A stretch of DNA of 64,000 bases from Candidatus Oxydemutatoraceae bacterium. GTDB lineage: Bacteria > Pseudomonadota > Gammaproteobacteria > Poriferisulfidales > Oxydemutatoraceae. Numbering within the stretch: position 1 is the first letter of the stretch; each line of letters starts with the position of its first letter. A program made the translations under genes and the position numbers. Under the pieces are notes generated by a model that was given only the letters and a program-made list of their open reading frames with translations, ran no database searches and was not told where the DNA came from. The DNA is taken from positions 812,769 through 876,768 of the forward strand of contig OZ244779.1 of assembly GCA_965219575.1 (NCBI GenBank), in the 5' to 3' direction. This document shows, piece by piece, positions 1 through 64,000 of this stretch.

Positions 1-225
1 CCCGGGCAAGCGGTTGTTTTAGTTGCCGAGAAAGAACCTAGATCGTATGACTACCGTCACTCTTCTAAGTTCAAAGCGATAGATAGCCGAAACGATGATG
101 TTCCCGCAGACTCTTTTTCCGATATCCCCGACGCATCCGAGTCGCAACCGGAAGTAGATACTATTTTACGGAACGCAAAAATGATTAAGAATTTAATGAA
201 TGAAATGGAACCCGCTTCTAAATAG
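1..225 (+). CDS. 3' end of a hypothetical ORF running in from the window edge
   Basis: Frame 1 is open from base 1 to TAG at 223-225 (PGQAVVLVAEKE...MEPASK*). No family recognised. Confidence 0.3.
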   Translation, partial: PGQAVVLVAEKEPRSYDYRHSSKFKAIDSRNDDVPADSFSDIPDASESQPEVDTILRNAKMIKNLMNEMEPASK

Positions 226-578
226 AACCATCGCTTGTTGCAAAGTATCCGGAGGATGCTACAGATAAACAGCAGCAGTCATTGCTCGGCACCGTGCAGC
301 AAATAAGAAACGACTCGGCAATGATATTACCCGAAGACATGATGGTTGAACTAGTTGAAGCCGGCCGCGCCGGCAGACTCGAATATGCGTGCGACAAGAT
401 GAACGATGCAATCTCCAAAGTCGTCGTCGGTCAAACGATGACTATCGACCACGGTTCAAGCCATAGCCAAGCAGAAGTTCATCTCACCGTGCGCGATGAG
501 AAAGTTATGGCTGATGCGCATTTATTAGACGATTCATTTATGTGCTCGGTCGTGCGTTGGTTGAGCTTTGTGGGATAA
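222..578 (+). pseudogene. Internal fragment of a Mu gp29-like portal protein (DUF935)
   Basis: Translates to AKYPEDAT...AMILPEDMMVELVEAGR...AISKVVVGQTMTIDHGSSHSQAEVH...ADAHLL...VVRWL, typical of the middle of DUF935 portals. Only about 120 codons, with no N or C terminus. Confidence 0.75.
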
Positions 579-1110
579 GTTCGGCGCATCGCCCGATCAA
601 GTCGGCAGTCGTGGCAAAAGTGTCGCCAAAACAAAGCCCGGTCAACCAAACTATCAAGACTACGGATTGCCCGGCGTAAAAGATTATTCTCCTGATTTAT
701 TAGAGCAAACACCTGAGGTTTTAGCTGGCGAAAAATCTTTAGAAAGTGCGCTAGAAAAAGTTAATGAATTTCTTCTGAGAGGACAAGAATGGAGACGGGT
801 TAATACACCGCTTGAACCGGTTATTATTCACCGGCGACATATTGATCATATACTGATAAAACGAGATCAGCAGAGAGAGAAGTTTATTAACTGGATAATA
901 CCGACATTAACAGAACCTAATGAAATTTGGCTAACCGCATATGAGGATGGTTTTCGCAGGCGTTTCATTAAAGTATTCAAAGAGGGAAAGAATATGTTAA
1001 TTGTTGCGCGAGAGAACTTAGATGGTAGCTTATTTTGGAACGCGATACCGGCAAAATCAAAATATATTGATGGGCAGCGCATAGGTACTTTGCTTTATGA
1101 AAAAAGATAA
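568..1110 (+). CDS. PBECR2-type (Barnase/EndoU/colicin/RelE-like) nuclease domain, C-terminal remnant of a Mu gpF/gp30-like head morphogenesis protein
   Basis: Motifs HILIKRDQQREKF, TLTEPNEIW, RRRFIKVF, FWNAIP..KYIDGQRIGTLLY. Lies between portal and gpG remnants, the gpF position in Mu-like phages. Confidence 0.65.
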   Translation: MWDKFGASPDQVGSRGKSVAKTKPGQPNYQDYGLPGVKDYSPDLLEQTPEVLAGEKSLESALEKVNEFLLRGQEWRRVNTPLEPVIIHRRHIDHILIKRDQQREKFINWIIPTLTEPNEIWLTAYEDGFRRRFIKVFKEGKNMLIVARENLDGSLFWNAIPAKSKYIDGQRIGTLLYEKR

Positions 1111-1114
1111 TAGG

Positions 1115-1212
1115 GGGTGAGCTTGAGTCTCATAAGGCTGTTAGGCACCAAGTAGTGGATTGATAATCGTTAATTAGCCTAACCTAGCCGATGTATCAAC
1201 CCCCGCTCACCC
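1115..1212 (+). ncRNA. Putative structured RNA element downstream of the nuclease ORF
   Basis: Outer stem GGGTGAGC (1115-1122) pairs with GCTCACCC (1205-1212). Inner stem GGCTGTTAGGC (1136-1146) pairs with GCCTAAC-CT-AGCC (1177-1189). Small hairpins lie inside. Confidence 0.35.
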
Positions 1213-1230
1213 AATAGAAAGTATATCACA

Positions 1231-1420
1231 ATGAAAATAGATATTAAAATTGAAGATAAAATAGCATTGCGGACATTAAATATTTTGGCGCGTCGCAGCG
1301 ATGACCTATCGCCTGCAATGCAAGCGATTGCCGGTGTATTGGCAGATGTATCGAGGAAGCCTTTCAATCCGAACAAGCACCGGAAGGCGAGGTATGGATG
1401 CCGTTGTCGGATACTTTCCC
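1231..1420 (+). pseudogene. Mu gpG-like virion morphogenesis protein, frameshifted and truncated
   Basis: MKIDIKIED...DLSPAMQAIAGVLADV continues in another frame from about 1353 as EEAFQSEQAPEGEVWMPLSDT (the family's F..E..P.G..W.PLS pattern). Breaks off near a repeat remnant at 1433-1446. Confidence 0.7.
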
Positions 1421-1491
1421 TGTCACCGCACACTGACGGGGTGGTTTGCGTAAACGCATTAGTTCTGCGAGGACGGCACTTTCGGATGGTT

Positions 1492-4400
1492 TTACTTATC
1501 CTTGCGTGAAAATATCTTATTGAGGATACCTTTAATACGTCTGCCCGGGGCTTTGAGCGTATTCGTGGGATCTAATTTTCTCGCAACCGGGGCACTGGTA
1601 AATTGAACCTCGGGCTTGTCCCAAGTTCCTTTTAGTGTGTATTCCAAAGTGATGACTCTGTCGACCCAATTATCCAATTCGGTGACTCTACCGAGCAGAA
1701 ACACGGTGGCAGCCGTCAGTGGCCCGCCTAGAAAAGCGGTTGCCAATGCCACATTGGTACCTACATGCGGTGTCACCAAAATTTTTTGATCGTAATCGCG
1801 TTGCGTGATGCCGGTGCGTCCGGTAATTTTCATGTCCAAGGCAGGGCCGTTGATATCGAGGTTTTGAGTCATTAGATTGGCTTTATTAAATTCCAGCTCA
1901 CCTTGCATACTATCGAATTCGAAGCCTTTATCAAAGACATCTTTGAAATCGAGCGACAGGCGTCGTGCGAGTACATCGACATTCAACAAGCCGAATAATC
2001 TGCCTACTCCAGGTTCTATATTTTCTATAGAGCCGTTTTTTATTTGTAATTTAACCGGCCCCTGAAGTTGGTCTAGTTCAAATCCCATCGGGCTGTGGTC
2101 CCAATTCAGATTCACATTGATTTGTCCTTGTCCTCCTCGTAGTCCTCTAAAAAAATTCCAGTCGCGCAATAACTGTCCGTAGTCGTCGCTGTTTAATTGG
2201 AAACTGAAGCTACTATAGTCTTGCCCGTCTATTTTTTTCCAATCGCCCTGCAGTTGTATCTGGATTAAAATTTTATCGCCGTCCTTTTTGTTGAAGTTCA
2301 TTTTGCTTATTTGAACCCCGTCGGTGTCGGGGGAGAGTGCCATTCTGACATCTTCGATATCGAAACGTCCCGATTTGAATCGATCTATCTTGACCGATAT
2401 CGGGGGAAACGTGGCAGGATCCAGTTCGTCCGTCTCGGATGACAGGGCACTGCCCTCTAGTATTAGATGTTCCAAATCTAGATAAACGCGTTGGCTTCGA
2501 TCTGCGGGAATCGATGCATTGCCTTTGATTGTTTCGGAGTCTATCGTTAGCAGAGTTTTGTCTCGCTGCTGTTCGATTGTCAAATGTGCTTGATTGGCGG
2601 TGGAGTTATTCCAAACCAGCTGGTCTATCAGCACATCTATGTCTTGTGCATAAAGTTCGGAGCCGCCATCGCCACCCTGATAGCTCCCCGTCCAATCGAG
2701 CCATTCGTCGATAGGGAGATGCGGGATTACGCCGCGTACCGTGAAGCGCGCATCGTCGCTCGCTTCAAACGGATAAGCAATTTTCGGTGAAAATTGCAAC
2801 AAACCGGTCGGTGTTTGGTCTGCGGTTTCGGTATTCGGAGTCTGCAAAACCAAACGCACGCGGTCGCCGTAGTCGAATTGATAATTTTTACCGGTATCGG
2901 TGATTTCGGCAAGGAATGTCGAGTCGGCAACCTCGCCGGCGCGTTTATACAGCGGGTCGGGCATATTGACCGCTAAGGCTTTCAAGTCGGAGTTCAATTT
3001 CAATCGCAACGCACCTTTAGAGTCGGCACGCAACGGCGGGATTAGTAATTCCGCATCCCAAGTATCGGCGGCGGTATTGAAAGTAGTCTCGGGCAATGCG
3101 CGTATTGGCAAATAATCGGTAGGGAAAGGGATGCGGGTTTCCATTTTGAGCAAGGTTGAACCTGCGTCGGCTTCGGCGGTTGCGGTCAACGGATAAGTAT
3201 CGTTCAAAAGAGCCTTAATATTGTCCGAGCGTCCACCGAATTTATCAAAATGCAATCGTCCTTCCAGTTGGTTGAAATCTAAACCCAAGGTGTTCAGTTT
3301 CATATTTGCGCCGTCCAAGTCGATATAACCTCCTACGTAGGTTTCTCGTTCTAAGGTTGGAACCATTTTCGTATTCACCTTTAAGCTCATATTCACATCG
3401 CCGTCGGTTTCTATGTTCGAGATGAGGATACTTTCGGGGTCTACCAATCCGGTGTTTCTTGCATAGCTCAAAACATCGGCAAGCGGCCCGCGTCCTCGAG
3501 TATCGATTTTGATATAGGGCACGGCAATATCTTCCAGCAAAACGGTAGTGTCTTTGGCGTGAAAGTTCATTGTCCGTAAATTATCGCTTTGAACCTTTAG
3601 TACTTTATTTTCCAGTGACAAATCCAGATTGAGTTCCGTAATTTCGGGGTCTTGTTTGCGATAGAATAAAGTGACATCATCGGCTTGGGCTTGTAGCCGC
3701 CAAAGACCGGCATCCTTACCGAAAGGGGTATCCGGGTTTCCGTCTACGGAGAGTTCGGCGTATCGGACGGTGCCACCGCGTATCGCATTGCGTAGCCAGT
3801 TTTCGAGTCTGGGTTTGAGCGTTTGAGGTGGTATCCACTGCGGGATTTCGGTTGCCTTGAGATTGTGTAAATGCATCGACGACCGCAGGTTTTTATCTTT
3901 GCCACCGGTTATCCTGTAAAAAAGGTTTCCATCGATGCGGGTATCGGCGGAACCTTTGATAGAGAGGTCGTTCAGATTCCATTCTGTGTATTCGTCGTTT
4001 CGCTTATAATTTCCTTTTAATTCTATCCGTTCTAAATTTTGCGGCGAAACCCATTGATCGCGATGCAAACGGACATCGTCCAACACCCATTCGATTTGTC
4101 CGCTCAACGGCTGTGGCAGGTTGGTCGATGTTAGCGGTTCCGATAATCGTATCGGTGGCCAAACACGCGGCGATGTAAACCAACGGTCGGAGTGCGCGGT
4201 ATGTAATATCAAATCAACGGCTCGTTCGTCATCGGGAGTTTGGGTGGGATTTTGTTCCATACTAAGATCGGTTTGCGTATAAGAGAGCAACCGATTGTAT
4301 ATCGAAGGGGCAATGTGATTCGTTTGAAATCTTAAATTGCTGAAGTAACCGGCTTCATTTCGGTTTTGAACGATTGCCAAATCGACATTTTCTAAAACCG

Positions 4401-5415
4401 CATCGTCGCTTTGTAAGGACAAACCGGCAAAACCGAGTTCTCTGCCATTCTCGTCTGCTTGCCAGTTTAATTCGGTTTGTAGATGCGATATCGCATAGGC
4501 ACGATTTAATTCGGGGTTTAGATAGTCTTTCAGAGACAATGTGCCGGTTAAATTTTCCAAACCTTGCCGGTACGATGCCTGTCCCCATAACTCGGTTTGC
4601 AGCAGCCCTCGGTGCTTGGGAGGCACATCGATCAGTTGATAGAATGCGGCTAAATTCAGATCTTCGGCATCGATATAAAAATCACCTTTCGGATCGAATA
4701 TATCGTGTTCGAGCTCGGCTATCAAGGTCAGCTTTGAACCCAATACTTCGGGTAATTCGGTGACCAAAGCCAACTGCGTTGTATCGTATCGGGGGTTGAG
4801 TATGAAGTGTTCGACATTAAAGCTCCGAGTGTCTTCGCTATCGTTATGATCCCAATGTATCAGCACATCGTGAAAGCCTATATCAACATAGTCGATCGCT
4901 ACGGCTTTGCTCAGCAACTCACCGAGGTTGAATTGTTGCGTTCGCTCGGGTATAAGGAATTCTCGGTTAATCTGCGGCAGGCGTAACAAGTTATTTTCCG
5001 GATCGGTAGCTATTGCAAGTTCTATCCCCGACATTCGTAGCGAATCAAAGCGTAGTTTGCCATCGAGTAGCGAGCCCAATAAATCTATCACGACTTCCAT
5101 TTGTTCGACGATCAGTGGCGGCGTGGCAGCCTCGGGGTTCGAGAGTTCCACTTGTCGTGCGTAAATAATCGGGTTGATGAAATCCACTCGTCCGTTGATC
5201 TCGGTTATGGATGCGTCCAATCCGAATGTATCGGAAATCTGCGAGACAATCACTCCACGGTATTGTTCTATATCGTATACAAACCATCGCGCCGCAACAC
5301 TGAGTACGGCGGCAATGCCGAGCAACATCACAGAAGCGGATAAAATCCAACCGAGGATGGGATATTCGGGCTTAGATTTTTTCGGCTTCGCTTTTGATTT
5401 CGTAGAGTTTGGCAT
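1492..5415 (-). CDS. yhdP: YhdP/AsmA-family intermembrane phospholipid transport protein
   Basis: About 1300 aa with an N-terminal TM helix and C-terminal [31 protein letters not shown]...[10 protein letters not shown]. The ATG at 5415 is preferred over the ORF-track start at 5439. Confidence 0.85.
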
Positions 5416-7936
5416 GTGCTTCACGCGGGCTGAGCGCATCGAGGTCTAAAGCGGAAATTAGGTTTGCGAGTTTTTTCTCGGACTCAACTACCTGCGTTGT
5501 TGGTTGCGAGAATTCCAATGCGATTTGTGGATCGCTATTGTTGTGTTTTTGTTGTGCTTCCAGCATTTGTAGCTTTTGTTTCGCAACCCCGATGACATCT
5601 TCGGGCACGCCGGCTAGCCGAGCCACTTGCAGTCCGTAGCTCTTATCGGTATGACCGGTCTTAACTTTATATAAAAAGATTATTTTCTCCTTATGTTCAA
5701 TCGCATCTATATGTACATTGTGCACCGTTTCGTAGTGTCGGTCTAGCGATGTCAATTCAAAATAATGGCTTGCGAATAAGGTGAGTGCGCGATTGTGTTC
5801 GGCAAGATACGCCACACACGCCCAAGCCAAACTCATGCCGTCAAAGGTGCTGGTGCCGCGCCCTATCTCATCCATTAAGATCAGGCTATGCGGTGTTGCA
5901 TTATTTAATATGTTTGCGGTTTCGGTCATCTCTACCATAAAAGTAGACCGCCCCGACGAAATGTCGTCCGAAGCACCGATGCGCGTAAAAATTCGATCTA
6001 TAGGTCCGATGACGGCTTTGTCGGCGGGGATATAAGCACCGATATGGGCGAGCAACACGATCAATGCGGTTTGCCGCATGTAGGTTGATTTGCCACCCAT
6101 ATTGGGACCGGTAATAATCAATATGCGCCGTTGTTCATTCATGTATAAATCATTGGAAATGAATTCATTCTCCATTGTACGCTCGGCAACGGGGTGTCTA
6201 CCGGCGATGATCTTGATTCCGATCTGCTGCGAGAACTCGGGTCGACAATATCGGTACTGTTGTGCGCAACGGGCGAGGCTATTGAGTACATCGAGCGTTG
6301 CAAGACCTTGCGCACATTCTTTCAATGAAACCAGATCCGGCACAAAGCTTCGCAATAATTCCAAATAAAGTTTTTTTTCGTAAGCCAACGCCTGTTCCTG
6401 CGCAGCTAGAATACGCCCTTGAAATTGCTGCAGCGCAGGGATGGTGAAGCGGGAGGCATTTTTCAAGGTTTGCACACATTGATAATCGGCAGGGACATGT
6501 TGGCTTTGTGCTTTGGTGACTTCTATATAGTAGCCGTGTATTTTGTTGTAGCCGAGGCGCAGATTGGACAAACCGCTGCGTTGTTGTTCGTCTTTTTCCA
6601 GCTTGAGTAAATAGTCGTCGCCGTGGCTACTCAAGGTGCGTAATTCGTCCAACTTGACATCGAAGCCGGTTTTGATAACGCCGCCGTCTCGTATCGTTGC
6701 AGGCGGTTGATCTTTTATCGCCTTTGCTAAAGTCTCGGTGATGGCTTCCTTGACATCGAGCATCGCATCAATCCTTTGCAACAGTCGCACATCGGTGTTG
6801 TTCAATAGTGCTTTGATATCGGGCAACATTTCCAGTGTTTCGCGCATCCCCAATAAGTCTCTGGGGCGTGCGGTCAATAGAGCGAGTCTGGAAATAATAC
6901 GCTCCAAATCGCTGATTTTTTTGAATTGCCGCACAATCGCCTCGGTATCGCCGTGCTGCATCAGCCATTCAACCGCATCGAGCCGGTTATCAATACGCTT
7001 GTGATCCTTGAGCGGCTGCCCGAACCATCGTCGCAAACAACGGCTCCCCATTGCCGAACCGGTTTTGTCATAGGTCGCAACCAAGCTGTGCCGATCTTGA
7101 CCCGAGAGCGCACTGTCTATCTCTAGGCACGCCCGACTTTCGGCATCTATTGCGATGTAATCTTGCAGATGCTCTACGGTTAGTTTGGATAAATGGGGGA
7201 GTATGCTTTTTTGGGTCTCCTTTAAGTAATGAAGCAATGCGCCCGATGCACAAATCGCACTGTGCAGTTGCTCACAGCCGAAACCGCTTAAATCCCGAGT
7301 GTTCATCTGCTCGCAAAGGATGCGGTGACAATAATCGTGGGCGTAATGCCAGAGCGGACGTATCGTTCGTTGCGCCGGCACGGAAAGTTCTAATCCTTGA
7401 TGCTCCGCCAACAAGATTTCCGAAGGCTGCATCCGCTTGAGTTCGGCGTTGACACTTGCGATATCCTCACATTCGCAAAGCCTAAAGTTTCCGGTGCTGA
7501 GTTCGACGGTTGCGATGCCGTAGTTCCCTTTGTCTCGGTGTACGGAGACGAGCAGGTTTTCTTTTCTTTCTTGCAACAGGCTCTCTTCGGTCAAAGTGCC
7601 GGGAGTGATAATGCGTACCACCTGCCGTTCGACTAAACCTTTGCTCGCCTTAGGGTCGCCTATCTGATTGCATAGCACTACCGATTCGCCGCGTTGCACC
7701 AGCTTGGCAATATACGACTCAACCGAATGTACCGGCACACCGGCCATCGGAATAGGTTCTTTATCGGAACGGTTGCGCGAGGTTAGGGTGATGTCGAGCA
7801 AGCGCGCCGCCTTTTCGGCATCGTCGTAAAACAACTCGTAAAAGTCGCCCATTTGATAGAGCAACAATAGCTTAGGATACTGAGCCTTAATATCCAGATA
7901 CTGTTGCATGCTCTGTGTATGTTTAGTCTTTGACAT
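5372..7936 (-). CDS. mutS: DNA mismatch repair protein MutS
   Basis: [48 protein letters not shown]. Confidence 0.98.
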
Positions 7937-8010
7937 ATAATGTTCGTTTTATGTTAATGAATGATGTCAGTCTATAGATTTGTCTATAAAAGAGATATAA
8001 CCAAAGCCCG

Positions 8011-8529
8011 ATGACCGCCATGACCGATATTTTAAGCGATAAATCAATCTATACAATGTGCGAAAAGCTCGCATCCGCATCGTGCAAGCATAATATCAGG
8101 CTGGCAACGGCAGAATCATGCACCGGTGGGTGGATTGCCAAAGCCTGTACCGACCTGCCCGGCAGCTCTGCATGGTTCAGTGCCGCCTTAGTGACCTATA
8201 GTCTCGAGGCGAAAGCAACCACGCTCGGCATCGATCAGTCGCTACTCCGAGAGTACGGTGCGGTGAGCCGTGAAGTCGTATCACAGATGCTCGGAAAAAC
8301 GCTGTTGAAAGTAGCCGATGCGGATATCGCAGTTGCGGTGAGCGGTATCGCCGGACCCGACGGTGGCACTCGCAATAAACCCGTCGGTACGGTATGGATC
8401 GGCTGGCAACTGCGCGACCGCACACCGCACATTCGGCTTTGTAACTTCGCCGGCACGCGCGACCACATTCGGCGTGCAACCGTAGCCGAAGCCGTTCAAG
8501 GTATCTTGCGATTACTGGAAGGACATTGA
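8011..8529 (+). CDS. pncC: Nicotinamide-nucleotide amidohydrolase (CinA C-terminal/PncC)
   Basis: AESCTGG, GAVS, SGIAGPDGGT..KPVGTVW. Located upstream of recA. Confidence 0.92.
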   Translation: MTAMTDILSDKSIYTMCEKLASASCKHNIRLATAESCTGGWIAKACTDLPGSSAWFSAALVTYSLEAKATTLGIDQSLLREYGAVSREVVSQMLGKTLLKVADADIAVAVSGIAGPDGGTRNKPVGTVWIGWQLRDRTPHIRLCNFAGTRDHIRRATVAEAVQGILRLLEGH

Positions 8530-8540
8530 TTCAATGCGCT

Positions 8541-8697
8541 GCCCGACAGGTTGGTCGCAGCGGATCTGCACAAGTATAGTGTCGGTATATTCCCCTCCTT
8601 TGGAGGAGTGGCAGGCGTAACGTTGTGTAGAACCTTGATACATAGTACAAAATGTAAAGCCTTTCCATGGGTTGGTTGTGGAGGATCTGCACAAACC
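8541..8697. repeat. Intergenic mosaic repeat (A palindrome plus C segment) containing an empty MITE site
   Basis: ATTCCCCTCCTTTGGAGGAGTGGCAGGCG plus a segment matching 15670-15742 in reverse and 24591-24615. Confidence 0.85.
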
Positions 8698-8733
8698 TAA
8701 CCGCCATGCGCCAAGAATATCTGCCAACCACCG

Positions 8734-9921
8734 CTACGATTCTTGCCGAAGTGCTCTATATCTTTCTAGGGTCTTCCCGAAAGGTTCAATCCAAAGGTTA
8801 TCGTCCAGCTTTCTTGTTCTTTCTTCTTGGAGCGAACAGATAATCAGAGGCACATTGGGGAAGTTCTCTCTGAAGGCTTTGATTGAGTTTTTATTTTTTA
8901 TTTGCAAAGATGTTTTACACTCAATCGCCATGACGGGTTTGCCCTCTAACTCAATAAGAAAATCAATTTTCCATTTCCCCGAACGCCATAGCGAAATTTG
9001 ATGGTCGCTTCTCGTATAGTCCTTGATTCTTACAAGTTCGTTAGCAAGATTTGTTTCAAAAAGTGTTCCGAGTTCTGCGGGTGAGGGGCTGCCGCTTAAC
9101 CTTCTCTGCAAAGCCCGCACGACACCGCAATCAAAAAAATAAAACTTGGGTCGTGCCTTTTTGCGCTCGCTACGGGCGAAAGGCCAAAGGAAGTATCCTA
9201 TTAAGGTATCTTCTAAAACAGAATAATATTCCTTAACGGTACTTGCCGGCACCGAACACTCACGCGAGATATTGCTGAATTGAATCATCTGCGCATTGCA
9301 TTGACCTGCCACCTCTAAAAACCTTTGGAAAGAGCCTAATTGTCTTACCAAGGCTTCGGCTTTCACTTCCTCTTTGAGATAAGTCGTGACATAACTCTTC
9401 AAATGATCTATAGCAAGGTTTTCTTGTTTCTTAGCGATGAGTGTTGAAACAAAAGGTAGAGAACCATAACTTAAAACCTGAGCCATATCAAAATGCGCAC
9501 CTAATTCTTTCTTTGTGAGTGGGTGGAGCTTAAAGTCGACGGCTCTACCGCCCAAGAGATTGGCTTTACCTTTCTTAAGTTTTCTGGCACTAGACCCCGA
9601 CAGAAAAAATTGCAACTGCTTTTTCTCGATACCCATTTGAACATAGTCTAGGAGAGAGGGAACTTTCTGTATTTCATCTACTACAACTCGGCTTCCCGGT
9701 TTTAAGGAAAAGATTTCTTCCCAGAACAACCGAGGGCGAAGTCGAAAGTCCATTTCTAACTGTGCGTCCAGCAAGTCGTAATAAGCGGCAACATCTAATT
9801 GGCTCATCAGATGAGTTTTTCCGACTTGCCGAGGCCCTAAAAGGAACAAAGAGGAAGGATGGGAACCGATATCAACCTCTCTTTTATAGTACATCATGTT
9901 ATTTATACTCATAAATAACAT
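8734..9921 (-). CDS. AAA+ ATPase (AAA_14 with DUF4143-like C terminus)
   Basis: GPRQVGKT, VVVDEIQK, LSGSS, PKFYFFDCG, LFET, IDFLIE...AIECK. Confidence 0.88.
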   Translation of the reverse strand: MLFMSINNMMYYKREVDIGSHPSSLFLLGPRQVGKTHLMSQLDVAAYYDLLDAQLEMDFRLRPRLFWEEIFSLKPGSRVVVDEIQKVPSLLDYVQMGIEKKQLQFFLSGSSARKLKKGKANLLGGRAVDFKLHPLTKKELGAHFDMAQVLSYGSLPFVSTLIAKKQENLAIDHLKSYVTTYLKEEVKAEALVRQLGSFQRFLEVAGQCNAQMIQFSNISRECSVPASTVKEYYSVLEDTLIGYFLWPFARSERKKARPKFYFFDCGVVRALQRRLSGSPSPAELGTLFETNLANELVRIKDYTRSDHQISLWRSGKWKIDFLIELEGKPVMAIECKTSLQIKNKNSIKAFRENFPNVPLIICSLQEERTRKLDDNLWIEPFGKTLERYRALRQES

Positions 9922-9996
9922 TATAATATAAATTTATGAAAAACTAGGCTTTATGCTTCCCTCGCTAATTTATGTTAACTATTATTGGGAGTAGAT

Positions 9997-10228
9997 CATT
10001 CCCCTCCTTCGGAGGGGTGGCAGGCGCAGCCCGACGGGGTGGTTGCAGTATCGGGCTGTTGAAAAAGTACCGTTCTGCACGAACCCAACCGCTATGCGTC
10101 GTATGGTTTTGGTTTCCATAAATCGGGTGAATGAATGTATAAATCGTGCAGATGTAACGCGTTACGGGCAGAATAGAGCCGCCGATTGAGCCGGTAGGTC
10201 AATCGGCAATTTTGATGTCCGCCCCTAC
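9997..10228. repeat. Mosaic repeat: A palindrome, one GGCTGTTGAAAAA end and a GTAG-type REP
   Basis: CATTCCCCTCCTTCGGAGGGGTGGCAGGCGCAGCCCGACGGGGTGGTTG, then GGGCTGTTGAAAAAGTAC ... GTCCGCCCCTAC. The inner part is the reverse complement of 34188-34363. Confidence 0.9.
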
Positions 10229-10255
10229 ATTATATGTAATATTTTTTTAACAATT

Positions 10256-10504
10256 CTATTTGAGTAGCGCGATCGTCATGGTGGCGTATACACCTACGAG
10301 CGTCCCCATGATGACTACTGTACCTATAAACAAACTAATAACCCAGGTACGCATCTTTGACATGTCGGCCTTGAACTCGTTGCGGAGTTCGTTCATGTCG
10401 GCCTTGAATTCATTACGGAGTTCGTCCAAGCCAATCTGGGTGCCTTGAATGTCGTCTTTAAGTTCTCTATAAACTTCGTCTATTGTCATTTTCTTGTTTT
10501 TCAT
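10256..10504 (-). CDS. Small coiled-coil protein with C-terminal TM anchor (DUF1640/CCDC90-like)
   Basis: ELRNEFKADM occurs twice (33-bp tandem at 10361-10426), followed by a hydrophobic C-terminal helix. Confidence 0.6.
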   Translation of the reverse strand: MKNKKMTIDEVYRELKDDIQGTQIGLDELRNEFKADMNELRNEFKADMSKMRTWVISLFIGTVVIMGTLVGVYATMTIALLK

Positions 10505-10736
10505 AACCTATTTCCTTCATCAACATTTTTAGAATGTTCACACTATAGCATAAACGATATTAAGGTCTAATATTATGAAGTTTGTGGAGCGGAGGGTCTA
10601 CCTCTACAGATGCAGTTCATACCCAAATTTTGGTTGCTTCGTCGGTTTTATTTTTAAGGTGCCTGTTTATGGTATAGAATAGCTTGAAAATTGGTTTTTA
10701 CTTAGCCAAGTCCATTAAATCAGAGGAGAAATAACA

Positions 10737-11822
10737 ATGGAAGAAGGTCGTAGAAAAGCGTTGGAAACTGCGCTAGCGCAAATTGATAAGCAGTTCGGCA
10801 AGGGTTCTATTATGCGTCTTGGTGACACGAAGGCGACTTACGATATAGAGGTGATACCGTCGGGGTCTATCGCCTTGGATTTGGCATTGGGTATAGGCGG
10901 TTTTCCCAGAGGACGGATTATAGAGATTTTCGGCACCGAATCTTCGGGTAAAACGACGCTTGCATTACACGCGGTTGCGCAATGTCAAGCTGCCGGAGGC
11001 ACGGCAGCTTTTGTCGATGCCGAGCATGCCCTGGACTCCGTCTACGCCGGCAAGTTGGGTGTCGATATCGACGATTTCCTGATATCGCAACCGGATACCG
11101 GCGAGCAGGGCTTGGAGATCACCGACATGTTGGTACGCTCGGGTTCGGTTGATTTGGTGGTTGTCGATTCGGTCGCTGCATTAACACCGCGCTCCGAGAT
11201 AGAAGGTGACATGGGGGACACCCATGTCGGTTTGCAGGCGCGTTTGATGTCGCAGGCACTGCGCAAGCTGACCGCTAATATCCAACGCTCAAAAGCAATC
11301 GTTATTTTCATCAATCAGATACGGATGAAAATCGGGGTGATGTTCGGAAACCCTGAGACGACGACCGGCGGCAACGCATTAAAGTTTTATGCCTCGATGC
11401 GCTTGGATATACGGCGCGCCGGGCAGATCAAAAAAGGCGACGAGGTCGTAGGCAACGAGACTCGTGTGAAAGTCGTAAAGAACAAATTGGCACCGCCGTT
11501 CAGAGTTGCTAATTTTGAGATCAGATACGGAGAAGGTATCTCGCACGATGCCGAGTTAATCGATTTGGGTGTGAAACATAATTTGGTGGAGAAATTGGGT
11601 TCTTGGTATAGTTATAAGAATGAGAAAATAGGGCAAGGCAAGGATAATGTGCGTCTGTACTTAAAAGAGAACCCTAAAGTGGCGGAAGAGCTTGAAAAAA
11701 ATCTGCGTATGCTACTGTTGAGCGATACACCGGCGAGCAAAGCCGAAAGCGAAGCGGATGAAAAGGCGAAAAAAACCAACGGCGAATCCCCTAAGAAAAC
11801 CACCGCCGGTTCTACAGCTTGA
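10737..11822 (+). CDS. recA: Recombinase RecA
   Basis: [59 protein letters not shown] upstream. Confidence 0.99.
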
Positions 11823-12277
11823 TGGCGGACGGCAACATTGCCTTAGTCACGAAAGCACTATCTTATTTAAGCCGGCGAGAGCACCATAGAGCAGAATTAA
11901 AATCCAAGCTGTCTAGAAGCAAAGCATACAATGAGGCTAGCGTAGAAGCGGTATTGGATCGTCTGGAAGCCGAAGGTTTATTATCGGATATGCGTTATAT
12001 AGAATCCTTTATCACCTCTCGTATCAACAGGCTCTACGGTCCGATGCGTATCAAAATGGAACTGCTACAGAAAAAACTCGATCCCGATCGCGTCGAGCAA
12101 ATGCTTGCAGAGTCGGACACCGATTGGCAACACAACGCGCGAATTTGTCTGCAGAAGAAATTTCCTCAAAAACCCGGCGATGCGCAAGAACTCGCCAAAC
12201 AACGGCGATTTCTTTGGCAACGCGGTTATTCCGAAGAGATGATTCGTTCCGCACTTAACACAAGCGACGATGAATAA
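11822..12277 (+). CDS. recX: Regulatory protein RecX
   Basis: LSRREH..ELK.KL, YGPMRI..EL, FLWQRGY. Start overlaps the recA stop. Confidence 0.93.
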   Translation: MADGNIALVTKALSYLSRREHHRAELKSKLSRSKAYNEASVEAVLDRLEAEGLLSDMRYIESFITSRINRLYGPMRIKMELLQKKLDPDRVEQMLAESDTDWQHNARICLQKKFPQKPGDAQELAKQRRFLWQRGYSEEMIRSALNTSDDE

Positions 12278-12282
12278 ACACG

Positions 12283-14046
12283 ATGAAGGATGTTGATGTA
12301 GATAGAGCCGTTTTTTATCGCTTGCTGAGTTATAGCTGGCAACGTTCGCGCTATTTTGTGATTGCGATTTCGGGGATGTTGATTTATGCGGCGAGCGACA
12401 CCGGTTTTGCTATGTTGATGAAACCTTTGATAGACGAGGGTTTTTATAGCAAAGACCAATATGTCTTTCTGGAATGGTTGCCCCTACTCATCGTATTGGT
12501 ATTGCTTGCCCGAGGTGTCGGCAGTTTCATGGGCTCGTACTATATGGATTATGTCGGCAACTATGTAGTCAAGCAGCTACGCTCCGAGACATTCGCCCAT
12601 ATATTGCGGTTGCCGACATCTTATTACGATCAGAATCCCGAAGGTGAACTGACCTCAAGAATAATCTACAACATCAACATCACCGCGAGTGCATCGTCCA
12701 GAGCGTTGACGATTTTGGTTAGAGATACTTTGACGGTGTTGGGTCTTTTGGCGTGGCTGTTTTATATCAGCTGGCAACTGACTTTGCTGATGTTGGTGCT
12801 GGTGCCGGTCATCCTGTTCATATTGAGTTATATCAATAGACGTTTTCGTTCGTTGCATCATCGTCATCAGGAGTTAATGGCTAATTTAACCGGCAATGTG
12901 CAGCAGGCGGTTAGAAGCAACAGCACGATTAAAATCTTTGACGGCTACGATTACGAAACCGCACATTTTGAAACCAACAACGAGAATGTGCGCCGCTACT
13001 TAATGCGCACATCGGCGGTCAAGTCTATAGGCACGCCGGTTATGATGTTGATTTTAGGGTTGAGTTTGGCGGCGATCGTCTATTTGATGAATGCCGAACA
13101 GCTACTTCCCAAAGTGTCGCCGGGGACTTTCGTTTCTTTCATTGTTGCGATGATATTGTTGTTTAGACCGGTGCGTAGTCTAGTCCAAATCAATGTGATT
13201 TTGCAACAAGGCATCGTTGCCGCACAGAGCGTATTTGATTTTTTGGATATAAAACCGGAATCGGATAATGACGAGTATGTGGCGCATCGTTGGCAGGGAC
13301 ACATTCGCTATAACGATGTGTCGTTTTCGTATACACAGCCGCATGCCGAAAACCTCCAACCGGCATTGTCGCATATCAATTTAGAGATTACTCCTTTAGA
13401 GACACTGGCACTGGTCGGTGTTTCGGGTTCGGGTAAATCCACTCTGGTTAGCTTGCTTCCTCGGCTTTACGAATGTAGCGCAGGGCATATTGAACTCGAT
13501 GGTCACGACATAAAAAACCTGCCGTTGTCTCAGTTGCGTGCGCAGATTGCTTATGCCGGGCAAGATATCGTGCTGTTCAACGATAGCGTCGCCAACAACA
13601 TTGCGTACGGCACACGAGCCTCGCCGTCGCAAATAGAAGACGCTGCGCAGAAGTCACACGCGATAGATTTCATAAAAAAGTTACCACAAGGATTTGACAC
13701 CGTAATCGGTGATGCCGGCGGTCGCTTATCGGGGGGCGAACGGCAGCGTATTGCGATCGCTCGTGCCTTGTTGAAGCGCGCACCGATTATTATTTTTGAC
13801 GAGGCAACCTCGGCACTAGATTCAGAGTCGGAGAGCATGATTCAACTGGCACTGGAGGAGATCTCCGATCAATGCACGATGATTCTAATTGCCCATCGTT
13901 TCTCTACGATTAGGTTGGCAAATCGCATCGTGGTTTTGGCAAACGGGCGTATCGTAGAGCAAGGTAGCCATGACGAGTTAATCGCCGCACAAAAGACTTA
14001 TCATAATCTTTATATGTCCGGACACGGTCGGAGAATAGCGGCTTGA
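12283..14046 (+). CDS. msbA: Lipid A flippase MsbA
   Basis: TM domain plus ABC motifs (GVSGSGKST, LSGGERQR, DEATSALD). Directly upstream of lpxK. Confidence 0.92.
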   Translation: MKDVDVDRAVFYRLLSYSWQRSRYFVIAISGMLIYAASDTGFAMLMKPLIDEGFYSKDQYVFLEWLPLLIVLVLLARGVGSFMGSYYMDYVGNYVVKQLRSETFAHILRLPTSYYDQNPEGELTSRIIYNINITASASSRALTILVRDTLTVLGLLAWLFYISWQLTLLMLVLVPVILFILSYINRRFRSLHHRHQELMANLTGNVQQAVRSNSTIKIFDGYDYETAHFETNNENVRRYLMRTSAVKSIGTPVMMLILGLSLAAIVYLMNAEQLLPKVSPGTFVSFIVAMILLFRPVRSLVQINVILQQGIVAAQSVFDFLDIKPESDNDEYVAHRWQGHIRYNDVSFSYTQPHAENLQPALSHINLEITPLETLALVGVSGSGKSTLVSLLPRLYECSAGHIELDGHDIKNLPLSQLRAQIAYAGQDIVLFNDSVANNIAYGTRASPSQIEDAAQKSHAIDFIKKLPQGFDTVIGDAGGRLSGGERQRIAIARALLKRAPIIIFDEATSALDSESESMIQLALEEISDQCTMILIAHRFSTIRLANRIVVLANGRIVEQGSHDELIAAQKTYHNLYMSGHGRRIAA

Positions 14047-15074
14047 GATGGTACGACCGCCTTTGGTATCGTGCACCGCGTTATTGGGCGTGGCCGTTGT
14101 TGCCGTTATCGTTGCTTTATCGCATCGCATTATTCCTCAGGGTGTATTATTATAGATTCAAAACACCGCAACAACGGTCGGTGCCGGTCATCGTAGTGGG
14201 TAATTTAAGCGTCGGCGGCACCGGCAAGACCCCACTGGTAATCCACTTGGCAGAACGCTTTCAAGCGCACGGTGTCAAGGTCGGTGTGGTGAGCCGTGGC
14301 TACGGCGGTTCGGGGAGTACGGGTGCCCCTATAGAAGTTAACGACGATACCTCGTTTCGAGTGGTGGGTGACGAACCGAAGCTCATTTATCGAAAGACCG
14401 GATGCCCGCTTGCGATCGGCAAAAAACTTGCTCAAGCGGCACAGCTTTTAATAGATCGGCATTGCGTTGAATTGATTGTATCGGACGACGGATTGCAACA
14501 CCGCAATTTGGCAAGAACGGTAGAGGTTGCCGTCGTAGACGGTAGCAGAGGTTTCGGCAACCGCTATGTGTTGCCTGCCGGACCTTTGCGCGAACCGGTA
14601 TCCAGAATCGAGGATGTTTCGTTTGTGGTCGTCAACGGAGATGTGAAGTCGGAGCGAAACGACGAATTGTCATCGCATCGACATCGTTATCGTATGCAGT
14701 TGAGGGCGACGAGCTTATATACACCGGTCTACGATAAGCATTACCCGACCGATCATTTCAACGGGCAGCGCGTACACGCATGTGCAGCACTGGCAAATCC
14801 CGAACGTTTTTTTGAAACCCTGGAGTCGCTCGGCATGTTGCCGATCAAACACGCTTTTAGAGATCATCATGCTTATCGCGTGGTGGACTTCAAGTTTGAG
14901 GACAACTTGCCGGTGGTAATGACCGCCAAGGACGGTGTGAAATGGCTGGAACTTGCCGAGCAAGGTCATAAAATAGCAGCCGATGTTTGGATACTTGAAA
15001 CACAGTTACAAATAGACGAGACATTTGAACGAGCGTTGTTTGCCGAACTCGGAATATCGCAAAAACACCCATAG
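14043..15074 (+). CDS. lpxK: Tetraacyldisaccharide 4'-kinase
   Basis: GNLSVGGTGKTP, SRGYG, GDEP, DDGLQH, LPAGPLRE. Confidence 0.96.
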   Translation: MRWYDRLWYRAPRYWAWPLLPLSLLYRIALFLRVYYYRFKTPQQRSVPVIVVGNLSVGGTGKTPLVIHLAERFQAHGVKVGVVSRGYGGSGSTGAPIEVNDDTSFRVVGDEPKLIYRKTGCPLAIGKKLAQAAQLLIDRHCVELIVSDDGLQHRNLARTVEVAVVDGSRGFGNRYVLPAGPLREPVSRIEDVSFVVVNGDVKSERNDELSSHRHRYRMQLRATSLYTPVYDKHYPTDHFNGQRVHACAALANPERFFETLESLGMLPIKHAFRDHHAYRVVDFKFEDNLPVVMTAKDGVKWLELAEQGHKIAADVWILETQLQIDETFERALFAELGISQKHP

Positions 15075-15081
15075 GAGTTAA

Positions 15082-15790
15082 TCATTCCATTCCTGTGGAA
15101 GGGTGGCAGGTTGAGCCTGACAGGGTGGTCGCTAAGGGGGGCTGTTGAAAAAGTACTGGCATCGCAAAAATCTAACCGCTTGCGCTGTGAATATTTGCAA
15201 ACCACCCGTAGGGGCGGACTAACATGTCCGCCCGTAACGCGTTGTGCCTACACGATTTATACATTCATCCATCCAATTTATGGAAACCAAAACCAAATGG
15301 CGCAAATGATTACGGTTGTTCTGGACGGTACTTAAGGGCAGACATCAAAATTGCCGATTGACCTACTGGCTCAATCGGCGGCTCTGTTCTGCCCGAAACG
15401 TATCATGTTTGCACGATTAACGCATTCACCCATTAATATTATGGAAACCATTATTTGTTAGCGCAAGCGGTTGGTGTCGTGCAGAACGTTACTTAAGGGC
15501 AGACACACAGGTCTGCCCCTACGACTTTGTGGTTATCATAATTATGTGGCGCAAAGCGGTTTAATTCGTGTAAAACGGTACTTTTTCAGCAGCCCCACCA
15601 CACAACCACCCCGTCAGGGTTCGCCTGCCACCCCTCCACAGGAGGGGAATGTACAGATACTGCGCTCATGCAGACATGCTACCACTACCCCATGAAAAGG
15701 TTTTACATTTTGTATTATGTTGGGGTTCTGCACAATGTTACGTCGATTGACCTACATTGGTTTAATCGGTGGCTTTATCCTGCCCTTACA
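15082..15790. repeat. Largest nested repeat: inverted A palindromes enclosing a TIR-bounded MITE with three REP hairpins
   Basis: A copy at 15082-15129. GGGGCTGTTGAAAAAGTAC (~15138-15156) pairs with GTACTTTTTCAGCAGCCCC (15578-15596). REPs at ~15208, ~15336 and ~15497. Inverted A at 15604-15651 and C segment at 15670-15742. Confidence 0.9.
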
Positions 15791-15840
15791 AAAAGGGAAA
15801 TACCCTTTAGAGCGGATTTGGGTATATAATTCTCATCGTT

Positions 15841-16050
15841 ATGGATAAACAGTTGCTTGATATTCTGGTTTGCCCGCTTACCAAAGGTGCGTTGATTTAC
15901 GATAAGGAAAAGCAGGAACTGATTTCGTTGTCGGCGAAGCTCGCTTATGAAATACGCGACGGTTTGCCGGTGATGCTATCGGACGAGGCGCGACAGTTGT
16001 CCGACGAGGAATATGAGCACTATAAAAAGAAACGAACTCCCGCTACCTGA
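15841..16050 (+). CDS. ycaR: Trm112-like protein (UPF0434)
   Basis: [14 protein letters not shown]...[15 protein letters not shown]. Lies between lpxK and kdsB. Confidence 0.92.
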
Positions 16051-16765
16051 TTTCAAGGTTGTCATCCCGGCGCGCTATGCGTCGCAACGTTTTCCCGGTA
16101 AGCCGCTACACGAAATTTTTTCTAAGCCGTTAATACAATATACCTACGAAAATGCAATACGAAGCGGTGCCGACGAAGTGATCGTTGCAAGCGACGACCG
16201 AAGGATCATTGATTGTGTTCATGATTTCGGCGGTGTTGCGTGCCTGAGTTCGCCGGCACATAAAACCGGTAGCGACCGATGTGCCGAGATAGCCGAGACC
16301 GGAAACTGGAACGACGAGCAAATCGTCGTCAACTTGCAAGGCGACGAACCTTTACTCGGTCCGCAAGACATACGTACTGCGGTTCAATGCTTATGCGCCC
16401 ATCCCGGCACCGATGTTGCAACCCTTGCCGCACAGGTGTCGGCGAAAGACCTATCATCCGATAGCGTGGTGAGCGTGGTTTGCGATAGCGAGTGGTTTGC
16501 TTTATACTTTAGCCGTGCAGGGTTACCTGCGGGGGGCGAAACGGGTTTGCACCACATAGGAATTTATGTATATTATTGTAACTTCCTCAAGCATTTTGCC
16601 TCGCTTGCGCAGCCGGAAATAGAGCTGAGCGAAAGTCTCGAGCAGTTGCGGGTGTTATGGTACGGTGGCACGATTTATGTGGGAATCGTCTCGGCATCGT
16701 CGCATGTTTCGGTGGACACCGAGGCGGATGTGCCCAAACTGGAAAAAATGTTGCAGAGGTCTTGA
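16013..16765 (+). CDS. kdsB: 3-deoxy-manno-octulosonate cytidylyltransferase
   Basis: [38 protein letters not shown]. Confidence 0.95.
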
Positions 16766-16828
16766 AAATATATAGATGCGACCCTAGATAAGGTTGTTCA
16801 AATACGCTTAGATTGATAAGCAAAAACA

Positions 16829-17758
16829 ATGTTAAGAGTAAAAGATTTACATAAACGATTCGATAGTTTTGTTGCGGTAGACCGCATTAGTTTTGATGTC
16901 GCTGCCGGCGATATTTTAGGCTTTCTCGGCCCGAACGGTGCCGGTAAATCGACGACGATGAAGATGATTTGCGGCTATCTCAAACCGACTTCGGGCAGTG
17001 TCGGCATATACGATCACGATATAGATACCGATCCCATAGAAGCGAAGAGGCTGATAGGCTATTTGCCCGAGGGTGCGCCGACCTACGGCGATATGGTCGT
17101 TAAAGATTTTCTCGGCTTCGTTGCCGAAGTCCGTCAACTGGATAAAGAGCAGACCCGTAACGGCTTGGACTATGTGATAGAAGAACTTGCCCTTCAAGAC
17201 GTATTGATGCAACCCATAGACACCTTATCCAAAGGTTTTAAGCGCCGTGTCGGTTTGGCGCAAGCACTGATACACGACCCTAAAGTTTTGATTATGGACG
17301 AACCCACCGACGGTTTAGACCCGAATCAGAAACACCATGTAAGGACTTTGATCAATTCCTTAAGCACGAGCAAAATAGTCGTTATTTCCACCCATATACT
17401 GGAGGAGGTTACCGCCGTTTGTAACCGAACCTTGATTATTGCCAACGGCAAACTGTTGATCAACACCACACCCGATAAATTATTAACCCAATCTCGTTAT
17501 CAGAACACGCTCAGTTTATATGCTAAAGACGAGGCACTCTTGGCGGATCTAAAAACCATGTCCGGTGTAAAATCGTTGGAATACGACACACTCAGTAAAC
17601 GTTGGCTGGTGTTCGTAAAGAATCGAGAAAAAATGAATGTCTATAATCAAATTCAAAGCTGGATGTCGGGCAGAACCCCCGAGGTTGACGACTTGAGGTT
17701 TGAACACGGCCGCTTGGACGATGTGTTCAGAAAAATAACCGAGGGCAGTTTGGCATGA
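16829..17758 (+). CDS. ABC transporter ATP-binding protein (GldA-like)
   Basis: GPNGAGKST, LSKGFKRR, MDEPTDGLDP, STH. Confidence 0.9.
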   Translation: MLRVKDLHKRFDSFVAVDRISFDVAAGDILGFLGPNGAGKSTTMKMICGYLKPTSGSVGIYDHDIDTDPIEAKRLIGYLPEGAPTYGDMVVKDFLGFVAEVRQLDKEQTRNGLDYVIEELALQDVLMQPIDTLSKGFKRRVGLAQALIHDPKVLIMDEPTDGLDPNQKHHVRTLINSLSTSKIVVISTHILEEVTAVCNRTLIIANGKLLINTTPDKLLTQSRYQNTLSLYAKDEALLADLKTMSGVKSLEYDTLSKRWLVFVKNREKMNVYNQIQSWMSGRTPEVDDLRFEHGRLDDVFRKITEGSLA

Positions 17759-18489
17759 AGACGATTTATGCGATTATGAAAAGGGAATTGTCGCACTATT
17801 TCACGACCCCGCTCGCTTATGTATTCATTATCATATTTTTGATGCTCGCTGCGACCTTTACTTTTTATTTGGGCAACCTATACGAGCGTCGGCAAGCCGA
17901 TTTAGTGCCTTTTTTTCAGTATCACCCGTGGCTTTACCTGTTTTTAATCCCTGCTATATCGATGCGCTTGTGGGCGGAAGAGAAAAAGAACGGTAGCATA
18001 GAGTTGCTGATGACTTTGCCGATCAGCATCACGCAGGCGGTGCTGGGCAAGTATCTCGCGGCGTGGTTATTCGCCGGGTTGGCGTTGGTGCTAACATTTC
18101 CGGTTTGGTTAACGGTCAATTACTTGGGCGACCCGGACAACGGCGTTATATTCTCGTCTTATCTGGGCAGCTTTTTAATGGCAGGTGCGTTTTTGGCGAT
18201 CGGTTCTTGTATTTCCGCAACCACCAGCAATCAAGTGATTGCGTTTATCATCAGCATCGTTATTTGTTTTTTATTTATTACTACGAATTTTCCCTTCGTG
18301 ATCGATTTCTTTAAGCTGTGGTTACCGCAAGTCTTACTGGACACTATTACTTCGTTGAGCTTTTTATCTCATTTTAGCTCCATCAACAAAGGCGTGATAG
18401 ATCTTAGAGACCTGATTTATTTTATGTTGATGATAGGTTTTTGGCTCGCCGCCAATGTCGTTATTTTGGAAAACAGAAAGCAAGAGTGA
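17755..18489 (+). CDS. ABC-2 permease (GldF-like)
   Basis: PAISMRLWAEEKKNGSIELLMTLP and multiple TM helices. Confidence 0.88.
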   Translation: MKTIYAIMKRELSHYFTTPLAYVFIIIFLMLAATFTFYLGNLYERRQADLVPFFQYHPWLYLFLIPAISMRLWAEEKKNGSIELLMTLPISITQAVLGKYLAAWLFAGLALVLTFPVWLTVNYLGDPDNGVIFSSYLGSFLMAGAFLAIGSCISATTSNQVIAFIISIVICFLFITTNFPFVIDFFKLWLPQVLLDTITSLSFLSHFSSINKGVIDLRDLIYFMLMIGFWLAANVVILENRKQE

Positions 18490-18495
18490 CAAGCG

Positions 18496-20451
18496 ATGCA
18501 ATTTTTATCTTCTTCTAAAAGCATTTGCATATTGTTGGCAGTATTGTTTTTGGTGCTGATCACTTTATCCAATATGCTGTTCAAGCACACGCGTCTGGAT
18601 CTCACCGAAAATAAAATATATACCCTGTCCGAGAGTACCCGCAACATCGTATCGGCGGTAGATCAACCGCTGAACCTGTACTTGTTTTTCACTCAGGAAT
18701 CGAGTAGCAACAACCCGTTTTATCGTAAATACTATCAACGCGTGCGCGAGATTTTGGAAGAATACACACTTTACTCCGACGATAAGTTGCGGCTCAATTT
18801 CATAGACCCGGAGCCTTTTTCGGAGGATGAGGATCGCGCTGCCGGTTTCGGCATACAACGAATCCCTCTGGAAGATAGCGGCGATGTATTGTACTTCGGT
18901 CTAGCCGGCAGTAATGCAGTCGGAGATGTAGAGACAATTCCTTTCTTGGACCCGCGCCGCGAAGTCTTTCTGGAATACGATATAGACAAACTGCTTTACA
19001 CGCTGATGAATCCGGAAAAACCGGTGATAGGCTTGATGTCTACGCTACCTATGTATCCGGTAGAAGGTTTGGGTGCCGGGAGTCAACAGAATCCGTGGGT
19101 GGTTATAGAACAAATAGAACAACTCTTCGAGGTTGAATTGGTCTTTACCGACACCGAGCGTATAGACGAAGATATCGATGTGCTGATGGTAGTGCACCCC
19201 AAAAACTTGGGAGATAAAACGCTCTACGCAATAGATCAATATGTGATGCGCGGCGGCAACGCAATCTTTTTTGTAGACCCCTTCGCCGAAGTAGACGAAA
19301 TCCCGTTACCCGACGGTATACCGATGCAGGATTTAACGGTCAAGAGTTCGACATTGAACCCTTTATTTAAGAAGTGGGGCTTCGAAGTAGCCGAGCGTAC
19401 CGTGGTGACCGACTTCAATCATGGTTTGCAGATAAGCGTCTCGGGACAGCGACCCCAACGGAACATTCTTTATTTGGGTTTGAACAAAGATAGCATAGAC
19501 CGAGACGATGTGGTTACTTCGGCACTGGAGCAGGTCAATTTTGCGATAGCTTCGCATGTGCAGGTGTTGGATGAGGAAAAGATAGAAATGACACCACTGA
19601 TTTATACCAGCAAGGAGTCTTCGCTGGTGCCGTTGAACATATTGCGTTTTATGAGCGATCCGTCGGAACTGGAAAAAGGATTTAGTGCCTCCGAAAAAGA
19701 ATATCCGATTGCCGCCCGTATCAAAGGCGAAGTCGACAGTGCTTTTGACGGTCCGCCTAAAGAGGAGGAAGAGGAAGAGGGCGAAGCGGGTGCAAGCGTA
19801 GAGGATGATGCAAGTGCCGAGGAAGATAAAGCCGAAGAAGAGAAAATAGCCGAGAGCGAATCCGATTTGCCACCGCATATAGCGAAATCGGACGGTCCGG
19901 TAAATCTACTCGTCGTTGCCGATGTCGATATTCTGAGCGACCGTCTGTGGGTTGTCGTGCAGAACTTCTTCGGGCAGCGTCTGTATCAGCCGATAGCAAA
20001 CAACCGAGACTTCATAATCAACGCCATAGACAATATGACCGGGGGTAAGGATTTAATAGGAATACGTAGTCGCGCAAGTTTCAACCGCCCCTTCACCAAG
20101 GTATCGGAAATAGAGCGAGGGGCTGTGGTCAAATACAGAGAAGCAGAGCAGGAATTGGAAAGCAAGCTCAGAGAAACCGAAGCCAAACTGCAAGAGTTGC
20201 AGGAGCAACGCACCGACCGCAAGAAAGGTGCCAACCTATTGAGTGCCGAACAGATGCAAGAGTACCAAAAGTTCCAAAACCAGAGACTGCAAACCCGCAA
20301 ACAGCTTCGTGACGTTCAATATAATCTGGCTAAAGATATAGACCAGCTGGGACGCGACCTTAAAATCATCAATATCGCCGCAGTGCCGGCGGTAATCACC
20401 GCTCTGGCACTGATTTTTGCATTCGTTAAACGACGTCGGCAAAGACGATGA
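18496..20451 (+). CDS. ABC auxiliary protein (GldG-like)
   Basis: RLDLTENKIYTLS, IDPEPFSEDED, FLEYDI, IDQYVMRGG, C-terminal coiled coil and TM. Contains an acidic low-complexity insert. Confidence 0.85.
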   Translation: MQFLSSSKSICILLAVLFLVLITLSNMLFKHTRLDLTENKIYTLSESTRNIVSAVDQPLNLYLFFTQESSSNNPFYRKYYQRVREILEEYTLYSDDKLRLNFIDPEPFSEDEDRAAGFGIQRIPLEDSGDVLYFGLAGSNAVGDVETIPFLDPRREVFLEYDIDKLLYTLMNPEKPVIGLMSTLPMYPVEGLGAGSQQNPWVVIEQIEQLFEVELVFTDTERIDEDIDVLMVVHPKNLGDKTLYAIDQYVMRGGNAIFFVDPFAEVDEIPLPDGIPMQDLTVKSSTLNPLFKKWGFEVAERTVVTDFNHGLQISVSGQRPQRNILYLGLNKDSIDRDDVVTSALEQVNFAIASHVQVLDEEKIEMTPLIYTSKESSLVPLNILRFMSDPSELEKGFSASEKEYPIAARIKGEVDSAFDGPPKEEEEEEGEAGASVEDDASAEEDKAEEEKIAESESDLPPHIAKSDGPVNLLVVADVDILSDRLWVVVQNFFGQRLYQPIANNRDFIINAIDNMTGGKDLIGIRSRASFNRPFTKVSEIERGAVVKYREAEQELESKLRETEAKLQELQEQRTDRKKGANLLSAEQMQEYQKFQNQRLQTRKQLRDVQYNLAKDIDQLGRDLKIINIAAVPAVITALALIFAFVKRRRQRR

Positions 20452-21506
20452 AATCCAAGCCACTGGTTTTTATCGTGCTTACGATTGTGGTTTGTGCCGC
20501 TGCCGTTGTTATGCTGGTTCGTGAACAAGACAAAACGCAAGAGCCGCAAAAACTTTTTCCCGATATCGCGACCGATACGGTCAATGTAATCGGCAGACTG
20601 AACGAATTGCACTTTGAGCAAGGCGGGCAAACCCTGAGTATACAAAAAAGTGACGAGGATATTTGGCAGGTTGTCGAAAAAGACTATTTTCCCGCCGATG
20701 TGACGATGATACGCAGTCTGCTACGCGCTTTGTCCGAAGCGGAAAAAATAGAGGAGATGAGTTCGCGCCCGGAAGATTTCCCTAAGCTCGGCGTTGCCGA
20801 CCCCGATGCGGAAGAAGGGGCGGGTGTTTTAGTGGAGATTAGCGATGCGGATCGTAGCTGGCAGCTTATCGCAGGCAACATCGCCCCGCACTTGGATCAA
20901 GGACAATATATACGGCTTCCCGATGAAAATCGTAATTGGATGATCAACCGCCGTATGGAATTGGACATGGAGATCGATAACTGGTTGGATAAATATATCG
21001 TTCATATTCCACCCGAGGACCTGCATCGTATTGTCATAGTGCGGCACGACGACGAGACCGTAAGCACTATGACTTTGGTGAGACCGCTAAAAGGAGGCGA
21101 CTTCAAGCTGGAGAATTTATCCGAAAATCGTAAGATGAAAAGCGACTACCTGATACAGCAAATCGCCGCTGCGGTCGATTATCTGCAATTCAAAGAAGTA
21201 TTTCCGAAGGACGATAGCTTTTTGTTACCCGATAGGCACATAAACGCAACATTCACCACTTTTGACGGCTTGGAATTCGGCATACAGAGTTACCAATTAG
21301 ACGAGGAATCTTATGCGACCGTGTCGGTTGCTTTCAACGACGATATTGCATCGCAATACGACACCCTCGCAGAAACAAGAGCAGCGATACAAAGCGACAA
21401 CGAATACCTATCGCAACTCTATGCAAATTGGTACTACAAGCTACTGAGCCCCACATACGACTCGTTGGATATGGAGCTTGACGACCTGACTACCGAAGAA
21501 GAATAA
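20448..21506 (+). CDS. DUF4340-like protein, usual partner of GldAFG-like clusters
   Basis: N-terminal TM, W.V.EK..FPAD, YIRL. Fourth gene of the operon. Confidence 0.7.
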   Translation: MKSKPLVFIVLTIVVCAAAVVMLVREQDKTQEPQKLFPDIATDTVNVIGRLNELHFEQGGQTLSIQKSDEDIWQVVEKDYFPADVTMIRSLLRALSEAEKIEEMSSRPEDFPKLGVADPDAEEGAGVLVEISDADRSWQLIAGNIAPHLDQGQYIRLPDENRNWMINRRMELDMEIDNWLDKYIVHIPPEDLHRIVIVRHDDETVSTMTLVRPLKGGDFKLENLSENRKMKSDYLIQQIAAAVDYLQFKEVFPKDDSFLLPDRHINATFTTFDGLEFGIQSYQLDEESYATVSVAFNDDIASQYDTLAETRAAIQSDNEYLSQLYANWYYKLLSPTYDSLDMELDDLTTEEE

Positions 21507-21522
21507 TCACCCGTAGAGAACT

Positions 21523-21710
21523 ATTTTCCTCCTGTGAAAGGGTGGCAGGCGCAGTGTATCTGCACAAGGTGCAGTGTCGGTACATTCCCCTCCTGTGGAG
21601 GGGTGGCAGGCGCAGTGTATCTGCACAAGGTGCAGTGTCGGTACATTCCCCTCCTGTGGAGGGGTGGCAGGCGCAGCCTGACGGGGTGGTCCAATCGCAA
21701 ACCACCCGTA
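21523..21710. repeat. 61-bp tandem repeat of the A palindrome (about 2.7 units) between convergent genes
   Basis: Unit ATTCCCCTCCTGTGGAGGGGTGGCAGGCGCAGTGTATCTGCACAAGGTGCAGTGTCGGTAC begins at 21523 (diverged), 21584 and 21645. Confidence 0.95.
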
Positions 21711-21713
21711 CGC

Positions 21714-23078
21714 TTACACATCTCTGGCTAAACGCTCGGCAATACCCGTATAATTTTTCGGTTCGATAGAAAGCAATAATTTTTTCTCGCTATCCGGCAA
21801 ATCGCTATTTTCTATAAATTGTCTGAGCGTCTGCAACGACACAGCTTGTCCGCGTTGCAGCTGCTTAAGTTGTTCGTAGGCATTTTGCATACCGTACTTT
21901 CTTAACATTGTCTGTATCGCTTCTCCCAGTACTTCGGGGTGTGCCGATAATTCTTCCGCAATCCGTTTGCGATTTACTTTGAGCCTATTCAATCCCGTGG
22001 TTATGGAATCGAGTGCTATCGACATATAAGCAAAGACCGTACCCGACGACCGCAACACCGTTGAATCCGATAAATCCCGCTGCCAACGAGACACCGGTAA
22101 CTTATCCGACAAGTGTCTTGCCAATGCAACTGCAAGGCCTAGATTGCCTTCGGCATTCTCAAAATGTATGGGATTGACCTTGTGGGGCATCGTCGAAGAG
22201 CCTACTTCTTGGTCTATAGTTTTCTGCCCGAATATTCCGAATGAGATATAAAGCCAGATATCTCTGCATAAGTCCAACAAGACATGTGCGATACGCGCAG
22301 TCGCATCCATCAATTCGGCAAGTTGATCGTGCGGTTCTATTTGTGTGCTGTAGGGGTGGCGAACCAATCCCAACGATGCCAGATACTCTTCGCTCAGGCG
22401 ATGCCAATCAACTTTGGGATAGGCAACATGGTGCGCGTTGTAATTGCCGCTTGCACCGCTGGTTTTAGCATTTATTTTAATCGCAGCGAATTTTTCGGTT
22501 TGCTCGTGCAAGCGGTAGCAAAAGTTTGCCATTTCTTTGCCTAGCGTGGTCGGCGATGCCGGTTGTCCGTGGGTTTTGGCTAACAGTGCGACATCGGCAT
22601 AACGCGTTGCCATATTTTTCAAACTGTCCCTGACGCGATGCATATAAGGTAGCAAGCACTGCCCGCGAGCATCTATGAACATCATGCCGTAGGCGGTGCT
22701 ATTAATATCTTCGGATGTGCATGCAAAATGAAAAAAGTTGGATAGTCTGGAGAGCTCGGGCATCGCCTGCACTTGGCTAACGATATAGTATTCCAATGCC
22801 TTGACATCGTGCTGAGTGGTTTTTTCTATGGTTTTGATTTGAATCGCTTGTTGTTCTCCGAAGTCGTCTACCAGTTTGGTTAAAAATGTTTTCGCTTGTT
22901 CGGAGAGTTCGGGGATTTCGTTTATTTCTTTATGCGCAGCTAGAAACTTAAACCACTCTATTTCTGCGGTTAAACGGTAACGCATCAGCGCATACTCGCT
23001 GAAAAAATCGGCAAGTTCTTCGTTCTTATCTCGATAGCGTCCGTCTATGGGACTGATTGCGGTAATTTTAGATAACAT
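21714..23078 (-). CDS. purB: Adenylosuccinate lyase
   Basis: AISPIDGRY, THGQPASPT, SSTMPHKVNPIHFENAEGN, RWQRDLSDSTVLR. Confidence 0.97.
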   Translation of the reverse strand: MLSKITAISPIDGRYRDKNEELADFFSEYALMRYRLTAEIEWFKFLAAHKEINEIPELSEQAKTFLTKLVDDFGEQQAIQIKTIEKTTQHDVKALEYYIVSQVQAMPELSRLSNFFHFACTSEDINSTAYGMMFIDARGQCLLPYMHRVRDSLKNMATRYADVALLAKTHGQPASPTTLGKEMANFCYRLHEQTEKFAAIKINAKTSGASGNYNAHHVAYPKVDWHRLSEEYLASLGLVRHPYSTQIEPHDQLAELMDATARIAHVLLDLCRDIWLYISFGIFGQKTIDQEVGSSTMPHKVNPIHFENAEGNLGLAVALARHLSDKLPVSRWQRDLSDSTVLRSSGTVFAYMSIALDSITTGLNRLKVNRKRIAEELSAHPEVLGEAIQTMLRKYGMQNAYEQLKQLQRGQAVSLQTLRQFIENSDLPDSEKKLLLSIEPKNYTGIAERLARDV

Positions 23079-23225
23079 CGTCGGTTGTGGTATTGTAAAA
23101 ATTTAATCTATAGTAGCACAGAATACCGCTTATTCCCCTCCTTGTAGCTGCGGCGGTTCTATGTAATATAATAAACGGCAACGACAATTAAAAAATGATT
23201 GAACCAACCCTTTTTTCATAAAGCA

Positions 23226-24590
23226 ATGAGTAAATACAGAATAGAAAAAGATAGCTTGGGCGAAGTTAAAGTATCCGAGGACAAGTTATACGGAGCTCAA
23301 ACACAACGGGCGGTAGATAATTTCCCGATCAGCGGTTTGACCATGCCGTCCGCCTTTATACGCGCGATGGGATTGATTAAATATAGCTGTGCCGAAAGCA
23401 ATGCGCGCTTGGGGTTATTGGATAGCAACATTGCAGAGGCGATTGCACAAGCTGCCGGCGAGGTTGCAGCGAATAAGCACGATGCACATTTTCCCATAGA
23501 TGTATTTCAGACCGGCTCCGGTACCAGTTCGAACATGAACGCCAACGAGGTGATTGCCAAGCTCGCTTCGGAGATCGCCGCTTCGGCCGTACACCCTAAC
23601 GACCATGTCAATATGAGTCAAAGTTCCAACGATGTGATACCGACGGCGATACACTTGAGTGCCTGTCTGTCGATCGAGGAAGAATTGAAGCCGGCACTGA
23701 AACATCTGGCGGATTGTATCGCCACCAAAGCCGATGAAGTCTCGGATAAATTGACGACCGGACGCACCCATTTGATGGACGCGATGCCGATCGGCTTAAA
23801 GCAAGAATTGAGCGGCTGGGAAGCGCAAGTGCGTTATGCGATCGAACGCGTCGATTCTGCGATGCAGCGGCTTCGTGAGTTGGCTCAAGGTGGTACTGCG
23901 GTCGGTACCGGTGTAAATTGCCCCGACGGTTTTGCCGATTTATTTTGCGGTATTTTATCCGAGCAAGCCCGAATAACTTTTGTTTCCAAGCCGAATAAAT
24001 TTGAAGCACTTGCGACCCAAGATGCGGCGGTGGAATGTAGCGGACAACTAAAGACCGTCGCCGTCGGTCTTACGAAGGTTGCCAATGATCTGCGGTGGAT
24101 GAATTCCGGTCCTCTGGCAGGTTTGGGTGAGATTACTCTGCCCGTATTGCAACCCGGCAGCAGCATTATGCCGGGCAAGGTGAATCCGGTTATTCCCGAA
24201 GCGGTTGCGATGGTTTGCGCCCAGGTCATAGGCAACGATGCGACGATTACGATTGCCGGACAAGCGGGCAATTTTCAACTCAATGTGATGTTGCCGGTTA
24301 TTGCGTATAACTTGTTGCAAAGTATCGGTATGTTGAGCAATGCGGCGCGCGTATTGGCCGACAAGGCGATTGCCGATTTTTTAGTCAACGAAGACACTTT
24401 GAAGTCCGCCTTAGAAAGAAATCCGATATTGGTGACCGCGCTCAATAGAGTAATAGGCTACGAGAAAGGTGCTGCGATTGCCAAGCAGGCGTATCGGGAG
24501 CGTCGTCCGATCCTCGATGTTGTTTTAGAGCAAACCGAGCTGAGTAGAGAAGAAGCGCAAGCGTTGTTGGACCCTGCCAAACTCATCTAA
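23226..24590 (+). CDS. fumC: Class II fumarate hydratase
   Basis: QTGSGTSSNMNANE, GRTHLMDA, GSSIMPGKVNP. The ATG at 23226 is the preferred start. Confidence 0.96.
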   Translation: MSKYRIEKDSLGEVKVSEDKLYGAQTQRAVDNFPISGLTMPSAFIRAMGLIKYSCAESNARLGLLDSNIAEAIAQAAGEVAANKHDAHFPIDVFQTGSGTSSNMNANEVIAKLASEIAASAVHPNDHVNMSQSSNDVIPTAIHLSACLSIEEELKPALKHLADCIATKADEVSDKLTTGRTHLMDAMPIGLKQELSGWEAQVRYAIERVDSAMQRLRELAQGGTAVGTGVNCPDGFADLFCGILSEQARITFVSKPNKFEALATQDAAVECSGQLKTVAVGLTKVANDLRWMNSGPLAGLGEITLPVLQPGSSIMPGKVNPVIPEAVAMVCAQVIGNDATITIAGQAGNFQLNVMLPVIAYNLLQSIGMLSNAARVLADKAIADFLVNEDTLKSALERNPILVTALNRVIGYEKGAAIAKQAYRERRPILDVVLEQTELSREEAQALLDPAKLI

Positions 24591-25021
24591 AAAGCCTTTC
24601 CATTGGGTGGTTGTAGCGTGGGACTGTTGAAAAAGTATTTCATAGAGTGGTAGGGGCGGACTTATATGTCCGCCCGAACACGTGTCGTGTCAGCATAAAT
24701 AAAATCGTACGCCATCCGATTTATGGAAACCAAAACTAAATGGCGCAAGCGGTTGGTGTCGTGCAGAACGGTACTTAAGGGCAGACATCAAAATTGCCGA
24801 TTGACCTACTGGCTCAATCGGCGGCTTTATCCTGCCCCTACGGCTTGGTGGTTATTATAAATTCACGGCGCAATCGGTTACGGTTGCACGCTGACGGTAC
24901 TTTTTCAACAGCCCCAGCGGGTCTGCACAAGTTAATTCCCTTCCTTCGGAGAGGCGGACATGTTAGTCCGCCCCTACGGTTCGTGGATACTTTTTCGACA
25001 ATCCTGTGCCGATTGACCTAC
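24591..25021. mobile_element. MITE (24619-24916) inserted in the A/C repeat, plus further REP remnants
   Basis: TGGGACTGTTGAAAAAGTA ... TACTTTTTCAACAGCCCCA, flanked by (A)GCG on both sides (24615-24618 and 24916-24919). Two internal REP hairpins. Confidence 0.8.
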
Positions 25022-25054
25022 GAGTGGTTATCGTAATTCGCTGTGCGGACGATG

Positions 25055-27676
25055 TTAGGCGGCGAGCCGGCGTAGCACATAGTGCAGAATCCCACCGTTG
25101 TCGTAATAATCCTGCTCTTGCGGTGTATCTATGCGGATGCGTACCTTAAAGGTTTTGCTTCGCCGGTTTCCGTCCTCCACACCGACATCTGCGGTGCCGT
25201 CTTTATCGGTGCGAATCGTATAAACTTCATTTCCCTCAAGCCCCAAAGATTGAGCACTGTCGCCCTCTAAAAATTGTAGAGGCAATATGCCCATCCCGAT
25301 CAAGTTGGTTCTGTGTATGCGTTCGAAACTTTCGGCGATGACCGCCCGAACACCCTGTAGTCTAGGCCCCTTTGCCGCCCAGTCGCGCGATGAACCGCTG
25401 CCGTATTCTTTGCCGGCGACGACGATAGTCGGCACCGACTCCTGCAAATAGCGCATCGCCGCATCGTAAATAGTCATTTGTTCCTTGGACGGGAAATGAA
25501 GCGTATAACCTCCCTCTACATTCAGTACTAATCGGTTGCGCAGGCGGATATTGGCAAATGTGCCTCTGACCATCACTTCGTGGTTGCCTCGCCGTGAACC
25601 ATAGGAATTAAAGTCCTGCACCTGCACGCCCTGCGATTTCAGGTATACTCCCGCCGGGCTATCGGGTGCAATCGCACCGGCCGGCGAGATATGGTCGGTG
25701 GTCACCGAGTCGCCCAAGATAGCAAGCACTCTTGCATTCTCGATCGGTGCCGGTTGTTGCACCTCTAAAGAGAGGTTTTCAAAATACGGTGGATGCGCAA
25801 CATAAGTAGAATCTGCCCAATCGTAAAGCGTATCGGCGGGGCTTTCCAAGTTGCGCCAATCTTCGGTGCCGTCGAATATCTCGGAATAAATAGCCCTGAA
25901 CTGATCCGCCGACAATGCCTGTTTAAGCAGTGCATCGAGTTCCGTGCGGCTCGGCCAAATATCTTTTAGAAAGACCTGCCGTCCTTGTTCGTTGGTCGCA
26001 AGAGGTTCTTTATATAAATCTATATCCATCGTGCCGGCGAGTGCATAGGCAATTACCAGTGGTGGAGAAGCGAGGTAGTTCAGTTGCACTTGCGCGTGTA
26101 TCCGCCCCTCGAAGTTCCTATTTCCGGACAACACCGCACTTGCCGCGAGCTTGTGTTCTTTGACGGCATCGGCAATCACCTCGGGCAAGGGACCCGAGTT
26201 TCCTATGCATGTGGTGCAACCATAGCCTACATTATAAAAACCGAGTGCTTGCAACGCATCGCTTAGTTTTGCGCTTTGCAGATAATCGGTGACGACACGC
26301 GAGCCGGGGGCAAGCGATGTCTTAACCCACGGCTTGGCCTTGAGTCCGAGTGCGGCAGCTTTTTTTGCCAGCAGTCCCGCCGACAGCATCACCGAGGGGT
26401 TTGAAGTATTGGTGCAAGAGGTAATCGCAGCGATGGCAACGAAACCGTCGCGCAAAGTTACTCGCTCGCCGGCTATCTCGATGTCGGCATGCTTCGGTAT
26501 CGGGTTGATTTTTTCAAAGGCTTCGCGACATTTTTCCCGTGCAAGGTTCAACGGGATGCGATCTTGAGGACGCTTCGGCCCGGCAAGGCTCGGCACGACT
26601 TCGCTCAGGTTAAGGCCGATCGTCTCATCGTATTGCAACTTATTTTTATCGTTGCGCCATAAACCGCACTGCTTGGCATAGGCTTCTATCAAAGCGATCT
26701 CGTCGTCGCTGCGACCGCTCAAAGATAGGTAGTCTAAGGTCTCTCGGTCTATAGGAAAGATGCCGCAGGTCGCACCGTATTCGGGTGCCATGTTGGCGAT
26801 GGTTGCACGGTCTCCCAGCGACAATTCATTCAAGCCGTCGCCGTAGAACTCTACGAACTTGCCGACTACGCCCAGTTTGCGCAACATTTCTACGACCGTC
26901 AACACCAGATCGGTTGCGGTTGAACCTTCGGGCAATTTTCCGCATAGCTCAAAACCTACGACCTCGGGAATCAGCATGGAGATAGGCTGTCCCAACATAG
27001 AGGCTTCGGCTTCTATGCCGCCGACACCCCATCCCAACACGCCGATGCCGTTGATCATCGTGGTATGCGAATCGGTGCCTACCAATGTATCGGGGTACGC
27101 TAATTTTTCGCCTTGATCTTCGTTCACGAATATAACCCGTGCCAGATATTCCAGATTGACCTGATGCACGATGCCCGAACCGGGCGGCACGACTTTGAAG
27201 TTGGAGAATGCCTTTTGTCCCCACTTCAGAAAATTATAGCGTTCGCGGTTGCGCTGAAATTCTATTTTTGTATTGAGGTCTAGTGCCCTGTCGTTGCCGA
27301 ATTTGTCTACCTGAACCGAGTGGTCTATGACGAGTTCGGTAGGTTGCAAAGGGTTGATTTTATCGGGGTCTAGTCCCAAACGATGCATTGCAGCCCGCAT
27401 CGCTGCAAGGTCTACCACCGCCGGCACACCGGTAAAATCTTGCATTAATACCCGTGCCGGGCGATAGGCGATCTCTTTGTTCTCGCCTTTTCTATCGAGC
27501 AAAGCCTGTATATCCGCTTTATTCACGGTGTTTCCGTCTTCGTAGCGCAACAAATTTTCCAATAAAATCTTCAAGCAAAACGGCAAACTGCGCGCCTGCT
27601 CGAGTCGCGATATATCAAAGATAGTATAAGAGTCGCTGCCCACTTTAAGAGTCGTTTTAGTATCAAAGCTGTTCAT
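25055..27676 (-). CDS. acnA: Aconitate hydratase A
   Basis: QDFTGVP, GTDSHT, AITSCTNTSNP, GCTTCIGNSG, GSSRDWAAKG. Confidence 0.98.
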   Translation of the reverse strand: MNSFDTKTTLKVGSDSYTIFDISRLEQARSLPFCLKILLENLLRYEDGNTVNKADIQALLDRKGENKEIAYRPARVLMQDFTGVPAVVDLAAMRAAMHRLGLDPDKINPLQPTELVIDHSVQVDKFGNDRALDLNTKIEFQRNRERYNFLKWGQKAFSNFKVVPPGSGIVHQVNLEYLARVIFVNEDQGEKLAYPDTLVGTDSHTTMINGIGVLGWGVGGIEAEASMLGQPISMLIPEVVGFELCGKLPEGSTATDLVLTVVEMLRKLGVVGKFVEFYGDGLNELSLGDRATIANMAPEYGATCGIFPIDRETLDYLSLSGRSDDEIALIEAYAKQCGLWRNDKNKLQYDETIGLNLSEVVPSLAGPKRPQDRIPLNLAREKCREAFEKINPIPKHADIEIAGERVTLRDGFVAIAAITSCTNTSNPSVMLSAGLLAKKAAALGLKAKPWVKTSLAPGSRVVTDYLQSAKLSDALQALGFYNVGYGCTTCIGNSGPLPEVIADAVKEHKLAASAVLSGNRNFEGRIHAQVQLNYLASPPLVIAYALAGTMDIDLYKEPLATNEQGRQVFLKDIWPSRTELDALLKQALSADQFRAIYSEIFDGTEDWRNLESPADTLYDWADSTYVAHPPYFENLSLEVQQPAPIENARVLAILGDSVTTDHISPAGAIAPDSPAGVYLKSQGVQVQDFNSYGSRRGNHEVMVRGTFANIRLRNRLVLNVEGGYTLHFPSKEQMTIYDAAMRYLQESVPTIVVAGKEYGSGSSRDWAAKGPRLQGVRAVIAESFERIHRTNLIGMGILPLQFLEGDSAQSLGLEGNEVYTIRTDKDGTADVGVEDGNRRSKTFKVRIRIDTPQEQDYYDNGGILHYVLRRLAA

Positions 27677-27891
27677 AGTCCGATTGATTGTTGTAATGTA
27701 TGGATTTTTAATATTCCTGTATGATTGTGTTTACAAACAACGGGAATAATGACGATTATTATGCCCTATTTGCCGAGTTGTGACAATGCCGTCCGGCATT
27801 CCCTTGCCGACGGGGAGGCTGCTAAAATCGTTTAGCCGTCAATTTTGTAGGCATCCGAACTAATCGAAATATAAGAAGTTAGGGTTAACGG

Positions 27892-30800
27892 TTATTGCAT
27901 CAGACCTTCTAAGAATACTCTGATGTTTAGTGATCCGGTCGTAGATTCACGGCCGGATTCAGGGCTGGATTCAGGGCTGGATTCAGGGCTGGATTCACTT
28001 AATACAATGGTGTATTCGCGTGTTCCGCGCAGGATGTAACGAGCGTGTGAACTTACTTTTATCACGATCGTCACATCATGTTCGTCACTCATTAGTGTAT
28101 GGACAAAAGAGGCATTATTAGGCAATTCTTGGAAGTTTTGGGTGCCTATTTTGTAGCTGATAGTATTGCTACTGTTATTTGCGATAGGGGTTAATCTAAT
28201 TCGGATAGTTGCTACATCAAATTCCGCTTCGTATTCTAAAATTTCAGGATCAAAATCCGTGTCTAATTCTCTCTCTTTATACATTATGAAATCGCCGCTG
28301 CTGTTACTTTCCTCGAGCCGCAATGCCACCAGAGTAGGTTGCTGTCCACCCAATATCGACCCACAATCGGGTAATTCGGTATTAGGATCCGTATCGCATT
28401 GAGGGTCACCTATGGGTGCGATGCCTTTTCCGTATCCGAGTATAGGATATTCATTGCTCGTGCCGAAGTCCCAGTCTTCGATAGACCACTCACTATAAAT
28501 ACCGGTATTCGTTGTGGGTGTTTTAAGGTCTGTCGCCGATTGTTTTGGTTCGTATCCAAAACTTATATTTCCTCGTCCTACATCGAGAAGTCCGCCGCCG
28601 TCGTTTTGCCGATAACTTGCATTTATAGTAGCTGAACCGCCATTGTAGTTGCCGATTAGACCCCCTACGACGGAGGTTGTAGAAGTTCCTATAACCGGAC
28701 TCGTTGTATAACTGTTTCGCAGTATGACATTTTCCATAGTTCCGATTAAACCACCCAAGTTTGTATGTCCCGATACGGAGCCGCTGGAATAAGTGTTTGC
28801 GATAGCACTTCTTAGTCCTGTATGACGACCTATCAACCCGCCTAGGTTTTGACTATTGTCCCCGCCACCTTGAACATTGCCGGTTGCGAAACTGTTGGAA
28901 ATTCTAGGAGTCGGAGCCCCGGAATCAGGGTTGTCATTTGATCCGACCAGTCCCCCTACATTGAGGATACCGGAGACATTGCCGGTTGCGAAACTATTGG
29001 CAATATAGTTTCTGTTACCGCCGACCAATCCGCCTACATCGGTGATATTTTCTCCTACAATGTCGCCGCTTGCATAACCACCGTTAATTGTTCCTTGGTT
29101 GACACCGACCAGCCCGCCTAATCCACCTAAATAAGGTTCGACCGTTAACCTTAACCTTCTTTCTAAATCTCCGCTACCGACTATCGCAACATTTGCATGG
29201 CTATCGATAATACGCCCGTCGCTAAGATTAATACCGACGAGGCCGCCTATCCGACTATCTTCCGAAATCCGATCCGGTATGCGGAACCCGATTATTGAAC
29301 CGCTCGCATGACTATTAAGAATCAAACCGGCGTTGCTTGCCACCAATCCACCTATCGCAGCAAGTCCTTGTATATTTGCATCCAATAGACCCAAGTTCCG
29401 AATTTTGCCGTCCTTCGTCAGATGATTAAATAGAGCCACGAATAATGAAGTGGGGGAATTTATAAACAGATTGGATATCGTCAGGTCGTTTCCTTCAAAG
29501 GTCGTGCTAAAACCACCGTCCAGCCCGCCGATTGGTTGCCAACCTGGATTAGTACGCCATGTATTCATGTTCGTGCTATCGTTATAATGTTCGGGTTCGC
29601 CGAAGTTTAAATCTCTGCTTAATTCGTAGCCTCGGCAACGATTTTCCATACAACCGAAGGTGACTTTGCCGGCCGAATTGTTGCCGGTGTTATAAGCACT
29701 GCCGTCTAATTGATAGCGAATCGCGTCTAAATCCTCCAAATAGTAAATCTCTATCAGATTGTCGCCGTCGTCGTCGGCTTTTATCCTAAACGGACCTATT
29801 CGTGTTGTTACCGTATGGTTTTGGGCATCGGTGTGTGTTATCAACACGCGATAGCGAGTACTACCGGGAGTATTCTGCGGTATGGCGAAGGTGTTGGTGC
29901 TAACATCACTAATGTCTGTCCAGTCAATGCCCAATTTTCTTTCTTGCCATTGATATGTGAAATCTCGGTCGCCGTCACCGTCCGCATCGGTTTTTACTCG
30001 GACGGTGATGGTGGTGGTACTTATTTCTGTTTCTACATCGGGAGGCCCGTTATCTATGCGATTGATTCTCAATACCGTACTACGGCTGGTTGAGGAACCG
30101 TCACCGTCGTCGACTCTCAGCGTAAATGTGACATCACGATTATCATCGGTTCCCACGAAATCTTCGGGTATCTTAAAACTTAAGGTAGGGGCGGTTAGTT
30201 CCGATACGCTTATCGGTTCATCCGGAGAGCGTGTCCACGCATAGCTATAGGGTTCGGTGCCGCCGGTGACTACGGGTGTCAGAGTAATCGTGCTTCCCTC
30301 ATCGACCGTGCCATCTTCGTTCGCAGGCTCAATGCCGAATGTTTCGGATATTGAAAGGTTGGGACCGGGCACTATGAGTGTATAAAGTGTACTAATATCT
30401 GCATCTATAACTTCAATGGTTAAAATTCTTACTGTATTTTTTAATGCAATTTCTTCGCTTGCGTCCCCGCTACTTCTATTGCCGAAATAATTGATATCTT
30501 CTCCTTGTTCGGTAATGGTAATCGTTGCGTTGTCACCGTTGACTGCGAACGGCAGGATTTGAAATTTATCCGAGTCTAGGTTGGGGATAATATAATCGTA
30601 GATCAAAGACGAGAAAGACCGGTCGCGAAATCTCAAATCCTTATTGCTTATCTCGCCGTTTTCTAGTAAAAATAAAGCACTCAGCCCGCTGTCACGTTGA
30701 TTGGCTAACAAGGTGCCGCATTGCGGCAGCGAGGTTCGAGGGTCGGTATCGCATGTGTCTGCCGTATTGATAGGATCTGCGTGGCGGAGGGCAGGATAGA

Positions 30801-33800
30801 TTGTACTGTTTCCGAAATCCCAATCGGTAGTACTCCATTGCCCGTATATACCGCTTGCATCGGTCGGTGATTTAAGGCTTTCGGCAGTTAGTCCCGCCGT
30901 ATAAAAGACATATCTAGAGAGTCCTATATCATTGAACAAGGAGTCCGGTTTTCTTGCCCAATAGCTTCGGTTTAGGCCGGTAACTATTCTGTCATCACCG
31001 GGTATATTCCTGCCTACTAATCCGCCTACAAAGTAGTTGAGTCTGCTTTCGGAGCCTATCACACAGCCTGTTGTATAGCTATTGGTAATTGAACCACCCG
31101 CGCTCGTTGTGCCGGCTATGCCACCGATGAAATTATCACCCATGACACAACCGCTCGCATAACTGTTGCTAATTCCGAATGAGCTACCTCTTCTGCCGAC
31201 GAATGTCCCTACTAATCCGCCTACGCGCGTTGCTCCACGAACATTACCGCTCGCATAGCTATTGGCGATGTTGATAAAATCACCACGGCCGATTAAACCG
31301 CCTATTCTTTCTTCTTTTCCGATGACATCGACTATTGCGTGGCTGTTGGCAATAGTCGTTAGTTCGGCATCACCGACTAACCCGCCTAAGTTTGCATCTC
31401 CGACAATAGTGCCGGTGGCATAGCTGTTAGCGATCAAACCTGCATAACTACCGGCAGCTAATCCGCCCACATTTAACTTTCCTCTGATGTTGATATCGGG
31501 CAAGCCGAGATTGACTATCCTGGCGTGTCGGGAAGTGCCGTCTCTAGTTTGTTGTCCTGCCCGACCGAATAGCCCCACATTATCCGAAGTGTCGGGGTTA
31601 GTTCTGTTAATTTGCAGATTGGAAATCGTATAGCCGTTGCCTTCGAAGGTAGCGTGAAAAGCCCGATTTACGACCCCGATCGGCAACCAGCCTTCATCGC
31701 CGCTATCCTCGTAATCGTCAACCGTCCATCGTTTTTTATTGGATATTGAGAAATAGCTTGCGTTGCTATCAAAATCCAAATCTCTAGCCAACTCGTACCC
31801 GACACAGCCGGTGTTCGGGCAGCCGTCGGTGATTGTTTTAGCAATTGCGTTTGCTCTATAGCCTTTTCCGTCCGGTCGATAACGGATTGCGTCTAAATCT
31901 TCCAAGTAGTAAATCTCGATGAGTCCGTCGTTGTCTGCGTCTATATCTACTCGGAGCGGCCCTATAGTTTCGTTGGGTACATTCCTAACGATTAAGGTTT
32001 TACTTAAAGTGATGCTATCGGAATCGTCGGATACGGTTAGCGTGAATGTGAGGCTACGAGTTGACGCACTCTCGCCGTCCACAAAGTCTAGAGGTATAAA
32101 AACGCTTATCGAAGGGTTACTTCCATATAACTGTGGGTAATCAAATGTAGGAAGCTGTTTCCACCTAAAGTCATAATTTCCACCGGCAACAACCAATAGC
32201 ATGATCTCGCTATTCTCATCTACCGTGCCGTCTGCGTTTATGTCTATATTATTTCCGGCGCGGAGTTCAATTTCTTCCCTTATCGCAATAGACCGCTTCT
32301 CAAAGCGCAGATTATAAATAGAATTGCTATCGCTCACCGTAACGGTTATTGCGGTATTTCCCGATAACGGGATTGTGGTTTCGGTACTGCCGATTGCCGT
32401 GCCTATATCGCCGATTGTGATATTTGCCGTAGAATTGTATGCGTTCAGCAGTAGGCTAATGCTTTGCACGCTATCGTCAACCAATACGGTGTAGTCGGTT
32501 TCGTCGGAACTAAAGTACGGTATCCATGCCACACCCGGAATATCTATATCTCTCAAACCGGTACCTTGGTTGGGCAATAACGAACCACATTCGGGTGGGT
32601 CTATATCCATACGGCGCGGCTGCTTACTACATGTTGACGAGTCTTCATCCGCCGTATATTTGAGAACCGGGTATTGATTAGGCGTGCCGAAATTCCAATC
32701 GGCAACACGCCAACCACTATATATACCGGTTGCGTCGTCGGGGAATTTAAGGTCGGAAGCCGATTGCCCTGCGGTATACGAAAGTGTTGATCTTTCACTG
32801 CCCGCCCTGCCTATATCGGAGAGTGAGGAATCATTATTTTCCCAATAACTTGCAGTGATTGTCGGTGCCGGCAAATTATGCGTCGACAGGATACCTTCTC
32901 GGCTATATCCATTGATAGCGGCTAAACCCCCGAAATCATCATCTTCAAGCCCATCGTTTAGAGTATGGGTAATATGTGTAATAACAGGGTCCGCATAACT
33001 ATTGGTAATCCTATGTCTGTTGGCACCGACCAGCCCACCGCCATCCGCTAAGCTCGAGACTATACCGCGCGCATAGCTGTTAATAATTTCCCCGGCACTA
33101 TTCGCCGGACATCCTATGTGGAAACTAAAACAGTTTTCACCGACCAACCCACCTACGGTGAATTTTCCGGTGACATCGGCGGCTGCATAACTATTAACAA
33201 TCTTGTTGAGATTGGTGCCGACCAACCCACCTACTTTATCTCTTCCTTGCCGGTTGTTCGCCTCCAATGTGCCATCGAAGGTTCCTCCGTTTACGCTTCC
33301 GGAAACATAGCTGTTTATGACTTTTCCGCCGTTTATGCCGACTAGACCACCTACACCTTTGAGGTAATAGATATCGTCGCGTCGCGCATCGGGTCTTGCC
33401 TGTGGCGAATCGTTTTTCTCAATCCTTAGATTTAATAAGCCGACATTTCTAATTACGGCAGTCTGTGAGGTAAAGCCGAATAAACCTACCCCTCTTAGTC
33501 CCCATCCGGTCGCATCCTTATTCTCGATATTTTCCATGTTGATAAACAGGTTGGAAATGGTATAGCCGTTGCCTTCGAATACGCCGCTGAATCCATTTCG
33601 TACTTCTTTTCCCGAGACGCTAACATTAATGCTACCTATCGGTTGCCATCCTCCGTCGGTCCATTGCATTTTGTTTTCAACATTATTTCTGTAATCGGAT
33701 TCTTTTTTGAAGTCTAGGTTTCTTGTCAACTCGTAACCTATACAAACATTTTCCGGGCAACCTTCGGCAGATGTTCCAGTCCCGCTAAGATTATTCCGTA

Positions 33801-33966
33801 TCGCATCCACATCTTCTAAATAGCACAGTTCTATCAAACCGTCGTCATCTTGATCGATGTCACTTAACTTACATTGTGTTGGTTGCTCGGTCTGTGCCGC
33901 TGCAGGCGAGCATAGCGCGGTTGCGAGCAAAAAGAACGCTATTAGAGAAGAGGGGTTAAATTTCAT
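27892..33966 (-). CDS. Large secreted GLUG-repeat/cadherin-like adhesin-type protein (three DxDxDG-GLUG modules)
   Basis: Signal peptide MKFNPSS...AAA-Q (ATG at 33966; ORF track starts at 34008). Three D.D.DGLIE..YLED.DAIR...FEGN...ISNL...VGGLVG modules. Ends LNIRVFLEGLMQ. Confidence 0.8.
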   Translation of the reverse strand: MKFNPSSLIAFFLLATALCSPAAAQTEQPTQCKLSDIDQDDDGLIELCYLEDVDAIRNNLSGTGTSAEGCPENVCIGYELTRNLDFKKESDYRNNVENKMQWTDGGWQPIGSINVSVSGKEVRNGFSGVFEGNGYTISNLFINMENIENKDATGWGLRGVGLFGFTSQTAVIRNVGLLNLRIEKNDSPQARPDARRDDIYYLKGVGGLVGINGGKVINSYVSGSVNGGTFDGTLEANNRQGRDKVGGLVGTNLNKIVNSYAAADVTGKFTVGGLVGENCFSFHIGCPANSAGEIINSYARGIVSSLADGGGLVGANRHRITNSYADPVITHITHTLNDGLEDDDFGGLAAINGYSREGILSTHNLPAPTITASYWENNDSSLSDIGRAGSERSTLSYTAGQSASDLKFPDDATGIYSGWRVADWNFGTPNQYPVLKYTADEDSSTCSKQPRRMDIDPPECGSLLPNQGTGLRDIDIPGVAWIPYFSSDETDYTVLVDDSVQSISLLLNAYNSTANITIGDIGTAIGSTETTIPLSGNTAITVTVSDSNSIYNLRFEKRSIAIREEIELRAGNNIDINADGTVDENSEIMLLVVAGGNYDFRWKQLPTFDYPQLYGSNPSISVFIPLDFVDGESASTRSLTFTLTVSDDSDSITLSKTLIVRNVPNETIGPLRVDIDADNDGLIEIYYLEDLDAIRYRPDGKGYRANAIAKTITDGCPNTGCVGYELARDLDFDSNASYFSISNKKRWTVDDYEDSGDEGWLPIGVVNRAFHATFEGNGYTISNLQINRTNPDTSDNVGLFGRAGQQTRDGTSRHARIVNLGLPDINIRGKLNVGGLAAGSYAGLIANSYATGTIVGDANLGGLVGDAELTTIANSHAIVDVIGKEERIGGLIGRGDFINIANSYASGNVRGATRVGGLVGTFVGRRGSSFGISNSYASGCVMGDNFIGGIAGTTSAGGSITNSYTTGCVIGSESRLNYFVGGLVGRNIPGDDRIVTGLNRSYWARKPDSLFNDIGLSRYVFYTAGLTAESLKSPTDASGIYGQWSTTDWDFGNSTIYPALRHADPINTADTCDTDPRTSLPQCGTLLANQRDSGLSALFLLENGEISNKDLRFRDRSFSSLIYDYIIPNLDSDKFQILPFAVNGDNATITITEQGEDINYFGNRSSGDASEEIALKNTVRILTIEVIDADISTLYTLIVPGPNLSISETFGIEPANEDGTVDEGSTITLTPVVTGGTEPYSYAWTRSPDEPISVSELTAPTLSFKIPEDFVGTDDNRDVTFTLRVDDGDGSSTSRSTVLRINRIDNGPPDVETEISTTTITVRVKTDADGDGDRDFTYQWQERKLGIDWTDISDVSTNTFAIPQNTPGSTRYRVLITHTDAQNHTVTTRIGPFRIKADDDGDNLIEIYYLEDLDAIRYQLDGSAYNTGNNSAGKVTFGCMENRCRGYELSRDLNFGEPEHYNDSTNMNTWRTNPGWQPIGGLDGGFSTTFEGNDLTISNLFINSPTSLFVALFNHLTKDGKIRNLGLLDANIQGLAAIGGLVASNAGLILNSHASGSIIGFRIPDRISEDSRIGGLVGINLSDGRIIDSHANVAIVGSGDLERRLRLTVEPYLGGLGGLVGVNQGTINGGYASGDIVGENITDVGGLVGGNRNYIANSFATGNVSGILNVGGLVGSNDNPDSGAPTPRISNSFATGNVQGGGDNSQNLGGLIGRHTGLRSAIANTYSSGSVSGHTNLGGLIGTMENVILRNSYTTSPVIGTSTTSVVGGLIGNYNGGSATINASYRQNDGGGLLDVGRGNISFGYEPKQSATDLKTPTTNTGIYSEWSIEDWDFGTSNEYPILGYGKGIAPIGDPQCDTDPNTELPDCGSILGGQQPTLVALRLEESNSSGDFIMYKERELDTDFDPEILEYEAEFDVATIRIRLTPIANNSSNTISYKIGTQNFQELPNNASFVHTLMSDEHDVTIVIKVSSHARYILRGTREYTIVLSESSPESSPESSPESGRESTTGSLNIRVFLEGLMQ
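27955..27997. repeat. 12-bp tandem repeat encoding an (ESSP)n linker
   Basis: GGATTCAGGGCT repeated about 3.6 times. Confidence 0.9.
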
Positions 33967-34162
33967 ATTGATGAAAGTTGCCGGAATAATTAAACTAATT
34001 CTATACAAGATTATAACTTTTAGTGTACCTTAAAAATTAATTAATATATGCGAATTTTTGCTTACTATTTACCGTTGTATATCCAAAAATCTTGGGCATA
34101 GCAGAGGGCTTAAAATGGGTATTTAGCTCTTTCCGTGTAGGTTTTTTGTTCTGACACCTCAA

Positions 34163-34363
34163 GCTGTTGAAAAATTATCCACGAACCGTAGGGGCGGACA
34201 TCAAAATTGCCGATTGAACTACTGGCTCAATCGGCGGCTCTATTCTGCCCGTGACGCGTTGGTCGGCACGATTTATACATTCATCCACCCGATTTATGGA
34301 AACCAAAACCATACGGCGCAAAGCGATTGGATTCGTACAAAACGGTACTTTTTCAACAGCCCC
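34163..34363. mobile_element. About 200-bp MITE with GCTGTTGAAAAA inverted ends and one expanded REP
   Basis: GCTGTTGAAAAA at 34163-34174 and TTTTTCAACAGC at 34349-34360. Confidence 0.85.
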
Positions 34364-34476
34364 ATATGTAAACCATATAGCCTGCCGTGTTAAAATCCAT
34401 ACAGAACATCCTCGGTCATGGTGGATGTTCTGTTTTGCAACAGATAAAGATTTTAATTTATTCATTATAAAAACCA

Positions 34477-35979
34477 ATGTCACGGTCTAATAGCGGTTCG
34501 GAGATTGATAGAGTCATACATCGCATGGGTTTGGCGTGCGATTGGCATAAGGATATAGATGCCGAGCTGAAGCAATGCGTCGAGCAGGCTAACGATGTCG
34601 GCAGCGAAGCCGATAGGACCGATCTGAGGAAATTGCCTTTTGTAACCATAGACGGTTCGGATGCCAGGGATTTTGACGATGCGATTTGTTGCGAGGAGAG
34701 CGACGAAGGCATCATCTTATGGGTTGCGATTGCCGATGTTGCGAGTTATATACAAGTCGGTTCCATGCTCGATCGAGAAGCATTCAAACGAGGTAATTCA
34801 ACCTATCTGCCCGACCGTGTATTACCGATGTTGCCGCAGCTGCTGTCGAATGATTTGTGTTCTTTGTTGCCCAAACAGGATCGTCCGGTGATGGCTTGCC
34901 GTATGGTCTTCGACAAGCAAATGCTAATGTCCGATTATCGTTTCAGCAAGGCGATGATTCACTCGCACTGCCGACTGACCTATCAAGAGGTACAAACTTT
35001 TTTTGAAAATGGCTCGCCTATGACTTGTTGTCTCGGCGAGGTGCCGGCAATGCTACGAGTAGCCGAAAAACTCTATAAGGCACTCAGAAAGTTGCGTGAA
35101 GCACGGGGCGCATTGGATTTGGATATTCCGAGAAGGCATTTATGTTTTGACCAAAATCAACGGATCAAATCGGTAATATCGTTGGCAAGAAGCGATGCGC
35201 ACCGTATGATAGAGGAATTTATGATTTGTGCGAACATTGCCGCTGCGCGTCATTTATCGTCGCACGACATGTGTTTTTTGAGCCGCGTGCATGAGGGTAT
35301 CAAGCGCGAGGCCTTGCCTGCATTGGATGATTTCCTGCGTGCTTCGGGCCTCTATTTGAAAGGCACGAAGGTGCCCGACCTTGCGCATTTGATAGAACAA
35401 ACTTCCGAACACAAAAACAAGCAGGTTATACATACGATGATTTTATCATCGCTGCAACGCGCACTCTACGCGTATTCAAAGCAAGGGCATTTCGGGTTGG
35501 CTCTGGAACATTACACGCATTTCACTTCACCGATACGCCGTTATCCGGATTTGTCGGTACACCGTGCGATACACGCAACCTTAGGCTCGGCGAGCGGTCA
35601 TTGCTATGCTAAGGATGAACTTAAATCTCAAGGACAGTATTGCTCGATGACCGAACGACGCTCGGATGAGGTGGTATGGGATATAGAGCAGTATTTTCTA
35701 TGCGAACTGGCACAAACTAAAGTAGGTCGGGTCTATCGCGGTATTGTTACGACGGTTGTAGCTTTCGGCTTGTTTATTGAATTAACCGATTTGCATACCA
35801 GCGGCCTGCTACATATAAAACATCTGGGAAATGATTATTATCAATTCAACGAGGAGCGTCGATATCTAAAAGGTATGCGCAACGGCGACACCTATAAAAT
35901 AGGGGATGTGCTCGATGTTTCAATCAAATCCGCTCGTCCCGACGAGCGCAAAATTGATTTGGTGCCGGCGCATTCCTAA
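34477..35979 (+). CDS. rnr: RNase R/II family exoribonuclease (RNB and S1 domains only)
   Basis: TIDGSDARDFDDA, IEEFMI.AN, HFTSPIRRYPDL and a C-terminal S1 domain. N-terminal domains are absent. Confidence 0.85.
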   Translation: MSRSNSGSEIDRVIHRMGLACDWHKDIDAELKQCVEQANDVGSEADRTDLRKLPFVTIDGSDARDFDDAICCEESDEGIILWVAIADVASYIQVGSMLDREAFKRGNSTYLPDRVLPMLPQLLSNDLCSLLPKQDRPVMACRMVFDKQMLMSDYRFSKAMIHSHCRLTYQEVQTFFENGSPMTCCLGEVPAMLRVAEKLYKALRKLREARGALDLDIPRRHLCFDQNQRIKSVISLARSDAHRMIEEFMICANIAAARHLSSHDMCFLSRVHEGIKREALPALDDFLRASGLYLKGTKVPDLAHLIEQTSEHKNKQVIHTMILSSLQRALYAYSKQGHFGLALEHYTHFTSPIRRYPDLSVHRAIHATLGSASGHCYAKDELKSQGQYCSMTERRSDEVVWDIEQYFLCELAQTKVGRVYRGIVTTVVAFGLFIELTDLHTSGLLHIKHLGNDYYQFNEERRYLKGMRNGDTYKIGDVLDVSIKSARPDERKIDLVPAHS

Positions 35980-36008
35980 ACCCGCAGTCTAAAGGCGAGT
36001 GTATAAAA

Positions 36009-36485
36009 ATGTCCGCATGCGATGAAACCGATATTGCTTTTATGGAGCTTGCTTTAGAACAAGCCGCTATCGCACAAAGCAAAGGCGAGATTCCCGTCGG
36101 TGCGGTGCTGACCTTAAACGACGAAGTCATAGCGAGATGTCACAACAGTCCGATTGCGATGAACGACCCGTCGGCGCATGCAGAAATGCTCGCATTGCGT
36201 GCGGCAGCGCAACACCTATCGAATTATCGCCTGCCCGATACGACACTCTATGTAACGCTGGAACCCTGTGCGATGTGTTTTACGGCAATGGTTCATGCTC
36301 GCATAGAACGCTTGGTGTTCGGTGCGAGCGACCCCAAACAGGGTTCGGTAGGCGGCTCCTTCGATCTTAGAAAAACCTTTACTTTCAATCATCGCTTCGA
36401 AGTCACGAGCGGTGTACTAAAAGTGCGTTGCGGGGTATTATTAATCGACTTCTTTAAGCGAAAACGTGGCTCGCGTATTACATAG
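36009..36485 (+). CDS. tadA: tRNA adenosine(34) deaminase
   Basis: EIPVGAV, AHAE, TLEPCAMC, FGASDPK. Convergent with mltF. Confidence 0.95.
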   Translation: MSACDETDIAFMELALEQAAIAQSKGEIPVGAVLTLNDEVIARCHNSPIAMNDPSAHAEMLALRAAAQHLSNYRLPDTTLYVTLEPCAMCFTAMVHARIERLVFGASDPKQGSVGGSFDLRKTFTFNHRFEVTSGVLKVRCGVLLIDFFKRKRGSRIT

Positions 36486-37971
36486 GCGTTATGATTTCGG
36501 GTTGATCGGCCGGGGGTATGTCGGTGGAAATCGCATCTTCCAGCAAGCTCAATAAAAATTGGTAATTACGAATGTTGTTGATATATGCAACGACATTGTC
36601 GTTCGGTTTGCCGTGCCTTGAATTTTGGTACCACTCCGGTTTTTGCAACAGTTTTAACGAATGGCTTACTTCTATCCACGAGTTTATAGTGGCTCCTCTT
36701 TTACGCGTCAATCTAAAAGCATCCTCTAAGTGTCCGTAGCCTGCCAGGTACGCAGCCAGTGCCATCCATACCCGATCCGGTTCGGGGATTTCGGAATGTA
36801 TTTTGTTTATCAGTTCGTTTAGGTGTTTGCTTCCTCCCATGATGCTTTGATAAGCATCCGAACGATCGTGCACTTCGTAGAGTTGTGCGATTTCTTGAGT
36901 TAACATCATAATGCCTTTTACTCCGGTAGGCGATACCGCCAATGGATCCCAATGCGATTCCTGATATGCGACAGCTGCAAGAAGTTTCCAGTCTAAGTGA
37001 TACCTATCGGCGGCCATTCGGAAATATCTTTCATGTTTTGAGAGTTTTCGGTAAGCCGATTCTATGAATGTCAATTTATCGGCATAGGGGAGTAATTTTA
37101 AGTGTCCCGGGTGCGCCCTCGTAATACGATCGAGTTCTCCGCTCTCTTGCATCTCGGCAAACAAGTCGTTAGCGAGATGGACTAGATGCGTCGAGCTTGC
37201 TTGCGTAGGTTCGCGATTGAATAGCCAAACAATAGGGACTTCTTCGGACACCTCAAAAGCAATTTTGACATAGGGATATAAAAATTGGGTTGCCGAGAGT
37301 TCGTGGGCATCGGCCAGGGTGTAGCGTATCAAACCCAGATTAACCATTTCTATTAATTTATAAGAGGGCGTGTCGGAATGTAAGTACCAAGGGATGTCGT
37401 CGGCATCGTTCAGTTTGATATTTAAGTTCGGATAGGTAGACTCTTTGTCGTGTTCACGGGCGAGTTTTCTCAATAATGCCATATGATTATGGTTTGCGCC
37501 GATATCTATATCCGACAGCGATATTTCGCCGAAACGGGGAGGCTTGGTGTCGGGATAGCGATAAATCATATATTGCTTGCTTCGGTAATAGGGTTTTGAT
37601 ACTCCAAAGTGTTCGGCGTACAGTTGTGTTGCGCCTAAGGCACCGGTAGCCATATCTACTTTCTGTTCTTTTAGCAAGTCGATCGCCTCTGCGGCGGTTG
37701 CAACGGGGATAATCTCAATTTTTGTTTGTATGCGGTTTGCAAAAGACTGCAGAAGTTCGTAATCAAAACCGGTTGCTTGGCCGTCTTGCCGATAATAACT
37801 CGCAGGATTTACTCTGATAGCAGCTTTGATGGTGGCAGAGTTTTCTAAGGCACTCGGATGCCAAGGCGGCATATCGGTGTTAGGGGCATCCTCGCAAGCT
37901 ACCAATGCGAATAAAATAGCGGTATATGTTAAAATCCGGATTGAGGGCATAGCTATTACTATAAACGACAA
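36478..37971 (-). CDS. mltF: Membrane-bound lytic murein transglycosylase F
   Basis: SBP-like N domain (GFDYELL), AVAYQESHW...SPTGVKGIMMLT and a lipobox-like LVAC. Confidence 0.88.
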   Translation of the reverse strand: MSFIVIAMPSIRILTYTAILFALVACEDAPNTDMPPWHPSALENSATIKAAIRVNPASYYRQDGQATGFDYELLQSFANRIQTKIEIIPVATAAEAIDLLKEQKVDMATGALGATQLYAEHFGVSKPYYRSKQYMIYRYPDTKPPRFGEISLSDIDIGANHNHMALLRKLAREHDKESTYPNLNIKLNDADDIPWYLHSDTPSYKLIEMVNLGLIRYTLADAHELSATQFLYPYVKIAFEVSEEVPIVWLFNREPTQASSTHLVHLANDLFAEMQESGELDRITRAHPGHLKLLPYADKLTFIESAYRKLSKHERYFRMAADRYHLDWKLLAAVAYQESHWDPLAVSPTGVKGIMMLTQEIAQLYEVHDRSDAYQSIMGGSKHLNELINKIHSEIPEPDRVWMALAAYLAGYGHLEDAFRLTRKRGATINSWIEVSHSLKLLQKPEWYQNSRHGKPNDNVVAYINNIRNYQFLLSLLEDAISTDIPPADQPEIITPM

Positions 37972-38080
37972 AGTTTAAGTATTATTATATTATGTAGATA
38001 GGAGGAGAATAATCACCATACCGATTTTTATTTATAATAGCTTGATATTCCTCAATATATTCCATCAATAAATCGTATAA

Positions 38081-41000
38081 ATGCAGATAAATTTTAGAAA
38101 ATATGGCTTTCTACTCTGTTTGGGGTTGCTCGCCGTGCAACCGGTTTTTGCACAAGCCCCTTCTTTCGAGATGGCATGTACTACCGAAGACATAGACGAC
38201 GATGACGACGGTTTGATAGAGCTGTGTTATTTAGAAGATGTGGATGCGATACGGAATAATCTTAGCGGCACTAATCTACAACGGTCCGGCGAAACAACAC
38301 TTGACATGGGTTGTCCCGATACCGGATGCAACGGTTATGAATTGGTCAGGGATTTAGACTTTACGACGACGCAAAGTTATGTAGACGGTGTAGTCAACGC
38401 CGATTGGGTGATCAGCGACGAAGATTTTAACAATAATACGAAACTAGGCTGGTCGCCCCTAGGAACCTTTGCTTCTAGTGCCGTTTTTGAAGGTAACGGA
38501 TATCGCATCTCCAATTTGCATATCGATAGAGAAGGCAGTAACGAGGTAGGCTTGTTCGTCGGCAATCGCGGCACCATTCGTAATTTCGGGCTGTCGGAAA
38601 TACGAGTAGAGGGTCGTAATGAGGTTGGTGGTCTAATGGGTAGCAATGCAGGTAGGCTTATGAATGTTTATGTCAACGAGGATAGTTCAGTTACAGCACT
38701 TAACACAGCAGGTCTTTTAGCCGGTAGAAACGAAAGTAGCGGGTTAATCATCAACAGTCATGTGCGTGGTACTGTCTCAGTTCGCCTATCTGAAGTTGGT
38801 GGCATCTGTGCCTACAGTGAAGGCAGAATCATCAATAGCTATGCCGATGCCGATGTTTCAGGGAGAGACTTCTTTGTAGGTGGTCTAGTGGGGGAAATTG
38901 AGGAGGCGGGGTCTGTTATTAACAGTTATGCAGCAGGGACTGTTTCTAATTTCGCTAATCAAAGTAATACAGGTGGTCTTATTGGTGATATTGATGATGC
39001 ACGCGCAAGAGTCAGCAACAGTTATTCCATCACCGAGGTCGGAAGTGTTGCCGGAGGTGGTTTAAGTGGTCAAAACTCCGGATTAGTGCGTAATAGCTAC
39101 TGGGACACCGAGGCGAGCGGAAGAAGCACTTCTAGAGGCGGCAGCGGTCGGACTACTGAGCAGTTGCAGATGCCGACCAATCAAAATGCTGCAATGGGCA
39201 TCTATGCCAGCTGGAGTAGCGACGATTGGGATTTCGGCACCTCTCGGACCTATGCTGCATTGCGCTATGCCGAAGGCGACGACAGCGATAACCCGGCATG
39301 CGATGTAGACCCCGACACGCCACTACCGCCTTGCGGTGCGGTGTTATCCGGTCAAACTATTCGCGATCGGGGTTTGAGTATTTTGTTTTTTGTAATAGAC
39401 GGTGTACAACAAGATAACACCAGAGTATTACGAGATCAACCTTTTTCACCCGCACAGTTCACCTACGATATAAAAATGCCGTCTACGATGATGTTTCAAT
39501 TAAGACCCTACGCTATCAACAGTACCGAGACGATTTCAATTACCAAACAAGGCGATACCGAGAACACCGACTACTTTGACGACAAGAACAGCGGCGAGTT
39601 AAGCGATGACATCATGTTGCAAGCGGCTACGACCGAGACTCTGACGATTACGGCAGGGGATGTCACTTATACATTGAACATAGAGGTGGGTCCGGCGAAT
39701 AGGTTGAGGATTGTGCGCTTTGATAGTATGCCCGGAGCGGGTAATCTCATTGATGAAGGGCAACCGGTCTCGTTGACGATTGGGATTGCCGGTGGTAGCG
39801 GGAACTATGCGTATTTCTTACAACAGGGCGACACGGTGCTTGAGCAGAGGCAAAGCATGAATATGACCGAAACTTTTAATGTCGTTATACCGCCCGACTT
39901 TGTGGCAGCCGACCAAACGACGCAAACTATTGTCTATACGATAACGGTTGTCGGTGAGTTTGAGACAGTACGCGCCGACCTTGCACTCATTGCCGAGAGA
40001 GTCAATAACAGCACCCCGCAACTGAGATTGAATAGAGGCACCGGCTCGTTGGTCGTAGCCCATATTACGGATGACCCGGACGGTGTCGGCACATTTACCT
40101 ATCGGTGGCAACGGCAAATCACCAGCGGTGCTAATTGGACCGATATTCCCGATGCCAACACCGACCGCTATGCATTATCAAGCAATACGACCAGCACCAT
40201 CCGTTATCGTGTGATGGTGGACCATACCGACGGGCAAGGGAATATGTCAAGCTATACGCTAGGTCCGTCGGTTATAGATGTGGATCGCGACGACGACGGT
40301 TTGATAGAAATATATTATTTGGATAATCTGGATGCCATTCGCCACCAGCGCGACGGCAGCGGTTATAGGTCAAGCAGTGGTGCAACCAGAATCACCACCG
40401 GTTGCCCCGACACCGGATGCAACGGTTATGAGTTGGTCGGGGATTTAGACTTTACGACGACGCAAAGTTATATATCGGGTATAGTCAACGACGATTGGGT
40501 GCTTAGCGACGACGATTTTACCGATACTATGAAACCAGGCTGGTCACCCCTAGGAACCTTTGCTTCCACTGCCGTTTTTGAAGGCAACGGATATCGCATT
40601 TCCAATTTGCATATCAATAGAGATAACACTAACAATATTGGCTTGTTTTCAAATAACAACGGTACCATTCGTAATTTCGGGTTGTCGGAAATACGAGTAG
40701 AAGGTCTTTCTGCGGTCGGTGGCCTGGTCGGTAGTAATGAAAGTAGGCTCATGAATGTCTATGTAGATGGGGATAGTTCGGTTACAGTGAGAGGTGGCAG
40801 CATAGGTCTTCTAGCCGGTAGAAACGAAAGTGGCGGGTTAATCATCAACAGTCATGTGCGTGGTACTGCCTCGGGTGTTTCATTTGTTGGTGGTATCTGT
40901 GGCGAAAACAACGGCGCAATTATCAATAGTTATGCCGATGCCGAGGTTTCAGGAACAGGAGTTGGTACGGGTGGTCTAGTGGGGAATATTAACGACGGAT

Positions 41001-44000
41001 TTGTTATCAATAGTTATGCTACAGGCTCTGTTTCCGGTGGTTCATCGAGTTCGGCCGGTCTTATTGGTAGAGTCCTTGATGTACGAGGGATTAGAAATAG
41101 TTATTCAATCGCCACAGTCGCAGCAAGTAACAATGCAGAGGGTTTATTAGCTGGAAACATTATTGGAACAGTGCGTGATAGCTACTGGGACACCGAGACG
41201 AGCGGAAGAAGCACTTCTAGGGGTGGCAGCGGTCGGACTACCGCCCAGTTGCAGATGCCGACCGGTGCCACCGGTATTTATGCCAACTGGAGTAGCGACG
41301 ATTGGGATTTCGGCGATGCATCGAGTTATCCGGCATTGCGCTATGCCGGAGGCGACGACAACAACAACCCGGCATGCGATGTAGCTCCCGACACATCACT
41401 GCCGCCTTGCGGTGCGGTGTTATCCGGTCAGACTATCCGCGACCGGGGTTTGAGTATTCTGTTTTTTGAAGTAGGCGGTGTACAGCTCGATAATGCCAGA
41501 GTATTTCAAGATCAGCCTTTTTCACCGTTGGTGTTTGACTACGATATAACAACCCCCGGTCGCCGCACCGAGATTGCACTACGGCCCTACGCGATTAACG
41601 ACACTGCGACGATTTCGGTTTTGAGAGCATCGGATAACACATCTTATTTTGACGGCAGGCACAGCGGTGATTTAAGTGCCCCCATCGTTTTAGAAGCAGG
41701 CATAGCGGAGGTGTTGCAGCTTAGGACAGATGGATTGACATATAATTTTGATGTGATCAGAGGACCACAATCTCCGGTTGAGATTGTCTCCTTCGCCACG
41801 ACACCTTCTATTGCCACCGTCAACGAAGGCGACGCTATTAGGTTTCAAGCGGTGTTTCGCAACGGTAGCGGCGACTACCGATACTCGCTACAACAACAAG
41901 GCACGGTGATTGCGCAAGGGCAAGACACGACTGCGACTATCACCGTCACCGTACCCGACACCTTTGTGGCAGCCGAGCGGACGACGCAGAATATCGTCTA
42001 TACGATAACGGTTGACGATGGCTTTGACACAACATCTACAGCACTTACGCTGACCGTTAGCAGGGAGGACAACGGTGCGCCGCAACTAGGACTCAATGTC
42101 AGCCCGACCGAATTGCGTATCACTTCCGCTGTGGACGACCCGGACGGTGCCGGATCATTCGGCTTTCAATGGCAGAGGCGGGACGAGGACGATAGTGGTT
42201 GGAGCAATATTTCGGTTAATGATTCTGCTACGGTGCCAAGTACTTCTGTGAGTACGGTGCGCTATCGTGTCATCGTCAATCATACCGACGGGCAGGGATA
42301 CGATACTACCTATCGGATAGGTCCGTTTCCTATTGATGTGGACGGCGACGACGACGGCTTGATAGATGTTTATTATCTGGAGGACTTGGATGCGATCCGC
42401 TATCAACCGGACGGTAGCGGTTATGGTTTGGCAGCCGCAGAGAGCAAAATCACTTCGGGTTGTCCTACGAATACATGCGTCGGCTACGAGTTATTGAGAG
42501 ATCTGGATTTCACGACCACCCAAAGCTATGTGGATGTGATGTCCAATAGAGACGAGTGGACGGTGGATGATCCTGCGGTTGCTACCGATACCGGTTGGTT
42601 GCCGATAGCGACCGTCGATGCCCCGTTCACGAGTCTATTCAACGGCAACAATAACAACATTTCTAATTTGCAGATCAATAGAGATACGGTTGATGATGCA
42701 TCTATCGGATTGTTTGCGGCACTGTCGTCGTCGGCGAGATTGGAAAATGTCGGCATACTGGATGTTGCTATCGGCGGTCGCGGTTCCGTAGGTAGCTTGG
42801 TTGGGCAGAACGAAGGCGTTATTGCCAATAGCTATGCGCAAGGGAAAGTTGAAGGAGCACAACACTGCGTCGGTGGTTTGGTTGCGTTTAATGATGCGAC
42901 CGGCGTGATTATCAACAGCTATGCGAATGTGATGACGACCTCTACCGCCGTGCTATCGGCAGGTGGTTTGGTCGGCAACAACACCGGCACGATAAGAAAC
43001 AGCTATGCGGCAGGTGATGTCGGCGGTGTTTGCGATGTAGGTGGTTTGGTTGCCGAGAACGGCAGCGGAGGTGAAATCGTCAACAGCTATGCTGCGGGCG
43101 CGGTAAGCAGGTCGGGAAGCTGTAGCGATGCCGTCACCCGCACCCGTGCCGGCGGTTTAGTTGCCGATAACGCAGGCTTGATAAGGAATAGTTATGTTCG
43201 CGGGTCTATCTCGGCAGGTGGTGGCACGGCAGGTGGGTTGGTTGCTGTGGGGGCAAGCGGTACGATTGAGTCGAGCTATTGGGATAGTACGGTGAATAGT
43301 GATATTACTGCCGATGACGAGGACGGTATCGCAGCAAGCACCGTTGCGTTGCAAACACCACAGTCGGCGATGGGCATCTATGCCGACTGGAGTAGCGACG
43401 ATTGGGATTTCGGCACTGCAATGCAATATCCGCTGTTAAGATATACCTCGCCGACCGACATCGCTATCGCAGCGGTATGCGATGACGACCTCGATACCGC
43501 ACTACCGCCGTGTGGCAGTGCATTGCTGTCTCAAGCACAGAGCGGATTGAGCAACCTACTCTTTTTTGTCGGCAGTAATGCGGTGGCACCGGAGCCGCCT
43601 TTTTCTCTCTCGGTCTTGTCAGGCTATACGGTCACAGTAGAGAATACAAACACGATTGAATTATTGCCTTATGGCATCAATCCGCTAGGCGAGTCTATTG
43701 CAATCCGCAGAGTAGGAGATGAAACAGCCACCGACTATTTCGAGGGCAAGCGCAGTGGCGAGCGTAGCCTGCCGATCCCGCTTCCGGAGGGCGTATCTAC
43801 TCTAGAAATCGTCGTCGGGACCGACTCCGACGATATGAGTTCGGTCACTTATAGCACCACCGTCACTAACACTGTAAATCGGGTCGTAGTAGAAGAGATC
43901 ATTGCGCCCGACAGGGTGTCCGAAGGGGATGCCATTAATCTAAGTGCAACGGTCACAGGAGGCGCACGCACAGCTTATAGATATCAATGGACTTCAACCC

Positions 44001-47000
44001 CGACGGCTTTTCTAGCCGAGCAAGACCGAACCGCTGCCACTTTAAGTTTCAATGTGCCTATCGTTTTTGTATCTCGTGACGATACCGGTCGGGATGTGGA
44101 AATCACACTGACCGTTAATGATGGTTTTACGAGTAGCAGTGAGACCCGGACGGTGACCGTCGCCAAAGCCGATAACGGTCAACCGAGCTTTACCGAGACG
44201 GTGACCGTATCGTCAATAAGCATTGCCGTCGTGCCGGGGAGCGATGCCGACGGCGTCGTCACGATCGATAGTTATACTTGGCAACGCCGCAGTGCCGATG
44301 ATAGCGAATGGACGACGATTCCCGGTGAGACATCGGCAATGTTTAGCATCCCGACACAAGACAACGGTGGCACCCTGTATCGTGTGCAGGTGATGACTAC
44401 CGATGCGCAAGGCAACGATTTTACCGGTATATTAGGTCCGTATAGAAATAGAACCGATATAGACGATGACGACGACGGTTTGATAGATATCTACTACTTG
44501 GAAGACTTGGATGCGGTGCGTCATCAAACCGACGGTAGTGGCTATGGGACAACCGATATCACCCGAGGTTGCCCATCGAATAGTTGTATGGGTTATGAGC
44601 TGCGTAGAGACTTGGATTTCACGACGACCCAAAGCTATGTAGATGCGACGACAAATAGAGCGGCGTGGACGGTGGATAATTTTGCCATCGCCGGCGATAG
44701 CGGTTGGGATCCTATCGGTTCTGTTGCCAACAATAATTGTAGCGATGCGAGTAGTGATTGTTTTGCCGGTGTTTTCGAAGGCAACGGCTTTAGCATTTCC
44801 AATCTGCAAATCAATAGAGACAACACCAACGAGATCGGTATGTTTGCCGGCAATAGCAATACCGGCACCATTCGCAATCTCGGTTTGCGAGAAATAGAAG
44901 TAGAAGGTAATGTCAGGACCGGTGGGCTGGTCGGTCGCAACGAGGGTAATCTAATCAATGCCCATGTGATTGAGAGCCGCGTTCAAGGAGGAAACAATGC
45001 CGGTCTTTTAGCCGGCGTAAACGGGTCAAGTGGGTTAATCATCAACAGTTATGTGCGTGGCACTGTGGTAGGTTCTCGTTGGGTTGCCGGCATCTGTGGC
45101 ATCAACACCGGCAGAATTATCAATAGCTATGCCGAGGTCATGGCGAGCGGCGTAAGGGAAGTCGGTGGTTTGGTGGCTGAGAATCAAGGAACTATTCGCA
45201 ATAGTTATGCGATGGGTTCTGTGCGTATCACTTCTACCGATACTAATAATCGCCGAAGCGTGGGGGGTCTGATCGCTGTATTATGGACAGGCACTAATCC
45301 GAGCGTTACAAACACTTATTCGACCGTCGCAGTGACAGCCGTTTTAAGTGCTAATAACATCGGCGGTCTAATCGGCAGTAGACACTCATCCAACCCACCG
45401 ATAACCGCGAGCTACTGGGATACCGATACGAGTGAGCGAACGGCTTCTCCGGGAGGTGGCATCGCTCAGACGACCTCTGAATTGCAAATGCCGACTGCGC
45501 CGGGAACCGCACCGACCGATGTGTATTACCAATGGAGTACCGACGATTGGGATTTCGGCACCTCTCGGACTTATGCTGCATTGCGCTATGCCAGCGGCGA
45601 CGACAGCGACAACCCCGGCTGCGATGTAGATCCCGATACGCCACTGCCGCTTTGTCGTAGCTTATTGCCCGGTCAGCGTGCGGTGCCGGTTGGAGAAAAC
45701 ACCACGCCGACGATTAAAACCAATGCGTCTTTATCGATTAGCTTGGATGAAGATGCTGATACTACATTGAATGTCGTAATTAACGATGAAGATGATGATG
45801 TGCTGAGAGTCAGCATTGTTTCGAGCAATGAGGCGATTGCAACGGCAATGGTTAGCGGTGCGGGTGGCACCCGAGTGCTAGAGATTAGCGGTGTCGGTGT
45901 CGGCGATGCGACGATTACTGTGACGGTGGACGACGGCAGAGGTGAAACAAACTCTACGGCATCGTTGGTATTTAATGTGTCGGTGTCGGCAGACCCGCGA
46001 CCGATGATTACGCTGGCACCCGCAACCGATCAATCACTACCGCTCGGTAGTATGCCCGATATCATGGTTTCGGTAGCGGATGCTAATTATGGCGAGGGTG
46101 AGACGGTGACATTGGCGGCAAGGTCGTCGGACCCGACGATTGTGTCGGTGATGCCACCGACCGTTACCGGCATCATGGATAATACGGCTGAAACCTTTAG
46201 GCTAAACGCTATGCGAGGTGGGATGGCAACGATTACCTTTACCGCACAGGACAGCAACGGATTAAGCGACAGTGCCGACCTATCGGTGCGTGTCAATGCG
46301 CCGCCGACGCTGAGCGGTATTCCCGAACAAACAGTCCGGCTGCTGGAAGGTATGAATACTTCGATAGTCGTGACACCGGACGATGCGAATACCGACGATA
46401 TGCCTGCTAATTTCGTGGTGCGTGCTACATCCGATACACCCGGAGTTGCCGGGGTGAGTGTCAGTGCCGGTGGAACCACGCGCACGCTTACGATTCGCGG
46501 TATCGGTGCCGGCGATGCGACGATTACGGTGACGGTGAACGACGGTACCGGCGAAGCCAATGCGACGGCTTCATCAGTGTTTGATGTGGCGGTGGTGGAG
46601 AATACCGTTCCGACGCTACTGCTTGCATCATCGGCTCTAACGCTACCGATCAATAGCACGACCGATACCATCGTCTCGGTTGCGGACGGCAATTTTGATT
46701 TAGGCGATGTTGTCACATTGACGGCAGTGTCGTCCACCCCATCGGTGGTATCGGTGATGCCGATGCAAGCCGGTATAACAACCAATACCGGTACAACCTT
46801 TGTGCTGAATACCGATCAAGGTGGCGTATCAATGATTACCTTTACCGCAACCGACCGAGCCAGATCGGGCACTCGTGCCGACCTATCGGTGCGTGTCAAC
46901 ACACCACCGACGCTGAGCGGTATTCCCGAGCAACCGGTCAGGCTGTTGGAAGGTATGAATACCTCGATAGATGTGACGCCGGACGATGCCGATGCCGACG

Positions 47001-50000
47001 ATACTCTTGATTTAAGAATCGCCACCGACGATAGCACGATTGCGAGTGCAACGATTATCGCAACCACCGGTGCCGTGCGCACGCTTGAGATTGTCGGTGT
47101 CGGTGTCGGCAATACGACGCTTACCGTGACGGTGAACGACGGTCGAGGTGTAGCAAACTCGGTGGTTTCGGAACAATTTACGGTGCAAGTGGGAGGCAGC
47201 ATAGCCCCGATACTCGAGATTGTTGCCGCACCCGAACAGCCGATACAACTGGGTAGCACCGCACAAGTAGTGGTCGGTGTGTCGGATAGTAATTTTGACT
47301 TGGGCGATCGTATCACATTGACGGCGATGTCGTCGAGCCGAACCATCGTATCGGTGATGCCGGGACAGATTGACGATATCAGGTCGGGTACGCGTGCGAC
47401 TTTGACGCTGATGGCAAACAGAGCGGGTGTCGCGGAAATCGAAGTGACCGCAACCGACCGTGCAGATTTAAGCAGTAGTGGCACCTTGGAAGTGGTAGTC
47501 AATACCCCACCGACACCGAGTGCTCGGGTGCCGACCCGAGCTATCATCGCAACGGTCGGCGTGTCGTTTGAAAGAGATATCGGCGAGTTTTTTAGCGATG
47601 CCGACGGCGACACACTGACATACGGCATTGCAATAGAACCGACGAGTGGTTTGATAGACGGCTTCAGCACAACTAACGGCACATGGACCTTCACGGCAAC
47701 CGATGCCGATGTCAGCCGAAACACGGCAGGGTCGACGGTGACGGTGTCGGCGGATGACGGCAGAGGCGGTCGCGTGCAGGCGAGCTTCACACTATTGATA
47801 GATGCGCCGCCGACCGGTACTGTGCGCATAGCACCGGACAGCGACGATAGATGGCGGTTGCGTACGATATCAACGCTCGCCGATGCCAACGGGATTGAGA
47901 CGACGAGCTATCGGTGGTTCATTAACGACACTTTGATAGACGGCGCAACCGAGAATGACTATCGCATCCCCGACGATAGACCGTCGCGAACCGCCGGCAC
48001 ACGCTATAGGCTGGAGGCAACGGTTGTAGATAACATCGGACAATCGGTGACAACACAATCCAATGTGTATATGGTGGCGAATATCGCTCCGATGATTACG
48101 CGGGTTAATGTTGTACCGTCCCCGGTGAGCGAGGGTGGTACGGTTAGTATGACTGCCGAGGCATCCGACGAGAACTTCGATAGCTTAAGCTATAGGTGGC
48201 GTGTGAGTAGCATCAATGCCACCGAAGCCGATGTGTCGGGAGCTACGGCACTGTTAACTCTTCGCGACTACTTTGTGACCGATGCGAATGCCGCTACGGC
48301 GACGGCGATCTTTGTGGTATCAGTAAGTGACGGAACGATCGAGACGACAGGAATGTTCTCGGTGGAGGTGAACAAGGAAGATAACGGCGTGGTGTCGGTA
48401 AACAACCTCACCAGATCGCCTACGACCGAGACCCGATTGATTTTTACCGGTATAGACAAGACGACTGAGACCGACGGTGGCGTGCGCGGAAGTGCGACCT
48501 ATCACTGGCAACAGTGTCTGGGCAGTCTAGGTGATGATTGCTCGATAGATGTGGGTGTCGGTTCGGGTTGGCGGGACATCGTCGGACAGACCGGCACTTT
48601 AGGCAGCAGCGATATTTTCTACGAGGTCCCGAGCACACTGTCGGCACCTTCAAATCCAAACCATCGGGTGCGTTCGGGCGATAGGTTCCGTGTCAGGATA
48701 GCGTATACCGACTTGCAAGCCTATACGAGGAGTGTCTACTCGTCTAATCTAGGTGCAAGGCTGGGACAAAATACGACACCGACGATTATGAGCAATGCGG
48801 CGCGTGATCTGAGACTGCTGGAGGGAGGTCGCATCACGGTGCCGGTGTCGGTGGGCGATACGGACGGCGGTGTATTGAATGTAAAAGCCCTCCCAGCCGA
48901 CGATACGATTGCAAGTGCAATGATTAGCGGAGATGGAATCACCCGCACGCTTACGATTGTCGGAAAGCGTGCCGGTAAGACGATGATTACCGCAACGGTA
49001 GACGACGGCACCGGCGAAGCCAATGCGACGGCTTCTTTGGTGTTTGATGTGACGGTGGAGAAGAATACCGTTCCGACGCTATTGCTTGCATCGTCATCGG
49101 CTCTAACGCTACCGACCGATACCACGACCGATACCATCGTCTCGGTTGCGGACGACAATTTTGATTTAGGCGATGTTGTCACATTGACGGCGGTATCGTC
49201 AACCCCATCGGTGGTCTCGGTGATGCCGATGCAAGTCGATATAACGACCGATACGAGTGTGCGCTTCGTGCTGAATGCCGAGCAAGGTGGCGTGTCAATG
49301 ATTACCTTTGTTGCAACCGACCGAGCCGGATCGGACACTCGTGCCGAGCTATCGGTGCGTGTCAATACGACACCGACGCTGAGCGGTATTCCCGAGCAAC
49401 CGATTAGGCTATTGGGAGGAGTTAATCGTGAATTGGTCTTGACGATAGCCGATGCCGATGCCGACGATAGCCTTGATATAAGAATTGATAGTAGCGATAG
49501 CATGATTGCGAGCGCAACGATTATCGCAACCACCGGTGCCATGCGCACGCTTGAGATTAGCGGAGAGCGTGCCGGCAATACGACGATTACGGTGACGGTG
49601 AACGACGGCCGAAGTGTGGCAAACTCGCAAGTATCAAGACAATTTGCGGTGCAGGTAGAAGCCTCCGAAGCACCGATGATTGACATTATTTCCGCACCCC
49701 GGCAGGTGATAGAACCGGGTGGCACCGCCGACATCGTAGTTCGGGTGTCGGACGCTAATTTTGATTTCGGCGATCGTGTCGCACTGACGGCAATGTCATC
49801 TAGCCGAACGATTGTATCGGTGATGCCAGAGCAGATTGACGATATCGAGGCGGAGAGGCGTGAAACCTTGACATTGAGGGCAAACAGAGCCGGTGTCGCA
49901 GAGATTATATTGACCGCAACCGACAGCGAGGGGTTGCGCAGTAGCGAGACCGTGATGGTGAATGTCAATACACCACCGCAAGTGGTGTCGGAGCGAGTGC

Positions 50001-51196
50001 CGACCCGAGCCATCATCGCAACGATCGGCGTGCGGTTTGAGCTACAGACCGCCGACTTCTTTAGCGATGCCGACGACGATGTCTTGACCTACAATATCGC
50101 AATAGTACCGCCGAGCGACTTGACAGACGGCTTCAGCACCACTAACGGTACATGGACATTCACGGCAACCGATACCGATGCCAGCCAAAACATGACGGGT
50201 TCTATCGTGACGGTTTCGGCGGATGACGGCAGAGACGGTCGCGTGCAGGCAACCTTCACACTGCTGATAGATGCACCACCGACTGGCGATGTACGCATAG
50301 AACCGGACAGCGACGATAGATGGTTGTTGCGTACGATTTCAACGATAGCCGATGCCAACGGGATTGCGACGACGAGCTCTCGTTGGTTTATCAACGACAT
50401 TTTGATAGACGGTGCAACCGAGAATGCATATCGCATCCCCGACAACAGAGCGTCGCGAGCCGCCGGCACACGCTATAGGCTGGAGGCAACGGTTGTAGAT
50501 AATATCGGTCAATTGGTGTCGACGCGATCCAATGTGTATACGGTTGCCGACGAAAGCCCGGTGATTGTGAGCATCACCGCCCCGCAGACAATAAACGAGA
50601 CAACTCCGACACAAAACATCAATATCAGTGTGACTGCAAGCGACCCGAACTACGATGACTTGACTTATAGCTGGAGTGCAGATCCCGAGACATTAAACAA
50701 TGCAACCTCACCGACGGCAACCTTGGTTGTTCCGCCCGACTTCGTGGCTGCGGCATCCAGCGACACGACGGTGAACATAGCGGTCGTGGTAAGCGACGGG
50801 ACGGCTACTATGACAAGTATGACCTCGGTGGTGGTGAATAAGGTAAATAACGGTGCGATCACCATCACCATAGATGCGTCGATAGAAGTAGGAAGCGAGG
50901 CGACGACACTCACGGCGATGAGATTGACCGATGATCCCGACGGCAACCCGAGTGATGATGTGAGGTATCAATGGCAAATCTGCTCGGCGGAAGGGAACTG
51001 GGACAACATTACCGATGCGACCACAAGATCGTATTTAATCACATCGGATTCCGGAGGCAACAGCTTCCGTGTCCAAGCACGCTATACCGACGGACAAGGC
51101 TATATGGAGGTAGTTAATTCGCCGGCACAGTGTACCCCGTTGACTTCAGGCATCAGGATACGCGCCAAAGTATTTTTAGAAGGTCCGCTCCAGTAG
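38081..51196 (+). CDS. Giant (4371 aa) secreted GLUG-repeat and Ig/cadherin-repeat protein
   Basis: Signal peptide ...VFA-Q, four DxDxDG-GLUG modules, then many ~100-aa Thr/Val-rich beta-sandwich repeats. Ends IRIRAKVFLEGPLQ. Confidence 0.85.
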   Translation: MQINFRKYGFLLCLGLLAVQPVFAQAPSFEMACTTEDIDDDDDGLIELCYLEDVDAIRNNLSGTNLQRSGETTLDMGCPDTGCNGYELVRDLDFTTTQSYVDGVVNADWVISDEDFNNNTKLGWSPLGTFASSAVFEGNGYRISNLHIDREGSNEVGLFVGNRGTIRNFGLSEIRVEGRNEVGGLMGSNAGRLMNVYVNEDSSVTALNTAGLLAGRNESSGLIINSHVRGTVSVRLSEVGGICAYSEGRIINSYADADVSGRDFFVGGLVGEIEEAGSVINSYAAGTVSNFANQSNTGGLIGDIDDARARVSNSYSITEVGSVAGGGLSGQNSGLVRNSYWDTEASGRSTSRGGSGRTTEQLQMPTNQNAAMGIYASWSSDDWDFGTSRTYAALRYAEGDDSDNPACDVDPDTPLPPCGAVLSGQTIRDRGLSILFFVIDGVQQDNTRVLRDQPFSPAQFTYDIKMPSTMMFQLRPYAINSTETISITKQGDTENTDYFDDKNSGELSDDIMLQAATTETLTITAGDVTYTLNIEVGPANRLRIVRFDSMPGAGNLIDEGQPVSLTIGIAGGSGNYAYFLQQGDTVLEQRQSMNMTETFNVVIPPDFVAADQTTQTIVYTITVVGEFETVRADLALIAERVNNSTPQLRLNRGTGSLVVAHITDDPDGVGTFTYRWQRQITSGANWTDIPDANTDRYALSSNTTSTIRYRVMVDHTDGQGNMSSYTLGPSVIDVDRDDDGLIEIYYLDNLDAIRHQRDGSGYRSSSGATRITTGCPDTGCNGYELVGDLDFTTTQSYISGIVNDDWVLSDDDFTDTMKPGWSPLGTFASTAVFEGNGYRISNLHINRDNTNNIGLFSNNNGTIRNFGLSEIRVEGLSAVGGLVGSNESRLMNVYVDGDSSVTVRGGSIGLLAGRNESGGLIINSHVRGTASGVSFVGGICGENNGAIINSYADAEVSGTGVGTGGLVGNINDGFVINSYATGSVSGGSSSSAGLIGRVLDVRGIRNSYSIATVAASNNAEGLLAGNIIGTVRDSYWDTETSGRSTSRGGSGRTTAQLQMPTGATGIYANWSSDDWDFGDASSYPALRYAGGDDNNNPACDVAPDTSLPPCGAVLSGQTIRDRGLSILFFEVGGVQLDNARVFQDQPFSPLVFDYDITTPGRRTEIALRPYAINDTATISVLRASDNTSYFDGRHSGDLSAPIVLEAGIAEVLQLRTDGLTYNFDVIRGPQSPVEIVSFATTPSIATVNEGDAIRFQAVFRNGSGDYRYSLQQQGTVIAQGQDTTATITVTVPDTFVAAERTTQNIVYTITVDDGFDTTSTALTLTVSREDNGAPQLGLNVSPTELRITSAVDDPDGAGSFGFQWQRRDEDDSGWSNISVNDSATVPSTSVSTVRYRVIVNHTDGQGYDTTYRIGPFPIDVDGDDDGLIDVYYLEDLDAIRYQPDGSGYGLAAAESKITSGCPTNTCVGYELLRDLDFTTTQSYVDVMSNRDEWTVDDPAVATDTGWLPIATVDAPFTSLFNGNNNNISNLQINRDTVDDASIGLFAALSSSARLENVGILDVAIGGRGSVGSLVGQNEGVIANSYAQGKVEGAQHCVGGLVAFNDATGVIINSYANVMTTSTAVLSAGGLVGNNTGTIRNSYAAGDVGGVCDVGGLVAENGSGGEIVNSYAAGAVSRSGSCSDAVTRTRAGGLVADNAGLIRNSYVRGSISAGGGTAGGLVAVGASGTIESSYWDSTVNSDITADDEDGIAASTVALQTPQSAMGIYADWSSDDWDFGTAMQYPLLRYTSPTDIAIAAVCDDDLDTALPPCGSALLSQAQSGLSNLLFFVGSNAVAPEPPFSLSVLSGYTVTVENTNTIELLPYGINPLGESIAIRRVGDETATDYFEGKRSGERSLPIPLPEGVSTLEIVVGTDSDDMSSVTYSTTVTNTVNRVVVEEIIAPDRVSEGDAINLSATVTGGARTAYRYQWTSTPTAFLAEQDRTAATLSFNVPIVFVSRDDTGRDVEITLTVNDGFTSSSETRTVTVAKADNGQPSFTETVTVSSISIAVVPGSDADGVVTIDSYTWQRRSADDSEWTTIPGETSAMFSIPTQDNGGTLYRVQVMTTDAQGNDFTGILGPYRNRTDIDDDDDGLIDIYYLEDLDAVRHQTDGSGYGTTDITRGCPSNSCMGYELRRDLDFTTTQSYVDATTNRAAWTVDNFAIAGDSGWDPIGSVANNNCSDASSDCFAGVFEGNGFSISNLQINRDNTNEIGMFAGNSNTGTIRNLGLREIEVEGNVRTGGLVGRNEGNLINAHVIESRVQGGNNAGLLAGVNGSSGLIINSYVRGTVVGSRWVAGICGINTGRIINSYAEVMASGVREVGGLVAENQGTIRNSYAMGSVRITSTDTNNRRSVGGLIAVLWTGTNPSVTNTYSTVAVTAVLSANNIGGLIGSRHSSNPPITASYWDTDTSERTASPGGGIAQTTSELQMPTAPGTAPTDVYYQWSTDDWDFGTSRTYAALRYASGDDSDNPGCDVDPDTPLPLCRSLLPGQRAVPVGENTTPTIKTNASLSISLDEDADTTLNVVINDEDDDVLRVSIVSSNEAIATAMVSGAGGTRVLEISGVGVGDATITVTVDDGRGETNSTASLVFNVSVSADPRPMITLAPATDQSLPLGSMPDIMVSVADANYGEGETVTLAARSSDPTIVSVMPPTVTGIMDNTAETFRLNAMRGGMATITFTAQDSNGLSDSADLSVRVNAPPTLSGIPEQTVRLLEGMNTSIVVTPDDANTDDMPANFVVRATSDTPGVAGVSVSAGGTTRTLTIRGIGAGDATITVTVNDGTGEANATASSVFDVAVVENTVPTLLLASSALTLPINSTTDTIVSVADGNFDLGDVVTLTAVSSTPSVVSVMPMQAGITTNTGTTFVLNTDQGGVSMITFTATDRARSGTRADLSVRVNTPPTLSGIPEQPVRLLEGMNTSIDVTPDDADADDTLDLRIATDDSTIASATIIATTGAVRTLEIVGVGVGNTTLTVTVNDGRGVANSVVSEQFTVQVGGSIAPILEIVAAPEQPIQLGSTAQVVVGVSDSNFDLGDRITLTAMSSSRTIVSVMPGQIDDIRSGTRATLTLMANRAGVAEIEVTATDRADLSSSGTLEVVVNTPPTPSARVPTRAIIATVGVSFERDIGEFFSDADGDTLTYGIAIEPTSGLIDGFSTTNGTWTFTATDADVSRNTAGSTVTVSADDGRGGRVQASFTLLIDAPPTGTVRIAPDSDDRWRLRTISTLADANGIETTSYRWFINDTLIDGATENDYRIPDDRPSRTAGTRYRLEATVVDNIGQSVTTQSNVYMVANIAPMITRVNVVPSPVSEGGTVSMTAEASDENFDSLSYRWRVSSINATEADVSGATALLTLRDYFVTDANAATATAIFVVSVSDGTIETTGMFSVEVNKEDNGVVSVNNLTRSPTTETRLIFTGIDKTTETDGGVRGSATYHWQQCLGSLGDDCSIDVGVGSGWRDIVGQTGTLGSSDIFYEVPSTLSAPSNPNHRVRSGDRFRVRIAYTDLQAYTRSVYSSNLGARLGQNTTPTIMSNAARDLRLLEGGRITVPVSVGDTDGGVLNVKALPADDTIASAMISGDGITRTLTIVGKRAGKTMITATVDDGTGEANATASLVFDVTVEKNTVPTLLLASSSALTLPTDTTTDTIVSVADDNFDLGDVVTLTAVSSTPSVVSVMPMQVDITTDTSVRFVLNAEQGGVSMITFVATDRAGSDTRAELSVRVNTTPTLSGIPEQPIRLLGGVNRELVLTIADADADDSLDIRIDSSDSMIASATIIATTGAMRTLEISGERAGNTTITVTVNDGRSVANSQVSRQFAVQVEASEAPMIDIISAPRQVIEPGGTADIVVRVSDANFDFGDRVALTAMSSSRTIVSVMPEQIDDIEAERRETLTLRANRAGVAEIILTATDSEGLRSSETVMVNVNTPPQVVSERVPTRAIIATIGVRFELQTADFFSDADDDVLTYNIAIVPPSDLTDGFSTTNGTWTFTATDTDASQNMTGSIVTVSADDGRDGRVQATFTLLIDAPPTGDVRIEPDSDDRWLLRTISTIADANGIATTSSRWFINDILIDGATENAYRIPDNRASRAAGTRYRLEATVVDNIGQLVSTRSNVYTVADESPVIVSITAPQTINETTPTQNINISVTASDPNYDDLTYSWSADPETLNNATSPTATLVVPPDFVAAASSDTTVNIAVVVSDGTATMTSMTSVVVNKVNNGAITITIDASIEVGSEATTLTAMRLTDDPDGNPSDDVRYQWQICSAEGNWDNITDATTRSYLITSDSGGNSFRVQARYTDGQGYMEVVNSPAQCTPLTSGIRIRAKVFLEGPLQ
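46541..50548 (+). repeat. About 1.5-kb intragenic direct duplication (46541-48079 and 49004-50548)
   Basis: Long near-identical DNA runs such as CCGGCGAAGCCAATGCGACGGCTTC and CACGCTATAGGCTGGAGGCAACGGTTGTAGATAA appear in both copies. Confidence 0.9.
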
Positions 51197-51260
51197 GTCA
51201 ATCGGCAATTTAATTTTAGTCCGCCCCTACCACTCTATGAAGTACTTTTTCAACAGCCCA
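51190..51260. repeat. Half REP plus MITE end, overlapping the stop codon of the giant gene
   Basis: CCAGTAGGTCAATCGGCAATTTAATTTTAGTCCGCCCCTAC...TACTTTTTCAACAGCCC, nearly identical to 61335-61404. Confidence 0.88.
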
Positions 51261-51319
51261 CATTACTACTTTGCGCTTACATTTTAGAACTAAAATTTGC
51301 TTTAGCTGTAATTTTTTGT

Positions 51320-53182
51320 ATGATAAGCAGTTTATCGGATAATAATTTTAACGCTTTACGAAATATGGAAACTTTCCCTCAATTACTAATGCACCGAGCC
51401 GATATGCATGCAAGTTTGCCGGCACTACGAGTTAAACGGCTTGGTTTGTGGAAAACTCACACATGGAGTGATTTTGCACGACATGTGCAGAGTATTGCAA
51501 GCGGTTTATCGGCTATGGGTGTGCAGAAGGGGGACAAAGTGATTGTAGTCAGCGACAACACGCCCGAAGTTATGTTCATGACCTCCGCGCTTCAAGGGTG
51601 TGGAGCTATTCCGGTGCCGCTCAATGCAAACGCATCGGCGAAACTTCTGGCACATGTAATCACAAACCTAAATATCCAATATGCTTATGCGCACGATCAA
51701 CAACAAGTCGACACCTTACTCGATGCCCAGGAACAATCACTCAAGTTAAAATATATTTTCTATACCCATCCTCGCGGTTTGGCATCGTATGACCAAAACT
51801 TATTGCAAAATATAGCAAAGGTTCGGGCGCGCGGTGACGAACATGCGGCTTCGCATCCGGATGCATTCAAGTCTGCGATCAACGCCATTACGCCGAACGA
51901 TATCGCCTTTGTTTTTTTGTCTTCCGGCACCGATGCCGAACCTAAATTAGTGCCGTTGAGTTATGCCAATATGCTACATAATGCGCGCTATATTGCCGAG
52001 GTAGAACAAATCAACGAACACGACGAATTATTGTCGTTTATGCCGATTGCAATGCCGGCTAGTTTTATGTACGGACAAGCGGTTTCTTTTCTATGCGGTT
52101 TTTGTGTGAGTTACCCCGAGAGTAGCGAGACGGTTTTAGAGAACCTGCGAGAAATCGGCCCTACATTATTTTTTGCTTCTGCGCATGTCTACAAATACAT
52201 AACGACCTTAATCCATAATAGGGTTACATTCGCCGGCAATCTAACATACAAGTTGTACGATCGCTATTATGAAAGTGCTCGAATAGGAAAGTCCTCTATG
52301 ATCGGTAATTTATTAATCACCGCACCGATTAAAAATGTCTACGGTTTTAGTCATCTGAGAATAGCGGCGACGAGCGGCGATGCAATCAGTGAGAAGACCT
52401 TCAACTCATTTCGTAAATTGGGGATCGATATAAAACAAATCTACGGTTGTGCAGAAACCGGCGGTGTTATTACTATGCAGACTGCGGAAGAGAAAGAAGC
52501 ACATTCGGTAGGACATTCCATAGCCGGAAGTCAAATTAAAATTAGTGCCGACGGCGAAATTTTGTGTAAGGGTCCTAATGTTTTCAAAGCGTATACCGAT
52601 GGCACATCCGCCACCCTAGACGAGGACGGTTGGTTTCATACCGGCGATCTAGGAGTGATCAAAGGCAAGGAATTATATGTGAAGGATAGAAAAGAATTGG
52701 TTAAAGATTTAGGGGGTGACAAAAAATTGATGCCTAAGATTTTGGAAAATGCAATTAAGTCGTCTCCGTATATTCAAGACGCTTATGTGTGGGCTACCGA
52801 CGACGCAAACGTCTGTGCATTGATTGTTGCCGATGAACATACGGTTGGGTATTGGGCCGAATATCACGATGTACGTTATACCGGCTATCAGGATTTGGTA
52901 TCTAAAAAAGAAGTAGAGGAATTAATTGTTTCGCAAATTAAAGAAGCCAATGCATCTTTGACCACCGATAAGAGAAAAGTTAAATTACAAAGTTTCGTAT
53001 TACTGGCAAGAGGGTTTTCCGGCAGTTTGGGCGAATTGACATGGACCAATAAATTGTGCAGACATGTCATAAAGGAAAATTTTGCAATGATATTGAATAG
53101 CTTGGAAAGTGGAGAATCTATTATTAAGTATGACGACCCGACGATGGGTACCGAAGTTGAATACAAAGTCTGTAGCGTATAA
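51320..53182 (+). CDS. AMP-binding long-chain acyl-CoA ligase-like protein
   Basis: KRLGLWKTHTW, SSGTDAEPK, NLREIGPT, WFHTGDLG. First gene of a Liv-type ABC cluster. Confidence 0.82.
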   Translation: MISSLSDNNFNALRNMETFPQLLMHRADMHASLPALRVKRLGLWKTHTWSDFARHVQSIASGLSAMGVQKGDKVIVVSDNTPEVMFMTSALQGCGAIPVPLNANASAKLLAHVITNLNIQYAYAHDQQQVDTLLDAQEQSLKLKYIFYTHPRGLASYDQNLLQNIAKVRARGDEHAASHPDAFKSAINAITPNDIAFVFLSSGTDAEPKLVPLSYANMLHNARYIAEVEQINEHDELLSFMPIAMPASFMYGQAVSFLCGFCVSYPESSETVLENLREIGPTLFFASAHVYKYITTLIHNRVTFAGNLTYKLYDRYYESARIGKSSMIGNLLITAPIKNVYGFSHLRIAATSGDAISEKTFNSFRKLGIDIKQIYGCAETGGVITMQTAEEKEAHSVGHSIAGSQIKISADGEILCKGPNVFKAYTDGTSATLDEDGWFHTGDLGVIKGKELYVKDRKELVKDLGGDKKLMPKILENAIKSSPYIQDAYVWATDDANVCALIVADEHTVGYWAEYHDVRYTGYQDLVSKKEVEELIVSQIKEANASLTTDKRKVKLQSFVLLARGFSGSLGELTWTNKLCRHVIKENFAMILNSLESGESIIKYDDPTMGTEVEYKVCSV

Positions 53183-53220
53183 GACTTTTTGCGATCCCGA
53201 GATATTATTATGGCGACACA

Positions 53221-54015
53221 ATGAACAAAGAAGTTTTTATGAGCGTTGAGAACGTAGACTTGTCTTTTAAGGGCGTTCAAGCGATCGCCGATATTAGTTT
53301 CAATGTATATAAAGGAGAGGTATGCGCACTCATAGGTCCTAACGGTGCCGGTAAAAGTTCTATGCTCAACATTATCAACGGAGTATATACACCCCAGAAA
53401 GGACGCATCGTGTTCGACAACAAAGTCTATACGCGCATGAAACCTCGTAAAATGGCAATAGACGGCATCGCGAGAACCTTTCAAAACATCGCATTGTTTC
53501 AAGGCATGACGGTACTCGACAATATCATGACCGGGCGCAACCTCAAAATGAAATCGACTTTTTGGGAGCATGCTATATTCTACGGTCGCTCGAGACGAGA
53601 AGAAATTGAACATCGCCACAGAGTAGAGGAGATTATTACTTTTTTACAAATAGAAGCGATACGCAACACGCCGGTTAAAAAACTCGCATACGGATTACAA
53701 AAGCGTGTGGAATTGGGACGCGCCTTGGCAATGGAACCCAAACTACTGTTGCTCGATGAACCTATGGCCGGCATGAATCTCGAAGAGAAGAAAGACATGT
53801 CGTGCTTTATCGGTGAAATCAATCGTGAACTAGGCACGACTATCGTTTTAATAGAACACGATATGAGCGTCGTAATGGATATATCGGATCATGTGGTAGT
53901 CATGGATTACGGCGAAAAAATCGGCGACGGCACGCCCGAGGAAGTCCGCGATAACAAAGCGGTCATCGAGGCCTATTTAGGAGTAAGCCACGACGGCCGG
54001 AACGATGTGAAATGA
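53221..54015 (+). CDS. LivG-like ABC ATP-binding protein
   Basis: GPNGAGKS, RTFQN, LAYGLQKRVEL, LLDEPMAG, IEHDM. Confidence 0.92.
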   Translation: MNKEVFMSVENVDLSFKGVQAIADISFNVYKGEVCALIGPNGAGKSSMLNIINGVYTPQKGRIVFDNKVYTRMKPRKMAIDGIARTFQNIALFQGMTVLDNIMTGRNLKMKSTFWEHAIFYGRSRREEIEHRHRVEEIITFLQIEAIRNTPVKKLAYGLQKRVELGRALAMEPKLLLLDEPMAGMNLEEKKDMSCFIGEINRELGTTIVLIEHDMSVVMDISDHVVVMDYGEKIGDGTPEEVRDNKAVIEAYLGVSHDGRNDVK

Positions 54016-54031
54016 CATAGAGGATAAAGAG

Positions 54032-55030
54032 ATGCTGTATTTTACCGAAGTAGTTATTAGCGGCTTGCTGACCGGCGTGATGTATTCTTTGGTCGCTATC
54101 GGCTTTGTCTTAATCTATAAATCTTCCGGGGTTTTCAACTTTGCACAAGGCACGATGTTGTTGTTCGCAGGTTTGACTTTCGTTAAATTGACCCAACAGG
54201 GCGTATCCTTTTGGTATGCCTTCGTGCTGACTATGGGTGCGATGATAATGATGGGCATACTGATAGAAAGATTTATTATGCGACCGTTGGCGAATCAGTC
54301 TCTGCTTTCGTTGTTTATGGCAACCGTAGGCCTGAGTATATTTTTAGAGGGTGCCTCGCAAGGTATTTGGGACTCCGCGGTTCACGGTCTCAAACTCGGC
54401 GAGTTTCTCGGTGAAGAAATAGATGCCGAACTTGCGTGCCAAAGCGGTTTTTTTGCATGCACTTATGCCAAGTTTATCAATCTATTGGCATTGCTGTTAT
54501 CGCCTAACCCCATCTTTTTGAGCGATTATATAGAAGGCTTCGATGTCCTCATCGGTGCATTCGATATCTTCGCTGCGATTGTTGCCGGCACGATGATTAT
54601 AGGTCTATCTATTTTCTTCCAAAAAACCAAAACCGGCATGTCGTTGCGAGCGGTTTCCGACGACCATCTGGCGGCGATGGCGGTGGGTGTGCCTTTGTCT
54701 CGTATCTGGGCGGTGGTTTGGGCGGTGACCGGCGTGATCGGTTTGATCGCAGGCTTGTTGTGGGCCGACCGCATCAGTGTATCGTTTACCTTGACGCAAG
54801 TCGTGTTAAAAGGTTTACCGGTGATATTGGTCGGCGGTCTAACATCTATTCCCGGCGCGATTATCGGCGGCTTTATCATCGGGGTTTCGGAGAAATTGGG
54901 CGAGGTCTATGTTGCCGATTGGTTCGGCGGGCAAGGTATAGAGAACTGGTTCGGTTATACGATTGCGATGTTGTTTATTCTGATGCGTCCGGCGGGTCTG
55001 TTCGGCGAAAAAGAAATTGAAAGAGTTTAA
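54032..55030 (+). CDS. LivH-like ABC permease
   Basis: GFVLIYKSSGVFNFAQG, TGMSLRAVSDD, RPAGLFG. Confidence 0.9.
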   Translation: MLYFTEVVISGLLTGVMYSLVAIGFVLIYKSSGVFNFAQGTMLLFAGLTFVKLTQQGVSFWYAFVLTMGAMIMMGILIERFIMRPLANQSLLSLFMATVGLSIFLEGASQGIWDSAVHGLKLGEFLGEEIDAELACQSGFFACTYAKFINLLALLLSPNPIFLSDYIEGFDVLIGAFDIFAAIVAGTMIIGLSIFFQKTKTGMSLRAVSDDHLAAMAVGVPLSRIWAVVWAVTGVIGLIAGLLWADRISVSFTLTQVVLKGLPVILVGGLTSIPGAIIGGFIIGVSEKLGEVYVADWFGGQGIENWFGYTIAMLFILMRPAGLFGEKEIERV

Positions 55031-55045
55031 TATCCGGATATCGCA

Positions 55046-56182
55046 ATGTTTTATAGGGAAACAAGTCATATAGTCTCCAATTACATGCAAGATCGTAGCA
55101 TGATACCGCTACGCCAGGATCGTTGGTTTTTGTACGCATTTTTGTTGTTCATATTGTTTGTAGTGCCTTATATCGCCGACGATTACTGGATGGGGGCTAT
55201 TCTAATTCCGTTGCTGGTTTTCTCTCTCGCGTCGCTGGGTTTGAATCTACTAACAGGGTATACCGGGCAGCTGTCTTTAGGTACGGGTGGTTTTATGCTA
55301 CTCGGCGCGGTCGCAACCTTCAACTTTCTATACCGCTTCGACGGAGAGATTATTCCTTTTAACATGCCGTTGCCTATGGCACTATTTTTTGCCGGTGTCG
55401 TAACCGGTCTCGTCGGTGTCTTATTCGGCTTACCCAGTATCAGAATCAAAGGTTTTTATCTGCTTGTGTCTACGCTGGCAGCGCACTTTTTCATATTATG
55501 GTTTTTTAATTCTTATCGCTACTTTGTTAATTACGACCATGCCGGTGTCGTGTTGTTATCATCCAGATATTACGAGATCACCTGGCTTCATTTTAATCCG
55601 AATAATTTTTATTTGCCCGAATTGACGACACTCAATCTAAACACTTATGTAGGGAAATACTATTTGGTGCTGGTTACCGTAATCATTCTTACGATTGCCG
55701 CCAAAAATATAGTCCGAAGTTCATTGGGACGCAACATGATGGCGGTCAGAGACATGGATATCGCTGCGAGTGTGATAGGTATCCGTGTCGGGGTGACCAA
55801 ACTCATTGCGTTTTTTATCAGCACCTTTTATATCGGGGTTGCGGGTGCTCTGTTTTCTTTTTCGTATACGACCGACATCAATTTGAGGACGCACGAACTG
55901 GATCGAGCATTTCAAGTATTATTCATGATTATTATCGGTGGCTTGGGGTCTATCGCAGGATCGTTTATGGGTGCCGCTTTCGTTTATTTGTTCGATATAG
56001 TCATCAGCCTCGTAGGCGATAAGATGCTGGGAGGCGCATTTAATTCGGCATTCGTAGAGAATCTAGGCAAGGTGATAACCGGGGTTGTGATCATTATATT
56101 GCTGATTAAAGAACCGGGCGGTTTCGCTGCACTGTGGGGGCGTTACAAAGAAAAACTGCGCACCTGGCCTTTCCCACATTAA
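55046..56182 (+). CDS. LivM-like ABC permease
   Basis: GLNLLTGYTGQLSLG, LGRNMMAVRD, IIGGLGS. Confidence 0.9.
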   Translation: MFYRETSHIVSNYMQDRSMIPLRQDRWFLYAFLLFILFVVPYIADDYWMGAILIPLLVFSLASLGLNLLTGYTGQLSLGTGGFMLLGAVATFNFLYRFDGEIIPFNMPLPMALFFAGVVTGLVGVLFGLPSIRIKGFYLLVSTLAAHFFILWFFNSYRYFVNYDHAGVVLLSSRYYEITWLHFNPNNFYLPELTTLNLNTYVGKYYLVLVTVIILTIAAKNIVRSSLGRNMMAVRDMDIAASVIGIRVGVTKLIAFFISTFYIGVAGALFSFSYTTDINLRTHELDRAFQVLFMIIIGGLGSIAGSFMGAAFVYLFDIVISLVGDKMLGGAFNSAFVENLGKVITGVVIIILLIKEPGGFAALWGRYKEKLRTWPFPH

Positions 56183-56185
56183 TGC

Positions 56186-56549
56186 CATTCCCCTCCTGTG
56201 GAGGTGGCACCCTTTGCCTGACGGGGTGGTTGTGTCGTAAGGCTGTTGAAAAAGTGCTGCTATCGCAAAAATCCAATCGCTGTGCGTCGTGAATATTTGC
56301 AAACCGCCGTAGGGGCGGACTTGTATGTCCGCCCTAAAGTGCCGTTCTGCACAGCTGCAACCGCTTGCGCCATTTGGTTTTGGTTCCCATAAATTGGATG
56401 AATAAATGTATAAATCGTACAGACGCAACACGTTACGGGCAGACATGTTAGTCTGCCCCTACGGTACGTAAACATAAATTTTGTGGATAAACACATTATC
56501 CATGCCAAACGATACTTTTTCAACAGCCCCTTTCGTGTCTGCACAAACC
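56186..56549. mobile_element. A palindrome plus MITE (about 56241-56529) with an inverted REP pair
   Basis: GGCTGTTGAAAAAGT ... ACTTTTTCAACAGCC, with GTAGGGGCGGAC..GTCCGCCC and GGGCAGAC..GTCTGCCCCTAC inside, followed by TCTGCACAA. Confidence 0.88.
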
Positions 56550-56626
56550 CCAAAGTTCACCCCCACACTTAACTGTATAGAAATCTCCGATTTATATGTA
56601 TAATAGGCTGGAACATAGGAGGACTT

Positions 56627-57568
56627 ATGCTTATTAAATCTAAACTTTATTCGACCCCTCGGTCGTCGGAAATTACCGCCGAGTCGGTTTATATAAATCG
56701 CCGCAGCTTTATTAAACATAGCGGTGCCGTCGCCGTTAGTTTGTCGCTAGGGACTTATGCGCATGCCGCATTAGGTCCGCTTGACGATCTTCCCGATAGT
56801 CCGTATAGCACCGACGAAGAGCTCACCAGCGAACGCTCGATTACTACCTATAATAATTTCTACGAACTCGGCTACGGTAAATCCGATCCGCATAAAAATG
56901 CAGAATCTCTGAAAACGCAGCCGTGGAGCATTATGGTCGGCGGCGAGTGCGAAAACCCGGGCACTTATATGCTCGAGGATTTTGTCAAACCGCATCAGTT
57001 GGAAGATAGAATTTATCGCCTGCGCTGTGTAGAAGCCTGGTCTATGGTGATACCGTGGATAGGCTTCGAGGTCAACCGCATCATCGAAAAAAGCAAGCCG
57101 ACTTCCAACGCCAAATATGTTGCTTTTCGTTCTATATTGGATCGTGAGAATCTGCCCGGTCAGCGTCGTAATGTATTGGATTGGCCGTATAAAGAAGGCT
57201 TGCGTATAGACGAGGCAATGCATCCGTTGACCATCTTCTCGGTAGGTCTTTACGGCAAGGTATTACCCAATCAAAACGGTGCGCCTTTGCGGTTGGTCGT
57301 GCCGTGGAAATACGGTTTCAAAAGTATTAAGTCCATCGTCGCAATGGATTTCACCGAACAACAACCGCCTACCGCATGGAACCGATCCGCACCCCAAGAA
57401 TACGGTTTTTATTCGAATGTTAATCCCGAGGTCAATCACCCTAGATGGTCGCAGCGGCGCGAACGACGTATCGGCGAGTTCGGCAAACGGGACACTTTGA
57501 AGTTCAACGGTTATGCAGAAGAAGTTGCCGGTTTATACAGCGGAATGGATTTGAATAAATACTTCTAA
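56627..57568 (+). CDS. msrP: Protein-methionine-sulfoxide reductase catalytic subunit
   Basis: Tat motif [37 protein letters not shown]. Confidence 0.97.
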
Positions 57569-57578
57569 AACAATAACA

Positions 57579-58184
57579 ATGACCTTGCCTGCGCCACCTT
57601 TATTGCCGAGCAGGATAACCATACACGGCGCGTGTTTGCTGCCCTTTTTATATCTGCTCTATGCGGGTTTCAACAACGATCTCGGTGCCAACCCCATAGA
57701 ATATATTACGAGATTCACCGGTGATTGGACCTTGCAAATGTTATTGATAGTGCTTGCGTTCAGACCTTGGGTGCATTTAACGAATATGCGTTGGCTGTTG
57801 CGTCATCGCCGTGCGGTAGGCTTGTATAGCTTTTTTTACGCATCGTGCCATTTCACGACTTATATATGGCTGGATCAATTTTTTGATTTGCAATCCATCG
57901 TTATCGATATTCTAGATCGTCCTTTTATTTTCGCCGGCTTTGCCGCCTTCGTGCTACTTGTTCCATTGGCGATAACCTCCAATAATCGGGCAGTCCGCTA
58001 TTTGCAGCATCGCTGGACTTTGTTACATCGCTTGGTTTATGTTATTGCTGCCGTCGGTTTGGTTCACTACTGGTGGTTGATACGCGCCGATTACTTAAAG
58101 GCGTGGATTTATTTGAGTATACTGACTTTATTGTTGGGTTATCGCTTTGCACTCTATCTGCGACAATCATACCAATATCGCTAA
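57579..58184 (+). CDS. msrQ: Protein-methionine-sulfoxide reductase heme subunit
   Basis: LGANPIE, RRAVGL, LAITS, W..LHRLVY, HYWW. Confidence 0.95.
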   Translation: MTLPAPPLLPSRITIHGACLLPFLYLLYAGFNNDLGANPIEYITRFTGDWTLQMLLIVLAFRPWVHLTNMRWLLRHRRAVGLYSFFYASCHFTTYIWLDQFFDLQSIVIDILDRPFIFAGFAAFVLLVPLAITSNNRAVRYLQHRWTLLHRLVYVIAAVGLVHYWWLIRADYLKAWIYLSILTLLLGYRFALYLRQSYQYR

Positions 58185-58270
58185 TGTCAGAGTCCCGACG
58201 GCTTTTATGCTATGCCTTGATATATTACTGGAACCAATATTAGGAATAAATAAGTATGTCCTGAATAACG

Positions 58271-58465
58271 TTGTATAATTTATTGAAACGTATACCCGAC
58301 TCAAACGATGGCGAGGTAGAAAAAGCCGTTGCCGAAGTCGCCGGCACGAGAGATGTAGCGACTAAAGTGGATATAGCAAATCTAGAGACCAGGCCGACAA
58401 ATCGAATGTATGCGGTTGCAGCAGTAATAATAGCGGCAGTTGCGCTGACAGCAAAATTTTTATAA
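58271..58465 (+). CDS. Small DUF1640-like coiled-coil/TM protein
   Basis: DVATKVDIANLE followed by a hydrophobic C terminus. Start uncertain (TTG). Confidence 0.5.
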   Translation: MYNLLKRIPDSNDGEVEKAVAEVAGTRDVATKVDIANLETRPTNRMYAVAAVIIAAVALTAKFL

Positions 58466-58488
58466 GGAAAGATACGATTAACTAAGTT

Positions 58489-58788
58489 ATGGAGAGCAGA
58501 ACAATGGAGCAAGATGACATCAAAACACAAGCAGACAAAATTAGAAATCTGGTAGAAGAAGGCAAATATAAAGGCTTAGAAAACTTTACCGAAGAAGAGC
58601 TGGAAAAGATATATGAGGCTATAGCCGAAGCAGGTTTATTGGACGCTATCGGCACACCAGGTGTTTGTGAATTACTTTGTGATATAGCTTACAAAGCCTG
58701 TAAAGCTAATGCCAAAACCGAGGGAGAAGTGGCATTATGCGTAGTAGAGCGTTGGGCGTGCAAACAAGTGTTATGCAAAAAATTATAG
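58489..58788 (+). CDS. Small protein with acidic N terminus and six-Cys C terminus
   Basis: GGAGAG RBS before the ATG at 58504. Cys spacing C-x3-C-x6-C-x12-C-x6-C-x4-C. Confidence 0.6.
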   Translation: MESRTMEQDDIKTQADKIRNLVEEGKYKGLENFTEEELEKIYEAIAEAGLLDAIGTPGVCELLCDIAYKACKANAKTEGEVALCVVERWACKQVLCKKL

Positions 58789-58796
58789 TCGCTAAC

Positions 58797-58876
58797 GAGA
58801 CTATCAACTATTTTGTGTAATTCGTATTCAATAGCTAATCGGTTTATCGCCGATATCCAATTCCGTATCGGCATCT
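58797..58876 (-). mobile_element. IS256-family remnant (last codons of the transposase plus terminal repeat)
   Basis: MPIRNWISAINRLAIEYE resembles the IS256 transposase C terminus. The end GAGACTATCAACTATTTTGTGTAA (58797-58820) resembles IS256 IRs. Confidence 0.7.
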
Positions 58877-58945
58877 CACAGTTAGCTTAAAGCGTTTTAG
58901 CTTTTTTCACCACTCATTCCATAAAACCGTTGATATAACCGGCAT

Positions 58946-60204
58946 GGAAATTATATAGTTAACTTGACAAAGAAATGTTAAATTATATCAATGCAAACCC
59001 ATAGAACAATTAGATATCATTTATATCCGGCGACACAGAAAAAACACCGACAATTACATGGCACGGCAGGCGCATGCCGCTATGTCCGGAATCACTTTGT
59101 AGCTAAGTTGAAGGACGAATACGAGTATTACGGCGAGAGCCGGTTTAGCTATTTCACTCTGGGTAAGCAATTTACGACCTTGCGAAAGTATTGCGACCGG
59201 TGGTTGCAAGGTTATTCCGCTTATATAGTCAAATCATCATTACAACCGATAGAGATAGCATACAAAGGATTTTTCAAGGGCGACAACGGATTGCCGAAGT
59301 TTCACGGCAAATATACGCATAGTCCGTCATTCCCGATCAATTATCAATCGGTAAAGATATCGGGTTGTCATTTGTATATACAGAGGGTCGGCTGGATGAA
59401 GTTTGCCGGTGGCGATAGGTGTCAAGGTGAGAAGTTTGTATGCGGTCAAGTCAAGTATGAATGTGGTAAATGGTATGCGTATATCACCTATGAAGTGGAA
59501 GTGCCTGACAAGCCACATCCAGTGGCAGCGGTAGGACTAGATAGGAATTGTGGTCAGGTCGCATTGTCGGACGGAACGATGTATCACCTACCCGACTTAA
59601 AGCGTAAGGAGGCAAGGCGTAGGCGGTATCAGCGAATGGTTGCTAGACGGGTGAAGGGGAGCAACAGGCGCAAACTAGCAAAGCATAGGCTACGGAAAGC
59701 GTATCAAGCGGAGCGGTTTGCGAGGGCGAATTGGTGTCATCAAACCAGCCGGTTAATAGCCGACCAGTACGACATTGTGTATATGGAAGGATTGAGTACG
59801 GCAGGCATGACGAAGTCGGCGAAGGGGACAATAGAAGCACCGGGCAAGAATGCGAGAGCAAAGTCGGGTTTGAATAGGGAGATACTAAAAAGTGGTTGGT
59901 ATAAACCGGAACAATGCTTAAGCTACAAAGCATATATAGAAAAGGTCAATCCGGCCTATACAAGTCAAATATGCAACAAGCGCGGAAGCGTAGCTAAAGC
60001 GAACCGCAAAACACAAGCGATATTTAAGTGCCGGCACTGCAGACACGAGGACAATGCAGATGTCAATGCTGCATTAAACATTCTGGCGGCTGGGAGTACC
60101 GCTACCGGGCGTGGAGATTGCAGCGTTGGCTGGTCTGTGAAGCGTCAAAAAGAGAGGATGGCAAGGCAGGCTAATAAGCCTGTCAAGTTATCTATATAAT
60201 TCCC
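58946..60204 (+). mobile_element. Non-autonomous TIR transposon (IS1595-like ends) carrying only tnpB
   Basis: Left end GGAAATTATATAGTTAACTTGACA (58946-58969) and right end TGTCAAGTTATCTATATAATTCCC (60181-60204) match at 22/24 positions as inverted repeats. Flanks are ACCGGCAT (58938-58945) and AACGGCAT (60205-60212). Confidence 0.85.
58991..60199 (+). CDS. tnpB: RNA-guided endonuclease TnpB
   Basis: N-terminal YHLYP...AGACRYV.N, GLPKF, RuvC-I VGLDRN, RuvC-II YMEGL, AKSGLNREIL, TSQIC, CRHC, RuvC-III NADVNAALNIL. Confidence 0.93.
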   Translation: MQTHRTIRYHLYPATQKKHRQLHGTAGACRYVRNHFVAKLKDEYEYYGESRFSYFTLGKQFTTLRKYCDRWLQGYSAYIVKSSLQPIEIAYKGFFKGDNGLPKFHGKYTHSPSFPINYQSVKISGCHLYIQRVGWMKFAGGDRCQGEKFVCGQVKYECGKWYAYITYEVEVPDKPHPVAAVGLDRNCGQVALSDGTMYHLPDLKRKEARRRRYQRMVARRVKGSNRRKLAKHRLRKAYQAERFARANWCHQTSRLIADQYDIVYMEGLSTAGMTKSAKGTIEAPGKNARAKSGLNREILKSGWYKPEQCLSYKAYIEKVNPAYTSQICNKRGSVAKANRKTQAIFKCRHCRHEDNADVNAALNILAAGSTATGRGDCSVGWSVKRQKERMARQANKPVKLSI

Positions 60205-60224
60205 AACGGCATTTTCATGACGCT
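60086..60224 (+). ncRNA. Putative omegaRNA (scaffold over the tnpB 3' end and right TIR, guide from the flank)
   Basis: GGGCGTGGAG...TCTGTGAAGCGTC stem and 3' hairpin GATGGC-AA-GGCAGGCT-AATA-AGCCTGTC-AA-GTTATC (60157-60192). Position as expected for TnpB omegaRNAs. Boundaries are inferred. Confidence 0.55.
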
Positions 60225-60379
60225 ACTCTATTTTAGGTTCACATCCGTAGAGAGCGCATACATACACAGCATCTTATTTAGACTGTCGTTTATAATGAAC
60301 TTTTGCAATTCGAATGGATGAAGGAAAAATGAGGCGGTATATTTCAAAGAAAGCGATGCAATCAAATGGTAAACGGGCA

Positions 60380-61198
60380 GTGAACGACATCGCTACCGTG
60401 TTGTTTTTATTATCGCTATTGGCACTAACACCTGTCGGTGCGTATGAGGCGGAAGAGACTTTTCGCGATTGTGCAACCTGTCCGGAGATGGTCGTGTTGC
60501 CGGCAGGAGAGTTCACGATGGGTTTTCCCGTAGGAGAGAGAGGAATAGGCGATAAAGAAGCACCACAACGTCAAGTTACTATTCCCGGACCTTTTGCGGT
60601 GGGCAAATATGAGGTGACCGTAGGGCAATATGAAGAGTTTGTTCGGGAGACAAACCACAACACCGAAAATTGTAATTTTCTGAGAGGCAAATCTTGGGAT
60701 GATCCGGGTTTTAATCAAACCGGTGATCATCCGATAGTATGTGTTTCTTGGTATGATGCTTCAGAATACGCTTCTTGGTTATCAACGAAGACCGGGCATA
60801 AATACAGGTTATTAACCGAGGCGGAGTGGGAATATGCGGCTCGTGCCGGAACAACGACGGCGTATCATTTCGGTAGAATGATTTCTCCTAATCAGGCCCG
60901 GTATGACAGCGACGGATCGCTGGCAGTAGGTAGTTTTCCTGCAAATGCATTCGGGTTACACGATATGCACGGCAACGCATCGGAATGGGTGGAGGATTGC
61001 TGGCACATCAAGCACAAAGATGCACCAACCGACGGTAGTGCGTGGCTTAACAGATGTGAAGGAAAAAGAATGGTACGCGGCGGTGGATGGGACACTATAA
61101 ACCCGGACCTAGTGAGATCCGCATATCGCTATAGGGAAAGTGAGAATTATCGCAGATTCAGCCTTGGGTTTCGAGTTGCCCGCGACCTTACTCCATAA
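60380..61198 (+). CDS. Secreted FGE-sulfatase (SUMF1, C-type lectin fold) domain protein
   Basis: FRDCATCPEMV.LPAGEFTMG, YEVT, RLLTEAEWEYAARAG, NAFGLHDMHGN..EW, RGG.W, GFRVAR. A signal peptide follows the GTG at 60380 (ORF track starts at 60314). Confidence 0.9.
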   Translation: MNDIATVLFLLSLLALTPVGAYEAEETFRDCATCPEMVVLPAGEFTMGFPVGERGIGDKEAPQRQVTIPGPFAVGKYEVTVGQYEEFVRETNHNTENCNFLRGKSWDDPGFNQTGDHPIVCVSWYDASEYASWLSTKTGHKYRLLTEAEWEYAARAGTTTAYHFGRMISPNQARYDSDGSLAVGSFPANAFGLHDMHGNASEWVEDCWHIKHKDAPTDGSAWLNRCEGKRMVRGGGWDTINPDLVRSAYRYRESENYRRFSLGFRVARDLTP

Positions 61199-61218
61199 AC
61201 CTTTAATGCTTTGTGCTT

Positions 61219-61404
61219 GCACGATTTATATATTCATCCATTTGATTCATGGAAACCATTATTTGTTGACGCATGACGGTTAGGGTTATGCAGACACGGC
61301 GCGCAGTTCGGGCAGAACAGGGCCGCCGATTGAGCCAGTAGGCCAATCGGCAATTTAATTTTAGTCCGCCCCTACGGTGCATGAAATACTTTTTCAACAG
61401 CCCC
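61219..61404. repeat. Partial MITE/REP copy
   Basis: GCACGATTTATATATTCATCC...ATGGAAACC spacer, expanded REP and TACTTTTTCAACAGCCCC end. Confidence 0.85.
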
Positions 61405-61528
61405 GATATTTTTCAAAAGCCCTACTTGAATTTTGGGTTTATGCACGGTTATCGCCTATAATAAGAACCTTATCCATTAAAGCAGGTGTGCTTTTATCAA
61501 TTATTCATAAACAGTATAGGAATGACCG

Positions 61529-62779
61529 ATGTTCAAAAAAGATATGACCATAGCTTCGTTTGACCCCGAGTTGGCCGAAGCACTCTCTGCCGAGCGTGAG
61601 CGGCAAGAAGATCACGTAGAATTGATTGCTTCCGAAAATTATGCAAGTCCTCGCGTATTGGAAGCGCAAGGTTCTATCATGACCAACAAATATGCCGAGG
61701 GCTATCCCAATAAGCGATATTACGGTGGGTGTGAGCATGTAGATGTCGCAGAGCAGCTTGCAATAGAGCGTTTGAAGGAACTGTACGGTGCGGATTATGC
61801 GAATGTGCAACCCCATTCCGGTTCGCAAGCCAACGCCGCAGTTTACTTGGCACTGTGCGAACCCGGCGACACCATACTCGGTATGAGCTTGGCTCACGGC
61901 GGTCATCTGACGCACGGGGCTAAAGTAAATTTTTCGGGTCAAGTTTTCAATGCGGTACAGTACGGCATAGACGATGACGGTTTGCTCGATTACGACGAGA
62001 TAGAGGGTCTAGCGTTGGAACATAAACCGAAAATGGTGATTGCCGGCTTTTCCGCTTATTCGCAGATTGTGGATTGGGCACGGATGAGGCAAATAGCCGA
62101 TCAAGTCGGTGCTTACTTGGTAGTTGATATGGCGCATGTCTCGGGTTTGGTGGCAGCGGACGCATACCCCAATCCGGTACCTCATGCCGATGTGGTTACT
62201 TCAACCACCCATAAGACTTTAAGAGGTCCGCGTAGCGGCTTTATTATCTGTAGACACAACGAAGAGATAGAGAAAAAAATAAATTCTATGGTTTTTCCGG
62301 GCATGCAAGGCGGTCCCTTAATGCATGTAATCGCCGCCAAAGCCGTTGCTTTTAAGGAAGCGTTGCAGCCCGATTTCAAAGCGTATATCGCCGAAGTTAA
62401 GAGCCATGCCAAGCTGATGGCAAAAACTCTGATCGACAGAGGCTACGAAGTCGTATCGGGCGGCACCGAGAACCATCTGATGTTGGTCAGTTTGATTTCT
62501 AGAGAAATAACCGGTAAGGATGCCGATGCCGCACTCGGAAGAGCGAATATCACCGTCAATAAGAATAGTGTGCCCAAAGACCCCAAGTCGCCTTTTGTGA
62601 CCAGCGGTTTGCGCTTCGGCACTCCGGCGATTACGACGCGTGGCTTTGACGGCGAGGCCGTGGAGCAGCTGACCCATCTAATCTGCGATATATTGGACGA
62701 TATCGAAGATGAGGATAAAATCAAAGCAGTCAAAGAACAGGCTTTAAGTTTATGCAGACGTTATCCGGTCTATAACTGA
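61529..62779 (+). CDS. glyA: Serine hydroxymethyltransferase
   Basis: [36 protein letters not shown]. Confidence 0.99.
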
Positions 62780-62858
62780 TCGCAATAATCCGACAACGGT
62801 TTGAGGAAAAACCGCAATGTGTCGTAAATATATAGGGGAGGTTGTCGGATAAGCGAAG

Positions 62859-63998
62859 ATGCAGCAATTCAGCGAGCGCGACCGACACTACATGTCCAAG
62901 GCATTGGCTTTGGCGGAACTCGGACGTTACACGGTCGGTGTCAATCCCATGGTTGCTTGCATCATTGTGCGAGACGATAAGGTTATCGCCGAGGCCTATC
63001 ATCGTCGCACCGGTGAAGCGCACGCCGAACCTTTGGCACTTGCGCAAGCGGGAGAGAATACCAGAGATGCTACGGTCTATGTGACTCTGGAGCCCTGTGT
63101 ACATCGAGGGCGTACTCCGCCGTGCGTGCCGGCACTGATAGAGGCAAAAGTCAAACGCGTTGTAATCGCAATGCAAGACCCCAATCCTCGAGTGCACGGG
63201 CAGGGCATCTCCGAATTAAAAGCTGCCGGCATACAAGTTGAATGTGGTTTATTTTCCGACCGAGCGCGAGGATTGAATCGCGGTTTTGTATCGCGTATCG
63301 AGCGGGGACGACCTTGGGTGCGTCTTAAATCGGCAATCAGCCTAGACGGACATATTGCATTGGGTTCCGGTAAAAGTGCATGGATTAGCAGCGAGGAAGC
63401 AAGACGCGATGTGCAATTCTGGCGCGCCCGAAGCAGTGCGCTACTGACCAGCAGTCGTACGGTACAGGTCGATGATCCGCAGTTGAACGTGCGTATTTCT
63501 GCCGAAGATCTAGGTATACAAGGCACTGTCAGACAACCGCTGCGCATCGTATTGGATAGTCGGTTGCTCACTTCGCCCGAAGCGAAGATCTATAATTCCG
63601 ATGCCGAAACCGTTGTTGTTTGTTGCGAGAGTATTGCCACCGAAGCGCAGCAAAGTGAATTTGAGCGATGTGGTATCAAGGTATTATCGATGCCGACCAC
63701 AAAACCCCGTATCCCCTTATTGGAGCTACTGGAAACCTCGGCCGACCGATACGAGCTCAACGAAATACAAGTGGAGGCCGGTGGCGTATTATTCGGTGCT
63801 ATCGTAGAAGCCGGTTTATGCGACGAATTATTGTTGTATATAGCACCCTGCTTGTTGGGCGCAGAGAGTAAAAAGCTGGCGGAGTTTGACGACATTATAC
63901 AAACGATGGAAGAGCGTATTAATTTTAGTTATAAAGAAGTGATGAATATCGGCAAAGATATTCGCGTATTGTTGGAACCGTGTCGACGATTGTCGTAG
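62859..63998 (+). CDS. ribD: Bifunctional riboflavin deaminase/reductase
   Basis: HAE, TLEPCVHRGRTPPC, K.A.SLDG, VEAGG. Confidence 0.96.
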   Translation: MQQFSERDRHYMSKALALAELGRYTVGVNPMVACIIVRDDKVIAEAYHRRTGEAHAEPLALAQAGENTRDATVYVTLEPCVHRGRTPPCVPALIEAKVKRVVIAMQDPNPRVHGQGISELKAAGIQVECGLFSDRARGLNRGFVSRIERGRPWVRLKSAISLDGHIALGSGKSAWISSEEARRDVQFWRARSSALLTSSRTVQVDDPQLNVRISAEDLGIQGTVRQPLRIVLDSRLLTSPEAKIYNSDAETVVVCCESIATEAQQSEFERCGIKVLSMPTTKPRIPLLELLETSADRYELNEIQVEAGGVLFGAIVEAGLCDELLLYIAPCLLGAESKKLAEFDDIIQTMEERINFSYKEVMNIGKDIRVLLEPCRRLS

Positions 63999-64000
63999 TG

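Follow-up and report, generated by a model that had tools for sequence, protein, structure and literature searches.

A tnpB gene between terminal inverted repeats

The locus lies near the right end of the window, by which we mean the whole stretch of 64,000 nucleotides that was analysed. It comprises a unit of 1259 bp (58946–60204) with 24-bp inverted ends and a single gene, tnpB, as defined from the sequence and a repeat search (Table 1). The repeat search returned arms of 25 nt at 58945–58969 and 60181–60205 that are 92% complementary, which correspond to the 24-nt terminal inverted repeats (TIRs) plus one chance base. The TIRs begin with GG, and their outer 12 bases, GGGAATTATATA, of which the window copy carries one change, are common to IS1595 family members of the same genome. 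The sole long open reading frame of the unit is tnpB itself and no transposase frame was found within the 1259 bp. The right TIR contains the tnpB stop codon (TAA, 60197–60199) at a distance of 5 nt from the end of the element, and this spacing is found in 19 of 23 family members. A scan for promoters and terminators gave three promoter-like sites, where 3.3 were expected, and did not detect any terminator.

The initial annotation had described a 1259-bp unit with 24-bp inverted repeats differing at two positions, an 8-bp flanking direct repeat with one mismatch (target site duplication, TSD; the two copies are alike at 7 of 8 positions), a stop codon within the right TIR and the lack of a transposase gene. 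Each of these features was recovered, the last from the list of open reading frames, which shows tnpB alone.

Table 1 Positions of the features of the tnpB element within the window.
Feature	Position	Strand	Remarks
TA dinucleotide	58936–58937	+	Abuts the 5' side of the left TSD; candidate TAM or target preference
Left TSD copy, 8 bp, ACCGGCAT	58938–58945		7/8 match to 60205–60212
Left TIR, GGAAATTATATAGTTAACTTGACA	58946–58969	+	From repeat search; 2 mismatches to right TIR
tnpB, 402 aa, intact ORF including stop	58991–60199	+	Profile matches; RuvC residues present; Cys331 to Arg
Conserved structured RNA region (candidate omega-RNA scaffold)	60033–60204	+	Within tnpB 3' end and right TIR
Right TIR, GGGAATTATATAGATAACTTGACA read inward	60181–60204	-	Encodes final 6 tnpB codons and stop
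Right TSD copy, 8 bp, AACGGCAT	60205–60212		7/8 match to 58938–58945

Copies, duplications and empty sites

We refer to the window genome as G000, to its congeners as G001, G003 and G004, and to loci in relatives by L numbers. The window genome holds five full copies of the element (80–100% identity) that end exactly at the TIRs, together with four miniature derivatives, two solo ends and one copy broken by another IS. The alignment of each full copy with the unit begins at base 1 (at base 4 for one of the five) and extends to base 1259; thus, homology ends at the tips of the TIRs. Perfect 8-bp TSDs, each of a different sequence, flank three of the five full copies, and the window copy has its 7/8 match.

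We examined TSDs at 56 related tnpB elements, and both ends were found in 52. The flanks agree at 8/8 positions in 21 of these and at 7/8 in a further 11, giving 32/52 in total, while the remaining 20 have no recognisable TSD. The chance of a flank match of at least 7/8 is 0.0004 per element, so the observed frequency is not due to chance. Elements with a poor TSD or none include L085, L074, L058 and T5, among others.

Empty sites were identified for four congener elements (L057, L075, L087 and L076), where G000 holds a single copy of the 8-bp sequence. For the window copy itself, we detected no empty allele in G001, G003 or G004, from which the stretch 58185–60284 is entirely missing. Contigs from four DNA runs (X2, X6, X8 and X9) contained the occupied left junction in three runs and no joint across the element, and so gave no empty allele either.

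Inverted ends and differing 8-bp duplications also accompany both close and distant tnpB homologues (37–100% amino acid identity), in keeping with the packaging proposed in the initial annotation. When the presence of TIRs was mapped onto a TnpB tree, the TIR-bounded proteins formed one clade with the TIR-less proteins outside. A single branch (SH-aLRT 100, length 1.16) leads to 48 TIR-bounded TnpBs and two for which ends were not found, and eight TIR-less TnpBs fall apart from it.

IS1595-family partner elements

DDE elements of the IS1595 family with exactly the same TIRs, 1276 bp in length, are present in two congeners, as L032/L194 in G001 and L051/L195 in G004. The L194/L195-type transposases match NF033547 at 190 bits (cut-off 75), as well as PF12762 and PF12760. 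Overall, the partner transposases score 190–194 bits against NF033547 and combine an N-terminal zinc ribbon with a DDE_Tnp_IS1595 domain. The assignment of the ends to IS1595, made initially from end similarity, is therefore borne out by the same TIR bracketing IS1595-family DDE genes in G001 and G004. We searched both autonomous exact-TIR elements for a TSD and found none. The sister lineage of tnpB elements, V3, has a partner with V3-type TIRs (L189), which has a perfect TSD and resides in the same genome as V3 tnpB elements. The end consensus of the elements may fit the ISNwi1 group of ISfinder (ggnnatTAT).

Within the window genome there are 11 matches to DDE_Tnp_IS1595. Its type A IS1595 element is present as three copies and two miniature derivatives, all with 8-bp TSDs, and its TIR shares the outer 12/12 bases, and about 18/25 bases overall, with that of the tnpB element. 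The same outer 12 bases are found at IS1595 elements of G001, G003 and G004. All 23 TIR-like sites of the window genome were accounted for and none belongs to an exact-TIR transposase element, so present mobility in this genome is putative. Among the loci queried, no IS1595 transposase match lies inside a TIR-bounded tnpB element, and the only such match near a tnpB element, at L039, lies outside the TIR pair.

Taken together, the ends, the TSD and the family partners support the classification of the window element, on sequence grounds, as a non-autonomous IS1595-family derivative. The further suggestion in the initial annotation, that the element is mobilised in trans by a DDE transposase encoded elsewhere in the genome, is supported by the shared ends, TSDs, insertion polymorphism and partners in congeners, with the caveat that an exact-TIR transposase is absent from the window genome itself. 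The data contradict both outcomes that the initial annotation had named as refuting it, namely close homologues devoid of such ends or duplications, and ends shared by no transposase.

The TnpB protein

The protein matches the TnpB profiles HTH_OrfB_IS605, OrfB_IS605 and Cas12f1-like_TNB (PF12323, PF01385 and PF07282), and scores 189.5 bits against the NCBIfam model guided_TnpB (NF040570, cut-off 100). The RuvC residues D184, E266 and D357 do not vary among the 19 family members aligned, one of which is the window copy. In the C4 zinc finger between RuvC-II and RuvC-III, the window copy carries a C331R substitution. This change is unique to it, all four cysteines being kept in the other 18/18 aligned sequences, and the complete zinc finger is thus a feature of the family but not of the window copy.

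Comparison of the window tnpB with 13 other copies gave dN/dS values of 0.07–0.19, and the reading frame is intact in 14/14 copies analysed. TnpB is under purifying selection. The copies within the genome are old, with dS values of 0.3–0.9 between them. The window copy may be weakened, judging from C331R and from the lack of an exact-TIR transposase in its genome. In a plasmid collection, 2890 records match the window TnpB, all below 60% identity (at most 36% among the matches listed), with no close annotated relative.

A candidate omega-RNA at the 3' end

The last ~170 nt of the element have a conserved RNA fold with compensatory changes. In the alignment of this region 97.8% of cells are paired, compared to 33–44% with partners slid, and changes on both sides of a pair occur in 49 cells, compared to 20.6 ± 4.0 in shuffles (0/500). 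A covariance model built on the region matches miniature elements and also the elements of TnpBs of only 37–40% identity, and the RNA module is retained in three of the four miniature elements of the window genome. An Rfam search with the region returned no match at E values up to 1. A pseudoknot of GGGA(A/G)U with AUUCCC can be paired in nearly all of 16 sequences; since both strands are almost invariant, covariation gives no test of this pairing.

The dinucleotide preceding the duplication

The dinucleotide TA lies just 5' of the left TSD in six of the seven V1/V2 tnpB elements that have a TSD of at least 7/8, an enrichment over the genome TA frequency of 0.064 (binomial p = 4e-7), and occupies the same place in three more miniature or degraded derivatives. 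The V3 lineage has AG or GG instead, in 3/3 elements with a perfect TSD and in one with 6/8. We compared the tnpB elements with seven IS1595 elements that lack tnpB and rejected TA as a TnpB-specific signal, since the difference was not significant (6/7 versus 2/7, Fisher p = 0.10; p = 0.035 once the three miniature or degraded derivatives are included). A purine directly precedes the TSD in 31/32 tnpB elements and in 6/7 of the tnpB-less IS1595 elements. The purine preference may stem from the transposase rather than represent a target-adjacent motif (TAM). As the TA difference is not significant and the purine at position -1 is common to both groups, we do not claim a TAM.

Interpretation and alternatives

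We consider it very likely that the window element is a non-autonomous DDE transposon of the IS1595 group, in which tnpB and an embedded RNA scaffold take the place of the transposase gene, and which is moved in trans. An autonomous element with the same ends would supply an IS1595-family transposase, the enzyme would bind the TIRs of the tnpB cassette, and a staggered cut at insertion would give rise to the 8-bp duplication. The duplications, empty sites and partner elements are observed directly; the action in trans is what we infer.

It is highly improbable that this is an ordinary tnpB-only element of the IS200/IS605 type (IS1341 group), moved by a Y1 TnpA, whose apparent ends and repeat arose by chance or represent hairpins and a target motif. 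TnpB does match IS200/IS605-type profiles, and the left-flank target motif of IS605 elements can resemble the right end. However, the 8-bp flanking repeats differ in sequence at each insertion and are present as a single copy at empty sites, and DDE transposase genes lie between the same ends; these observations refute the IS200/IS605 reading. Moreover, the TIR-bounded TnpBs form a clade of their own, and the only Y1_Tnp matches in the window genome are two weak ones (18 bits, 204-aa frames), neither of which is beside a copy. Domestication by the host, in which TnpB would serve as a TldR-like RNA-guided repressor or other cellular factor and the TIRs would be relics, has precedent in other lineages, and the zinc-finger change of the window copy would suit it. 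We regard it as very unlikely here, given the intact RuvC residues, the multiple copies of the gene at insertions polymorphic between congeners, and ends whose conservation extends to their final base.

A further alternative is that IS1595 transposases move the cassette while TnpB and its RNA are passengers without a role, the window copy being a decaying fossil. The substitution of an otherwise invariant zinc-finger cysteine, the absence of an exact-TIR transposase from the window genome and the age of the copies within it are in line with this, as is the argument that DDE cut-and-paste transposition already leaves a double-strand break, so that it is not evident what would be gained from a homing nuclease (PMC13565253, section 6.2). 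Against this, the frames are intact and under constraint, the catalytic D/E/D residues are invariant, and the RNA structure is maintained through compensatory changes and retained in miniature elements that have no gene. The association of TIRs with TnpB also extends over a deep clade in which identity falls to 37%, and neutral cargo would not be expected to last so long. We therefore judge the passenger explanation unlikely, although less so than the other two.

We return to the trans-mobilised IS1595 derivative, in which the most likely role of TnpB and its RNA, by analogy with IS605 and Fanzor systems, is in the spread of the element. Transcription of the RNA would continue across the right TIR into flanking DNA, and the guide would start with the duplicated 8-bp target. 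The nuclease would recognise the uninterrupted empty site, usually preceded by TA in this lineage. We propose that the occupied site is protected because there the target sequence comes after the TIR tip ...TTCCC. Once an empty or excised site is cut, recombinational repair would restore the element or cause it to spread.

More tentatively, these features may together represent an OMEGA module refitted to a DDE transposon with variable 8-bp duplications, although we think it somewhat doubtful that all parts of this scheme are correct jointly. The guide RNA would extend across the right TIR, with the duplicated 8 bp as the start of the guide, and the TAM would be the dinucleotide outside the duplication, TA here and AG/GG in the sister lineage, which has a different inner TIR. 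A pseudoknot would form between the conserved GGGA(A/G)U loop and, as its 3' strand, the outermost bases of the TIR (AUUCCC), which would thereby have a second function. Miniature elements with only TIRs and the RNA scaffold could provide extra guides in trans, and one tnpB module would have come, through repackaging, to lie between the ends of different IS1595 members. On this scheme TnpB would be the prokaryotic counterpart of Fanzor, serving a DDE transposon of the cut-and-paste type as a nuclease for homing or against loss.

Cas12 descends from TnpB, which is under development as a miniature genome editor. What is known of TnpB biology, in which homing offsets scarless excision, was established on IS605 and IS607 elements. 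Bacterial TnpBs on DDE transposons with variable duplications receive brief mentions in the literature consulted here, with no experiments reported there. The family of the window element offers a convenient natural system to ask how TAM and guide are set when the flank varies, and what a homing nuclease offers a cut-and-paste element, since intact copies are numerous and occur, within a few close genomes, alongside matching autonomous partners, empty sites and miniatures with the RNA alone. For annotation, tnpB-only genes should not be placed under IS200/IS605 by default.

Comparison with known systems

The novelty of a tnpB packaged between TIRs and TSDs, as presented in the initial annotation, was overstated. 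DDE-associated TnpBs with inverted terminal repeats were described as branches DDE-1 to DDE-6 by Altae-Tran et al. (2023, PNAS; PMC10691335), who also described solo TnpBs with ends nearly identical to those of transposase-bearing elements and read these as mobilised in trans. The novelty is thus modest, the design having been outlined in that study. As in the elements here, those branches have a prokaryotic TnpB between TIRs with the 3' end of tnpB near the transposon end. According to the supplement, the transposon end in branch DDE-5 has a TA motif 8 bp upstream of it, a position that agrees with six of the seven V1/V2 elements, and our family may correspond to this branch. The name IS1595 has 0 occurrences in the main text of PMC10691335 and is found only in the profile list of its supporting information, and a 2026 review names ISL2, IS630 and IS1031 as DDE partners of TnpB.

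IS1595 insertion sequences and their transposase-less derivatives, MITEs and passenger-carrying 'transporter' IS, likewise have TIRs starting with GG, 8-bp TSDs, which are the norm of the family, and a zinc-ribbon DDE partner (PMC8101967). Miniatures in the same genome are a further likeness to IS1595 derivatives; the present elements differ in their cargo, an RNA-guided nuclease, of which both the reading frame and the RNA reach into the TIR.

The tnpB-only elements of IS200/IS605 (IS1341 group) likewise carry tnpB as the sole gene, are non-autonomous and have a structured RNA that overlaps the 3' end of the gene and extends to the element end. Whereas IS200/IS605 elements have no TIRs or TSDs, a fixed motif of 4–5 nt and a Y1 (HUH) TnpA (PMC13565253), the window element has 24-bp TIRs, variable 8-bp TSDs and a DDE partner, and so does not show the transposition features of IS200/IS605. 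In architecture, the elements are likened to Fanzor, the TnpB homologue of eukaryotes and viruses, which likewise comprises a TnpB-type nuclease in a DDE transposon with TIRs and TSDs and a guide RNA at the 3' end of the element (PMC13565253, section 6.2). In contrast to Fanzor, the elements here are bacterial, encode compact TnpBs of 400 aa and have an IS1595 partner instead of Mariner, hAT and similar transposons.

Structure and setting of the window element

The tnpB element of the window is a 1259-bp unit bounded by 24-bp terminal inverted repeats (TIRs) with 2 mismatches, which the initial annotation had described and which a repeat search and the sequence itself both bear out, the arms found by the search being these TIRs plus one chance base. 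The flanking 8-bp direct repeat, or target-site duplication (TSD), matches at 7/8 positions, tnpB ends within the right TIR, its stop codon 5 nt short of the tip, and the gene fills the unit to the exclusion of any transposase gene, all in agreement with that annotation. The encoded protein contains HTH_OrfB_IS605, OrfB_IS605 and Cas12f1-like TNB domains and scores 189.5 bits against the NCBIfam guided_TnpB model (cut-off 100).

The whole 2.1-kb stretch around the element is absent from the orthologous place in three congeners (G001, G003 and G004), and the element is thus part of a strain-specific island. An empty site of the window copy was not found in these three genomes, which lack the entire stretch, nor in four public DNA runs, which show the occupied junction only. 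Upstream of the element lies a short sequence present in many copies in G001–G004 (85–94% identity), probably a small repeat element, which coincides with a depth spike in the public DNA runs. The adjoining 294-aa ORF belongs to a gene family that has expanded strongly within the genus, with over 20 paralogous DNA matches in G001 (70–84% identity) and several in G004; pieces 3' of it occur as dozens of repeats in G001, G003 and G004 (78–100% identity). A sigma-70-like site overlaps the left TIR, in a region where the number of such sites is no higher than expected by chance.

Features of the window element, its surroundings and related loci (G000, the genome holding the window; C1, its contig)
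Feature	Location	Description
tnpB element	window 58946–60204	1259-bp unit
Inverted arms	window 58945–58969 / 60181–60205	92% complementary
Flanking repeats	from sequence at window 58938–60212	ACCGGCAT and AACGGCAT
tnpB	window 58991–60199	402 aa; sole long ORF of the unit
Strain-specific stretch	window 58185–60284	Between a 201-aa ORF ending at 58184 and an ORF starting at 60314; holds small ORFs, a short repeat and the tnpB element
Probable small repeat element	window about 58821–58882	~55–80 bp
Sigma-70-like site	window 58930–58959	10/12 matches; -35 TTGATA in flank, -10 TATAGT within left TIR, directed into tnpB
294-aa ORF	window 60314–61198	Adjoins the element
Repeated pieces	window about 61205–61405	Several, 40–100 bp, 3' of the 294-aa ORF
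L006	G000:C1:663666–665504	Degraded tnpB cassette, both TIRs present, split by an inserted element with two ORFs (88 aa + 274 aa)
T5	G000:C1:1865961–1867219	Full copy without TSD
L014	G000:C1:396851–397074	Two TIRs and scaffold-model match, without tnpB
L009	G000:C1:1149330–1149527	As L014
L015	G000:C1:2197522–2197747	As L014
Smaller IS1595-family element	G000, e.g. 257678–258091	226-aa transposase, TIR GGTACTTGACTAGTTTAGGG; 8 copies (L023–L027 among them)
L050 element	L050:2501–3940	1440 bp, Nitrospirales metagenome record; V1-type TIR on one side, diverged TIR on the other
23 TIR-like sites of G000		Ten ends of full copies; degraded copy interrupted by an IS3-like element; four miniature elements; two solo ends; one weak match

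Copies, target-site duplications and empty sites

The window sits in one 2.37-Mb contig of G000, which carries five full-length copies of the unit at 80–100% identity. Their alignments all reach base 1259 and start at base 1, or base 4 in one copy, so similarity stops at the TIR tips. Besides the window copy and T5, the three other copies have perfect 8-bp flanking repeats that are unrelated in sequence (AATGAGTG, ATTTTTCT and AAATCATA). All 23 TIR-like sites found in G000 with up to 5 mismatches are accounted for, and four of the loci are miniature elements of 140–226 bp, two of which have 7/8 TSDs. The two-ORF element that interrupts L006 looks, by eye, like an IS3-family insertion sequence. 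T5 lies no more than about 50–100 bp from the position to which the left flank of L086 (V3 type, G001) maps; that two congeners carry different cassettes so close to one site suggests a hot spot or a replacement.

TIRs starting GGGAATTAT(A/G)TA bound all the related tnpB genes, which come from the four congeners, from other genera in the order and from metagenome contigs. The inner half of the TIR is variable, being G-N-TAACTTGACA in type V1 (that of the window copy), CTTCTTTC... in V2, CAATTCTGCAC in V3, and different again in others. Both ends were found in 52 of 56 tnpB elements examined, with perfect 8-bp TSDs in 21, 7/8 matches in 11 and 6/8 or fewer in 20. The expectation that the same ends would surround further tnpB copies with differing TSDs holds within G000; among elements with ends of this kind, 32/52 have TSDs at 7/8 or better, where the chance of such a match is 0.0004 per element. 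When element flanks from G001, G003 and G004 were compared with G000, four clean empty sites emerged (L057, L075, L087 and L076): in G000 the two flanks adjoin, and their overlap is precisely the 8-bp segment that is duplicated where the element is present.

Shared ends with IS1595 transposases

We found 11 DDE_Tnp_IS1595 matches in G000, of which three encode a 319-aa transposase (type A) and eight a 226-aa one. The type A element measures 1348 bp, has 25-bp TIRs (GGGAATTATATACTTAAATACATAA) and is flanked by 8-bp TSDs in 3/3 copies; its two 250-bp miniature derivatives likewise have 8-bp TSDs. Type A and the tnpB element agree in all of the outer 12 TIR bases and differ in the inner part. The TIR of the 226-aa type and the inner TIR of the tnpB cassette have the heptamer ACTTGAC in common, which may be chance.

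A scan for the tnpB-type TIR in one genome per species yielded 27 loci, all in metagenome-assembled genomes, whose labels cover many different phyla. The same TIR pair encloses tnpB in L030, L036, L039 and L043, and in L044 and L048, whose TnpBs are only 37% identical; it encloses an IS1595 transposase in 1276-bp elements, one each in G001 (L032/L194) and G004 (L051/L195), with the exact TIR, as well as a 298-bp miniature (L054) and the two-ORF cargo of L050. A further autonomous IS1595 element of G001 (L189, 1282 bp, perfect TSD) matches the V3 tnpB TIR at 22/24 positions. The IS1595 assignment, first made from end similarity, is upheld by these partners, which score 190–194 bits against NF033547 (cut-off 75; 190 bits for the 1276-bp elements) and contain PF12762 and the PF12760 zinc ribbon.

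The initial annotation proposed a non-autonomous element moved in trans by a DDE transposase elsewhere in the genome. Shared ends, TSDs and autonomous partners in the congeners support such action in trans. In G000 itself, none of the 23 TIR-like sites (up to 5 mismatches) brackets a transposase gene.

The two ORFs of the L050 element (104 and 228 aa) lack Pfam matches, and it has neither transposase nor tnpB; these transposon ends may thus have taken up a further kind of cargo. The exact 24-nt TIR is not confined to the genus of the window: among L030–L056 it also turns up under the labels Nitrospirales, Dehalococcoidia, Terriglobia, Latescibacterota, Bryobacterales, Burkholderiales, Rhodobacterales, Pseudomonadales and Arenicellales, a spread across labelled taxa that implies recent horizontal transfer of this IS1595 subgroup. 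Within this set, tnpB cargo with the exact TIR is found in proteobacterial records only.

Phylogeny of the TIR-bounded TnpBs

TIR presence was mapped onto a maximum-likelihood tree of 58 TnpBs, obtained by a quick search and midpoint-rooted, with SH-aLRT as its sole measure of support; L122 and L127, both short fragments, were omitted. One branch (support 100, length 1.16) groups 48 TIR-bounded TnpBs with L119 and L121, whose ends were not found, and eight TIR-less metagenomic TnpBs fall outside it. A single origin of the TnpB-TIR association is therefore possible on this tree. L058 has a V1 TIR yet nests among V3 elements (support 99) within the subclade of the window copy, so at least one exchange of the inner TIR took place around a tnpB module that remained the same.

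Selection on TnpB and a candidate RNA scaffold

All 14 genus copies analysed are intact, with pairwise dN/dS of 0.07–0.19 at dS of 0.3–2.7, and all 19 aligned members share the RuvC residues D184, E266 and D357. In the window copy, and in no other, Arg replaces zinc-finger Cys331, which may impair this copy. In 19/23 members the right TIR contains the stop codon, 5 nt short of the tip.

The last ~170 nt contain a conserved structure in which 97.8% of cells are paired, versus 33–44% with the partners slid, and 49 cells have changes on both sides, versus 20.6 ± 4.0 in shuffles (0 of 500). This region has no Rfam match and fits a candidate omega-RNA scaffold. Its covariance model gives full-length matches in 3/4 miniature elements of G000 (109, 69 and 56 bits) and matches beside the distant TnpBs L044, L048, L118 and L120 (62–107 bits). 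The three matching miniatures (L014, L009 and L015), two of which lack a TSD, are RNA-only derivatives and could supply guides in trans. Pairing is possible between a GGGA(A/G)U loop and the AUUCCC at the tip of the element, a candidate pseudoknot for which covariation is uninformative because both strands are nearly invariant.

Target-flank motif

Read in the tnpB orientation, TA lies just before the left TSD in 6/7 V1/V2 elements with TSDs of at least 7/8, versus 1/7 after the right TSD (for the left side, binomial p 4e-7, given that TA has a frequency of 0.064 in the genome). Three derivatives, miniature or degraded, also have TA before the left TSD. V3 elements have AG or GG then C in 3/3 with perfect TSDs, plus one with 6/8. 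Across all lineages a purine precedes the left TSD in 31/32 and follows the right TSD in 17/32, a non-palindromic preference. Among seven IS1595 elements that have TSDs but no tnpB, read in the direction of the transposase gene, a purine is present in 6/7 and TA in 2/7; for TA, Fisher's test against the tnpB elements gives p = 0.10, or 0.035 with derivatives added. The flank motif is real. It may be a target-adjacent motif (TAM) of TnpB, a transposase preference, or both evolving together.

Comparison with known TnpB and IS1595 systems

The data support the window element as an IS1595-family cassette that lacks a transposase and carries a TnpB and RNA module under selection. DDE-associated TnpB as a kind is already in print: a 2026 review (PMC13565253) credits Altae-Tran et al. 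2023 with TnpBs with DDE transposases 'surrounded by TIRs', and that paper (PMC10691335) describes six such branches, all with inverted terminal repeats and with the tnpB 3' end at most 250 bp from the transposon end. It names IS1595 within a list of profiles only, and its figures and additional files may well include this family; none of the papers listed by a full-text search concerns a TnpB-IS1595 association, judged by title and abstract start. Worth recording here are the assignment to IS1595 at family level, along with its matched autonomous partners and the empty sites, the extension of the tnpB reading frame and RNA into the TIR, the RNA-only miniature derivatives, the lineage-specific flank motifs and the evidence of inner-TIR change by module.

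As the initial annotation held, IS200/IS605 and IS607 elements are stated by the review (PMC13565253) to have neither TIRs nor TSDs, whereas both are present here. IS1595-family elements normally have 8-bp TSDs and one transposase gene encoding a zinc finger and a DDE_Tnp_IS1595 domain (PMC8101967); the window element shares the 8-bp TSD but lacks the transposase gene. With the DDE-associated branches (PMC10691335), the window tnpB has in common inverted terminal repeats and a 3' end near that of the element.
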